NCBI GenBank assembly: GCA_964395915.1
Contig: CAYNDB010000005.1
Coordinates: 5,616 to 44,278 of the forward strand
Length of the DNA: 38,663 nt
Source of the DNA: an uncultured Nitrospinota bacterium
GTDB taxonomy: Bacteria; Nitrospinota_A; UBA7883; JAJRTC01
Reading direction: 5' to 3'
In this document: one piece after another, positions 1-38,663 of the stretch
Layout: every line of letters starts with the position of its first letter
How positions within the stretch are numbered: the stretch's first letter is position 1
Translations under genes and position numbers: made by a program
Notes under the pieces: generated by a model
Seen by the model: only the letters and a program-made list of their open reading frames with translations
Told to the model about the DNA's origin: nothing
The model's database searches: none

Positions 1-17
1 GTTACCTGTCAATCAAC

Positions 18-590
18 TCAATCAACCGATTTACGGGTATGTTTCTTTATCTCGTCAATGAGTTTGTTCATATCCATGTCACTTGGCAAGTCATCTGTTA
101 TCATTATTTCTTCCTCATCCAGCTCGGAGCCATGTATCTGGGGTAATGTCGTTTCCAGTCTATTTATCAATGTTTGTTGTTTGTTGAACATCATTAATAA
201 TTTCTTGGTCTCATCTACCAATTCCCTCTGACGCAACGCTTGCAATATAGTTGTAGCCACTTCCACCTCGTCGCATGGTTTACTAAGGAACCGGTAGACT
301 TCACCTTTGTTAATCGCGCGAATGGCGGTGTCGATAGTGGCTCGCCCGGTTAGCATTATACGGATAACTTCCGGATATTTGCGCCGTATGGCTACTAAAA
401 AGTCAACTCCGGATACCCCCGGCATCTGGTCATCGGATACAACCACATCGACATGTTCCCGTTCAAGAATGCCATAAGCCTCTTCGGCCGAATTAGCGCA
501 CAGCATTTCATATGGCTCTTTATAAAGCGCTCTTTTCAGCCCTTCGACAACAAGTGGCTCATCATCAACAAAAAGAACCTTGTGTTTCAC
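18..590 (-). CDS. Response regulator receiver protein with short C-terminal helical tail
   Basis: REC motifs VLFVDDE, VVSDDQMPG, IMLTG, FLSKP; GTG start preceded by AGGAG; no HTH or enzymatic output recognisable. Confidence 0.88.
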   Translation of the reverse strand: MKHKVLFVDDEPLVVEGLKRALYKEPYEMLCANSAEEAYGILEREHVDVVVSDDQMPGVSGVDFLVAIRRKYPEVIRIMLTGRATIDTAIRAINKGEVYRFLSKPCDEVEVATTILQALRQRELVDETKKLLMMFNKQQTLINRLETTLPQIHGSELDEEEIMITDDLPSDMDMNKLIDEIKKHTRKSVD

Positions 591-611
591 TGTATAATTC
601 TCCTGTAATAT

Positions 612-1778
612 TTACGTCACGACGTTATCCACCATGTCATAGGTGGGAACAGAAACTCGAATCTTGTTCGCAACAAGGCCTTGGCGCTGGAAGTTCTTCA
701 AGCGCTCAAGTAAAAGGTGGGATATTTCCTGTCCTTTGGGTAATATCAAAAGACCTGTTTTAGTCCGAACATCCTCATCAATAACCATATCTATTGTGAT
801 GTCCCTTATTCTCAGCAGTTTTATTTGCATTTTTTTGTTGTCGGTTTTTAACTCACGCATCGTCAAAACAATAAGCGGATTATACTTATCGGGATATTTC
901 AGCAAGTTATTTATCGCCTCGTCACCCAACACGCCCCCAGAAATAAATCGATCAAAATCAAGAGAGACTTTTAATATTTGAGCTCCGATTTCAACAGGAT
1001 CGGTTTTGGCTAACGTTTGGACGCTGTTGAAACTGTTGAACGGCTCCATTTGTTTTTCGATCATGCCAGCCACTTTCTCCAGGCGTGGAATATTGCGCAA
1101 TAAATTGGCCCCAAAAAATGGATGGGAGGAAAAAGATTCCTCTTCTTCCTCTGTAAGCTCCTGCCCCACATATATTTTCTCAAGAGTTTCTGGCGAAAGT
1201 TTCACGCAGCCTATTTGTGAAAGCATGGCGGCAAGCTCATATTGCCAACGGTCTGAAAGCCGAAGTTGGCTCACTATATGCCTGGCATAGTTGCGTAAAC
1301 GTATGGCCCTGCTAAATGCAAGCGGATTTACAATTGATAAAATATCAATGAGAGCCTTGACACTTCGGCTCAATGTTTTTTCCAATAGCTCCCGCTCGGC
1401 GATGACAAGCTGGTATTGCCGGATCCCCGACTTAAGCGCCTTCTCGAACACTTCAGGTGGACATGGCTTGGTAAAAAAATGGAAAATATTACCTTCGTTA
1501 ACAGCTCCCATGGCAGTGTCTATATCGGTATTACCTGTAAGCATCATGCGCACGCTTTCGGGGGCTGTTTCTTTGACTTTGGAAAGGAACTGAATCCCGT
1601 CCATGCCGGGCATACGCATGTCGGAGACAATGACGGCAAAAGGCCCCTTGGACGACACCGCCTTGAGCCCTTCCATGGGGCCTAGCGCTGTTTCAATATG
1701 GAATTTTTTCCTTAGGTTCCGCTTGAATGTTTCGAGGATGTCTGGTTCGTCATCGACCAGGAGAATTTTCTCACCCAT
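612..1778 (-). CDS. Response regulator with degenerate HD-GYP-like (RpfG-family) output domain
   Basis: REC (ILLVDDE, IVSDMRMPG, MLTG, FFTKP) followed by an HD-fold region LAAMLSQIG...HPFFGANLLRNIPRL; start placed at ATG 1778, overlapping the upstream stop by 8 nt. Confidence 0.82.
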   Translation of the reverse strand: MGEKILLVDDEPDILETFKRNLRKKFHIETALGPMEGLKAVSSKGPFAVIVSDMRMPGMDGIQFLSKVKETAPESVRMMLTGNTDIDTAMGAVNEGNIFHFFTKPCPPEVFEKALKSGIRQYQLVIAERELLEKTLSRSVKALIDILSIVNPLAFSRAIRLRNYARHIVSQLRLSDRWQYELAAMLSQIGCVKLSPETLEKIYVGQELTEEEEESFSSHPFFGANLLRNIPRLEKVAGMIEKQMEPFNSFNSVQTLAKTDPVEIGAQILKVSLDFDRFISGGVLGDEAINNLLKYPDKYNPLIVLTMRELKTDNKKMQIKLLRIRDITIDMVIDEDVRTKTGLLILPKGQEISHLLLERLKNFQRQGLVANKIRVSVPTYDMVDNVVT

Positions 1779-3000
1779 CAGATTCGCCTCGCGCAAAAAC
1801 TTGTTCACAGGTTTCAATCCATTTAGGCAGATGATCGGCCATACCTATGGTTTTGAGATAGCCGTCACTAATTTCTGTCAGGCTTTTCATTGTTTCAAGG
1901 CGCCTGTTCTTAGCTTCCAAAGCGCTTGCCACATGCACGGCGGTAAGCGGAGTGAATTGGTTAAAATGACATTTTTCAGGCTTGTGATGAAAGAAAACAG
2001 CTTCCGCAATCACATTCGGTAAGCCCCATAGCGCAAGCAAGTATCCTCCCACCTCAGCGTGCGAAGCCCCGAAAACCTGTATTTCCGCTTCAAAAAAGGG
2101 GATATTCCCCTTATTTGTCAATTCAATTGCTTCTTTATATTTTCCAGGAAAATTAGCGGACAAAATGAGGATTCCTATATCGTGGAGCATCCCTGATATA
2201 AAAGCGTCGTCTACGACCTTTTTATCTTGTGTTTCAGCTATCGCTATCTCTTTTGCGCAAACGGCGCTGACGGCGCTGTGGTCCCAGAGCTCACTTATTT
2301 GAAGGCCAATCATGGGAATCTTCTCGAAATGGGAAAATACTCGCATCGACAATACTAACGCCCTGATTATATCCAGACCAATAAGCTTGGCCGCATGAGC
2401 CGGGTTTGAGACATGTTGAGGGATCCCAAAAAAAGCGGAGTTTACAAGCTGTAAAATTTTCGCTGTCATGGCCATATCTTTTGATATGATTTTGCCAACC
2501 CTGTCCATTGAGCTTTCAGGCGACTTTAACTCTTCGATTAATTCAAAATACAATTCCGGGAAACTTGGCAGAGACTCAAGCTGTGACACTACTTTTTTGA
2601 GCGCCCCCTCCGCGAGCAGATCGCGCAAAGCGCATGCGCGCCCAACAACGGATTTAAGCGTTTCCGCGTCGCATGGTTTCGCAAGATATTGATGCGCGGG
2701 GCCAACAGACTTCATTACCATTTCTCTTTCCGAGTGTCCCGAAAGCACAATACGGACAACGTTGGGATGTCTTTTTAAAACTTCTGATAAAAGTTGGGCT
2801 CCGTCCATACCTGGCATCCGCATATCGGAAACAACGACGTCAACAGGTGTTGTGGAAAGAATTTCCAAGGCCTTCTTTCCGCTCAGGGCAAAATTTATCT
2901 CCCATTCCCGGCGCATGCCCCGCAACATTCGTCTGAGCCCGTCCAGTACGTCCTGCTCATCGTCCACAAACAAAATGCGCCTTTTTATTGATTCACTCAT
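1771..3000 (-). CDS. Response regulator with HDOD domain
   Basis: REC (ILFVDDE, VVSDMRMPG) plus HDOD motifs LPSFP, D.AMTAKILQLVNSAFFG, GMLHDIG, HAEVGGYLLALWGLP; ATG at 3000 overlaps the kinase stop. Confidence 0.88.
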   Translation of the reverse strand: MSESIKRRILFVDDEQDVLDGLRRMLRGMRREWEINFALSGKKALEILSTTPVDVVVSDMRMPGMDGAQLLSEVLKRHPNVVRIVLSGHSEREMVMKSVGPAHQYLAKPCDAETLKSVVGRACALRDLLAEGALKKVVSQLESLPSFPELYFELIEELKSPESSMDRVGKIISKDMAMTAKILQLVNSAFFGIPQHVSNPAHAAKLIGLDIIRALVLSMRVFSHFEKIPMIGLQISELWDHSAVSAVCAKEIAIAETQDKKVVDDAFISGMLHDIGILILSANFPGKYKEAIELTNKGNIPFFEAEIQVFGASHAEVGGYLLALWGLPNVIAEAVFFHHKPEKCHFNQFTPLTAVHVASALEAKNRRLETMKSLTEISDGYLKTIGMADHLPKWIETCEQVFARGESDG

Positions 3001-6000
3001 TGTCTCTCTTTTCATTTAGAGGCAGACGAATGATAAATGTTGTTCCCATGCCTTCTTCCGTTTCAACTGTTATCGTCCCGCCATGCTTGTCAACTATTAC
3101 TGAATGAGACAAATTAAGCCCCTGCCCGGTTCCTTTTCCTACTTCCTTGGTTGTGAAAAACGGATCGAAAATTTTATCCCTGACAGCGGCGGGAATTCCT
3201 GTGCCTGTGTCTGAGATGGAAATCAAGGCGAAGTCGCCGTCATTGTGTGTTTTCACAGTTATCTTTCCCTTGCTCTCCGCAGAGTTTTGGACAACGTCGG
3301 ATATCGCGTGAGACGCATTGGTAATCAGGTTGAGTATTACCTGGTTAAATTCACCAGGGATACATGGAACCAGGGGTAATGAAGGGTCGAAATCTGTTTT
3401 TAATTCCGCCACATATTTCCACTCGTTCCTGGCCACGGTAATTGTGCTTTCAATCGCTTTATTGATATCTATCAGGGTTTTCTCCTTGGCTCCCGGATGC
3501 GAGAAATCCTTCATCGCCAGCACAATTGTGGTTACGCGCTCTATGCCCCTCAAGGAAGCCTGGATAGCCTTCGGAACCTCCTCGCGCAGATACTCCATGT
3601 CCACCTCTTCCACAGCTTTCTTCACTTCCAGGACGAGTTTACCAAGCGGTGATTTATCCCCGTTGCACGCGTTCAACAGCTCCATATTTTTATCTATAAC
3701 AACGCTTATATCTCCGAACGCGTCCTGAATAAAACGGATATTGTCGCCGACAAACTGTGTAGGAGTATTAATTTCGTGGGCGATACCCGCCGCCAACTGT
3801 CCTATCGACTCCAGTTTCTGAGCCTGGCCTAGCTGGGATTCCAGAATCTTATGCTCGGTTATGTCACTTCCCAGTATCAGAATTCCATCTTTGTCGGTAA
3901 AGTCGCTGATAATAGTGGTCACATTCAAGTTCAGATAGCCTTCTTTCCCGTCTATCTGTGTATATGCAATCTCTTTCGTCGCCGTAGACCGATCACTCTT
4001 CCTGCACGCTATCATCATTTCGCAAACGTCATCCCATTCCCATTTGACACCACAATCTTTGAAATTCCCGCCAAGAACGTCTATCGATCTGGTTCCAAAC
4101 GTTTTTACAGCCTCTTTGTTCCACATCGTAATATGGTCATCAGGGTCCAAGCCTATCAGTATCATGGGGATAGCCGCCAGCAACTGCTCCGTTTCCTCGT
4201 GCGCCTGCCGCAATTCCACCTCCGCTTTTCGACGCTCCGTTATATCCTTGCCGATGTTGACCACACCGCTTACACCACCTTCGGCATCACGCAGGAGCGT
4301 GGAGTTCCACCAGATCATGTATCCTTCTCCGTCACGGGAAATGATCTCGTTTTCATAATGAGTGGGGATCTCGGACAAGGTGATTGTTTCCATGAAAGCT
4401 TGTCTAAATGTATCTCTCGTCTCAAGCGGGATAAATGTTTCAAACCAATCCTTGCCAATGGTTTCTTCCCTGGTCCAGCCGGTCAGTTCGAGCAGAAAAT
4501 CATTGGCGAAAGTTATATGCCCGTCAGGATCGAGAATCACGGCTACAAGCTGCATGTTTTCCAGCATATTCCGATATCTGTTTTCCGATTCCCGCAGTTC
4601 GTTTTCAGCCTTTTTACGCGTGGTAATATCACGAATAGTCCCGATCGCATGCCAATACTCACCATGTTTTATTGAAGAAAGCGCAAGCTCGATTGGAAAT
4701 ATTTCCCCGTTCTTCCTCAAACCCTCCAATTCAACGGTCTTGCCTATAACTCCCCCTTGTCCCGTTGTCTTGAACCTGGCAAATCCATTATTATGCTCGC
4801 CCCTGTAATGCTCCGGAATGATATACTCGGATAATTTTTTACCGCTAAGCTCCTTGCAGGAATAGCCAAACATCCTTTCCGCCGCAGGATTGCAAAACAA
4901 TACTTTTCCCTCTTCGTCGGCCATGATGATCGCTTCGTTTACCGATGTGGTGATTTGCTGAAGTTTTTTCTTGCTCTGATGAACCTCTTCTTCCGCTTTT
5001 TTTCTTTCTGTGATCTCTTTTCTTAGAGTTTTGTTCGCTTCAGAAAGTGTGGCTGTGCGCTCCGCAACTTTTATTTCCAGATCGGCGTGCGCTTTTTGAA
5101 GCTCTGCCTCATTCCTTTTGCGTTCTGTTATGTCGCGTACAATAGCCACAAAACGGCTTGTCTCGTTTGGGGAAGTGATATATTGCAGGAATATCTCGAC
5201 CGGTATCAACTTTCCGTTTTTATGTTTGTGAATGGTTTCGAACCTGATAGAAGGTTTGGATCCGCCCAGCAATGGCGCTATCGCTTCCTTGAATTGCGTC
5301 TCGGTATATTCAGGCTTAATGTCCATGGGAGTCATTTCACAAAGCTCCTCCATGGTGTAGCCTATTTGATTTATCGCGCCCTGGTTAACATAAAAGAATT
5401 TCAAGGAAACAGAATCGAACATAAAAACACAGTCAAGGGTCTGGTCGAGTGTGGATTTGAACTGACCCAGCTTGTTCTCGCTTTCAAGCAGTTGTTCCGT
5501 TTCCTCCCGAATACGTTCGGTCATGGGCCGAAAGATGAAGAGCCCTTCAATGAAAAGAACAAGCATGATAAAGCCCAACACGCCGGAGCTAATTTTCAGA
5601 ATGGTCTCGCTTTCCTCCTCGCTATCTTTCTGATAAGCATTCACTACAATGTCCAAAGAATCGAGTAGCTCACCATTAGTGACAGCCATGATGCGCTGAA
5701 AATGAGGGTTGTCATGCGTGAGAGCCGTGTCTTGCTCATCCACAAGTTTCTTGATTTCCGCTACGAATTCCTTTATCTGCGAAACCAGAAGTGTCGGTGG
5801 TTCAAAGTAAAGAGCCCTAACAGCCGGAGGAACCTTCCCTTGATAACTAAAGTATAGATTGCCACCGGTCAGCCGGTTATGATTTTTTGAAATGGTATCT
5901 GCGATTGCGGACAGTTTTTCCCGTATTTTATTTCGCTCGTTTATATCCTTGCTGTTAACAAGGATCAGGGAAAACGTCGCGGCGCGTTGAGCCAACATAC

Positions 6001-6190
6001 GCTGGCGGCCGCTTATGTTAAGCACAGCCGCATCTCCCTTCGCGTGAGCGATGATCTTGTACAAAACAAGATAACCTGCGAAAAAGAATATGGCTATCAG
6101 ACCCAAAGCCAACAGGTATTTGAACGTAATGTTGAACGTCTTGTATCTGTTTTTCTGGTCGCCGTTAATTTTATGATAGAAGCGTTTCAT
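2993..6190 (-). CDS. Membrane sensor histidine kinase with PilJ/NarX-like periplasmic domain and four PAS domains
   Basis: Two TM helices flanking LNISGRQRMLAQR (P-box-like); repeated PAS/PAC ends (RDITERK, RDITTRK, KDITERR, SDITEHK); H-box AGIAHEINTP, N-box NLITNA, G1 DTGTG, F DPFFTTK, G2 GTGQGL. Confidence 0.92.
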   Translation of the reverse strand: MKRFYHKINGDQKNRYKTFNITFKYLLALGLIAIFFFAGYLVLYKIIAHAKGDAAVLNISGRQRMLAQRAATFSLILVNSKDINERNKIREKLSAIADTISKNHNRLTGGNLYFSYQGKVPPAVRALYFEPPTLLVSQIKEFVAEIKKLVDEQDTALTHDNPHFQRIMAVTNGELLDSLDIVVNAYQKDSEEESETILKISSGVLGFIMLVLFIEGLFIFRPMTERIREETEQLLESENKLGQFKSTLDQTLDCVFMFDSVSLKFFYVNQGAINQIGYTMEELCEMTPMDIKPEYTETQFKEAIAPLLGGSKPSIRFETIHKHKNGKLIPVEIFLQYITSPNETSRFVAIVRDITERKRNEAELQKAHADLEIKVAERTATLSEANKTLRKEITERKKAEEEVHQSKKKLQQITTSVNEAIIMADEEGKVLFCNPAAERMFGYSCKELSGKKLSEYIIPEHYRGEHNNGFARFKTTGQGGVIGKTVELEGLRKNGEIFPIELALSSIKHGEYWHAIGTIRDITTRKKAENELRESENRYRNMLENMQLVAVILDPDGHITFANDFLLELTGWTREETIGKDWFETFIPLETRDTFRQAFMETITLSEIPTHYENEIISRDGEGYMIWWNSTLLRDAEGGVSGVVNIGKDITERRKAEVELRQAHEETEQLLAAIPMILIGLDPDDHITMWNKEAVKTFGTRSIDVLGGNFKDCGVKWEWDDVCEMMIACRKSDRSTATKEIAYTQIDGKEGYLNLNVTTIISDFTDKDGILILGSDITEHKILESQLGQAQKLESIGQLAAGIAHEINTPTQFVGDNIRFIQDAFGDISVVIDKNMELLNACNGDKSPLGKLVLEVKKAVEEVDMEYLREEVPKAIQASLRGIERVTTIVLAMKDFSHPGAKEKTLIDINKAIESTITVARNEWKYVAELKTDFDPSLPLVPCIPGEFNQVILNLITNASHAISDVVQNSAESKGKITVKTHNDGDFALISISDTGTGIPAAVRDKIFDPFFTTKEVGKGTGQGLNLSHSVIVDKHGGTITVETEEGMGTTFIIRLPLNEKRDNE

Positions 6191-6277
6191 GGATTACAAC
6201 AAAACCAGAGATTGGCACATACAACACAAACGACTTATAGCGCGACGATACGGGGAAAGTTTTTAAGTTTTTAAAAA

Positions 6278-6298
6278 TAGCATAGTATTATTATGCTA
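6278..6298. promoter_or_regulatory. Near-perfect palindrome upstream of the kinase operon, candidate operator
   Basis: TAGCATAGTA-T-TATTATGCTA (one mismatch), about 90 nt upstream of the ATG at 6190 in an AT-rich spacer. Confidence 0.35.
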
Positions 6299-6445
6299 CA
6301 AGTATAATAAAATTGTAATTATATATCGCTGGCAAAGTAGATTTTTGAGTGGAAAAACTGGAATAATCGCTGATGTGATATTTTGTTTTTACAAACCTAT
6401 CCTTTAAAGGCGCCTGTGCGTTATGGGTGGGGGCAAATAAGGTCA

Positions 6446-6469
6446 TCCCCTCCCTGACAAGGGAGGGGA
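6446..6469. terminator. GC-rich hairpin downstream of the response regulator (terminator or short palindromic repeat)
   Basis: TCCCCTCCCT-GACA-AGGGAGGGGA, perfect 10-bp stem; U-tract weak on the minus strand. Confidence 0.45.
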
Positions 6470-6525
6470 AAGGTTAGTTAGCGTTTCAACTGAAAAACGT
6501 TATCAGTTATTCTGAAACGGGCTTT

Positions 6526-7005
6526 TCACATGACATAATCACTTTTTGCCGGAAGTTTCGCCATTCGCAGCCAGTAAAAACATGTGCTCTGAATCATCCA
6601 GATAAAATCTTCAAATTTATCAGGTTTGTTTATATAGATGTTGGCTCCCATGCTATAGCATTCAGCGATATCTCTTTCACTTTGGGAAGTGGAGAGCATC
6701 AAAACCGGGATACCAATCAAATCATCATCATTCCTGATCTCTTTGAGCACACTCTTTCCATCCATAATCGGCATATTGATGTCCAATATGATAATGTCCG
6801 GCTTCGGGCTGTTTTTCTTATCACTGTATATGCCTTGCCGTTGCAGGTAGTTCATGGCGTCCAGCCCGGTTTCAACAGTTTTTATACATGTGTATTCATT
6901 TAATTCCTCAAAATCATCAAACGCCATTTGTATAAGCTTTTGATCCGCTAGTTCGTCTTCCGCCAAAAGAATCGTAAAAGTTTCGCTTTTTGCTGGAGGT
7001 ACCAT
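6526..7005 (-). CDS. Single-domain response regulator (Rcp1-like)
   Basis: ILLAEDE, PDIIILDINMP, PVLMLSTS, GANIYINKP, FYWL tail typical of Rcp1-like partners of Cph1-type kinases. Confidence 0.88.
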   Translation of the reverse strand: MVPPAKSETFTILLAEDELADQKLIQMAFDDFEELNEYTCIKTVETGLDAMNYLQRQGIYSDKKNSPKPDIIILDINMPIMDGKSVLKEIRNDDDLIGIPVLMLSTSQSERDIAECYSMGANIYINKPDKFEDFIWMIQSTCFYWLRMAKLPAKSDYVM

Positions 7006-8443
7006 CTTCCAGGTCCTTTCTACATATGGTTGTGCTTTGATTTAAAACAAGTGTAAATTTGCTTCCCATTCCTTTTTCTGATTCGACTATTATGTTGCCG
7101 CCATGAAGGTCGATGATCTTGCGGCAGATGGAAAGCCCTATGCCGGATCCATCATATTTCCCGCGGCTGTGAAGACGCTTGAACGGCTCGAAAATATAAT
7201 AATAATATTCTTTGTCAATACCGATACCGTTATCGGCCACGGTCACCTCACATTTCCCGTTTATGATCCTGCCGGACACCGTTACTTCAGGCGTCCTGTC
7301 AGACCGGAACTTAATGGCGTTTTGGATGAGATTCTGCAGTACCATGGAAAGCATGGTAGCGTCGCCGGTAACTGTGGGAAGTGTTTTCCACTTAAGCTTT
7401 CCATCGACCTCCCTTACAAGCGCTTCCAAATCACTGGCCACCTTAAACACGCATTCCGTAAGATCAACGGCCTGCATATCCATCTCCAACCTTCCTACAT
7501 TGGAAAGCTGAAGTAGGTCGTTGACCATCTGCCGCATCCGTTTTGCCGCGTCATTAATAAACTGCATCGACTGAAGAGCTTTTTGATCGAGATTTTGCCT
7601 GTAGCTTCTTCTTAATATTTCCGTATAGTTGGATAATGTGCGCAAAGGTTCTTTTAAGTCATGCGTGACAATGTAATTGAATTCTTCAAGTTCCTTATTG
7701 GCGCTTTCCAGCTCAGCGGTCCGTATTTTGAGAAGATACTCGGCTTTTTTACGTTCGCTGATATCGCGAATCACGCTTACAACATTGATCCGCTGGTTCA
7801 AATTGTCTTTTACTTTAGACACGGTGTGCTCCGTCCAGAAAACCCCGCCATTTTTTTTCTTTAGCGGAAATTCGGCTTTATACACTCCTTTTTTGTTCAG
7901 GGAGGAATCCATCTCCATTCCGAACTTCACGAACATATCGTGACTGACGTGTAGAAATTCGGTACTTTTCCCGATAAGCTCTTCTGAGCTGTAACCAAAG
8001 ATATTTTCCATCGCCCGGTTGCAGGAAATTATTTTTCTCGAGGAAAGGTTTACGACAAGCACAGCGTCGTCCAGACTGGTAAACGTCGTATCCAGAAACT
8101 CCTTTGTCTTTCTCAGTTCCCCCTCACTTAGTTTATGCTTTGCCAACGATATCGCGGTAATCCAGATCGCGAAAAGAGCAAGAGAGCGATTTACATAAAC
8201 CATCCACATCTCGTTACCGGGAGGCGAATGGAAAAAACCAAGGAGTGTTAGGCTGGAGCAAATTGTGGCAACGATTATAATGCTCTGACGCTTTTTTAAC
8301 CAATACGACAAGAAGACCGGGGCTATGTATGGGACGCCACCGGCTACTCCCAAGGGTAATAGCAAATCGCCCGCAAAAATAGAAGTGACCAATACACTGA
8401 TAAAAACGACAAGATATTTTTTGTCGTCGTACACAAACTTCAT
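6917..8443 (-). CDS. Membrane-anchored PAS sensor histidine kinase (Cph1/BphP-type kinase core)
   Basis: N-terminal hydrophobic helices, one PAS/PAC, H-box YIVTHDLKEPLR, QNLIQNAIKF, DNGIGI, FEPFKRLH, GSGIGL. Confidence 0.9.
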   Translation of the reverse strand: MKFVYDDKKYLVVFISVLVTSIFAGDLLLPLGVAGGVPYIAPVFLSYWLKKRQSIIIVATICSSLTLLGFFHSPPGNEMWMVYVNRSLALFAIWITAISLAKHKLSEGELRKTKEFLDTTFTSLDDAVLVVNLSSRKIISCNRAMENIFGYSSEELIGKSTEFLHVSHDMFVKFGMEMDSSLNKKGVYKAEFPLKKKNGGVFWTEHTVSKVKDNLNQRINVVSVIRDISERKKAEYLLKIRTAELESANKELEEFNYIVTHDLKEPLRTLSNYTEILRRSYRQNLDQKALQSMQFINDAAKRMRQMVNDLLQLSNVGRLEMDMQAVDLTECVFKVASDLEALVREVDGKLKWKTLPTVTGDATMLSMVLQNLIQNAIKFRSDRTPEVTVSGRIINGKCEVTVADNGIGIDKEYYYYIFEPFKRLHSRGKYDGSGIGLSICRKIIDLHGGNIIVESEKGMGSKFTLVLNQSTTICRKDLEDGTSSKKRNFYDSFGGRRTSGSKAYTNGV

Positions 8444-8780
8444 AAAACCAACTTATTGATTTTAGCGAGACAATCCAGCTTGCATGCGGGCCACACCACA
8501 CGACGATCGATAAGAATATTATCTAAATCGATACTGCAAAATTATAGTAAACTCAACTTTATTTAGCAAATATTTTAACCAAACATAGTTAAAATACGCT
8601 ATGAGCTTATTTTAACTTAATGAATTCATAGCTATATTTTCAATGTGTTATATCGAAATTAGTATCAGAATTGGAGAAAAAATAAATTTTGGGAATTACT
8701 CCAAATTACGGTAGTGAATATTATAATTTTGCCGGACGCTACAAATCTTAATAAATAATTAATAATAATTAGTAAAAGCC

Positions 8781-8828
8781 CGTCACTCAACATCGGGTTC
8801 GGAATAATACGGAGCTACCGGAGTGACA
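8781..8828. repeat. Imperfect hairpin with GTCA...TGAC termini downstream of the TAXI gene
   Basis: cGTCACTC...GAGTGACa outer arms with partially paired interior; same terminal tetranucleotides as the elements at 35464 and 36377. Confidence 0.4.
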
Positions 8829-8870
8829 TACTGTAATTATTATTGCCGCGACAATTGGAAGGATGGTTCT

Positions 8871-9830
8871 CTATTTCACCCATCCTCGTTCTTTATAATA
8901 TTTTGCGGCTCCTGGGTGGAGCGGGGCGGGCAAGCCTTCCAGCATCTTTTCCGGAGTAAGGCGTGTTAACACCGGGTGGGTTTTCTTGAACTTATCGAAA
9001 TTTTCGAACAAGGTCTTCACCACATCATAGACAACTTTGTCCGGCAGGTCCGTGGTGGTAAGCAAGGTCGCTTTTACAGCAAAAGTCGTGACAGGCTCCT
9101 TGACGCCAGGGTAAACCCCGCCCGGTATTTCTGTTTTAACGTAATATGGCCGCCCTTTCAAAAGCTTGGCGATAAGATCGTCGGGCACTGATATGATATT
9201 GATCCCGTGCGAAGTGGCAACGTCAACGATGTTCGCCGAGCCTACGCCAACCGTATAAAAGTAAGCGTCGATACGTCCATCGCTCAAATAATCCGGAGCC
9301 TCGGAGGCTTTCAACCCTTCAACGGTCATATCCTTGAACCCGAAAGGAGTTACCTTGAAAAGGGCTTCCGCAGAGGAACGCTGGCCGGAGCCGGGATTAC
9401 CTATATTTACCCGTTTACCTTTAAGATCGGCGAATTTTTTTATGCTTTTGCTCGCAATAATATGGAATGGCTCTTCATGGAGCGAGAGAACCGCTCGAAG
9501 TTTTGATACCTTCCGACCTTTGAAATCGCCAATACCATTATATGCCCGAAATCCGACATCGGACTGCACAAGCCCCATATCTACCTCTCCTTGCGACATG
9601 GAGTTTACGTTATAAGTTGAGCCGCCTGTGCTTTCCACAGTGGCGCGAATGCCATGTTCTTTTCTTTTGGAGCTGACGATTTTTGCTATGGCCCCGGCTG
9701 CTGGAAAATATATCCCGGTGACGCTACCTGCTCCGATAGTGACATATCGTCTTTTTGCGGCGAACGCCACATCGCCGAAAAACGATGTCGCCAAAACAGG
9801 AACCAAGAGCCATAAAAAAGATTTTCGCAT
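8871..9830 (-). CDS. TAXI-family TRAP transporter solute-binding subunit
   Basis: Signal peptide; motifs TIGAGSVTGIYF, ESTGGSTYNV, LVQSD, VNIGNPGSG, PLHPGAAKYYKE; start moved to ATG 9830. Confidence 0.9.
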   Translation of the reverse strand: MRKSFLWLLVPVLATSFFGDVAFAAKRRYVTIGAGSVTGIYFPAAGAIAKIVSSKRKEHGIRATVESTGGSTYNVNSMSQGEVDMGLVQSDVGFRAYNGIGDFKGRKVSKLRAVLSLHEEPFHIIASKSIKKFADLKGKRVNIGNPGSGQRSSAEALFKVTPFGFKDMTVEGLKASEAPDYLSDGRIDAYFYTVGVGSANIVDVATSHGINIISVPDDLIAKLLKGRPYYVKTEIPGGVYPGVKEPVTTFAVKATLLTTTDLPDKVVYDVVKTLFENFDKFKKTHPVLTRLTPEKMLEGLPAPLHPGAAKYYKERGWVK

Positions 9831-9979
9831 CGCGGGCCTCCATGTGATATCGCCAATTTCCAACGTATACAGCGGCTTAGTATATCAGGTTAGGAGTAAA
9901 ACCAAATAGACATAGTGTGGCTCATTCCGGGGTTTGTCCTTTTTAACTAGGTTGTTGCGTGCTAAAGTATTTCTTTTAA

Positions 9980-10756
9980 ATGACTCTTAATGTGGAGAAT
10001 TATATGCAAAGGCTATTCACTGTATTCATAGTGGCTGGAATGATATTTGGAGCCGTTCCTTCCATGGCGCATGACATAGATAAAAAAGAGATTGAAGCGA
10101 TAATCAAGGAATATATACAAAATAATCCTGGCGAAATAACATCATCCCTACAGAAATATTATAATAAACAAAGGAAGAGCCAAGAGAAGTCGCAGTTCCA
10201 AGATTCTCTTAAAGATCGTGTAAAGGTATCTGAAGGAGACGCTCCGGTTTATGGCCCTAAAAAAGCGCCTATTACGATTGTGGAATTCAGCGATTTCCAA
10301 TGCCCCTTCTGCGCGCGCGTTACCGGAACTTTAGACAATATACGGAAAAAATATGATGGCAGGATACGCATGGTATTCAAGCATTTGCCGTTGGCCATAC
10401 ACAGTAAAGCAAGGGCCGCTTCGATGGCCTCCATGGCGGCAAACAAGCAGAACAAATTCTGGGAATACCGCGATATCCTCATGAAAAACCAGAACGAATG
10501 GGGATCTGGTGACGAGAATAAGCTGTTCGTTAAATACGCCAAAAAACTTGGGCTGAACATCAAGGCTTTCAATAAAGATATTAAAGATAAAAAATTTGAA
10601 AAACTCATAGATGAGGATATGAAGCTGGCCCGGTCGCTAAAAATCAATGGAACACCGACATTTTTCGTCAATGGGGTCCGGGTTAGCGGCGCGAGGGATA
10701 TGGCTTATTTCGACAAGGTGATAGCGCTAGTCCTTGCCGATAAAAACGGAAAGTAA
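9980..10756 (+). CDS. DsbA-like thioredoxin-fold disulfide oxidoreductase (exported)
   Basis: Signal peptide, IVEFSDFQCPFC (CxxC), FKHLPL, INGTPTFFVNG (cis-Pro loop). Confidence 0.9.
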   Translation: MTLNVENYMQRLFTVFIVAGMIFGAVPSMAHDIDKKEIEAIIKEYIQNNPGEITSSLQKYYNKQRKSQEKSQFQDSLKDRVKVSEGDAPVYGPKKAPITIVEFSDFQCPFCARVTGTLDNIRKKYDGRIRMVFKHLPLAIHSKARAASMASMAANKQNKFWEYRDILMKNQNEWGSGDENKLFVKYAKKLGLNIKAFNKDIKDKKFEKLIDEDMKLARSLKINGTPTFFVNGVRVSGARDMAYFDKVIALVLADKNGK

Positions 10757-10811
10757 AACAAAACCACTATCGTCGGGGAAAAGGCTTCATAGAAGAATTA
10801 TATTTTTCTTC

Positions 10812-11279
10812 TCACACGCAACCAGCTAGGATTCTATACACCGGGCTTTTGATTACAACATTGGTTGTGGCGGCGCCAATATCCCCGCTTGTGTACGGGA
10901 CAACAATCATATATCCGGAATTAACGTTACCCCTCGTGTTGCAGGAATACGCATAAAATCCCTGAACGCCGTTGTTGGTATACTCGCCACTCTCCACCAA
11001 CACATTTTCACCGATCATCACTTCCGCAAATTTCGGGTGCGGCCCATTAGTGATTGAAGCAAAGTTTCCTCCAGAATATTGATAGTTATCGTCCATGACC
11101 GCTATTTTGAAATTATCTATATTCTGCAACGCGGCTGTATCATAACCCCTCTGGCGATACTCTTGTAACTGAGGCAACGCTATGGCGGATAGAGTGCCTA
11201 TTATCGCAACAACCGCCAGAAGCTCTATCAACGTAAACCCTGACCTGCTATTTCTAATATTTGCGCTTTTTACGAACAT
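10812..11279 (-). CDS. Type IV pilin (prepilin cleavage/methylation motif)
   Basis: Class III signal G|FTLIELLAVVAIIGTLSAIALP with E5; GGAGG RBS before ATG 11279; two C-terminal Cys. Confidence 0.88.
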   Translation of the reverse strand: MFVKSANIRNSRSGFTLIELLAVVAIIGTLSAIALPQLQEYRQRGYDTAALQNIDNFKIAVMDDNYQYSGGNFASITNGPHPKFAEVMIGENVLVESGEYTNNGVQGFYAYSCNTRGNVNSGYMIVVPYTSGDIGAATTNVVIKSPVYRILAGCV

Positions 11280-11324
11280 GAGTAAACCCTCCACAAAACT
11301 TATACAACTTTTACCCCTTTTCAA

Positions 11325-11340
11325 TGCAAACGACAGGCCA
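11325..11340 (-). promoter_or_regulatory. Sigma54 (-24/-12) promoter of the pilin gene
   Basis: Minus strand TGGCCTGTCGTTTGCA = GG-N10-GC, 45 nt upstream of the ATG. Confidence 0.7.
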
Positions 11341-11430
11341 TAATATTGAGCTTTTCCCTGAAAAATAATACCCTATGAAACAATAGGTTGGGCTGGTTTA
11401 TTTTTTGTGGGGCTGGCTAATTCTTGAGTA

Positions 11431-11447
11431 TTGACATTTTTTGTCAA
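11431..11447. promoter_or_regulatory. Palindromic candidate enhancer-binding-protein site (PilR-like UAS)
   Basis: TTGACA-TTTTT-TGTCAA about 90 nt upstream of the -24 element; a weaker related site (GTACAAAAAATTGTC) at about 11461-11475. Confidence 0.5.
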
Positions 11448-11673
11448 GCGGGCGAGAAATGTACAAAAAATTGTCTAACCTAAATAAATTTGATTTTACC
11501 CTTCATAGTAACCGGCCATGGTTTCGCAAATCAGTCCAAATCATATTATTTATACTCTACTCATAATGAGAATCTTGTCGTATAATGTCTGTGGTCTGGT
11601 CGCCTTGGGATTACCAAATCTATAGCGATACAGATTTCTTTTTATCTGACATCATTTGTTTTAGTATAAATTC

Positions 11674-12915
11674 ATGCAAGTCCTGACGATGATACTGGCC
11701 GGTGGGGAAGGCCGGAGGCTATATCCGCTTACAAGAGACCGTTCCAAGCCAGCCGTTCCTTTTGGAGGACGGTATCGAATCATCGACTTTGTTCTCAGCA
11801 ATTTCGTTAATTCCGGACTTTCTAAAATAAAGGTTCTCACCCAGTTTAAATCAGACTCACTCAACCTGCACCTTTCGCGAGGCTGGCAGCTTTCGCCTGT
11901 GCTGGATCAGTATATAGACCCTGTTCCCGCGCAGATGCGCACCGGTAAAGACTGGTTTAAGGGCACTGCGGACGCTATATACCAGAACATGCACCTTATA
12001 GAGAAGGAACACCCGGACTATATATGCGTATTTGGAGGAGACCACATATATAAGATGGATGTCCGCCAGATGCTGCAGCAACATATCGATACTAAAGCTG
12101 ATTTGACCGTATCCACTGTTCCTTACCCGCTTGAAAAATCCAGTCAGTTCGGAATAGTGGAAGCCAATGGCAACTGGGAAATCACAGGGTTTACGGAAAA
12201 GCCTGAATGCCCCAGCCCAATGCCTGGCAATCCAGAGATGGCTCTGGTTTCCATGGGAAATTATATTTTCTCAAGGGAGGCTCTTGTCCGCTCTATAGAG
12301 GAAGACGCGCATAAAAACACCGAACACGATTTTGGAAAAAATATTATCACCGCCATGCTCGACGACTACAAGGTATGCGCATACGATTTTTCCACAAACG
12401 AAGTGCCCGGTATGAGGCCGGAAGGGCGCGGATATTGGCGTGATGTTGGAGACATCGATCAATATTGGGAAGCGTCGATGGATCTTGTAAGCGTCTCCCC
12501 AACTTTTAACCTGTATAACGACCAGTGGCCTATACGCTGTTACTATCCGCCGTTTCCTCCCGCAAAATTCGTATTCGCCGACATGGAAAAACGTGTCGGT
12601 ATGGCTACGGATTCACTTGTCTCCGAAGGATGCATAATCTCTGGCGGCAAGATAAACAGGTCAATACTCTCGCCGCGATGCAGGATCAACAGCTACTCGT
12701 CCGTAAGCGAGTCATTCCTGATGGAGGGAGTGGAAGTGGGACGACATTCAAAAATAAAGCGCGCCATCATAGACAAGAAAGTTATCATCCCTCCGGGCAC
12801 ACATATAGGCTATGACCTGGACGAGGATCGCAAACGTTTTCACGTAACAGACTCCGGCGTTGTGGTGGTGCCACAGGGAACAAAGCTTGAGCAAATAGAA
12901 GAAGTCACCGCCTAG
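11674..12915 (+). CDS. glgC: Glucose-1-phosphate adenylyltransferase
   Basis: [54 protein letters not shown], left-handed beta-helix C-terminus. Confidence 0.96.
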
Positions 12916-12971
12916 GACACCTCACGAGCTTATCCGATTTTTCGGCTACTCCAGCATTCCGGTTTTGAATT

Positions 12972-15041
12972 TTACGCCCGCTCCGTTACCGCGTTTATCG
13001 ATTCATATAGAATATCGGTCATCTTGCCAATTTGTTCAACGCTAGCCGCCGGGGCGAGAAACAGAACAAGAATATCCCCCAGCGGGCGAATCAGAAGCCC
13101 CTTGCTCATAGCCTCCGAGGCGACTTTTGCCCCAACCCTGCTAGCGCTTGCATAAGGTTCTTTCGTGTCTCTGTTTTTCACCAGTTCGACCCCGGCGATA
13201 AGACCGCGCTGGCGAATATTCCCTACATTTTCCAGATCCTCATATCGAACAAGCATGTCGGATAGCGCGGCGCCTTTTTCCTGAATCTGCCCTATAATAT
13301 TTCGTTCTTCATACAGCTTCAGATTTTCCACCGCCACCGCGCAACCAAGCTGGTTGGCGGTATAGGTATGGCCGTGGTAGAAAGTCTTCCCCTCATGACG
13401 CTCTCCCAGAAACGCGTCGAAAACCTTTTGCGTAGCCAATGTCGCGGCCAAAGGCAGCATACCACCTGTTATCGACTTCGACACGGCCATGATATCGGGA
13501 GTCACGCCCTCGTGATCGCAGGCGAACATCTTGCCAGTCCTGCCAAAGCCAACCGCCACCTCATCCGCTATCAGCAAAACATCATGTTTGGCGCACAGTT
13601 CGGAGGCTCGTTTCAAATATCCGTGCGGCGCCGTTATAATCCCCGCCGGACATTGTACCAACGGCTCAATTATCATAGCCGCCACCTGCCCTTCGTTCGC
13701 TTTCAGCTTTTCGTCGATGATATCCGCGCATGCGATGGAGCATTGCGGATATGTTTTGCCGATCGGACAGCGATAGCAATATGGCGCCGGTGTAAATTCC
13801 ACGTCCATAAACATGTCACGGAATTTGCCGAAGAAAACATTACTGCCTCCTACAGACATGGAGCCTACCGTATCCCCGTGATATGCGTTATCCACCGCCA
13901 GAAACTTCGTCCTTTTTGATTTCGGATCGATGTTACGCCAATACTGAAACGCCATTTTGAGCCCGACCTCTATCGCCGTCGACCCGTCATCGGAATAAAA
14001 AACTTTCTCCAGTCCTGCTGGAGTAATCGAAACAAGTTTCTCCGCAAGGTCTACAGCGACAGTGTTGGATAGCCCCAGGAAAGTGGAGTGCGCTATTTTA
14101 TTCAGCTGCTTTCGCATGCTCTTGTTCATACGCAAGTCTCGATGTCCATGGACATTACACCAGTAGCTGGAAAATGCGTCCAGATATTCTTTCCCCTCAA
14201 TATCCCGCACTAGCGCGCCACGCCCGGAGTCAATCGTTACAACCGGCCCCGCCAGCCACTCTTTCATCTGCGTAAAAGGATGCCATACAAATTCCTTGTC
14301 CCGCTTCTCGTAATCATCATGTTTGCTTTCAGGGGAAAAGCTTTTTAATCGCTCCAGCAGAAGGTCGATATCAATGCTCGATTTTATGTGCGAAATAAGT
14401 TTTTTGGAGTCCGCCATATTTTCCAGATACTCAATCAACCCCAATACATGGCTTCCACTTTTTTCGTGGATAAAATCAAAATCAGGCTCCGGGAATTTAT
14501 TTTTCTTAAACTGATTGAATACGATTCCAGCGATCTTGAGCCCCAGCGTATCGGCGGCCTCCGCTGTTAGTAACGTGTGGTTAATGGTACCCAGGTAAGG
14601 ATGCGAGACAATTATCAACGGTATGTTCAGAAGGCTGGCCAGATCGCCCATATGGATGTCTTTTGTCAACGGCGCGAAGAGCCCTCCGGCCCCTTCCACT
14701 ATTACTATGTCATGCCTGGCGGCAAGCTCCCTGTATGCGGCAAGAATTTTATCAATGTCGATTTCCACACCTTCCTTTATTGCGGCGTGGTATGGCGAGA
14801 GAGGTTTTTTAAAACAGTAAGGGTTGATAAGCTCGATGGGATCGTCGCATTGAGCCATCTTTTTAAGAAACAGGGCGTCTTGAGGAACAAGCTTGCCGCC
14901 AACAGGTTTTGCGCCGGACTCCGCAGGTTTCATCACTCCAACACTCATCCCCCGCTTGCGTAAAACAGCGGCGATCCCGCCTGCTACGACAGTTTTACCG
15001 ACGCCTGTGTCGACGCCTGATATGAAGAGCCCCTTGGTCAC
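12972..15041 (-). CDS. bioA: Bifunctional dethiobiotin synthetase / DAPA aminotransferase (BioD-BioA fusion)
   Basis: N-terminal BioD (GVDTGVGKT, MKPAESG, IVEGAGG, LGTINHT) in frame with BioA (VWHPFTQM, AYHGDT, IADEVAVGFGRTG, PDIMAVSKSITGG, HGHTY). Confidence 0.93.
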   Translation of the reverse strand: MTKGLFISGVDTGVGKTVVAGGIAAVLRKRGMSVGVMKPAESGAKPVGGKLVPQDALFLKKMAQCDDPIELINPYCFKKPLSPYHAAIKEGVEIDIDKILAAYRELAARHDIVIVEGAGGLFAPLTKDIHMGDLASLLNIPLIIVSHPYLGTINHTLLTAEAADTLGLKIAGIVFNQFKKNKFPEPDFDFIHEKSGSHVLGLIEYLENMADSKKLISHIKSSIDIDLLLERLKSFSPESKHDDYEKRDKEFVWHPFTQMKEWLAGPVVTIDSGRGALVRDIEGKEYLDAFSSYWCNVHGHRDLRMNKSMRKQLNKIAHSTFLGLSNTVAVDLAEKLVSITPAGLEKVFYSDDGSTAIEVGLKMAFQYWRNIDPKSKRTKFLAVDNAYHGDTVGSMSVGGSNVFFGKFRDMFMDVEFTPAPYCYRCPIGKTYPQCSIACADIIDEKLKANEGQVAAMIIEPLVQCPAGIITAPHGYLKRASELCAKHDVLLIADEVAVGFGRTGKMFACDHEGVTPDIMAVSKSITGGMLPLAATLATQKVFDAFLGERHEGKTFYHGHTYTANQLGCAVAVENLKLYEERNIIGQIQEKGAALSDMLVRYEDLENVGNIRQRGLIAGVELVKNRDTKEPYASASRVGAKVASEAMSKGLLIRPLGDILVLFLAPAASVEQIGKMTDILYESINAVTERA

Positions 15042-15880
15042 ATCAACTCGCCTGCAATAGCGTCAATGTACACGACTTCATATGTCACCGCGATTCCGCC
15101 GTTTAAAGCGAAACGCGATCTGTATTCTTTCACAAAGTTGTCCATAACAGCGCGTCTTCCAAGGCCAAGGCTCGCCAACCCCGGATTACTCTGCACCCCG
15201 ATATTTTTTAATGAACGCATAAAAGTTGTGGCGTCTTTAAACTCGCGGATAAAAATTTCTTTTTCTATTTTCACGGTTAAACCCGCGCTTTCAGCCGCCG
15301 CCACAATGGCGCGTTCATCGGGGAACTTATGGAACATCGACTGGTCGACCTCTTTCCCCGATTGTTCAAACGCATATGTTACAGATTCCCTTAACTCGTG
15401 AAAGGTAGACTCTCCCAGTACTGTGGCGATCAGCCGCCCACCATTTTTCAACGATAAAGCCGCTTCTGAGAATATGGCTGGCAGGTCTTCTATCCATTGG
15501 AGCGCAAGGTTGGAAAAGCAAAGGTCTACAGACCCGTTTTTTACAGGCGCATATTCCGCATCCGCCTGCGCCACATGCAGGGAACCGTCATACCCGTTTC
15601 GCCGCGCCATTGCAGCCTGCGTCATTCCCTGCGAGATATCTAGCGCGAGCGTGGCGCGGAACATTCCAGACTGCGCGACCATGGCCGCAAGCTCCCCGGT
15701 TCCACATCCAATCTCCATCGCAACAGAACCCGTTAGCTTTTGCGAGACGATTCTTTCGAAAAGCGTTTTCGCCATCTCACGCTGAAATGTGGCGGATGAA
15801 TCATATGTAGCGGCGCTTTTGTCAAACGCCATACGTATTATCGACTTTCGCCTCGCAGGCGACGTTGCTGGTTTATCCAT
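15038..15880 (-). CDS. bioC: Malonyl-ACP O-methyltransferase BioC-like
   Basis: AFDKSAATYD, SAM motif MEIGCGTG, SNLALQW, TFHEL; located within the biotin operon. Confidence 0.85.
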   Translation of the reverse strand: MDKPATSPARRKSIIRMAFDKSAATYDSSATFQREMAKTLFERIVSQKLTGSVAMEIGCGTGELAAMVAQSGMFRATLALDISQGMTQAAMARRNGYDGSLHVAQADAEYAPVKNGSVDLCFSNLALQWIEDLPAIFSEAALSLKNGGRLIATVLGESTFHELRESVTYAFEQSGKEVDQSMFHKFPDERAIVAAAESAGLTVKIEKEIFIREFKDATTFMRSLKNIGVQSNPGLASLGLGRRAVMDNFVKEYRSRFALNGGIAVTYEVVYIDAIAGELM

Positions 15881-16673
15881 CTTTCAAAATGAAATCCGTT
15901 ATTGATTCGTCCACCTCCGGCAGACAGGTGAGATGAGGCGCGTGTCCGGCGGACTCCAGGCAAACCTCTTGTAAATTATCGAACAGGCCTTTCCAGAGCC
16001 GCTGACCGCCAACGGGGCATATTTTATCCAGCCTTCCGTAAATTAGCAACACCTGCCCATCGTAACGTCCACCTTGTTGTGTAAGATCAGTTCTGGCAAG
16101 TTCGTCCAATGTTGATAACAACGCTTCTTTATTGGGGGGAAACTCCGACGGATAAAAAAGCTTTTCTATCCGCGCCCGTTCCCCTTCCGATATTTTCTCG
16201 CCAGATTCAAAAAAACGGTCTGTAAAGTCGCGTAAACCAGAGTCGGCGTCCCGTATTATCAACCGCGCCATCTTCTTTACAGCGGCGGGATGCTGGCCCA
16301 GCCCAAGGTTATGTGTTGTCGTTACAAACTTAGGCGTGGCGCCCAGAAGAGTCAACGACTCCGGAGCCCGTCCAAAATTTTCCAGACTGTAAAGCGCCGC
16401 GATAGCCCCTCCCATCGACCATCCCAAAAGATGGTATGGCGGATCGCCTAATGTATTAATGACTCCGGTCAGAACATCACAATATCGCATAAACGTATAT
16501 GGCCCACCATCTTCTTTAGCCGAGCCGTGTCCTGGCAGATCGAACGAAATCACGCGGAACTTTTCTTTTAACGATTCCGCTAACGGCTCGAAAGCTTTTT
16601 TTGTCTGCCCCCATCCATGAACCATAACAAGTATCGGGCCATGTCCAACGTCGGAAATCGTAATTTTTTTCAT
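15873..16673 (-). CDS. bioH: Pimeloyl-ACP methyl ester carboxylesterase BioH-like alpha/beta hydrolase
   Basis: VHGWG, DLPGHG, nucleophile GWSMGG, G..D, AGHAPH; AAGGA RBS before ATG 16673; adjacent to bioC. Confidence 0.82.
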   Translation of the reverse strand: MKKITISDVGHGPILVMVHGWGQTKKAFEPLAESLKEKFRVISFDLPGHGSAKEDGGPYTFMRYCDVLTGVINTLGDPPYHLLGWSMGGAIAALYSLENFGRAPESLTLLGATPKFVTTTHNLGLGQHPAAVKKMARLIIRDADSGLRDFTDRFFESGEKISEGERARIEKLFYPSEFPPNKEALLSTLDELARTDLTQQGGRYDGQVLLIYGRLDKICPVGGQRLWKGLFDNLQEVCLESAGHAPHLTCLPEVDESITDFILKDG

Positions 16674-17368
16674 GCATCCTTTGTACATCGTTACGGATGA
16701 AAAAGCCATATCCGGCTTTTTCCGAGGGCTTGTAAAAAAGCGTAAAACCTATTCAGGCTCTTTTTCGTTCAGATCATCAGAGAGTGAAATAACCCGCTTT
16801 AAGTATTTATAAACGATGTTACGCACAAGTATTTTATTTCTTTTTAGGTTAGATCAAAATGATAGAGCGCTATTTTTATTAACACAATATTTCTCCAGCG
16901 CCCTATTTTGTCGTCAGGTTCCCTGTAACCACTTTTTCTGTAAACCCGTTTACCACTATCGGGGAACCCCTTAAAAGCGCACTAAAAACCACAAAATATA
17001 AAACAGAATAACCCATATAACATATTGTATTAACTGGATTTAAGCGCGGGACATTAAGACTGTCCGGCGCAAGCGTTATAGCTTCGTCAATACATCAATT
17101 TCTATCAAGCCCCAATAGAAAAAGAAAGTCATTCAAAATAAAGCAGTCTTGATGTTTTTTCGATATTTGCCTTGACTGTTTGCCGCATACCGTTGAAACT
17201 AATAATATTATTACTTTAATTTAATGCCTAAGTTAGTGGTCTATCTCCGGCAAGGAGCAATGTCAGGCGACATTTCATATTGCTATTGCGCTCGAAAAAA
17301 AATGACGATTTGGAAACGATGGTCTGAAATGGTTAATACGGTTTGAAATATTTGGAAGGTTGTAACAC

Positions 17369-19108
17369 ATGAAGGGATTAAGTCTGCAAAACAAAATAGC
17401 TGTCTCCATTGCGATGGCGCTGATTGTATCGGCCATAGTACTTTCCGTTTTTTACATACGTGAATACAAAGCCAACGCGTTAGAGGGGATGCATTTCAAG
17501 GCCAAAGCTATCGGTCAGATGGCCGAAAATGCGAGAGTAGCCGCAGGACAAGCGGTTTCCGATTACAAAGCGATAAAGTCTGACGAGATGCTGGCCGAAG
17601 CCAGGGAAGCTTTAAAAGGCCTGACAGTTGGATCGGAAGCTTATTTTAGCGCATTACGCAAGTCGCGATATTACAACACGGCGATACCGGTTGTGTGGGC
17701 GTTTAAAGCGGCTTTGAACGGCGCGGAGAGAAGCCATTTCGCTTTCAAGCCGACGAGGTTCGACGCCAGAAACCCGGAATATGAACCGGTAACATCCACA
17801 GAAAAGGATCTTTTAAGAGAACTCAAGCAATCGGGCAAGCTTGAAATCCAGGGTATTGATAAAGAAAAAAACGTTTTGCGATATATGCGCGCAGTCAAGC
17901 TTACAAGTGAGTGCCTCGTATGCCACGGTACCGCTAATGACGACGCTTCCCATCCTGATACCATGGTGGATCCTATCGGTTTTCGCAAGGAGGGAAAACG
18001 AGCTGGAGATATGCACGGCGCGTTCCAGGTGGTTATGGATATGGCTCCACTCGACAAATCCGTTGCCTCAATGGAACGAATGGCGCTCGGAACGTCAGCG
18101 GCGATCGTGCTTGTCGCATGTATCGCCGTGGTCCTTTTCATAAGACGCTCGGTTATTGGCCCTATAACCGGTATCACGAGCAATATGGGAGACGGAGCCA
18201 ACCAGGTGACCGACGCGTCGGGGCAGGTGTCTGGAGCTTCTCAAAGCCTTGCCGAAGGCGCTACAGAGCAAGCCGCGTCGCTTGAAGAGACGGCCGCGTC
18301 CGTCAAGGATATTGCGGACAGGGCAAAGCAAAACGCCGAAAGCTCCAACATCGCCACAAGCCTGATGGGGGAAATGGGCAAACTTGTGAACAACGGCAGT
18401 ACATCTATGGATAAAATGGTCAAAGCCATTAACTCCATAAAGGACAGCAGTAACGAGGTATCCAAGATCATCAAGGTGATCGAGGAGATAGCGTTCCAGA
18501 CAAACCTGCTGGCGTTAAACGCGGCGGTGGAGGCGGCGCGAGCCGGCGAACATGGCAAGGGTTTCGCTGTAGTCGCTGAAGAAGTGCGCAACCTCGCCCA
18601 GCGCTCCGCAACCGCGGCAAGGGATACAGCGGGCCTTATAGCGGACTCCTCCTCGAAATCGGACGAAGGTGTGGCGATAGTGAATGAGGCGGTGAAGGCC
18701 TTGAACGCTATTACGGAAAGCTCCAAAAAAGTGGGCGACCTCGTAAGTGAGATCGCCGAAGCGTCCATGGACCAGTCTCAGGGAGTCGATCAGGTAAGTG
18801 AGGCGCTCGCCCAGATCGACAAGGTGACGCAACAGAACGCTTCCGCTGCGGAAGAGTCAGCCGCCGCCAGTGAACAGCTTTCCGCGCAAGCGGATTCACT
18901 GCGAGGCATGATTATTAACATGCAGAGCGTGATCCAGGGAGGAGCGTCCAACGAAGGAAACGGCGGCAACGGACTTGTGCGACAATCATCGCCATCGTCT
19001 CAACGCCTGGGGATTTCGACCGCTCCGCTAAAAAAGTTGGGGTCTTTTGGCAAACCAAAGGCTGACACCAGCGAGATACCGTTTGACGACGATTTCAAGG
19101 AGTTTTAG
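17369..19108 (+). CDS. Methyl-accepting chemotaxis protein with periplasmic heme-c (DUF3365/Tll0287-like) sensor domain
   Basis: Two TM helices, periplasmic ARNP..EP and CLVCHG (CxxCH); signalling hairpin [40 protein letters not shown]. Confidence 0.92.
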
Positions 19109-19214
19109 GAGTTTTACCTTTTAATCGGTAACGGAAGCCCGGCGCCTGTAGAATATCCGCATTCGTCGGGCTTCCTTGCCGTTGTCGATAACCGAGACAC
19201 AAAAGGAAGTTGAG

Positions 19215-19739
19215 ATGAACGTAGCCGAGGAAGTGAAAGAAGAGACTGTGCAGAAACAGATTTTGAGCGAGCATACGAGCAAATACCTTACGTTTGTTCT
19301 GGGGGAGGAAGAGTATGGCCTTGAGATACTCAAAGTGCGTGAAATCATCGGAATCATGGAAATAACCAGCGTCCCGCAAACCCCGGAGTTTATAAAAGGT
19401 GTGATAAACCTGCGAGGGAAAGTAATACCAGTGGTTGATCTTCGGCGTAAGTTCGGCATGGAGACAGCGGAATATACGGAAGAGACTTGCATCATCGTGG
19501 TAGACATAGCCGCATCGTCGATGGGTATATTGGTGGACACTGTATCCGAAGTTTTGGACATTCCTCAGGAAAGTATTGAGCCGCCACCCTCGTTCGGCTC
19601 CAGTATAAACACAGAGTTCATATTGGGTATGGGAAAAATTAAAGGTAAAGTAAAAATACTGCTCGATATAAACAAGGTGCTTTCCACAACAGACCTCACG
19701 ACTATTTCTAACGTAGTGGAAAATAACCAGGAGGAATAA
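19215..19739 (+). CDS. cheW: Chemotaxis coupling protein CheW
   Basis: KYLTFVLGEEEYG, ITSVPQTPEFIKGVINLRGKVIPVVDLR, GILVDTVSEV; AAGGA RBS before ATG 19215. Confidence 0.94.
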   Translation: MNVAEEVKEETVQKQILSEHTSKYLTFVLGEEEYGLEILKVREIIGIMEITSVPQTPEFIKGVINLRGKVIPVVDLRRKFGMETAEYTEETCIIVVDIAASSMGILVDTVSEVLDIPQESIEPPPSFGSSINTEFILGMGKIKGKVKILLDINKVLSTTDLTTISNVVENNQEE

Positions 19740-20059
19740 TCAAACCCGGCATAAGCGGAATAACAGATAAAAAAACCAAACAAAAGCGCCAAAGCCACCA
19801 TCACCTCTCTTGCTGATTTACCAGATAACGCCTAGAATTTCAATTATTTATAATAAACCAACCGACTCACATTATCTGTTGGAAGACTCTAAAACACGGC
19901 TCTGCAATTGGGCGTTGATTACCCGCCGCTTAGGCTTGCCCTCACCTGAATCATTAAAAAAGTTGTTGCTCTTCCCCACTTCGTTCAGAATGGCTAATTG
20001 AATATTGGCTTTAAGCCGATCAATAGCTTTATAATTGACTCTGGGGAACAGGCGACAAA

Positions 20060-20860
20060 TTGAAATCAAAATTCAAGACTGATCCGCCACCATTGTGGCT
20101 CTTGGCTCTGCGCGGCGTAACGTTTTACACCGTATTGGGCTTATGTATCATTTTGTCCTTATCCAGACCTGCCTTGGCCGACGAACCTTTTATCATAAAT
20201 GTGGCGCGTGAAAACCCGGTAAATCGCATTGTAATTTCCGGTGAAATAAAAGGCGCTTTCACACCTGAAATCGAGGAAACAATAAAAAGCGGAGTCCCGA
20301 TTACTTTCACCTATTACCTGCAACTAAAACGCCCAAGAGCCATCATCTGGAACGAAACTATTCGCACTCTGGTTATCAAGCGAATGGTGAAGTTCGACAC
20401 GTTGCGCAACAAGTATCTTACCTGGGTGAAAAAATCTATGGAGAATGACATAGATTTCGAAGCTGAGCTTGTGGCCGCAGGGTTTAAAAAAGACAACGGG
20501 CATGAGGCGCTTGATGAAAAACCGGGCGAGCAAAAAGATCGAGCGACTGGGCCTCCCGCTATGGAGCCGGATATTATAGAGAATCTGGAACAAGTGAAAC
20601 TATGGATGACGAAGCTTGATAGAATAGACCTTGGGCCTGTTGAAGACCTTGCCCAGTCGACTCCGTATTACGCTCGAGTAAAATGCGAGATGAAATCCGT
20701 TAAACTCATACCTCCTTTCAGCTACATTCTTGCGTTCGTCTATCCAATGGACTTCGATACGGACTGGAGCGTCTCGGCAATGTTTACGATCAATAACGCA
20801 AGCGGGACATCGGCGACACATGGCGACAAAAAGAAAAAAGAACTGGGAAAAGCTGAATAG
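20060..20860 (+). CDS. DUF4390-like exported protein
   Basis: Signal/TM segment ending PALA; ETIKSGVPITFTY and DFDTDW motifs; position directly upstream of an NtrY-like kinase; start codon uncertain (TTG). Confidence 0.72.
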   Translation: MKSKFKTDPPPLWLLALRGVTFYTVLGLCIILSLSRPALADEPFIINVARENPVNRIVISGEIKGAFTPEIEETIKSGVPITFTYYLQLKRPRAIIWNETIRTLVIKRMVKFDTLRNKYLTWVKKSMENDIDFEAELVAAGFKKDNGHEALDEKPGEQKDRATGPPAMEPDIIENLEQVKLWMTKLDRIDLGPVEDLAQSTPYYARVKCEMKSVKLIPPFSYILAFVYPMDFDTDWSVSAMFTINNASGTSATHGDKKKKELGKAE

Positions 20861-20881
20861 GGGGCTTTACGATTTAGAGCC

Positions 20882-23215
20882 ATGAGCATAAAAAACCAAT
20901 CCCGCAGGGCTTTAAACTTTATTAAGTGGCTGGTGGTGCCAGGCGACTATAGCGGTGTAGAGCCAAACGACGTTGTGGCAAGCCGGAAGCGCAAGACTCG
21001 CGCTGTAATATTCATAACAACGGTCATATTCATCTCAATGACCATCTTTGTTCTTCTATGGGAGAACTCTGGCGGCTCTACCCCTCTGGTAAACGATCTG
21101 GCTGTCGCGTTAATATTAAATCTGGGTGTTATACTGCTTATCGCTTTGGCGTTGCTGGTCGCGCGCAACCTGGCAAAGCTTTATATCGAAAGACGTGGAA
21201 AGATAGCAGGCTCCATGTTCCAGACCAAGCTTGTCATCTCCTTCCTGCTGATGACCCTTATACCCACCGCGCTTCTGTTCTTCGTCGCATCAGAGCTTAT
21301 CGGAGCTACGGTGGACAACTGGATCAACACCAAAGTCGAGAGCACTTTACGTGAATCGCTGGAAGTGGCCGACAGCCTTTACAGACAGTCTGAAGAAAAA
21401 GTACGGGCCAACGCCGCATATCTTTCGGGCCTGGCGGGAAGGCGCGGGCTTTTGAAACCAGAGTCAATAAGCGACCTCAACAGAGTTCTCCGTCAAAAGC
21501 TAAGAGAATACAATGTAGACCTTATACAAGCCTATAACGAGGACTTTGAGCTTATAGCCGTAGCGGCCAGACCGAAAACGGAGGCAAGCTATAACCTGGA
21601 CGACAAACCCGATATTCTTGCCAGAGTCGCTTTTGGAGAAACCATAACGGATTTTCATGACCTGCAAGAAGGAAAAATGGTGGTGTCTCTGGCTCCGGTA
21701 AAAACAGATCGCAGTTCGGGACAGGCAAAGGGAGTCATGCTAGTGGCAAAACAGGTGACCAAGCGGCTCATCGAAAAGGCCCAATCCATCACAAATGCTT
21801 TCGAGGATTACAAGCAGCTTACGTTAAAAAAGGAGCTTATAAAATCCTCCTATCAGGTAACCTTGGCGATCGTGGCTCTTGTCCTCCTCTTCTCAGCCAT
21901 ATGGATCGGCTTCTACCTTGCCAAAAGTATTACCGTTCCACTAAAAACACTTTCTGAAGCGACTGAAAAAATTTCCAAAGGAGACCTGGATGTAAAAATC
22001 GACCTGCCAGCGGGAAGTGATGAGGTGGGGCAGCTTGTGAGCGCCTTCAATACAATGACAGATGATCTTAAAACCACCCAAAAGCGGTTTAAGCAGGCAA
22101 ACAGAGACCTGACAGAGTCAAATATTGAGTTGCATCACTGGGGCCAATATATAGAAGCTGTGCTGGATAATGTCGCTGGCGGAGTGATTTCGATAGATAA
22201 AAGTGGCTCTGTGACCACCATCAACGATTCCGCGGCGCGCATGTTTGGCCTGAAGCCTGATGACGCCAGGGGGAAAAATTACAGAAAACTGTTTGACACA
22301 ATTCTTCTCGACCCCATAAAGCGTATGGTGCGTGAAATACATAAGATGGGAACCGATACTATGGAGCGTGAATTTAATGTAAAACTTGGAGGGGAGCTTA
22401 GAACCCTGAAGGTGAATATCTCTGTGTTGCAAGACCATGACGGTCAATATATGGGAACCGTTTTTGTCTTCGACGATCTAACGGAAGTTATTGCGGCGCA
22501 ACGCTCTATCGCATGGAGGGAAATGGCCCGCGTTATGGCTCATGAAATAAAAAACCCGCTCACCCCAATCCAACTTAACGCTCAGCGTATGCGCCTGAAA
22601 TACGCAAAAAAAACGCCCGATTTCCCAAAAGTCTTCGACGACGCCACCAACACGATAATTCAGGAAGTGGATGAATTGAAAAAGCTTGTGGACAAATTTA
22701 CAAAAGCGGCGCATCTTGCCGATGGCGGACAGCCCGACACACAGTTGAAGGATGTAAAAATGCTGGAGCTGTCCCCGGAGCCAAACATGCTGCACGATAT
22801 AATTTATGAGGTCCTGCGGTTGTATAAGGGAACGCGCCCGGGAATAAGCCTGTTGACAGACCTTGATCCTTCAGTGCAGCTGGTCAATATTGACGCTGGC
22901 CAGATTAAGCGAGTCTTCATCAACCTGGTGGAAAACGCTATAGACGCAATTAACGGTGGCGGGGAAATAACCATTCGAACAAAAAAGTTGGCGCAACAGG
23001 AAAAAGTTCAGATTGAGGTTGCGGACACAGGTCGTGGAGTTTCAGAAGAAGTGAGAAAAAGCCTTTTCACTCCATATTTTTCCACAAAGCCGGATGGAGC
23101 GGGGCTTGGACTGGCTATAGTAAACAGAGTTGTAGAGGACCATGGAGGAAGTATCGTGGCAAAGGAAAACGAACCGAAAGGCACAGTGTTTAAAATCGAA
23201 CTGCCCATTGAATAA
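20882..23215 (+). CDS. ntrY: NtrY-like sensor histidine kinase (HAMP, PAS)
   Basis: Three N-terminal TMs, KLVISF..MTLIP, periplasmic domain, TM, HAMP (DEVGQLVSAFNTM), PAS, AWREMARVMAHEIKNPLTPIQL, N/G1/F/G2 boxes. Confidence 0.85.
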   Translation: MSIKNQSRRALNFIKWLVVPGDYSGVEPNDVVASRKRKTRAVIFITTVIFISMTIFVLLWENSGGSTPLVNDLAVALILNLGVILLIALALLVARNLAKLYIERRGKIAGSMFQTKLVISFLLMTLIPTALLFFVASELIGATVDNWINTKVESTLRESLEVADSLYRQSEEKVRANAAYLSGLAGRRGLLKPESISDLNRVLRQKLREYNVDLIQAYNEDFELIAVAARPKTEASYNLDDKPDILARVAFGETITDFHDLQEGKMVVSLAPVKTDRSSGQAKGVMLVAKQVTKRLIEKAQSITNAFEDYKQLTLKKELIKSSYQVTLAIVALVLLFSAIWIGFYLAKSITVPLKTLSEATEKISKGDLDVKIDLPAGSDEVGQLVSAFNTMTDDLKTTQKRFKQANRDLTESNIELHHWGQYIEAVLDNVAGGVISIDKSGSVTTINDSAARMFGLKPDDARGKNYRKLFDTILLDPIKRMVREIHKMGTDTMEREFNVKLGGELRTLKVNISVLQDHDGQYMGTVFVFDDLTEVIAAQRSIAWREMARVMAHEIKNPLTPIQLNAQRMRLKYAKKTPDFPKVFDDATNTIIQEVDELKKLVDKFTKAAHLADGGQPDTQLKDVKMLELSPEPNMLHDIIYEVLRLYKGTRPGISLLTDLDPSVQLVNIDAGQIKRVFINLVENAIDAINGGGEITIRTKKLAQQEKVQIEVADTGRGVSEEVRKSLFTPYFSTKPDGAGLGLAIVNRVVEDHGGSIVAKENEPKGTVFKIELPIE

Positions 23216-23335
23216 TGCTATACTTTACGGCGAATAGTGGAAATCATGCGGAACCGCCGCATAAAAATGAAAAACGCATAATTTATTTGAAGAACACCTG
23301 TCTACGCATGGAGCGTTAGTCATAAACGTTGTTGT

Positions 23336-25474
23336 ATGAAAAAAGGCAAGATTATCGTCGTAGACGACGAGGATAATATTAGAGGAACCCTTCAGGAAAT
23401 CCTTTCCGACGAAGGGTATGAGGTCACCTGCGCCAAAGATGGAGAAACGGCCCTGCGAGTTTTCCAAAAAGAAGCTCCAGATGTCGTATTGCTGGATGTC
23501 TGGATCCCCGGCATCGACGGAATGCAGACGCTCAAAATGCTGAAAAATATCGACCCCGAGACAGAAATCATCATGATGAGCGGCCACGGCAGCATAGACA
23601 CGGCCGTAAAGGCCACAAAGCTTGGAGCTTATGATTTTATCGAGAAACCTTTCTCGCTGGAGTCTATCCTTCGTATCGTGGCAAAGGCGCTTAGAAGCCG
23701 TCATATCCGTCTTTCCAAAAAACAGTCTGGAGGGCAGAGCGCGGAAAATATGGAGCGAAGATTCCTCGGCTCATCACAAAGCGCAAAAAATACAAGAAAG
23801 CTTATACGGCAGGCCGCCGGTAACGATAACCCTACGCTGATCGTGGGGGAGCCGGGGTTGGGAAAAAAGTTTGCCGCAAGGGTAATTCACAATTTATCCG
23901 CTCGACGTGGCAAGCCTTTTGTGGAGCTGTCGTGCGCCACATTGACTGAAGCCATTCTGGCGTCCACCCTCTTGGGAAATGAAAGCGCCGACCAGGATAT
24001 TGATATATCTGATCTTGGACTTTCTTCCGGCGGCGTTATTTTTTTCGATCGAATCGACAAGCTTTCATCAAGAATGCAGGAGAAGCTTTTTCAAATATTA
24101 AAAAACCGTCGATTCAGAATTCCCGGGGAAGACTCAAACAAAACTTTTAACATAAGAGCAATCGCTTCTGTCACTTCAGATCGGAGCGGCGTTGAAATTG
24201 GCGATCTTAACGAGGATTTGCAAAAGTTTTTGGGCCAAAATCTGATAAAACTTACGCCATTAAGAGAGCGGAGAGACGACCTTCCAAAGTTCATAGAACA
24301 ATTTGTCGATGACCTTTGCGATGAACATGAAAAGGATATAGGTTCGGTAAACAAGGAAGCCCTGAAAACTTTGATGCAAGCTCCGTGGCCCGGAAATGTT
24401 CGACAACTTAAACAGGTGGTCGAATACGCTGTCCTGGCTTGTGACGGGCCGACGTTGTTAAAAAATCACCTGCCGCTGTCCGAGCTGGATATAGCCTATG
24501 AAAAAAGCGCTGCAAACGCTTTTGACGACATATATTTTACCCGGCTTAAAGACCTTCCTCTATCGCCTGGTCATAGTGGAAAACAGACAGAAAAACGAAA
24601 AGGAAAAGGGCTTCCACAAAAAACGCTTAAAGACTCCGTGGTGTTATGCGGACAGGGTCTTCACTCCGGCATCAAAACTGGAATGATCCTCTCCCCGCTG
24701 CCGCCGAATTCCGGAATTGTGTTTGGAGAGATCAGCACGGGGGACAGGGTGCCGGCTCTTTTGAAGAACGTGCGAAGCACAGAATACGCCACGACACTTT
24801 CCAACGGACGGGTAACGATTAAAACCATCGAGCATATAATGTCCGCCCTGCATAGTTACGGGGTCACCAACCTGCTGATTAAAATCGGCGACGAGGCGCC
24901 AATCATGGACGGCTCGGCCCTCGATTTTTGCCAGATTATCGAAAATAGCGGCGTTAAGGAACAGGATGATTTCATAGAAGAAGTCATTATCGATAAAAAG
25001 ATCTCTGTTGGCGACACGGAAAATGGACCTTCGCTTACCGTGGAGCCTTCCGATCGATTCTCCATACACTACTTTCTCGATTACCCCTCGCCTATCGGCA
25101 AACAGGAATATAAATATGTTTATGAATCGGGCGAAAAATATAAAGAGACCATAGCTCCGGCCCGCACCTTCGGTTTTTTACGCGACATAAAAAAGCTGGA
25201 AGAGGCGGGGCTTGCCAGCGGCGGGAAATTATCTAACGTTGTGTTGATAGATGACGAAAGGGTGGTAAACACACCATTGCGGTTTTCAAACGAAATGGCC
25301 CGGCATAAAATACTGGATCTTATAGGTGACCTGCATCTTCTCGGCAAGCCTATACGGGGTCATTTTACCGCAATGAAAAGCGGACATACGCAGAACATTG
25401 AGCTTACACAGAAAATTCTCGACTATGTGACGGAGTCTGAATCGAAAGTGGCTGAAAAACATGCCGTCTCCTGA
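23336..25474 (+). CDS. lpxC: Fusion protein: NtrX-like receiver + degenerate sigma54-activator AAA+ domain + UDP-3-O-acyl-GlcNAc deacetylase (LpxC)
   Basis: REC (VVDDE, LLDVWIPG, MMSGHG, FIEKPF); AAA+ remnants (GEPGLGKK, FFDRI, PLRERRDD, WPGNVRQL); from about 24617 LpxC (QKTL, GLHSG, TIEHIMSAL, PIMDGSA, IAPARTFGF, RHKILDLIGDL, KSGHTQN). Confidence 0.92.
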   Translation: MKKGKIIVVDDEDNIRGTLQEILSDEGYEVTCAKDGETALRVFQKEAPDVVLLDVWIPGIDGMQTLKMLKNIDPETEIIMMSGHGSIDTAVKATKLGAYDFIEKPFSLESILRIVAKALRSRHIRLSKKQSGGQSAENMERRFLGSSQSAKNTRKLIRQAAGNDNPTLIVGEPGLGKKFAARVIHNLSARRGKPFVELSCATLTEAILASTLLGNESADQDIDISDLGLSSGGVIFFDRIDKLSSRMQEKLFQILKNRRFRIPGEDSNKTFNIRAIASVTSDRSGVEIGDLNEDLQKFLGQNLIKLTPLRERRDDLPKFIEQFVDDLCDEHEKDIGSVNKEALKTLMQAPWPGNVRQLKQVVEYAVLACDGPTLLKNHLPLSELDIAYEKSAANAFDDIYFTRLKDLPLSPGHSGKQTEKRKGKGLPQKTLKDSVVLCGQGLHSGIKTGMILSPLPPNSGIVFGEISTGDRVPALLKNVRSTEYATTLSNGRVTIKTIEHIMSALHSYGVTNLLIKIGDEAPIMDGSALDFCQIIENSGVKEQDDFIEEVIIDKKISVGDTENGPSLTVEPSDRFSIHYFLDYPSPIGKQEYKYVYESGEKYKETIAPARTFGFLRDIKKLEEAGLASGGKLSNVVLIDDERVVNTPLRFSNEMARHKILDLIGDLHLLGKPIRGHFTAMKSGHTQNIELTQKILDYVTESESKVAEKHAVS

Positions 25475-26081
25475 AAAGATTAAGCTGGCGGTTTTAGCGT
25501 CCGGCAGAGGCACAAACTTACAGGCCCTGATCGACGCTTTCCGCGGTGGCGATAAAAACGTGGAAATTGTCCTGGTATTGAGTGACAATCCAGGCGCCAA
25601 GGCGCTGGAGCGGGCAAAAAAGCATGACATACCCACCTGTGTGGTAGAGCGGAAAAATTTTGGCTCCCGAGCTGAATTCGACGACGCGCTGGCGGACGCT
25701 ATACAAAAGAGTGGCGCAAAACTTGTGGCGTTGGCGGGTTTCATGCGTATTCTCTCCGGCCGTTTCCTCTCAAGATTTCCTGACCGGGTGATAAACATAC
25801 ATCCTGCCCTGTTACCCTCGTTCCCTGGTCTTGACGCGCAAAAGCAGGCGCTGGAGCATGGAGTAAAAATTACCGGGGCTACAGTTCATTTCGTTGACGA
25901 GGGGGTCGATACAGGGCCGATAATCCTTCAGGCCGCGGTTCCCGTAGCGAAGGACGACACAGTGGAAAGCCTCAGCGCGCGGATTCTGGAACAGGAGCAC
26001 ATCATTTACCCCGAAGCCATTACACTTATAGCTTCCGGTAAAATTAGCCCGCCCATGGCAAAAAAAGTCCATTCCACTTAA
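25461..26081 (+). CDS. purN: Phosphoribosylglycinamide formyltransferase
   Basis: LASGRGTNLQAL, LAGFMRIL, INIHPALLPSFPG, GATVHFVDEGVDTGPII. Confidence 0.96.
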   Translation: MPSPEKIKLAVLASGRGTNLQALIDAFRGGDKNVEIVLVLSDNPGAKALERAKKHDIPTCVVERKNFGSRAEFDDALADAIQKSGAKLVALAGFMRILSGRFLSRFPDRVINIHPALLPSFPGLDAQKQALEHGVKITGATVHFVDEGVDTGPIILQAAVPVAKDDTVESLSARILEQEHIIYPEAITLIASGKISPPMAKKVHST

Positions 26082-26131
26082 GAAAAATTAAAGATATTTA
26101 TCCAAGCCGCTTTTATGAAAATCGTATAAAA

Positions 26132-26818
26132 ATGAATTTTTCACGCAGACAATACGTTATCCCGGCTTTACTGGCCTCATTATGTCTATTTCCGCTTGTC
26201 TCAATAGCCTCAGAAACAGACAGCGTAATCGATAAAATAGAAGCGTCTTTTCGTAATACAAGGGCCATGACCGCCTCCTTCACCCAGGTTATGGAGAGCA
26301 AAGGCTTGGGGCAAGTTATTGAAAAATTGAGCGGTAAAATGTATATGGTAAAACCTTCCAAAATGAGGTGGGAGTATGCCAATCCCAAAGGAAGATTGAT
26401 GGTTGTAGATGGCAAGCGCCTGTGGTTTTACGACCCCAAGGAAAATGTGACACGTTACGACGATCTTGCGGGGCTTTTAAGCCCGGACTCTCCCGCTCTG
26501 TTTCTTGCCGGCGATGCGGCTCTACGAGATATTTTCACGGTTGAGTTGGTCAAACCTGGGAAAAAGGATACACTAAAAACCATAAAGCTCAGGTTAACGC
26601 CGAAGGAGCCGCAGCCAGGCCTTAAAGCAATGGCGCTTGTTCTGGATAGCGTCTCGCTTGATATTGTAGAGCTTTTAATGGTCGATCACCTTGGAAACAG
26701 AAACAGAATAAAATTTTATAACATCGACCGTAACGCAGACCCGGATCGTAAACTGTTTCAGTTTACACCTCCAGAAGGCTCGCCTGTCCGAGCTATTGGA
26801 GAACCACTTGGAAAATAA
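26132..26818 (+). CDS. lolA: Outer-membrane lipoprotein carrier protein LolA
   Basis: Signal peptide, ASFTQ, KPSKMRWEY, VVDGKRLWFYDP, SPALFLAG, FQFTPPEG. Confidence 0.88.
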   Translation: MNFSRRQYVIPALLASLCLFPLVSIASETDSVIDKIEASFRNTRAMTASFTQVMESKGLGQVIEKLSGKMYMVKPSKMRWEYANPKGRLMVVDGKRLWFYDPKENVTRYDDLAGLLSPDSPALFLAGDAALRDIFTVELVKPGKKDTLKTIKLRLTPKEPQPGLKAMALVLDSVSLDIVELLMVDHLGNRNRIKFYNIDRNADPDRKLFQFTPPEGSPVRAIGEPLGK

Positions 26819-26842
26819 ATTTATCGAGGTTAATATAAAAGA

Positions 26843-28054
26843 ATGGATATGTTACTTACTACATTTTCAATATTACCGGTTTTAAGCGTCGAGAAGCTTT
26901 ATGGCTGGGCTACATTCGGTGTGTCCGCGGTCGGAGTGCTGGCGATGCTTATCGTGGCCCACGAGTTCGGTCATTTTATCGTAGCTCGCATGGTCGGAGT
27001 GCGGGTGGAAAAGTTTTCTATCGGTTTTGGCAAAAAGCTGATAGGAAGAAAATATGGCGACACCGAGTATATGCTCTGTCTGATTCCACTGGGCGGGTAT
27101 GTAAAGTTCTATGGGGACGACCCGGGCATTCCCGCTGAAAACGAGGAAGACTCCTTTCTTGCGCAGAAGGTATGGAAACGTCTGTCCATCGTTGTCGCCG
27201 GCCCACTTTTTAACATTATACTTGCCGTGTTCATTATAGCGTCCGCCGCAATGATAGGCCTTCCTGTGGTAAGCATGGAATCCGGGGAGGAGAAGCCTAT
27301 CTTCATTGCCGCTGCAATGATAAGAACCGACCAGAAAAATATGCCGCCTCAAATCGGCCAGGTTATGGAAAAATCGCCCGCCGAAAAATATGGATTACAA
27401 CCCAACGACACCATCCTCGCCATTAATGGAGCCCCCATAAAGCTGTGGATGGAAATGGTTGAGGTTATACAAAAATCTCCGGGAATAGAAATAAAACTGA
27501 AAGTAAAACGAATGTCCGGGGAAATACTGGAGATACCGCTAGTACCGAACAAGGTGAAGGCTACGACCGCCGACGGAAAGGAAACTTTCATTGGAAGGAT
27601 AGGTGTCTCACAACAATCAATAATAAAAGGTTCCCCCCACGTAGTCGCGTATTCACCTGTTGATGCGCTTTCCAATGGGGTCCGGTGGACCTGGGATTTT
27701 GTGTCCCTCACCGCCTGGTCTCTTACCAAGCTTCTTTCCCGTGATATACCGGCCAAGGAGATCGCCGGCCCAATCGGAATAATGCAGATCGCCGGAAAAG
27801 CCGCCGAGAGTGGGATAGTCAACTTGCTTATGTTTATAGCGCTTATTTCTGTAAACCTTGGCATCCTGAACCTGTTACCTATTCCAGTGCTGGACGGTGG
27901 CCACATATTCTTCTTCTCGATCGAAGCTCTGATTGGGCGACCGATTCAACTTAAGGCACAGGAGATCGCGCAACAGGTAGGCATATTTCTCCTCTTAAGC
28001 CTTATGGCGCTGGCGTTTTATAACGATATTATGCGAATTGTCAATAGCAGCTGA
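26843..28054 (+). CDS. rseP: RIP zinc metalloprotease RseP (single PDZ)
   Basis: HEFGH, FSIGFG, IPLGGYVK, AGPLFN, GPIGI, NLLPIPVLDGGH. Confidence 0.94.
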   Translation: MDMLLTTFSILPVLSVEKLYGWATFGVSAVGVLAMLIVAHEFGHFIVARMVGVRVEKFSIGFGKKLIGRKYGDTEYMLCLIPLGGYVKFYGDDPGIPAENEEDSFLAQKVWKRLSIVVAGPLFNIILAVFIIASAAMIGLPVVSMESGEEKPIFIAAAMIRTDQKNMPPQIGQVMEKSPAEKYGLQPNDTILAINGAPIKLWMEMVEVIQKSPGIEIKLKVKRMSGEILEIPLVPNKVKATTADGKETFIGRIGVSQQSIIKGSPHVVAYSPVDALSNGVRWTWDFVSLTAWSLTKLLSRDIPAKEIAGPIGIMQIAGKAAESGIVNLLMFIALISVNLGILNLLPIPVLDGGHIFFFSIEALIGRPIQLKAQEIAQQVGIFLLLSLMALAFYNDIMRIVNSS

Positions 28055-28056
28055 TT

Positions 28057-28704
28057 TCAGACCTTTTCAGCGTTCGCGCCCCAGATATATTTGTGTGTCT
28101 GAAGGCTCAGCCTGGCGTCCAGACCGGACTCTAAAAGCCATTCGACAAGATCGCGGGGGTCGACAACGCCCCATGCCGGAGAAAAAAGCACAGAACTTTT
28201 TTCCGTGAGCCCCTGTTTACGGCACGAATCAACAGACCAGTCAAAGTCATCTCTGGACGTTATAACGAATTTTATCTCGTCACGTTTGGTCAAACATAAA
28301 AAATTTGATTTAAGAAATATCTGGCCGGCTCCGGAGCCGGGAGTTTTGATGTCAACGATATAGGACGCTCTCCGATCAAAAAGAGAAATGTCCACTGTTC
28401 CGTTGGTTTCCACCAGTATTTCAAATCCTTCATCAGCCAACGCGCTTACAAGACTTTTGGCTCCAGGTCGAATTAACGGTTCACCTCCGGTCACCTCCAC
28501 AAGCCGAACATCGAACTTTTTCACCCGGTCTACGATAGATTCCACAGACACGCGCTCTCCGGTTCCCTTGGCGGCGTCTGTGGTGTCACAGTAGTTGCAA
28601 GACAGGTTGCACCCGGAAAGCCTGACGAGAACGCATGGACGCCCGGTGGAGCGGCCCTCTCCCTGTATGGACAGGTAAACTTCCCAAAGATCGACTTCGC
28701 TCAT
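28057..28704 (-). CDS. queE: 7-carboxy-7-deazaguanine synthase (radical SAM)
   Basis: SIQGEG, RLSGCNLSCNYCDT (CxxxCxxC), VTGGEPL, VETNG, LSLQTHKYIWG. Confidence 0.9.
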   Translation of the reverse strand: MSEVDLWEVYLSIQGEGRSTGRPCVLVRLSGCNLSCNYCDTTDAAKGTGERVSVESIVDRVKKFDVRLVEVTGGEPLIRPGAKSLVSALADEGFEILVETNGTVDISLFDRRASYIVDIKTPGSGAGQIFLKSNFLCLTKRDEIKFVITSRDDFDWSVDSCRKQGLTEKSSVLFSPAWGVVDPRDLVEWLLESGLDARLSLQTHKYIWGANAEKV

Positions 28705-29435
28705 TGAAGCAGGCCGGGTTCCTCTAGATTTTTCAGAGCCTCAAAAGTAACCTTCGCAGCTTCCTGTTCAGCCTCTTTTTTTGTCCTGCCCACACCTATC
28801 CCGAACAGCTCGTTGTTTACGCACACCTGCACGGTAAACGTTTTGGCATGGTCCGGTCCGGACTCGTCAATAAGTTTATAGTAAGGGTTTGTTCCTTTTT
28901 CGATTTTAATATATTTCTGCAGGTTTCCTTTATAGTCCTGTACGCTACGAGGATTGGAGGCGTCGCTCATGGATTCTTTTAATAACTCCAGCAGAACATG
29001 ATACGAAGTTTCAAAGGACGAATCGAGATACACAGCCGCGATCACAGCCTCGAAAGCGTTGGATAGAAGAGAGTTTTTTTCACGTCCTCCCGTGCTATCC
29101 TCACCTCTGCCCAGAAGCAGGTAATCTCCAAGTGAAAGCTCTTTCGCTATGCTAGCCAACGCATTTTCGTTAACCACATGCGAGCGAATTCTTGAAAGAT
29201 CACCCTCCCTGAAATCCGGCCCCTTAAAAAAAAGGTAGCGGGAAACGATAAGATCCAAAACAGAGTCGCCAAGAAACTCCAACCGCTCATTATCCTTAAC
29301 AGAAGCGGAGGACATTTCATTTGCGTACGACCGATGAGTCAAAGCTTTGTTGAGAAGGTTAATGTCGCGAAATCCGTATCCAAGCTTACCGGAAAGCTCC
29401 TTTAGCTTCTCTATCCTTTGTAAATCAAGCTCCAC
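28701..29435 (-). CDS. rnc: Ribonuclease III
   Basis: ALTHRS, NERLEFLGDSVL, AFEAVIAAVYLD, dsRBD (DYK, GPDH, KKEAEQEAA). Confidence 0.96.
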   Translation of the reverse strand: MELDLQRIEKLKELSGKLGYGFRDINLLNKALTHRSYANEMSSASVKDNERLEFLGDSVLDLIVSRYLFFKGPDFREGDLSRIRSHVVNENALASIAKELSLGDYLLLGRGEDSTGGREKNSLLSNAFEAVIAAVYLDSSFETSYHVLLELLKESMSDASNPRSVQDYKGNLQKYIKIEKGTNPYYKLIDESGPDHAKTFTVQVCVNNELFGIGVGRTKKEAEQEAAKVTFEALKNLEEPGLLQ

Positions 29436-29496
29436 GCCTTCTAGCCCCCATTATTCATAGCCAGTATAGCCAAATAGCGCCCTGAATATATCCGGA

Positions 29497-30741
29497 TCAC
29501 GATTCATACCTTTTAAACACAAGGGAGCCGTTGATGCCGCCAAACCCGAAAGAATTGGAAAGAGCGAAATTAAGCTTACGTTCAATCGACTTGTTCGGGA
29601 CGTAGAACAGGTCGCATCCAGGATCGGGATTATCAAGGTTGATTGTAGGTGGAATTATTCCGGTCTCCAGGGCTTTGATAGCGAATATCGCCTCTATCCC
29701 CCCCGCGGCTCCTAAAAGATGACCGGTCATCGACTTTGTAGAAGAGATCGCCAGATTTTTCGCATGTTCGCCAAACACCTTCTTTATGGCGATAGTTTCA
29801 ATTACATCAGCCATAGTGGAAGTCGCATGCGCATTGATATAACCGACCTGATCCGGCGAAATACCAGCGTCTTCAATCGCATGGTTCATACAAAGAATGG
29901 CTCCCTCTCCACCAGGCGAAGGGGCGGTCATATGATATGCGTCAGAACTCATGCCATACCCGACAATTTCGGCATATATTTTCGCTCCACGCGCCTTGGC
30001 ATGGTCTATATTTTCAAGAATTACGACTCCGCACCCTTCCCCCATCACAAAACCGTCACGGTCATTATCAAAAGGACGGCTCGCTTTTTCAGGCTCGTCG
30101 TTCCGTTTTGAAAGAGCTTTGGCGGAAGCGAACCCTGCGATGCCAAGCCCGGTTACCGCAGCCTCCGCGCCTCCGGCGACTATTACGTCCGCGGCGCCTT
30201 TTTCTATTATCCTCGCCGCGTCGCCTATTGCCGACGAACCGGTCGTGCAAGCGTTCACAGGACACGCGCTTGGCCCCATCAAGCCAAAGTGTATGGAGAC
30301 CTGGCCAGCCGCGAGATTGGCCAGCACAGCCGGAATGAAAAATGGTGATACCCTGCGCGGCCCACGCTCCAGCAAGGTTTTACAGGTGCGCTCTATCTCA
30401 GGCAAACCGCCTATGCCGGTGCCAATGACAACACCAAACCTCTCTTTTTCCGCAGTGGAAAGTTTATCCGGCTCTATGCCGGAATCGGCTACGGCAAACA
30501 TGGAGCTTGCCATGGCATAGTGGATAAAAGAGTCCATTTTCTTGATCTCTTTACCCTCTATAAAATCACGAGGGTCGAACCCCTTCACCTCGCCAGCTAT
30601 GCGGACAGGGTATTGCGAGGCATCGAACCTGGTAATCGGGCCTATGCCGGAGCGACCAGCGACAATTCCTCTCCAGGTATCCTCCAAGCCTACGCCCAGA
30701 GGAGTGATAGCCCCAAGGCCTGTGATGACAACTTTATTCAT
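29497..30741 (-). CDS. fabF: 3-oxoacyl-ACP synthase II
   Basis: VVITGLG, NACTTG (catalytic Cys), INAHATST, STKSMTGHLLGAAG, SNSFGFGG. Confidence 0.96.
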   Translation of the reverse strand: MNKVVITGLGAITPLGVGLEDTWRGIVAGRSGIGPITRFDASQYPVRIAGEVKGFDPRDFIEGKEIKKMDSFIHYAMASSMFAVADSGIEPDKLSTAEKERFGVVIGTGIGGLPEIERTCKTLLERGPRRVSPFFIPAVLANLAAGQVSIHFGLMGPSACPVNACTTGSSAIGDAARIIEKGAADVIVAGGAEAAVTGLGIAGFASAKALSKRNDEPEKASRPFDNDRDGFVMGEGCGVVILENIDHAKARGAKIYAEIVGYGMSSDAYHMTAPSPGGEGAILCMNHAIEDAGISPDQVGYINAHATSTMADVIETIAIKKVFGEHAKNLAISSTKSMTGHLLGAAGGIEAIFAIKALETGIIPPTINLDNPDPGCDLFYVPNKSIERKLNFALSNSFGFGGINGSLVFKRYES

Positions 30742-30765
30742 CCGGCAGATTCAAAAAACAGTAGC

Positions 30766-30786
30766 GGCCATGGACAAGGCATGGCC
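30766..30786 (-). terminator. Hairpin between acpP and fabF (possible leaky terminator or mRNA stabiliser)
   Basis: GGCCATG-N7-CATGGCC followed on the minus strand by GCTACTGTTTTTT. Confidence 0.45.
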
Positions 30787-30819
30787 ATTAATAAATAGAA
30801 AAACAACCCAAAGGCCGTT

Positions 30820-31059
30820 CTAGTCCTGTTTGGCGGTCGCCGAAATGTAGTCGATAGCCTGCTGGACCGTTAATATCTTTTCCGCGTCTTCATCGTGTAT
30901 CTCAATGTCAAAGGCCTCTTCGAAAGCCATGACAAGCTCTACAACATCCAATGAGTCGGCGTTCAAGTCCGTGTCGAATTTGGCGTCAGATAACACTTTA
31001 TCGGCGTCCACCTCAAGCTGTTCGACAATGATAGACTTGACTTTATCTTCAATCGACAT
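30820..31059 (-). CDS. acpP: Acyl carrier protein
   Basis: [39 protein letters not shown] (phosphopantetheine Ser); start at ATG 31059. Confidence 0.95.
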
Positions 31060-31130
31060 ATTTTTTCTCCCATCTCCTTTGAAACTGTCCGAATATTTTA
31101 ATAGAAACTCAGAAAATGCCAAGAACTAAA

Positions 31131-31874
31131 TCACATTACCATACCACCATTGATCGAAAGAGTCTGCCCCGTTACATATCCGGCCCCCTCCGACGCCAGA
31201 TATAAAGCTCCGGCGGCAACATCCCCGATTGCGCCAAAACGCGCCAGCGGGATAGATTCCAACATATTTTCTCTTACCTTCTCTGAAAGGGTCTCGGTCA
31301 TTTCCGTCGAAATAAACCCCGGAGCGATAGCGTTTACCGTAATCCCCCTCGATGCAAGCTCCCTGGCGGCTGATTTGGTCATGCCAAAAAGAGCCGCTTT
31401 GGAAGAAGCGTAGTTTACCTGTCCGGCGTTACCAATCTGCCCCACCACAGACGAAATGTTTATTATACGTCCCCAGCGCTGTCGCATCATTATTTTTGCC
31501 GCCCCCTGCAGACAGTTGAACGCTCCCTTAAGGTTAACATTCATAACCTCGTCAAAGTCGCTCTCTTTCATCCGGACAAGAAGCCCGTCGCGCGTGATAC
31601 CGGCATTGTTGACCAGAATATCTATTCTCCCGAATGTCTCTTTGGTCTTGGCAAACAGTTCTTTGACAAACTCGACATTGGAAACATCTCCCATGCGCTC
31701 TTCAACGACTTCAGCCCCTTTAGCGTGGCAGGATCGCGCCACATCATCCAGCGGACTTTTCAAGGTCACAAGACAAAGATTAGCTCCCTCAGAGGCAAAA
31801 GCCTCCGCTATCCCCCGGCCAATACCTCTTGCGGCCCCCGTGACCAGGACTACTTTTCCTTTAAAGCTGTCCAT
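31131..31874 (-). CDS. fabG: 3-oxoacyl-ACP reductase
   Basis: VTGAARGIG, LVNNAGITRD, NYASSK (YxxxK), APGFI; fab cluster context. Confidence 0.95.
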   Translation of the reverse strand: MDSFKGKVVLVTGAARGIGRGIAEAFASEGANLCLVTLKSPLDDVARSCHAKGAEVVEERMGDVSNVEFVKELFAKTKETFGRIDILVNNAGITRDGLLVRMKESDFDEVMNVNLKGAFNCLQGAAKIMMRQRWGRIINISSVVGQIGNAGQVNYASSKAALFGMTKSAARELASRGITVNAIAPGFISTEMTETLSEKVRENMLESIPLARFGAIGDVAAGALYLASEGAGYVTGQTLSINGGMVM

Positions 31875-32802
31875 TTAAGCCTTCCACAGCTAAATCCACC
31901 TGCTCTATAGAGCCTACCGGCAACACCGGTATTGATTTATTTATACGACGCATAAGACCGGCCAGCGCCTTCCCAGGCCCAATCTCAAAAGCTTTTGTCG
32001 TTCCCATCTCGGCCAGCATTTTCATCGAGCCAACCCAGTTGACACACCCTGTAACCTGTCGGATAAGCCCGTCTTTTATCTCCTCCGCCGTTTTGGAAAC
32101 GCCGGCGTCCACATTCCGCAATACGGGATATTTCGGGTCGTGAAACTCAATAGTCTTCATATATTCCGCAAGCCCTTCCCTCGCAGGCGCCATCAACTTT
32201 GTATGAAACGGAGCGCTCACTTGCAATAATACAACTTTTTTAGCGCCATTCTGTTTCACTATTTCAATGGCCTTCTCAACATCTTCCGCCTTCCCCGCAA
32301 TAACCGTCTGTTCAGGGCTATTGAAATTAGCTGGAGCGACAAAACCAGCCACCTCAGCGCATGCTTTCGCAACGTTTTCCGCCGACAGCCCTATAACCGC
32401 CGCCATAGCGCCCTCCCCCACCGGAACTGCGGACTGCATAAGCTCGCCCCTTTTACGAACAAGCTTAATGACATCGTAGAACCCGACAGCTCCCGCCGCC
32501 CAGCATGCCGAAAACTCGCCGAGGCTATGCCCCGCCGACGCCACGGGAGTTATGATTCTTTTACCAAGCAACGCCTCAAAGGCTATGACCGATATCAGAA
32601 GAATCGCCGGCTGTGTATTCGCCGTGAGCCGAAGTTCATCCTCCGGCCCCTCAAGTATAAGCTTGCCTATATCAAAACCGAGCGCGTCATTCGCTTCCTC
32701 CAGCCGTCGTCTCGCCGCAAGACTGGTTTCGATCAGCGAAGCTCCCATACCAACAGACTGAGAACCCTGCCCCGGAAATAAAAATGCTATATTATCGCTC
32801 AT
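31861..32802 (-). CDS. fabD: Malonyl-CoA-ACP transacylase
   Basis: FLFPGQGSQ, TQPA, AGHSLGE, VSAPFH, EIGPGK; ATG at 32802. Confidence 0.95.
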   Translation of the reverse strand: MSDNIAFLFPGQGSQSVGMGASLIETSLAARRRLEEANDALGFDIGKLILEGPEDELRLTANTQPAILLISVIAFEALLGKRIITPVASAGHSLGEFSACWAAGAVGFYDVIKLVRKRGELMQSAVPVGEGAMAAVIGLSAENVAKACAEVAGFVAPANFNSPEQTVIAGKAEDVEKAIEIVKQNGAKKVVLLQVSAPFHTKLMAPAREGLAEYMKTIEFHDPKYPVLRNVDAGVSKTAEEIKDGLIRQVTGCVNWVGSMKMLAEMGTTKAFEIGPGKALAGLMRRINKSIPVLPVGSIEQVDLAVEGLNGQL

Positions 32803-32881
32803 TATCAATCCTGACGTAAAGTAAGCGAAGTAAGATAATAGGGAGGGGTTGTTATGTCAAGGGGTTTAGGCAACGGTGAGG

Positions 32882-33181
32882 TTACTTGTACCTGTATGTT
32901 ATTCGACCGCGGGTCAGGTCGTAGGGGCTAAGCTCAAGACGAACCTTGTCACCCGGCAAGATGCGGATAAAAAACTTTCTCATTTTTCCGGAAACATGGG
33001 CCAATACCATAAAATCGTTTTCAAGCTCCACCTTGAACATGGCGTTTGGCAGAGCCTCGACCACAGTCCCTTCCATTTCCACAGCTTTTTCGCTAGACCC
33101 CTTTGGAGTGGCGTCATCTACGGATCGAACTTTTCTTTTCTTCTTCTTCCGCCGTCCGAACCTGCTCTGGAATCTGGGCAT
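32882..33181 (-). CDS. infA: Translation initiation factor IF-1 with basic N-terminal extension
   Basis: [54 protein letters not shown]. Confidence 0.93.
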
Positions 33182-33403
33182 AACTTTTAAATTTTTCCTC
33201 TATTTTTCATAAATATTTTGCGTATTGGCAAGCAAAGAGCCTAGCTTATTAACCGACTGAATTCAACCGTATTACGCTTTGGATAAAAACAACTTGCCAA
33301 AACATGTACCTTGGCTATAATTGCTTTTTATGTCTGGATCGGTTATTTCAACCAAGCTATCATTATAGCTCTTAATTTTCAATATTATAGAAAGATTGTT
33401 TTT

Positions 33404-34576
33404 ATGGGACGCATAAACTACCTGTTTACATCAGAATCTGTCTCCGAAGGACACCCCGATAAAATCAGTGACCAGATTTCCGACGCTGTGCTCGACGCGG
33501 TTATAGGACAGGATAACATGGCGAGAGTCGCATGTGAGACCTTTTGCACAACTGGCCTCGTGCTTGTTGGTGGGGAATATTCATGCGATCCGTCTGTCAA
33601 AATAGATATAGCGGAAATCGCTCGTGGTGTTGTAAAGGATATTGGATATAACGACTCTTCACTAGGGTTCGACTATAAATCGTGCGCCGTGTTAAACGCC
33701 ATGCACGAGCAATCCGCCGATATTGCGCAGGGAGTCGTCCGTGAAAAAGCGGAGGATCAGGGCGCGGGCGATCAGGGTATCATGTTCGGCTACGCCACAA
33801 ACGAAACGCCGGAGCTTATGCCTTTGCCGATCACATTGGCCCACAAGGTTCTTATTAAGCTTGCGGAGCTTAGGAAAAGCGGCGAGATGCCTTTTTTGCG
33901 GCCCGACAGCAAATCGCAGGTAACGGTCGAGTATACCAACAGAACACCGCACAAAATTGATACTGTTGTATTGTCAACTCAACACAGCGAAGACATATCT
34001 GAAAAAGATTTGGCGCGTGAAGTTATAGAAAAAGCCATAAAACCGATAATGCCTGAAGATCTTTTCGACGAAAAGAGGGTCAATTTCCATATCAACCCGA
34101 CCGGCAGGTTCGTTATCGGTGGGCCGCACGGAGACACGGGGCTTACAGGACGTAAAATCATCGTAGACACATACGGCGGCGTAGGCTCACACGGCGGCGG
34201 AGCTTTCTCCGGCAAAGACCCGAGCAAGGTGGACAGATCGGCTTCATACATGGCGCGATATGTCGCCAAAAACCTGGTCGCCGCCGGCATCATGGAAAAA
34301 TGCGAAGTCCAGCTCGCCTACGCCATCGGCGTCGCGGAGCCCGTGTCTGTGCTGGTCGATTCGTTCGGCACCCGTAAAATAGAGCAGGATAAAATTCACG
34401 AGATCGTGCGGGATAATTTTGACATGCGTCCATATGGAATCTTGAAAACGCTCGACCTGCGCCGTCCGATATTCCGCAAAACAGCGGCCTACGGTCATTT
34501 TGGCAGAGAGCTTCCGGAGTTCACATGGGAAAAAACCGACAAGGCCGACGATTTGCGGAAAGCGGCTGGGCTGTAG
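33404..34576 (+). CDS. metK: S-adenosylmethionine synthetase
   Basis: [49 protein letters not shown]; start moved to ATG 33404. Confidence 0.97.
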
Positions 34577-34802
34577 CTTCCGGTTTTCACATATTCCACG
34601 GCGGGCTCTTTCATGATTTCCTGCATGGCCCTCTTGCGCAAAGGCCTGTATTCCGTACGATTGTGTAAAATATAGCTAAAGTCATACGGGCTATTTACGC
34701 TTCGTGCAAGAATGTACTGGGCCGTTATATTTGTCTCGACCCGTGAAAGCCATCCCCGAAAATCAGACGGGAATAAACTTTGGTGAAATGAAAGAAAACG
34801 AA

Positions 34803-35447
34803 ATGTCCAAAGACAACATTGAACGTAAGGCCGTTTTCACTCCAGTAATATCGGGAGGCTCGCTTCCTATATCGGAGCTTAAAAAACTGGTCGACGTTAT
34901 GGAAAATGAAGGCGCGGAAGTTGTCAAACTCGGCGGGGAGGTGACCTTTGTGTGGGGGAATGGCGGCAGACCGCCGGAAGGTATCGAAGATCGCGCCGGC
35001 TTTAAAAAAATAGATTTCCGAAAAGGAGGGGTGCGTCCTGTGCGCATGTGCTCGGCGGAAATATTCTGCCCACGGTTCAACCTGCCTGTTTTATCTTTGG
35101 CGAAAAAAATAGACGAGCGATTCGGCGGCGAGGAGATGGAGTCCAAGATAACGATCGGCGTGGCTGGGTGCCAGCGATCCTGCAGTGAACCCGCCACTAA
35201 AGACATCGGGATTATAGCCTCTCCTGGCGGATACGAAATCCATATCGGCGGCGCGGCCGGTATGCGCCCGATGCTGGCGAAAAAAGTGGCCGTGGTTGAT
35301 TCGCAAGAAAAGGTATTGGAAATCATCGCCCGTATTGTCGACTTCATGCGTCGCAACGGCGACAACACTTCACGCCTCGGCTTGATTCTGGAATCGCAGG
35401 GAAGCGAGGAGCTGGTTAAAGAGTTGACTGGGTTAGACACGAAGTAA
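34803..35447 (+). CDS. Small nitrite/sulfite reductase 4Fe-4S/siroheme-domain protein
   Basis: C-X5-C (CSAEIFC) and GCQRSC motifs, KDIGII, IHIGGAAG; about 214 aa; alternative start at 34788. Confidence 0.75.
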   Translation: MSKDNIERKAVFTPVISGGSLPISELKKLVDVMENEGAEVVKLGGEVTFVWGNGGRPPEGIEDRAGFKKIDFRKGGVRPVRMCSAEIFCPRFNLPVLSLAKKIDERFGGEEMESKITIGVAGCQRSCSEPATKDIGIIASPGGYEIHIGGAAGMRPMLAKKVAVVDSQEKVLEIIARIVDFMRRNGDNTSRLGLILESQGSEELVKELTGLDTK

Positions 35448-35463
35448 GCCCCGCTATTCAGGA

Positions 35464-35533
35464 TGTCATGCCGGACTTGATCCGGCATCTCATTGGCTAA
35501 TTGGCGAGATCCCGGACCAAGTCCGGGATGACA
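35464..35533. repeat. Palindromic REP/RPE-like element (TGTCA...TGACA)
   Basis: TGTCATGCCGGACTTGATCCGGCATCTC-spacer-GAGATCCCGGACCAAGTCCGGGATGACA: two self-complementary halves in inverted orientation. Confidence 0.85.
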
Positions 35534-35534
35534 A

Positions 35535-36374
35535 TCAGGTAGACCCCAAAGACTCTATTTCAAGTTTATATTCAGTATCGCTGAGCTTAGCTTGCCTTAG
35601 CTCCACTTTGTTTTCCCGTTCCTGACACCATCCCTCAATCAACTTCCTGTCATCTTCGCTCATACGACAGCCAAATATTACCGCCACCAGCATTTCCGCA
35701 GGAAAGGTGAGCTTTTTATTTTTCACAGACAAAGCCATAGGCTCGTTTGGCTCCATCGATAAGAGGCGATACTCTTCCTCGTATTTCCAATCCGTAAATT
35801 TAGTTAACGCCGAATGGTACAAAATCTCCATATCGTCTGATTCCGTAATATCTAACGTTGGATATTTGTCGCGATAGTGAACCTTCAGAGCCCCTCCAAA
35901 GATGTCTTTGCTAGCGTCAAAGACTAAACAGAACCCTTTGTGTGAATCGGAGTAGTGAGACCAGACAAGAGGATTGGTCGCAGTCGCGCAAAGACTACAG
36001 ACACGATATTTTTCATGAAGGTTCGACCAGTACAGTTCTTTGAATTCTCTTGCCAACTCTTCCGCTTCCTCCTGCGTATGATTTGCTAACCATACTTCAT
36101 CTTCTTCTGGTGTGGTTTCTGGGTTGGCGAGGCGAATTAGTTTTAAATATTTTATTTTATAGTCTGCGTCACTGATATCACCAATCACCATATTGGGTCG
36201 GAATTCGTGTGGATCGTTTAAATCAATTGGACTTGGGAAGTGTAGCTCATTGGCCGAAAAAATACGCTCAACCCTGGGAAGTTTATCTAAAACCAGATCA
36301 TTATTAGAGTCCCGCGGAATAGACCGGAACTTATAAAGTTCCTTTACTTCTAAAGTCTCAATAGCTGTTTTCAT
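35535..36374 (-). CDS. DUF2971 domain-containing protein
   Basis: LYKFRS, LNDPHE, NPLVWSHYSDSHKGFCLVF, TKFTDWKYEEEYR, VIFGCRM; ATG at 36374. Confidence 0.82.
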   Translation of the reverse strand: MKTAIETLEVKELYKFRSIPRDSNNDLVLDKLPRVERIFSANELHFPSPIDLNDPHEFRPNMVIGDISDADYKIKYLKLIRLANPETTPEEDEVWLANHTQEEAEELAREFKELYWSNLHEKYRVCSLCATATNPLVWSHYSDSHKGFCLVFDASKDIFGGALKVHYRDKYPTLDITESDDMEILYHSALTKFTDWKYEEEYRLLSMEPNEPMALSVKNKKLTFPAEMLVAVIFGCRMSEDDRKLIEGWCQERENKVELRQAKLSDTEYKLEIESLGST

Positions 36375-36376
36375 AT

Positions 36377-36484
36377 TGTCATTGCGAACGCAGTGAAGCA
36401 ATCCCGTTGGGTGAAGTGAGATAAACGCAAATCATTTTTCTCCCATTGGGATCGTCACGGTCGCTTCACTCCCTCACGATGACA
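36377..36484. repeat. Second palindromic REP/RPE-like element (TGTCATTGCGA...GATGACA family)
   Basis: TGTCATTGCGAACGCAGTGAAGCAATCCC...GGGATCGTCACGGTCGCTTCACTCCCTCACGATGACA. Confidence 0.8.
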
Positions 36485-36495
36485 CTTTGGGCGCC

Positions 36496-36535
36496 GGGAT
36501 TGCCACACGTGACGAAGTTGCGCGTGGCAATGACA
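36496..36535. repeat. Half-copy of the same palindromic family directly after the ahcY stop; may act as a terminator
   Basis: GGGATTGCCACACGTGACGAAGTTGCGCGTGGCAATGACA; ATTGCCAC/GTGGCAAT stem, ends in TGACA. Confidence 0.7.
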
Positions 36536-36540
36536 AAAAC

Positions 36541-37959
36541 CTAATACCGATAATGATCCGGTTTATATGGGCCTTCGACAGGGACGCCGATATAGTCCGC
36601 CTGATCCTTTGAAAGCGTCGTGAGTTTCACGCCAATTCTCGCAAGATGCAACCGGGCAACTTCTTCGTCCAGCTTTTTCGACAACGTATAGACGCCGACC
36701 TTATGGTCGTTTTCCCACAAATCGATTTGCGCCAAAGTCTGGTTGGTGAAAGAGTTGCTCATGACGAAGCTGGGATGCCCCGTGGCGCAACCTAAATTCA
36801 CAAGCCTGCCCTCGGCAAGGATGTATATAGAATGGCCGTCTTCGTCGAAGGTATACATGTCGACCTGCGGCTTGATGTTGGTAACTTTTGCGCCAGAGAA
36901 ATTCTCCAGCTTGCTCATCTCAATCTCGTTGTCGAAATGGCCGATGTTGCAGACAATCGCCTGATCTTTCATCTTCCGCATATGCTCAAGCCGGATGATA
37001 TCTTTGTTGCCGGTTGTGGTGACGTATATGTCAGCTTCGGCAAGGGCGTCCTCGATCGGTTTCACCTCATATCCTTCCATAGACGCCTGCAACGCGCAGA
37101 TCGGATCGATCTCTGTGACGATAACACGCGCCCCAAGCCCGACAAAAGATTGTGCGCAGCCTTTGCCAACGTCGCCATATCCACACACTACAGCCACTTT
37201 ACCTGCGATCATAACGTCTGTGGCGCGTTTGATCCCGTCCACGAGAGATTCGCGGCAACCATAAAGGTTGTCGAACTTTGATTTCGTAACGGAGTCGTTA
37301 ACGTTGATGGCTGGAACCAGAAGCTCTCCCTTTTCCATCATCTGATACAGCCTGTGTACTCCGGTGGTGGTCTCTTCCGAGACACCTTTCCATTCTTTGA
37401 CAACGTTGCCCCAGAAACCCGGCTCATTTTTAAGCGTGTCTTTTAGAAGGTTGTTGATTATCTTAAGCTCCGCGTTATCGGTTGGCTCGTCGAGAATAGA
37501 CGCGTCGCTCTCCGCCGCATAGCCGCGATGGATTACGAGGGTTGCGTCTCCGCCATCGTCCACAATAAGCTGCGGACCTTTGCCGCCCGGGAACGTTAGA
37601 GCCTGTTTGGTGCACCACCAGTATTCTTCCAGCGTCTCCCCTTTCCACGCAAATACAGGCACGCCTGTGGCCGCTATCGCTGCGGCGGCGTGATCTTGCG
37701 TCGAGAATATGTTGCACGAAACCCAGCGCACGTCCGCGCCAAGCTCCACAAGCGTTTCTATCAGAACAGCGGTCTGTATTGTCATGTGCAAGCTGCCCAT
37801 GATCCTTACGCCTTTTAGCGGCTTTGTTTTGCCATACTTCTCACGCGTGGCCACAAGGCCCGGCATTTCGTGTTCGGCTATATTTATTTCCTTACGGCCA
37901 AAGTCGGCCAGAGAGATATCCGCTACCTTGTAGTCGGCTGTTTCCGATGCGACAGTCAC
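36541..37959 (-). CDS. ahcY: Adenosylhomocysteinase
   Basis: [77 protein letters not shown]; GTG start with AAGGAG RBS. Confidence 0.97.
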
Positions 37960-38032
37960 TTTTAGTTCTCCTTAAATTGATCTAATCTATTAGTATAACG
38001 GTAACATTTTATCAAGCAACCCGAAGAAAAAC

Positions 38033-38663
38033 ATGGCTATAAAAGAAACGTTGGGAGCCCCAAAAGGCTTTATCTACCTAATAAGAAGCATTAAGATTGT
38101 GTTTTCCGACTGGAAAGTGTTCCGCCTTGCCATCATGCCGATGCTGGTGAACATTCTGCTTTTCGTTGGTTTCTTTTTCGCTTTCAACTATTTTTCATAT
38201 GAAATCTCATCGAGAGTGTTCGAAGAGTCTACCCAGGTGTGGTATTGGTACGCCCTGTCGTGGCTGATCGGCGTGGCGCTTTTTATTGTTTCCATTTTTA
38301 TCGTGCTGTTCGGTTTTGTGGTGGTCGGCCTCATCGTGGCGGCGCCTTTCAACGATATGCTGGCGGCGGCGGTGGAAAAAAAGGTGACCGGAACGGTAAA
38401 AGAAACCGGTATGTCGATATGGGGGCTTGTAAAATATACCGTTAAAAACGAGATTCGTAAAATGGCGGTGATAATTTTGGTTCAGGGATCGCTTTTCCTG
38501 GTCAACTTCATCCCCGGTGTCGGGCAGATGATATTCGTCGTGGTCAGCCCTGCATTCCTGGCTTTAGTGATGGCGTATGAATTCACAGGCTATACTCTGG
38601 ACAGGCGAGGGTTATCATTCAGCGAAAAACGAAAATATCTGACATCAAAATTCGGGTTGTCGA
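38033..38663 (+). CDS. CysZ/EI24-family membrane protein (3' truncated by the window edge)
   Basis: Manual translation from ATG 38033: MAIKETLGAPKGFIYLIRS...LAIMPMLVNILLF...LIVAAPFNDMLAAAVEKKVTG; the AAPFN motif and hydrophobic pattern are characteristic; absent from the ORF track because it has no stop in the window. Confidence 0.75.
   Translation, partial: MAIKETLGAPKGFIYLIRSIKIVFSDWKVFRLAIMPMLVNILLFVGFFFAFNYFSYEISSRVFEESTQVWYWYALSWLIGVALFIVSIFIVLFGFVVVGLIVAAPFNDMLAAAVEKKVTGTVKETGMSIWGLVKYTVKNEIRKMAVIILVQGSLFLVNFIPGVGQMIFVVVSPAFLALVMAYEFTGYTLDRRGLSFSEKRKYLTSKFGLS

Follow-up and report, generated by a model that had tools for sequence, protein, structure and literature searches.

[quoted passage not shown] In model bacteria, either an excess or a shortage of LpxC is lethal, and the enzyme is an antibiotic target. 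To our knowledge, LpxC regulation outside Proteobacteria is largely unknown. The post-translational controls set out in the available part of a 2025 review on lipid A regulation are proteolysis through FtsH, LapB and YejM in E. coli and activation by MurA in P. aeruginosa (PMC12444477). In R. sphaeroides, loss of NtrYX raised the lpxC transcript 8.8-fold and increased LPS, according to the accessible portion of the report (PMC7240162); the same part of the review describes this effect on lpxC and LPS and says the same for Caulobacter (PMC12444477). In D. vulgaris, lpxC is the single mapped target of the sigma-54 regulator DVU2934, as given in the accessible portion of that study (PMC3333781). 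A natural LpxC fusion, LpxC-FabZ/FabA, is recorded for Bacteroidota and related groups in the parts of the sources at hand (PRK13188; 10.1101/2025.10.16.682753).

The window, that is, the whole stretch of 38,663 nucleotides analyzed here, contains a gene in which LpxC is joined to a receiver (REC) and an AAA+ module (Table 1). The locus is like the NtrY-NtrX systems of alpha- and betaproteobacteria in its kinase domains, its NtrX-type REC and its GAFTGA-less AAA+ module. However, the protein encoded here has no HTH and ends in LpxC, whereas the C-terminal domain of canonical NtrX is a DNA-binding HTH, and this regulator affects the transcription of many genes. As with DVU2934, an NtrC-family response regulator is paired with lpxC. 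FtsH/LapB/YejM and MurA are trans-acting and target an LpxC that stands alone, whereas the fusion would have its sensor input within the polypeptide. Like the REC fusions, LpxC-FabZ/FabA is widespread in whole phyla, although its partner is a C-terminal metabolic enzyme and not an N-terminal signalling module. We consider it likely that the sole LpxC of this bacterium is the output domain of an NtrX-type response regulator and that kinase-driven phosphorylation sets LpxC output post-translationally and not via transcription.

Table 1. Features of the fusion gene and its neighbours (positions in the window).
Feature	Positions	Strand	Remarks
DUF4390 protein gene, first of the DUF4390-kinase-fusion set	20060-20860	+	Pfam PF14334, 67 bits
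NtrY-like sensor histidine kinase, 777 aa	20882-23215	+	Pfam NtrY_N, HAMP, PAS, HisKA, HATPase_c
Whole fusion gene, REC - degenerate AAA+ - tether - LpxC	23336-25474	+	712 aa plus stop
Receiver (REC), NtrX-type, residues 6-115	23351-23680	+	Pfam Response_reg, 110 bits
AAA+ core and lid, residues 144-382	23765-24481	+	Sigma54_activat 144-296, 93.7 bits; AAA_lid_14 310-382
Variable tether, residues 383-427, about 35-45 aa	24482-24616	+	Low identity, low pLDDT
LpxC domain, residues 428-695	24617-25420	+	Pfam PF03331, 284 bits, E 1e-84
C-terminal tail, residues 696-712, and stop	25421-25474	+	14-nt overlap with purN start
purN	25461-26081	+	NCBIfam PurN above cut-off
lolA	26132-26818	+	NCBIfam LolA above cut-off
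rseP	26843-28054	+	NCBIfam RseP above cut-off

The gene starts with ATG and contains no internal stop, as judged from the ORF and a translation check. A first-pass annotation made from the DNA alone had described it as one uninterrupted ORF with a complete LpxC from Q428, and had considered a read-through of two genes unlikely. Both descriptions hold: there is a single frame, the PF03331 match covers model positions 1-267 of 268, and relatives have the same architecture. Mapping across the AAA/LpxC junction had been suggested, and contigs of four independent runs from four studies span it; their sole indel is an in-frame insertion of 3 nt behind position 24566, in the tether, in two of the four runs. 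Full-length, stop-free matches in a single piece were found in 22 other genomes, and both halves lie in one frame in 5 more. In one of these 5 (G023), a TGA lies inside the match in one search and is absent in another. As this is a draft genome in 185 contigs, a sequencing or assembly artefact, namely a stop or frameshift lost between two adjacent genes, might be suspected. This explanation has practically no probability, as it is refuted by the 22 and 5 other genomes, by the 120 of 120 database clusters listed that have the REC-AAA-LpxC architecture, and by the contigs bridging the junction. The fusion is confirmed as a real single gene, far beyond chance or artefact.

LpxC might still be produced as a separate polypeptide, through an internal start or cleavage of the tether, with the fusion as a precursor. 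The tether is predicted to be disordered and accessible to proteases in the structural model, and GTG codons are present at V435 and V436. However, as the first-pass annotation had also noticed, no start codon directly precedes the LpxC part: from L374 (TTG, inside the AAA lid) to V435/V436, there is no in-frame ATG, GTG or TTG. The two valines already lie within the first LpxC strand, and the next ATG is M450. No Shine-Dalgarno-like purine run was found within 20 nt before V435/V436. Only 14 of the 120 relatives listed carry a Met in the 12 residues that precede the LpxC N-terminus, and its position varies. We regard two polypeptides as very unlikely.

The LpxC domain is full-length with intact catalytic residues. 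The PF03331 cut-off is 27 bits, far below the score in Table 1, and the lpxC equivalog TIGR00325 (NCBIfam) is matched with 261 bits, above its cut-off of 187. Across the 82-sequence family alignment, E499 and H500 (TIEH), H657, K658, D661 and D665 (HKILDLIGD) and H684 (SGH) are invariant. When compared with a solved LpxC chain (E 5e-53), these motifs align to TVEH, HKILDAIGD and KSGH. We take the Zn ligands (His, His, Asp) and the catalytic Glu/His pair to have the roles assigned in work on E. coli and P. aeruginosa. The initial view that the Zn ligands (TIEH, HKILD) and the catalytic His (KSGH) are preserved agrees with this conservation. The fusion is the only PF03331 match in this genome (185 contigs, 91% complete), and the search for a second, stand-alone lpxC that had been recommended revealed none. 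As for lipid A pathway partners, the LpxA C-terminal family and the LpxB family were found.

In the receiver, D10, D11, D54 and K104 are invariant in the alignment of 82 sequences, at least 90% of which also have S82. The phospho-Asp, Ser and Lys positions, already reported as intact, are accordingly D54, S82 and K104. In the first 42 alignment rows, the mean pairwise identity is 0.75 for REC, 0.74 for LpxC, 0.35 for the AAA core, 0.42 for the lid and 0.14 for the tether. The receiver is under the same constraint as the LpxC enzyme. The best solved matches of REC are 4d6x and 5m7n, which have the motifs D-x-W, ILSDEG and GAYDFIEKPF in common with it. We take both to be Brucella NtrX, although the PDB titles do not say so. 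The D-x-W motif is invariant in alignments A2 (82 sequences), A4 and A3, and W at D+2 is found at only one of the 38 scorable REC places of this genome.

The best NCBIfam match of the N-terminal part is the NtrX model NF051870, with 288 bits over residues 5-373 only. Since its cut-off is 600 bits, the fusion is not an NtrX equivalog; it appears to work like an NtrX-like regulator and to descend from one. Sigma54_activat gives 93.7 bits in the fusion and about 246 bits in unfused relatives. Walker A is kept (GEPGLGKK), Walker B reads IFFDRI and has no Glu, the arginine finger FREDLYYRL is changed to NEDLQKFL, and the sensor-I Asn is missing. The arginine-finger and sensor-I residues were lost in all five fused proteins and kept in all five unfused neighbour regulators. 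None of the 120 family members listed, the fusion of this genome included, has a GAFTGA-like loop, which all five unfused neighbour regulators carry (in one of them as GSFTGA). Of the 82 family sequences, only 10 retain the Walker-B acidic pair.

No HTH_8 match was obtained for the fusion at E≤0.01 with Pfam, in line with the absence of a Fis-type HTH noted before. In other family members, a Fis-type HTH stretch sits at the tether position; it is deleted in this fusion, and HTH_8 is kept in 7 of 22 aligned relatives. The missing HTH is probably a secondary loss or variation. Because GAFTGA, the Walker-B Glu, the arginine finger and the HTH are all lacking, the role of a sigma-54 activator is excluded. 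The AAA+ module of this clade keeps the fold and has lost the ATPase and sigma-54 motifs, so that it would no longer hydrolyse ATP, bind DNA or contact sigma-54. The label 'AAA+-like' given earlier is right as to the fold and has to be narrowed to a degenerate pseudo-ATPase (Walker-B Glu, arginine finger and GAFTGA lost). In the AF2 model of the full-length protein (pTM 0.52), the domains are confident singly and their relative placement is not, and residues 390-422 of the tether have a pLDDT below 50. The AF2 model of a REC-LpxC relative (L045) gave a pTM of 0.75 with a disordered linker.

The decay of the AAA+ core (identity 0.35, catalytic motifs lost) would suit a REC-AAA part that is a functionless leftover, carried along by a constitutive LpxC. 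However, REC is as conserved as LpxC. Its phospho-acceptor Asp, acidic pair and Lys are invariant and its Ser nearly so in 82 long fusions, and these residues are kept in 42 short ones except for one alignment gap at D10. The frame has stayed intact in all genomes examined and across strain-level indels. A vestigial N-terminal part is therefore very unlikely, and a functional receiver is preferred.

The first-pass annotation had proposed a search for this architecture in other genomes, and the search showed that it is not a one-off. We analyzed 33 genomes of the phylum, for which the name Nitrospinota was taken from the closest database homologues. LpxC was found in 29 of the 33 genomes; the remaining four are 76-86% complete. 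In 27 of these 29, the open frame that contains LpxC is 674-962 aa long; it is shorter in G017 and G027, and the two pieces in G017 are near the starts of two contigs. No stand-alone lpxC was detected across the 33 genomes. The REC-AAA-LpxC architecture is phylum-wide and part of a larger family of receiver-LpxC fusions. The entries in public databases carry the automatic names 'LpxC' or 'NtrX'. We found no description of REC-LpxC or REC-AAA-LpxC fusions in the literature, and the available part of the 2025 review mentions neither fusions nor response regulators (PMC12444477).

A shorter REC-LpxC without the AAA+ module is present in records that carry the names of about eight phylum-level groups. 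The ORFs are about 430 aa long, and all 13 sampled contain only these two domains. In 4 of the 5 genomes checked, REC-LpxC is the sole LpxC. Among 42 REC-LpxC proteins, D11, D54, S82 and K104 are found in 42/42 and D10 in 41/42 (one alignment gap). Since there is no other domain, the REC-LpxC receiver can have no output but LpxC.

In a third form, carried by other lineages, lpxC is unfused, and the cluster has the order lpxC-(DUF4390)-ntrY-like kinase-sigma-54 regulator. At loci L074, L075, L076, L078 and L082, the lpxC gene immediately precedes those for the kinase and the regulator. Sigma-54-type -24/-12 boxes precede lpxC in four of these five loci versus 0.17 expected; as L078 and L082 are near-identical, these amount to about three independent cases. 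As in the fusion, an NtrC-family response regulator is paired with lpxC. However, the regulators of the unfused clusters are separate proteins with complete GAFTGA, Walker B, arginine finger and HTH, and their control is presumably transcriptional.

In the LpxC tree, a branch with SH-aLRT 99 separates all 89 fused LpxC domains from 25 stand-alone sequences; the tree was made by a quick method, and the 25 were picked via a pattern scan seeded from the fused sequences. The fused clade has LpxC signature positions at G449, H506, K516, C532, L637, T646, Y667 and N687. The fused LpxC domains probably share a common descent. The REC-LpxC groups are basal and the AAA-containing clade has 80% support, which is compatible with insertion or deletion of the AAA+ module. 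The labels for presence or absence of the HTH in the tree come from a crude regular expression that is wrong for at least L024 and L027, both with an HTH-like stretch. Judged from these comparisons, there is an even chance that LpxC is a widespread unrecognised output domain of response regulators (about eight phylum-level groups), and that the three forms are a series from lpxC beside a sigma-54 regulator over REC-AAA-(HTH)-LpxC to REC-LpxC, leading from transcriptional to direct post-translational control.

The kinase of Table 1 is the presumed cognate kinase of the fusion receiver. An adjacent NtrY-like kinase had been named from the start, and its domains and its conservation bear this out: in all eight loci of the same order it directly precedes the fusion, with the DUF4390 gene 5' of the kinase in seven of them. 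No NCBIfam equivalog reached its cut-off for the kinase or the DUF4390 protein. The DUF4390 gene also accompanies the kinase in the unfused clusters L076 and L067. Furthermore, an NtrY-like kinase is directly upstream of 11 of the 42 REC-LpxC loci, and also at L027. The NtrY-like kinase recurs beside all three forms, namely the long fusion, REC-LpxC and unfused lpxC. An adjacent kinase is absent (0/5) from four fusion loci of another family in the class and from one locus of G035, and a full-length NtrY-like neighbour is missing in 31 of the 42 REC-LpxC loci. The kinase assignment therefore rests on a subset of loci.

In the proposed mechanism, D54 of the receiver is most likely phosphorylated by the NtrY-like kinase, whose gene lies immediately 5' of the fusion. 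We infer that a change in the N-terminal module would then set the level of LpxC activity (direction and mechanism included), on the protein and not through transcription. The degenerate AAA+ module would most likely be an oligomerisation scaffold or a spacer, with LpxC hung on a flexible tether. As the physical step, we rank first a phosphorylation-dependent change of oligomeric state or a steric gating of the tethered LpxC, which may be akin to the dimer/ring switch under REC control in NtrC-family proteins or to the occlusion by REC in CheB. Phosphorylation-dependent exposure to proteolysis would be second, and a changed localisation at the membrane third. LpxC is a monomeric enzyme, and we counted this against an oligomer switch that alters catalysis. 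The idea that phosphorylation acts on LpxC itself had been put forward before; it gains comparative support from the minimal REC-LpxC, from the same kinase at 11 of 42 loci, and from unfused lpxC beside the same two-component system, and the phosphotransfer and its effect are predicted from sequence.

Fusion may instead serve stoichiometry or co-expression, the N-terminal module signalling by itself and phosphorylation leaving LpxC function unchanged. This module would then act through protein-protein interaction or, in relatives with an HTH, by binding DNA. HTH_8 in 7/22 relatives and the Walker-B acidic pair in 10/82 are in favour of this: because some relatives keep one or the other, the fusion may originally have combined an enzyme with a regulator that still worked. 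The tether, long and predicted to be disordered, would also fit independent domains. However, the clade of this fusion has no HTH, GAFTGA, Walker-B Glu or arginine finger, and so no recognisable separate output, and REC-LpxC has no further domain and yet retains the phospho-acceptor residues. We thus hold a co-expression fusion to be unlikely, and prefer phosphorylation that acts on LpxC output.

As we understand their mechanisms, CheB, PleD, RpfG and RssB also have a REC flexibly linked to a catalytic or effector domain. The output of the fusion differs from these, being a biosynthetic Zn-amidase of lipid A synthesis and not a signalling enzyme; with CheB-type regulators it shares only the REC. 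The joining of the sole LpxC to a receiver suggests that a sensor kinase may control outer-membrane lipid synthesis directly on the enzyme. If LpxC is indeed a widespread output domain of response regulators, this would be a third, self-contained way of controlling LpxC, next to proteolysis by FtsH/LapB and activation by MurA. In this genome, the one match to the LapB zinc ribbon (PF18073) is a RadA-like N-terminal zinc ribbon, and LapB was not found by PF18073. The built-in receiver would give a direct route from sensor to enzyme, which is experimentally tractable. The unfused, long and short forms also provide independent genomic evidence for NtrYX-type systems as dedicated envelope/LPS regulators, which until now had been deduced from pleiotropic alphaproteobacterial mutants.

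All 13 loci examined have purN and lolA on the 3' side of the fusion, and 12 of them have rseP; this also applies to loci where no kinase is adjacent. By eye, the linkers of some REC-LpxC proteins resemble the post-REC coiled coil of the NtrC family. The C-terminal tails are variable among relatives, and a loose basic-[HY]-[AG] motif is seen in the close ones.

The fusion gene is a single ORF that begins with ATG, contains no internal stop and encodes a protein of 712 aa. The first-pass annotation had described an uninterrupted ORF of REC, an AAA+-like domain and LpxC without a Fis-type HTH. The Pfam domains agree with this description, and HTH_8 was not detected in the protein by the Pfam search. 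The C-terminal part exceeded the lpxC equivalog cut-off of NCBIfam (261 bits versus 187), and the N-terminal part was nearest to the NtrX model, far under its cut-off (288 versus 600). The receiver and LpxC motif residues had been called intact; among 82 aligned family members, the receiver acidic pair, phospho-Asp and Lys and the TIEH, HKILDLIGD and SGH motifs of LpxC are invariant, and the receiver Ser is nearly so. In an alignment, the LpxC motifs matched a solved LpxC chain residue for residue; we take their catalytic roles to be those in the E. coli and P. aeruginosa literature. The absence of a start directly before the LpxC part was also borne out: no in-frame ATG, GTG or TTG occurs between L374 and V435, V435 and V436 lie within the first LpxC strand, and no Shine-Dalgarno-like run precedes them. 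At the C-terminus, a loose basic-[HY]-[AG] motif common to close relatives (e.g. KHAVS, RHAVGK, RYGGSR) stands in an otherwise variable tail and could be a candidate degron or membrane contact.

Positions of the fusion gene, its domains, its neighbors and related features in other genomes
Feature	Position	Remarks
Fusion gene	23336-25474 (+)	
Response_reg	residues 6-115	Pfam
Sigma54_activat	residues 144-296	Pfam
AAA_lid_14	residues 310-382	Pfam
LpxC	residues 428-695	Pfam, model positions 1-267 of 268, E 1e-84
C-terminal tail	25421-25471	
DUF4390 gene	20060-20860	upstream of fusion; Pfam
NtrY-like kinase gene	20882-23215	upstream of fusion; Pfam
purN, lolA, rseP		downstream of fusion, purN overlapping its stop by 14 nt; NCBIfam
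Chemotaxis protein and CheW genes	17369-19739 (+)	
Biotin-type cluster	12972-16709 (-)	
Second-LpxC fragments	G004:C31:90834-91406	genome of a relative
AAA_21 and RloB-like genes	L022:9143-11134	locus of another genome
Short fusion	L045:4001-5299	loci range L037-L091
Short fusion	L087:3977-5323	loci range L037-L091
Extended short fusion	L042:3041-5251	locus of another genome

In the window's own genome (2.52 Mb, 185 contigs, 91% complete), the single PF03331 match is the fusion gene, which answers the proposed check for another stand-alone lpxC; the LpxA and LpxB families were also found. Read mapping across the AAA/LpxC junction had been suggested as well, and Logan contigs from four runs, each of a different study, bridge it with the frame kept. 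They differ in length only by an in-frame CGT inserted into the tether at 24566 in two of the four runs. Therefore, the reading frame of the junction is kept among strains. A single stop-free match covered essentially the whole protein in 22 of 40 relatives, and five more (G014, G019, G020, G023 and G035) carry both halves in one open frame; for G023, one TGA lay within the match in one search and none in a second.

The LpxC search took in the 33 genomes available for the phylum, and LpxC was found in 29. In 27 of these, it is held in a frame of 674-962 aa; the frames of G017 and G027 are shorter, with the pieces in G017 found close to where two contigs begin. No intact stand-alone LpxC was detected among the 33 genomes. 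The four genomes without an LpxC match are 76-86% complete. G004 possesses an intact fusion and, in addition, remnants of a second LpxC in three frame-shifted pieces (model positions 80-267), which look like a decayed extra copy. All of the best 120 database clusters contain REC, Sigma54_activat, AAA_lid and LpxC; their source names are Nitrospinota, Nitrospinae, Nitrospinaceae and Candidatus Schekmanbacteria, and their automatic annotation is 'LpxC' or 'NtrX'.

REC and LpxC are equally constrained, and the AAA+ core, lid and tether drift much faster: over the first 42 alignment rows, pairwise identity averaged 0.75 for REC and 0.74 for LpxC, against 0.35, 0.42 and 0.14, respectively. Canonical sigma-54 regulators encoded beside stand-alone lpxC served as the comparison for five fused proteins, including that of the window. 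The GAFTGA loop, Walker-B Glu, FREDLYYRL arginines and sensor-I Asn are lost in all five fused proteins, and Walker A, PLRER and WPGNV(R/K)(E/Q)L are kept. A GAFTGA-like loop was present in none of the best 120 members, and the Walker-B acidic pair in 10 of 82. Among 22 aligned members, HTH_8 was found in seven; the clade of the query lacks it, the stretch being deleted there. The AF2 model predicts individually well-folded domains (mean pLDDT 84) in a poorly placed mutual arrangement (pTM 0.52), with tether residues 390-422 disordered. The REC domain, of the NtrX type, is closest among solved structures to 4d6x and 5m7n, presumably Brucella NtrX, which share its D-x-W motif; W at D+2 occurs at only one of 38 scorable REC places in the window's genome.

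Since receiver and enzyme are retained and the activator features are lost, we read the fusion protein as LpxC that is probably under direct two-component control. The observations fit a receiver still taking phosphate and an enzyme still needed, with a joining module stripped of every transcription-activator feature. The physical step might be an oligomer switch or steric gating of LpxC, controlled proteolysis of the fusion, or its localisation. The fusion belongs to known kinds, namely response regulators with enzymatic output and control of LpxC. No description of REC-LpxC or REC-AAA-LpxC was found in a full-text literature search covering few subscription journals and no supplements; in the portions of the literature available to it, LpxC-FabA was the sole LpxC fusion met. 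The fusion sequences are already public under automatic names.

Unfused clusters have a stand-alone lpxC directly upstream of (DUF4390)-NtrY-like kinase-complete sigma-54 regulator. They were found in L074 (NC10), L075 (Deltaproteobacteria MAG), L076 and L078 (Acidobacteria), L082 (Thermoanaerobaculia) and, partly, L067. Four of five unfused loci have sigma-54-type -24/-12 boxes (two mismatches or fewer, with GG and GC fixed) 45-105 nt 5' of lpxC, versus 0.17 boxed loci expected from the loci's own background; as L078 and L082 are near-identical, the boxed loci represent about three independent cases. These boxes agree with D. vulgaris, where lpxC is the single experimentally mapped target of the sigma-54 regulator DVU2934 (PMC3333781). 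Likewise, the clusters agree with R. sphaeroides, where both the lpxC transcript and LPS rise in an ntrYX mutant (PMC7240162; review, PMC12444477).

A tree of LpxC domains was built by a quick method from 114 rows, after dropping L035 (frame-broken) and L077 and L092 (truncated). All 89 fused domains fell on one side of a branch (SH-aLRT 99), versus 25 stand-alone LpxCs, a small outgroup sample picked by pattern scan. The query belongs to a 21-row clade (SH-aLRT 99) whose members are its own order. Eleven positions set fused apart from stand-alone LpxC; the signature residues 449, 506, 516, 532, 637, 646, 667 and 687 of the window protein may mark a regulatory surface. K516, C532 and N687 of the fused clade are Glu in 21, Val or Ile in 22 and His in 20 of the 25 stand-alone LpxCs, respectively.

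The kinase adjoins the fusion in all eight same-order loci; purN and lolA likewise occur in eight, and DUF4390 and rseP in seven each, DUF4390 being displaced in one of them by 3.7 kb. The fusion-purN-lolA-rseP order is also kept in four loci of the class's other family and in G035, and none of these five has an adjacent kinase. In L022, an AAA_21 (AbiEii-type) ATPase and a RloB-like protein are encoded beside the fusion, a defence-like pair inserted at the site of the kinase in other genomes. In the window, genes for a methyl-accepting chemotaxis protein (Tll0287-like sensor domain) and CheW lie just 5' of the DUF4390, kinase and fusion genes; relatives showed nothing that ties them to the fusion. 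In the biotin-type cluster, a dethiobiotin-synthetase-like AAA_26 domain and a class-III aminotransferase share one 689-aa ORF (BioD-BioA-like fusion); next come genes for a methyltransferase and an alpha/beta hydrolase, which are BioC/BioH-like on Pfam evidence only.

A family scan with one genome per species gave at least 593 relatives, of which 80 were kept. Long fusions (~700 aa) occur in records named Nitrospinota, Syntrophaceae, Desulfomonile and 'delta proteobacterium'. Short REC-LpxC proteins of ~420-450 aa without AAA+ were found at 42 loci among the matches listed, and all 13 sampled have only REC and LpxC Pfam domains. By name, their records span about eight phylum-level groups, with titles from Thermodesulfobacteriota (Syntrophobacter, Syntrophorhabdus, Desulfopila sp. 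IMCC35006), Nitrospirota (Thermodesulfovibrionia), Binatia, Acidobacteriota (Thermoanaerobaculia, Holophagae, Terriglobia), Aminicenantes, Omnitrophota, Myxococcota and Oligoflexales. D11, D54, S82, K104 and all seven LpxC catalytic/Zn residues examined are kept in 42 of 42, and D10 in 41. Four of five genomes checked have the short fusion as their sole LpxC; the Desulfopila isolate has a stand-alone LpxC besides it. Of the 42 loci, 11 have the gene of a full-length NtrY-like kinase immediately upstream of the short fusion. In L042, REC-LpxC lies within a 737-aa frame whose ~320 N-terminal residues have no Pfam match; this extension may be a mere open frame 5' of the true start.

Follow-up and report, generated by a model that had tools for sequence, protein, structure and literature searches.

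Why is a single gene of the DUF2971 family, enclosed on both sides by palindromic repeats, located among the housekeeping genes metK and ahcY and a small NIR_SIR-like gene in the genome of an uncultured hydrothermal-vent bacterium, and have these repeats to be seen as the borders of a cassette or as ordinary constituents of the genome? The window, i.e. the whole stretch of 38.6 kb that was analysed, contains the features listed in Table 1. The original prediction described a coding sequence filling the whole gap between two TGTCA...TGACA elements, and direct reading of the sequence confirmed this: the 8-mer ATGACAAT occupies positions 35528-35535 and overlaps the stop codon (35535-35537) by one base, while ATTGTCAT at 36375-36382 directly adjoins the ATG (36372-36374). 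Expressed in repeat heads, the coding sequence is limited 1 nt past the TGTCAT of unit A2, which points at the stop codon, and 2 nt short of that of unit B1, which points at the ATG. The longest open reading frame (35535-36401, minus strand) opens with TTG, but the ATG at 36374 was taken as the true start, since its methionine is common to 16 of 16 aligned homologues and two homologues (P0005 and P0014) have short extensions preceding it. The stop position matches 15 homologues in the alignment.

Table 1. Genes and repeat units around the DUF2971 gene. Genes were called with a home-made ORF and codon-score caller, thus start positions other than that of the DUF2971 gene are approximate.
Feature	Position	Strand	Remarks
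metK (S-adenosylmethionine synthetase)	33311..34576	+	Pfam S-AdoMet_synt N, M and C domains
Small NIR_SIR-domain gene (sulfite/nitrite reductase 4Fe-4S-like)	34704..35447	+	Pfam NIR_SIR, E 3.2e-18
Unit A1	35464..35491	+	TGTCAT head, GCCGGA/TCCGGC hairpin, ATCTC tail
Unit A2	35506..35533	-	Forms an inverted pair with A1, tails inward and heads outward
DUF2971 / PDC-S31 gene	35535..36374	-	279 aa; predicted ADP-ribosyltransferase fold, anti-phage candidate, single-gene
Unit B1	36377..36405	+	TGTCAT-TGCGAACGCAGTGAAGCA-ATCCC
B1-B2 doublet spacer	36406..36447	.	Compared by eye with C63, C6 and C61
Unit B2	36448..36484	-	GGGAT...CACGATGACA; pattern match
Unit B3	36496..36535	-	8-bp stem; strict hairpin scan C5 42113-42149
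ahcY (S-adenosylhomocysteine hydrolase)	36541..37959	-	Pfam AdoHcyase, E 2.2e-152; upstream of DUF2971, same strand
cysZ-like (EI24/CysZ) gene	38033..38662	+	Pfam EI24; conserved on the opposite side of ahcY

The protein was matched by the Pfam model DUF2971 (PF11185) with 27.7 bits (cut-off 22) over residues 138-204, and by the PADLOC model for PDC-S31 (PDLC04990) with an E value of 1.5e-48 over residues 9-274, that is along its full length. NCBIfam contained no family for it, and no publication was found under the name 'PDC-S31'. Features of ADP-ribosyltransferases are present in the alignment, with E199, E201, Y141 and Y198 invariant in 16 of 16 sequences. A conserved tyrosine, an ExE motif and an ADP-ribosyltransferase-like core of DUF2971, as well as a sequence similarity to DarT and AbiGi, are described in the available part of PMC12522546, and judged by sequence E199-x-E201 fits this motif. 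The AlphaFold model (pLDDT 81, pTM 0.80) had its best structural matches in four DarT entries of VIA-align, namely 7yk3_C (Z 7.4, rmsd 4.3, 144 aligned residues), 7omv (Z 6.6), 7omu (Z 6.4) and 8baq (Z 5.5), and the Tpt1 structure 7yw4_A reached Z 7.1, values that are middling on the calibration of the tool. Among the 50 matches listed, the titles identified at least 20 as proteins with an ADP-ribosyltransferase fold. The likeness to DarT seen here is structural only; a profile of the 16 sequences found no chain among the PDB sequences at E < 0.09. Foldseek gave no match to the PDB at E <= 0.001. Homeodomain matches in the profile search (E 0.09-0.16) were at chance level. The protein differs from DarT also by a large helical insert (residues ~65-122), and the locus differs from DarTG by its neighbours, ahcY and the NIR_SIR-like gene, with no DarG-like macrodomain among the 32 genes of the window. 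According to the available part of PMC11381338, Aristaios, a single-gene DUF2971 system of a Lactococcus plasmid, has anti-phage activity. The suspicion of a defence or toxin-like cargo gained support from the PDC-S31 match, the modelled fold and the activity of Aristaios: the protein is an abortive-infection candidate of the PDC-S31 or Aristaios kind, with a DarT-like ADP-ribosyltransferase fold as predicted from the model. Upon phage infection it would ADP-ribosylate nucleic acid or protein.

The gene has a foreign-looking composition. Its G+C content of 42.5 % corresponds to the 7th percentile of the 2402 called genes, and the adjoining genes are at the 88th and 91st percentile. The NIR_SIR-like gene, transcribed convergently with the DUF2971 gene, has a native G+C content (51.8 %, 88th percentile); it is the sole small copy in this genome, and its homologues in five relatives are on different contigs from ahcY. 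DUF2971 genes were present in 7 of 61 genomes, this one included, and homologues were found on 296 plasmid and 10 phage records. The best homologue among the relatives had an identity of 30 % and was situated at a different locus, and the sole genome of the same family (87 % complete) yielded none. The closest homologues, with identities of 78 % (P0003), 64 % (P0004) and 53-57 % (P0005-P0007), are on contigs of only about 1-1.5 kb; short contigs predominate in that collection, so that their shortness says nothing in favour of flanking repeats. The identity of ahcY is 73-88 % in 12 relatives of the same order, and the cysZ-like gene adjoins it in 6 of the 17 relatives' loci. Downstream of ahcY the content differed in all 16 informative relatives (17 examined), and included genes for Fic, a nucleoside transporter, OmdA, DUF4145, BTLCP with LapD and NmrA/DUF2867 as well as hemC and eno. 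Neither a DUF2971 gene nor TGTCAT-type repeats were found downstream of ahcY in any of the 17 loci. Of the fixed slot that had been proposed, the varied cargo downstream of ahcY was retained, but the far side is not fixed, with metK beyond the cargo in two (G001 and G005) of three relatives fetched over a longer range. The 32 called genes of the window include no transposase or integrase; the three Phage_integrase matches of the genome, tyrosine recombinases, are on other contigs (C26, C31 and C59).

The repeats on both sides belong to one family that is distributed over the whole genome and mostly flanks native genes, including polA, hence they do not qualify as two different elements marking the borders of a cassette. 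A unit is built from the head TGTCAT, a G+C-rich hairpin and the tail ATCYC, and several hairpin sequence types have this head and tail in common. In the left element, A1, of which the genome holds about 34 near-copies, and A2 constitute a 28-nt inverted pair of 89 % complementarity that folds into one long hairpin (-46.9 kcal/mol, z -5.5). In the right element (36376-36536), the terminal inverted repeats are perfect over 10 nt; it was read by eye as the three hairpin units B1 (+), B2 (-) and B3 (-), and folds with -63.2 kcal/mol (z -3.8). Copies of B1 are located at C63:5697, C149:2255 and C6:41818, and the unit-spacer-unit layout of B1 and B2 was found again by eye at other loci. Unit B2 is nearly unique in the assembly, the only other match being one of 86 % over 37 nt (C61), and the head of B3 is 5 nt away from the ahcY stop codon. 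No Rfam family was above threshold; matches to mir-193 and U4 were sub-threshold and at chance level.

A strict hairpin scan detected 67 units in the genome versus 5 in the reversed-genome control, and exact pattern matches numbered 41 versus 0. Of the 2587 intergenic or contig-edge regions, 83 contain repeats, 130 of the 181 merged units are intergenic, and inverted '+-' pairs are numerous, the partners often joined by their tails with the heads pointing outward. A bias towards stop codons was observed: 26 of 86 stop-facing distances were 10 nt or less, but only about 9 of 70 start-facing ones. Contact with a stop codon is not rare, as 4 of 57 stop-facing heads are within 3 nt of it; among the start-facing heads this holds for 1 of 42, the DUF2971 gene only, in a test chosen after seeing the case. 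Repeats on both sides were found for 11 genes, among them polA, a radical-SAM/BATS gene and a prepilin peptidase gene, and 4 of the 11 are of low G+C content (below the 13th percentile). Double flanking is thus not rare, and it is about four times as frequent as the 2.5 genes expected from independent placement. Genes flanked on one side have a G+C content slightly above that of the remaining genes, thus most repeat-flanked genes are native.

On this evidence, the locus probably represents a horizontally acquired single-gene defence candidate beside ordinary genome-wide REP/REPIN-like repeats, at a rearrangement-prone spot 3' of ahcY. The repeats would have accumulated independently of the arrival of the gene. 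Cluster A is placed where the NIR_SIR-like and DUF2971 genes converge, behind both stop codons, and cluster B, located 5 nt past the ahcY stop codon, takes up all of the short spacer as far as the ATG of DUF2971. The inverse 8-mers are simply conserved repeat heads, pointing at both neighbours because the doublets have their heads outward. The exact contact at both ends of an open reading frame of native length argues against this reading, as independent insertion does not predict it unless the original spacers comprised only a few bases.

The contact at both native ends would be explained if a REP/REPIN cluster existed beforehand between the NIR_SIR-like gene and ahcY and acted as recombination substrate for a promoter-less open reading frame. 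In this case the repeats would be the cause of the exact bracket, and the spot would be a cassette-like, integrase-free site for gain and loss of one gene, driven by some enzyme or by short-homology recombination. Every repeat unit detected in the window falls in the two gaps beside the DUF2971 gene, and a second Abi gene of low G+C content (AbiJ/Abi_C, 38 %, C11:5126-6094) is bracketed by the same family, with its last five codons and the stop supplied by a repeat unit. The family is patchy in the relatives (14 of 33 genomes), thus donor and recipient could share short homology. However, the repeat-flanked genes are mostly native, the differing cargoes of the relatives are without repeats, and a population of empty slots is missing, as the assembly holds only two other head-to-head repeat junctions. 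In 105 loci with DUF2971 homologues elsewhere (431,545 bases), 15 repeat-pattern matches versus 8 in the control were obtained, none of them hairpin-like or bracketing, although this comparison is weak for close relatives because every homologue there is at most 49 % identical. The Endoriftia contig L048 carries a diverged, split homologue only and says nothing about flanks.

Gene-less alleles that end in the repeat clusters may exist. In the metagenome run X1, which like X2 and X5 contains this organism, one contig with a depth of 5.6 joins position 35535 to 36447, and in run X3, from a relative diverged by 5-9 %, one contig joins 35436 to 36440 and the DUF2971 gene is uncovered. The gene-less forms implied by these joints would retain B2 and B3. 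In favour of such alleles, the right-hand sequence of the joints is nearly unique in the genome and no such adjacency occurs elsewhere in the assembly. Each joint comes from one contig only, the shorter side covering 28-30 nt, with matching at 90 % likeness; joints of this type often arise from repeats or foreign organisms, and the intervening letters are unspecified. That the gene is uncovered in X3 and in part in X2 does not by itself show its absence. Both joints are weak hints at gain and loss through a pre-existing cluster, but that in X1 cuts the B1-B2 doublet within its spacer and is thus not a clean repeat-to-repeat event. The exchange mediated by repeats, as envisaged in the original prediction, is at variance with the repeat-free cargoes and homologue loci; recombination at a pre-existing cluster appears unlikely for this gene, and cassette-like capture is unproven. 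The generalization that TGTCAT clusters are landing pads for promoter-less single-gene defence ORFs (DUF2971, AbiJ-like), with junctions at the repeat heads, we consider quite unlikely.

A mobile unit would be another route to the bracket. The open reading frame could form a non-autonomous element with its adjacent units, which would be either A2 plus B1 or everything from B2 to A2 as read on the strand of the gene. Its movement would depend in trans on whichever enzyme spreads the TGTCAT units, be it a RAYT-like Y1 transposase or a different nuclease. By their hairpin and conserved 5' hexamer the units are similar to REP or IS200/IS605-type substrates, and along the DUF2971 strand the open reading frame has hairpins of direct orientation to both sides, B2/B3 and A2. 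RAYT genes are themselves flanked by REPs. Y1_Tnp matches were present in five of five repeat-rich relatives, but none was found in this genome, which is 91 % complete and consists of 185 contigs, several ending in repeats. In the relatives the Y1_Tnp genes are not directly flanked; the nearest units are 296 and 593 nt away (two of eight loci). With none here and unflanked genes there, the association of a RAYT with the repeat is not established. A small GIY-YIG gene of this genome is flanked by units, with its stop codon provided by a repeat head. This candidate was dropped, as flanking units occur at only 2 of 12 GIY-YIG loci and its presence does not co-vary with the repeat counts (G016 with 23 units and no match, G026 with no units and two matches). 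No RAYT or transposase accompanies the DUF2971 gene. The DUF2971 gene is single-copy in this genome, a second copy of the composite of open reading frame and repeats was not found, nor was a target-site duplication or flanking direct repeat around cluster B. Mobilization as a composite is most improbable.

The short interval between ahcY and the DUF2971 ATG also bears on expression. Neither a sigma-70-like promoter on the strand of the gene nor a Shine-Dalgarno core was found in it, as had been noted before; promoter-like and terminator-like sites were not more frequent than in shuffled sequence. The missing Shine-Dalgarno core carries no weight as a peculiarity, since the 4-mer core was present for only 521 of the 1561 longer genes (33 %) of the genome. 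With an acquired gene beside independently accumulated repeats, the gene would be transcribed via read-through from ahcY across cluster B. Beyond that, cluster B might be kept as a putative 5' leader, with hairpins damping the read-through and with the ATG of the repeat head opening an upstream ORF of three codons, the TGA of which overlaps the DUF2971 ATG (ATGA); a toxic protein would be held at low, coupled expression. The start is indeed preceded by ATGACAAT and then ATGA, cluster B is free of promoter-like sites on the strand of the gene, and its RNA structure is strong. The same units are found at more than 80 other intergenic sites where no such role is implied, no RNA run with this stretch was found, and we judge a leader function very unlikely. 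It is compatible with the other explanations, hence no alternative to them.

The locus is a clean, well-delimited case of a single anti-phage candidate acquired amid housekeeping genes, and it documents a REP-like family in which one head, TGTCAT, is combined with different types of hairpin. If the hints of repeat involvement are true, REP-type repeats would mediate gain and loss of defence genes, linking two common genome features that are studied separately.

Among the known defence systems, Aristaios and PDC-S31 share with this locus a DUF2971 protein that stands alone, is ~280-316 aa long and folds like an ADP-ribosyltransferase, without partner gene and on accessory DNA. In contrast to Aristaios, the gene is chromosomal here, among housekeeping genes and without promoter space of its own, and the two are likened by family, not by sequence alignment. 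A resemblance of the repeats to the Rickettsia RPE is generic and does not extend beyond the palindromic nature of both. MITEs, RPEs and cluster B with its perfect termini are alike in being small, non-coding and palindromic and in ending in inverted repeats; yet a target-site duplication of the MITE kind was not seen at cluster B, and RPEs have a size of 100-150 nt and insert in frame within genes, whereas the units here are of 25-40 nt and mostly intergenic. With integron cassettes, the locus has in common a single open reading frame that has no promoter and takes up all the room from one structured imperfect palindrome to the next, and a defence-type cargo. The integron-like character was nevertheless not upheld: IntI, attI, Pc and a cassette array are absent here, the contig has no integrase, the repeats are on both sides of the gene, at more than 80 unrelated sites and next to core genes, and they end in TGTCAT/ATCYC without the attC core, which is GTTRRRY. 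REPs have a GTAG-type motif, and from these the present family departs by its TGTCAT head and its several hairpin types; no RAYT was found in the 91 %-complete genome, nor one directly flanked by units in the relatives. The family resembles the RAYT-mobilised REP and REPIN sequences as characterized in the available parts of PMC3116915 and PMC3337134: its imperfect palindromes are short and rich in G+C, have a 5' motif that is conserved, and are extragenic, with tens to hundreds of copies, arranged in inverted pairs that form a long hairpin, biased towards the 3' ends of genes and patchy among relatives.

The DUF2971 gene, a single-copy gene of the source genome, lies between ahcY and a gene with a NIR_SIR domain, and no partner gene was found at this locus. 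The exact bracketing of its coding sequence by palindromic elements had been correctly placed and described from the sequence: the stop codon (35535-35537) has one base in common with ATGACAAT (35528-35535), and ATTGTCAT (36375-36382) directly adjoins the ATG (36372-36374). The start methionine is common to 16 of 16 aligned homologues (45-80 % identical), two of which carry short extensions N-terminal of it, and all C-termini agree to within two residues. A comparison of base composition, proposed with the original prediction, revealed a foreign-looking gene: its G+C content of 42.5 % and GC3 of 44 % fall on the 7th and 6th percentiles, and the G+C contents of the two neighbours on the 88th and 91st. 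DUF2971 is present in seven of 61 genomes, the source genome counted; the best match among the relatives is 30 % identical and situated at a different locus, and the sole genome of the same family (87 % complete) yielded none. The closest proteins in a large collection (78, 64 and 57 % identical) are all metagenomic. We lean towards an acquired gene of the type of Aristaios (a single-gene anti-phage system) or PDC-S31 (a PADLOC candidate system), with short flanking spacers filled by repeats that prefer stop codons. A foreign defence-type gene would have been acquired beside ahcY, and genome-wide REP/REPIN-like units, drawn to stop codons, would have filled the spacers.

Coordinates of the DUF2971 gene, its flanking repeat elements and two further genes with flanking units (window positions unless a contig of the source genome, G000, is named)
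Feature	Position	Strand	Remarks
DUF2971 ORF	35535-36401	-	start = ATG at 36374
Left element, 28-nt inverted arms (A1, A2; cluster A)	35464-35491 and 35506-35533		arms 89 % complementary
Right element (cluster B)	36376-36536		perfect 10-nt termini
Unit B1	36377-36405	+	by eye
Unit B2	36448-36484	-	by eye
Unit B3	36496-36535	-	by eye
Locus of second Abi gene (322 aa)	G000:C11:4844-6148 (L163)		Abi_C E 4e-19; PADLOC AbiJ E 4e-24; G+C 38 %
Locus of small GIY-YIG nuclease gene	G000:C68:1-600 (L133)		ATG at 145; TGTCAT units flank

In all units, a G+C-rich stem-loop stands between a TGTCAT head and an ATCYC tail. Searching with one unit (blastn) gave 34 distinct near-copies in the genome (2.52 Mb, 185 contigs). 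A strict scan, which required GTCAT followed by at least 5 stem pairs and ATC, yielded 67 units versus 5 in a reversed-genome control, an exact IUPAC pattern 41 matches versus 0 in its control, and ATTGTCAT was counted 159 times versus 40 times in the control. Further hairpin types with identical head and tail (CCCGCG, CCCGGCC, CCTGAGCGAAG, TGCGAAC) were obtained by nhmmer profile search and with a less stringent pattern. The merged sets comprise 181 units, 130 of them outside the gene calls of a home-made caller (2402 genes, 89.7 % coding), and the extragenic units are spread over 83 of the 2587 intergenic or contig-edge regions. Contigs starting within a unit (C65:6-31, C68:7-31, C77:1-31, C92:5-29, C147:15-34) indicate that the assembly breaks at the repeats, thus the true copy number lies above the count. 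Among the relatives the distribution is patchy: 14 of 33 genomes had the pattern (G002 29, G019 24 and G016 23 matches) and 19 had none. The TGTCAT units behave like REP/REPIN-type elements; a RAYT, the usual partner of such elements, was not found in the source genome (91 % complete). Y1_Tnp matches were present in five of five repeat-rich relatives, not directly flanked by units. The idea of cassette boundaries gave way to ordinary REP/REPIN-like elements spread over the genome.

Folded, the left element forms a single long hairpin (-46.9 kcal/mol, z -5.5), and the right element reads by eye as three hairpin units, of which the B1-spacer-B2 architecture recurs on contigs C63, C6 and C61. Tail-to-tail pairing with the heads outward, as in A1/A2, is frequent; such a doublet aims one head at each neighbouring gene, hence the inverse 8-mers beside the DUF2971 gene. 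The units prefer the 3' ends of genes: a distance of at most 10 nt was seen in 26 of 86 stop-facing cases, compared with about 9 of 70 start-facing ones. When the exact coordinates of the heads are used, 4 of 57 stop-facing heads are no more than 3 nt from a stop codon. Cluster A follows the stops at which DUF2971 and the NIR_SIR-like gene converge, cluster B begins 5 nt past the ahcY stop, and both positions are typical for the family. A landing pad, in which the repeats mediated the insertion of the DUF2971 gene, seems unlikely to us. It could draw on several unusual features of the bracketing, all picked post hoc and dependent on approximate gene starts: 4 of the 11 genes with units on both sides are low in G+C, the start codon of DUF2971 is the sole one within 3 nt of a head (1 of 42 start-facing cases), and every unit detected in the 38.6-kb window sits in the two gaps adjoining this gene. 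The doubly flanked genes, 11 versus 2.5 expected under independent placement of the occupied gaps, include polA, a radical-SAM/BATS enzyme, a prepilin peptidase, an M48-like peptidase and a PEP-CTERM protein, and genes flanked on one side have a G+C content slightly above that of the remaining genes, thus bracketing is no mark of cargo. One of the four low-G+C genes is the AbiJ-type gene, situated between ffh and an ATP-synthase-like cluster (the cluster by eye), and its last five codons and stop come from the downstream unit; 5' of the gene two units lie within a larger inverted repeat of ~30 nt. In the GIY-YIG gene, the TGA within a repeat head is the stop codon, and the array 5' of it (A1-like, B2-like and a third unit) resembles the arrangement of the window minus the DUF2971 gene. 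Across the relatives, 2 of 12 GIY-YIG loci had such flanks.

The 1.5 kb downstream of ahcY were compared in 17 relatives, of which 16 were informative, one locus stopping after 154 nt. Gene content varied in essentially all 16: Fic, a nucleoside transporter, OmdA/YdeI, DUF4145, BTLCP plus LapD, NmrA/DUF2867, a ligase C-terminus, hemC, eno, sensor kinases and several unknowns were found there, and neither DUF2971 nor TGTCAT units occurred in these 16 stretches. Past the cargo, metK follows in G001 and G005 and is absent within 8.6 kb in G003. Varied contents free of units and the inconstant metK make this position, in these relatives, a general synteny break at the ahcY 3' end and no fixed two-sided slot for exchangeable repeat-bounded cassettes. 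Transposase, integrase or phage genes were not present in the window, and the three tyrosine recombinases of the genome are all on other contigs. Of the original prediction, a foreign defence-like cargo at a variable position has stood; the fixed slot and repeat-bounded cargoes have not, and nothing of an integron was found with the gene. Several side observations concern this region. Between ahcY and cysZ, G001, G003 and G005 carry an ORF of ~240 aa (L024 10432-11157, L026 9936-10673, L025 10104-10826) with, by eye, an XRE-type helix-turn-helix-like N-terminus; the gap in the source genome measures just 73 nt (37960-38032) and lacks it. Upstream of the Fic gene of the same-family relative G001, several copies of AATACCAAT / ATTGGTA in both orientations (L024 8730-8900, towards ahcY) may form an operator-like array. 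DUF4145 domains are often associated with restriction or defence genes, and the DUF4145 gene of the repeat-rich G016 (L153 165-716), which has no flanking TGTCAT units, is possibly another defence cargo at the same position. Elsewhere in the window, in one uninterrupted 712-aa ORF (23336-25474, +), a complete LpxC domain (residues 428-695) occurs together with a sigma-54 activator AAA+ domain and a response-regulator receiver, either as an unusual fusion or as two genes read through.

Part of the stretch is present in five public sequencing runs from four studies; wherever an organism is named for a run, it is a hydrothermal-vent metagenome. In runs X1, X2 and X5, contigs connect the gene to cluster A or B1 with 0-6 differences. 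Two contigs lack the gene: one in X1 (depth 5.6) joins 35535 to 36447 with 28 nt on its short side, and one in X3, from a relative showing 5-9 % differences, joins 35436 to 36440 with 30 nt on its short side. Each joint rests on one contig at 90 % likeness, the bases between the sides are not given, and the tool warns that such joints are often due to repeats or other organisms. Unit B2, to the right of both joints, is nearly unique in the genome and this adjacency occurs nowhere else in the assembly, thus gene-less alleles retaining B2 and B3 are possible, as leads only. Cluster B is structured as RNA (fold z -3.8) and contains neither a promoter-like site on the strand of the gene nor an SD core; this is weak evidence, since a 4-mer SD core precedes just 33 % of the longer genes. 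Transcription likely proceeds by read-through from ahcY across cluster B. The coding strand (36363-36382, -) reads ATGACAAT then ATGA, and the ATG of the repeat head opens a 3-codon frame (ATG ACA ATA TGA) whose TGA overlaps the DUF2971 ATG.

The Pfam DUF2971 match of the protein only slightly exceeds the cut-off; the PDC-S31 model covers residues 9-274 (E 1.5e-48). Distant homologues were found in 296 plasmid records, many SSU5/pHCM2-like, and 10 phage records. The AlphaFold model from the 16-sequence alignment (pLDDT 81, pTM 0.80) gave no significant match with Foldseek. An exhaustive VIA-align search, with Z values middling on the tool's own calibration, was headed by DarT (7yk3_C, Z 7.4, rmsd 4.3, 144 aligned; 7omv, Z 6.6; 7omu, Z 6.4; 8baq, Z 5.5) and Tpt1 (7yw4_A, Z 7.1), followed by many more proteins with the ADP-ribosyltransferase (ART) fold. 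A large helical insert (residues ~65-122; gene at 35535-36374, -) weakly matches three-helix DNA-binding modules (homeodomain sequences, E 0.09-0.16; MerR N-domain and Fun30/Fft3 helices, Z about 4) and may serve to bind nucleic acid. Two glutamates, E199 and E201, do not vary across the alignment. A published survey (PMC12522546) groups DUF2971 with the ARTs and describes a conserved Tyr and an ExE motif, and the structural matches agree with this placement. They also agree with Aristaios, a stand-alone DUF2971 gene reported to act by abortive infection (PMC11381338); together with the PDC-S31 match and the ART-type fold, this precedent supports the predicted defence- or toxin-like cargo.
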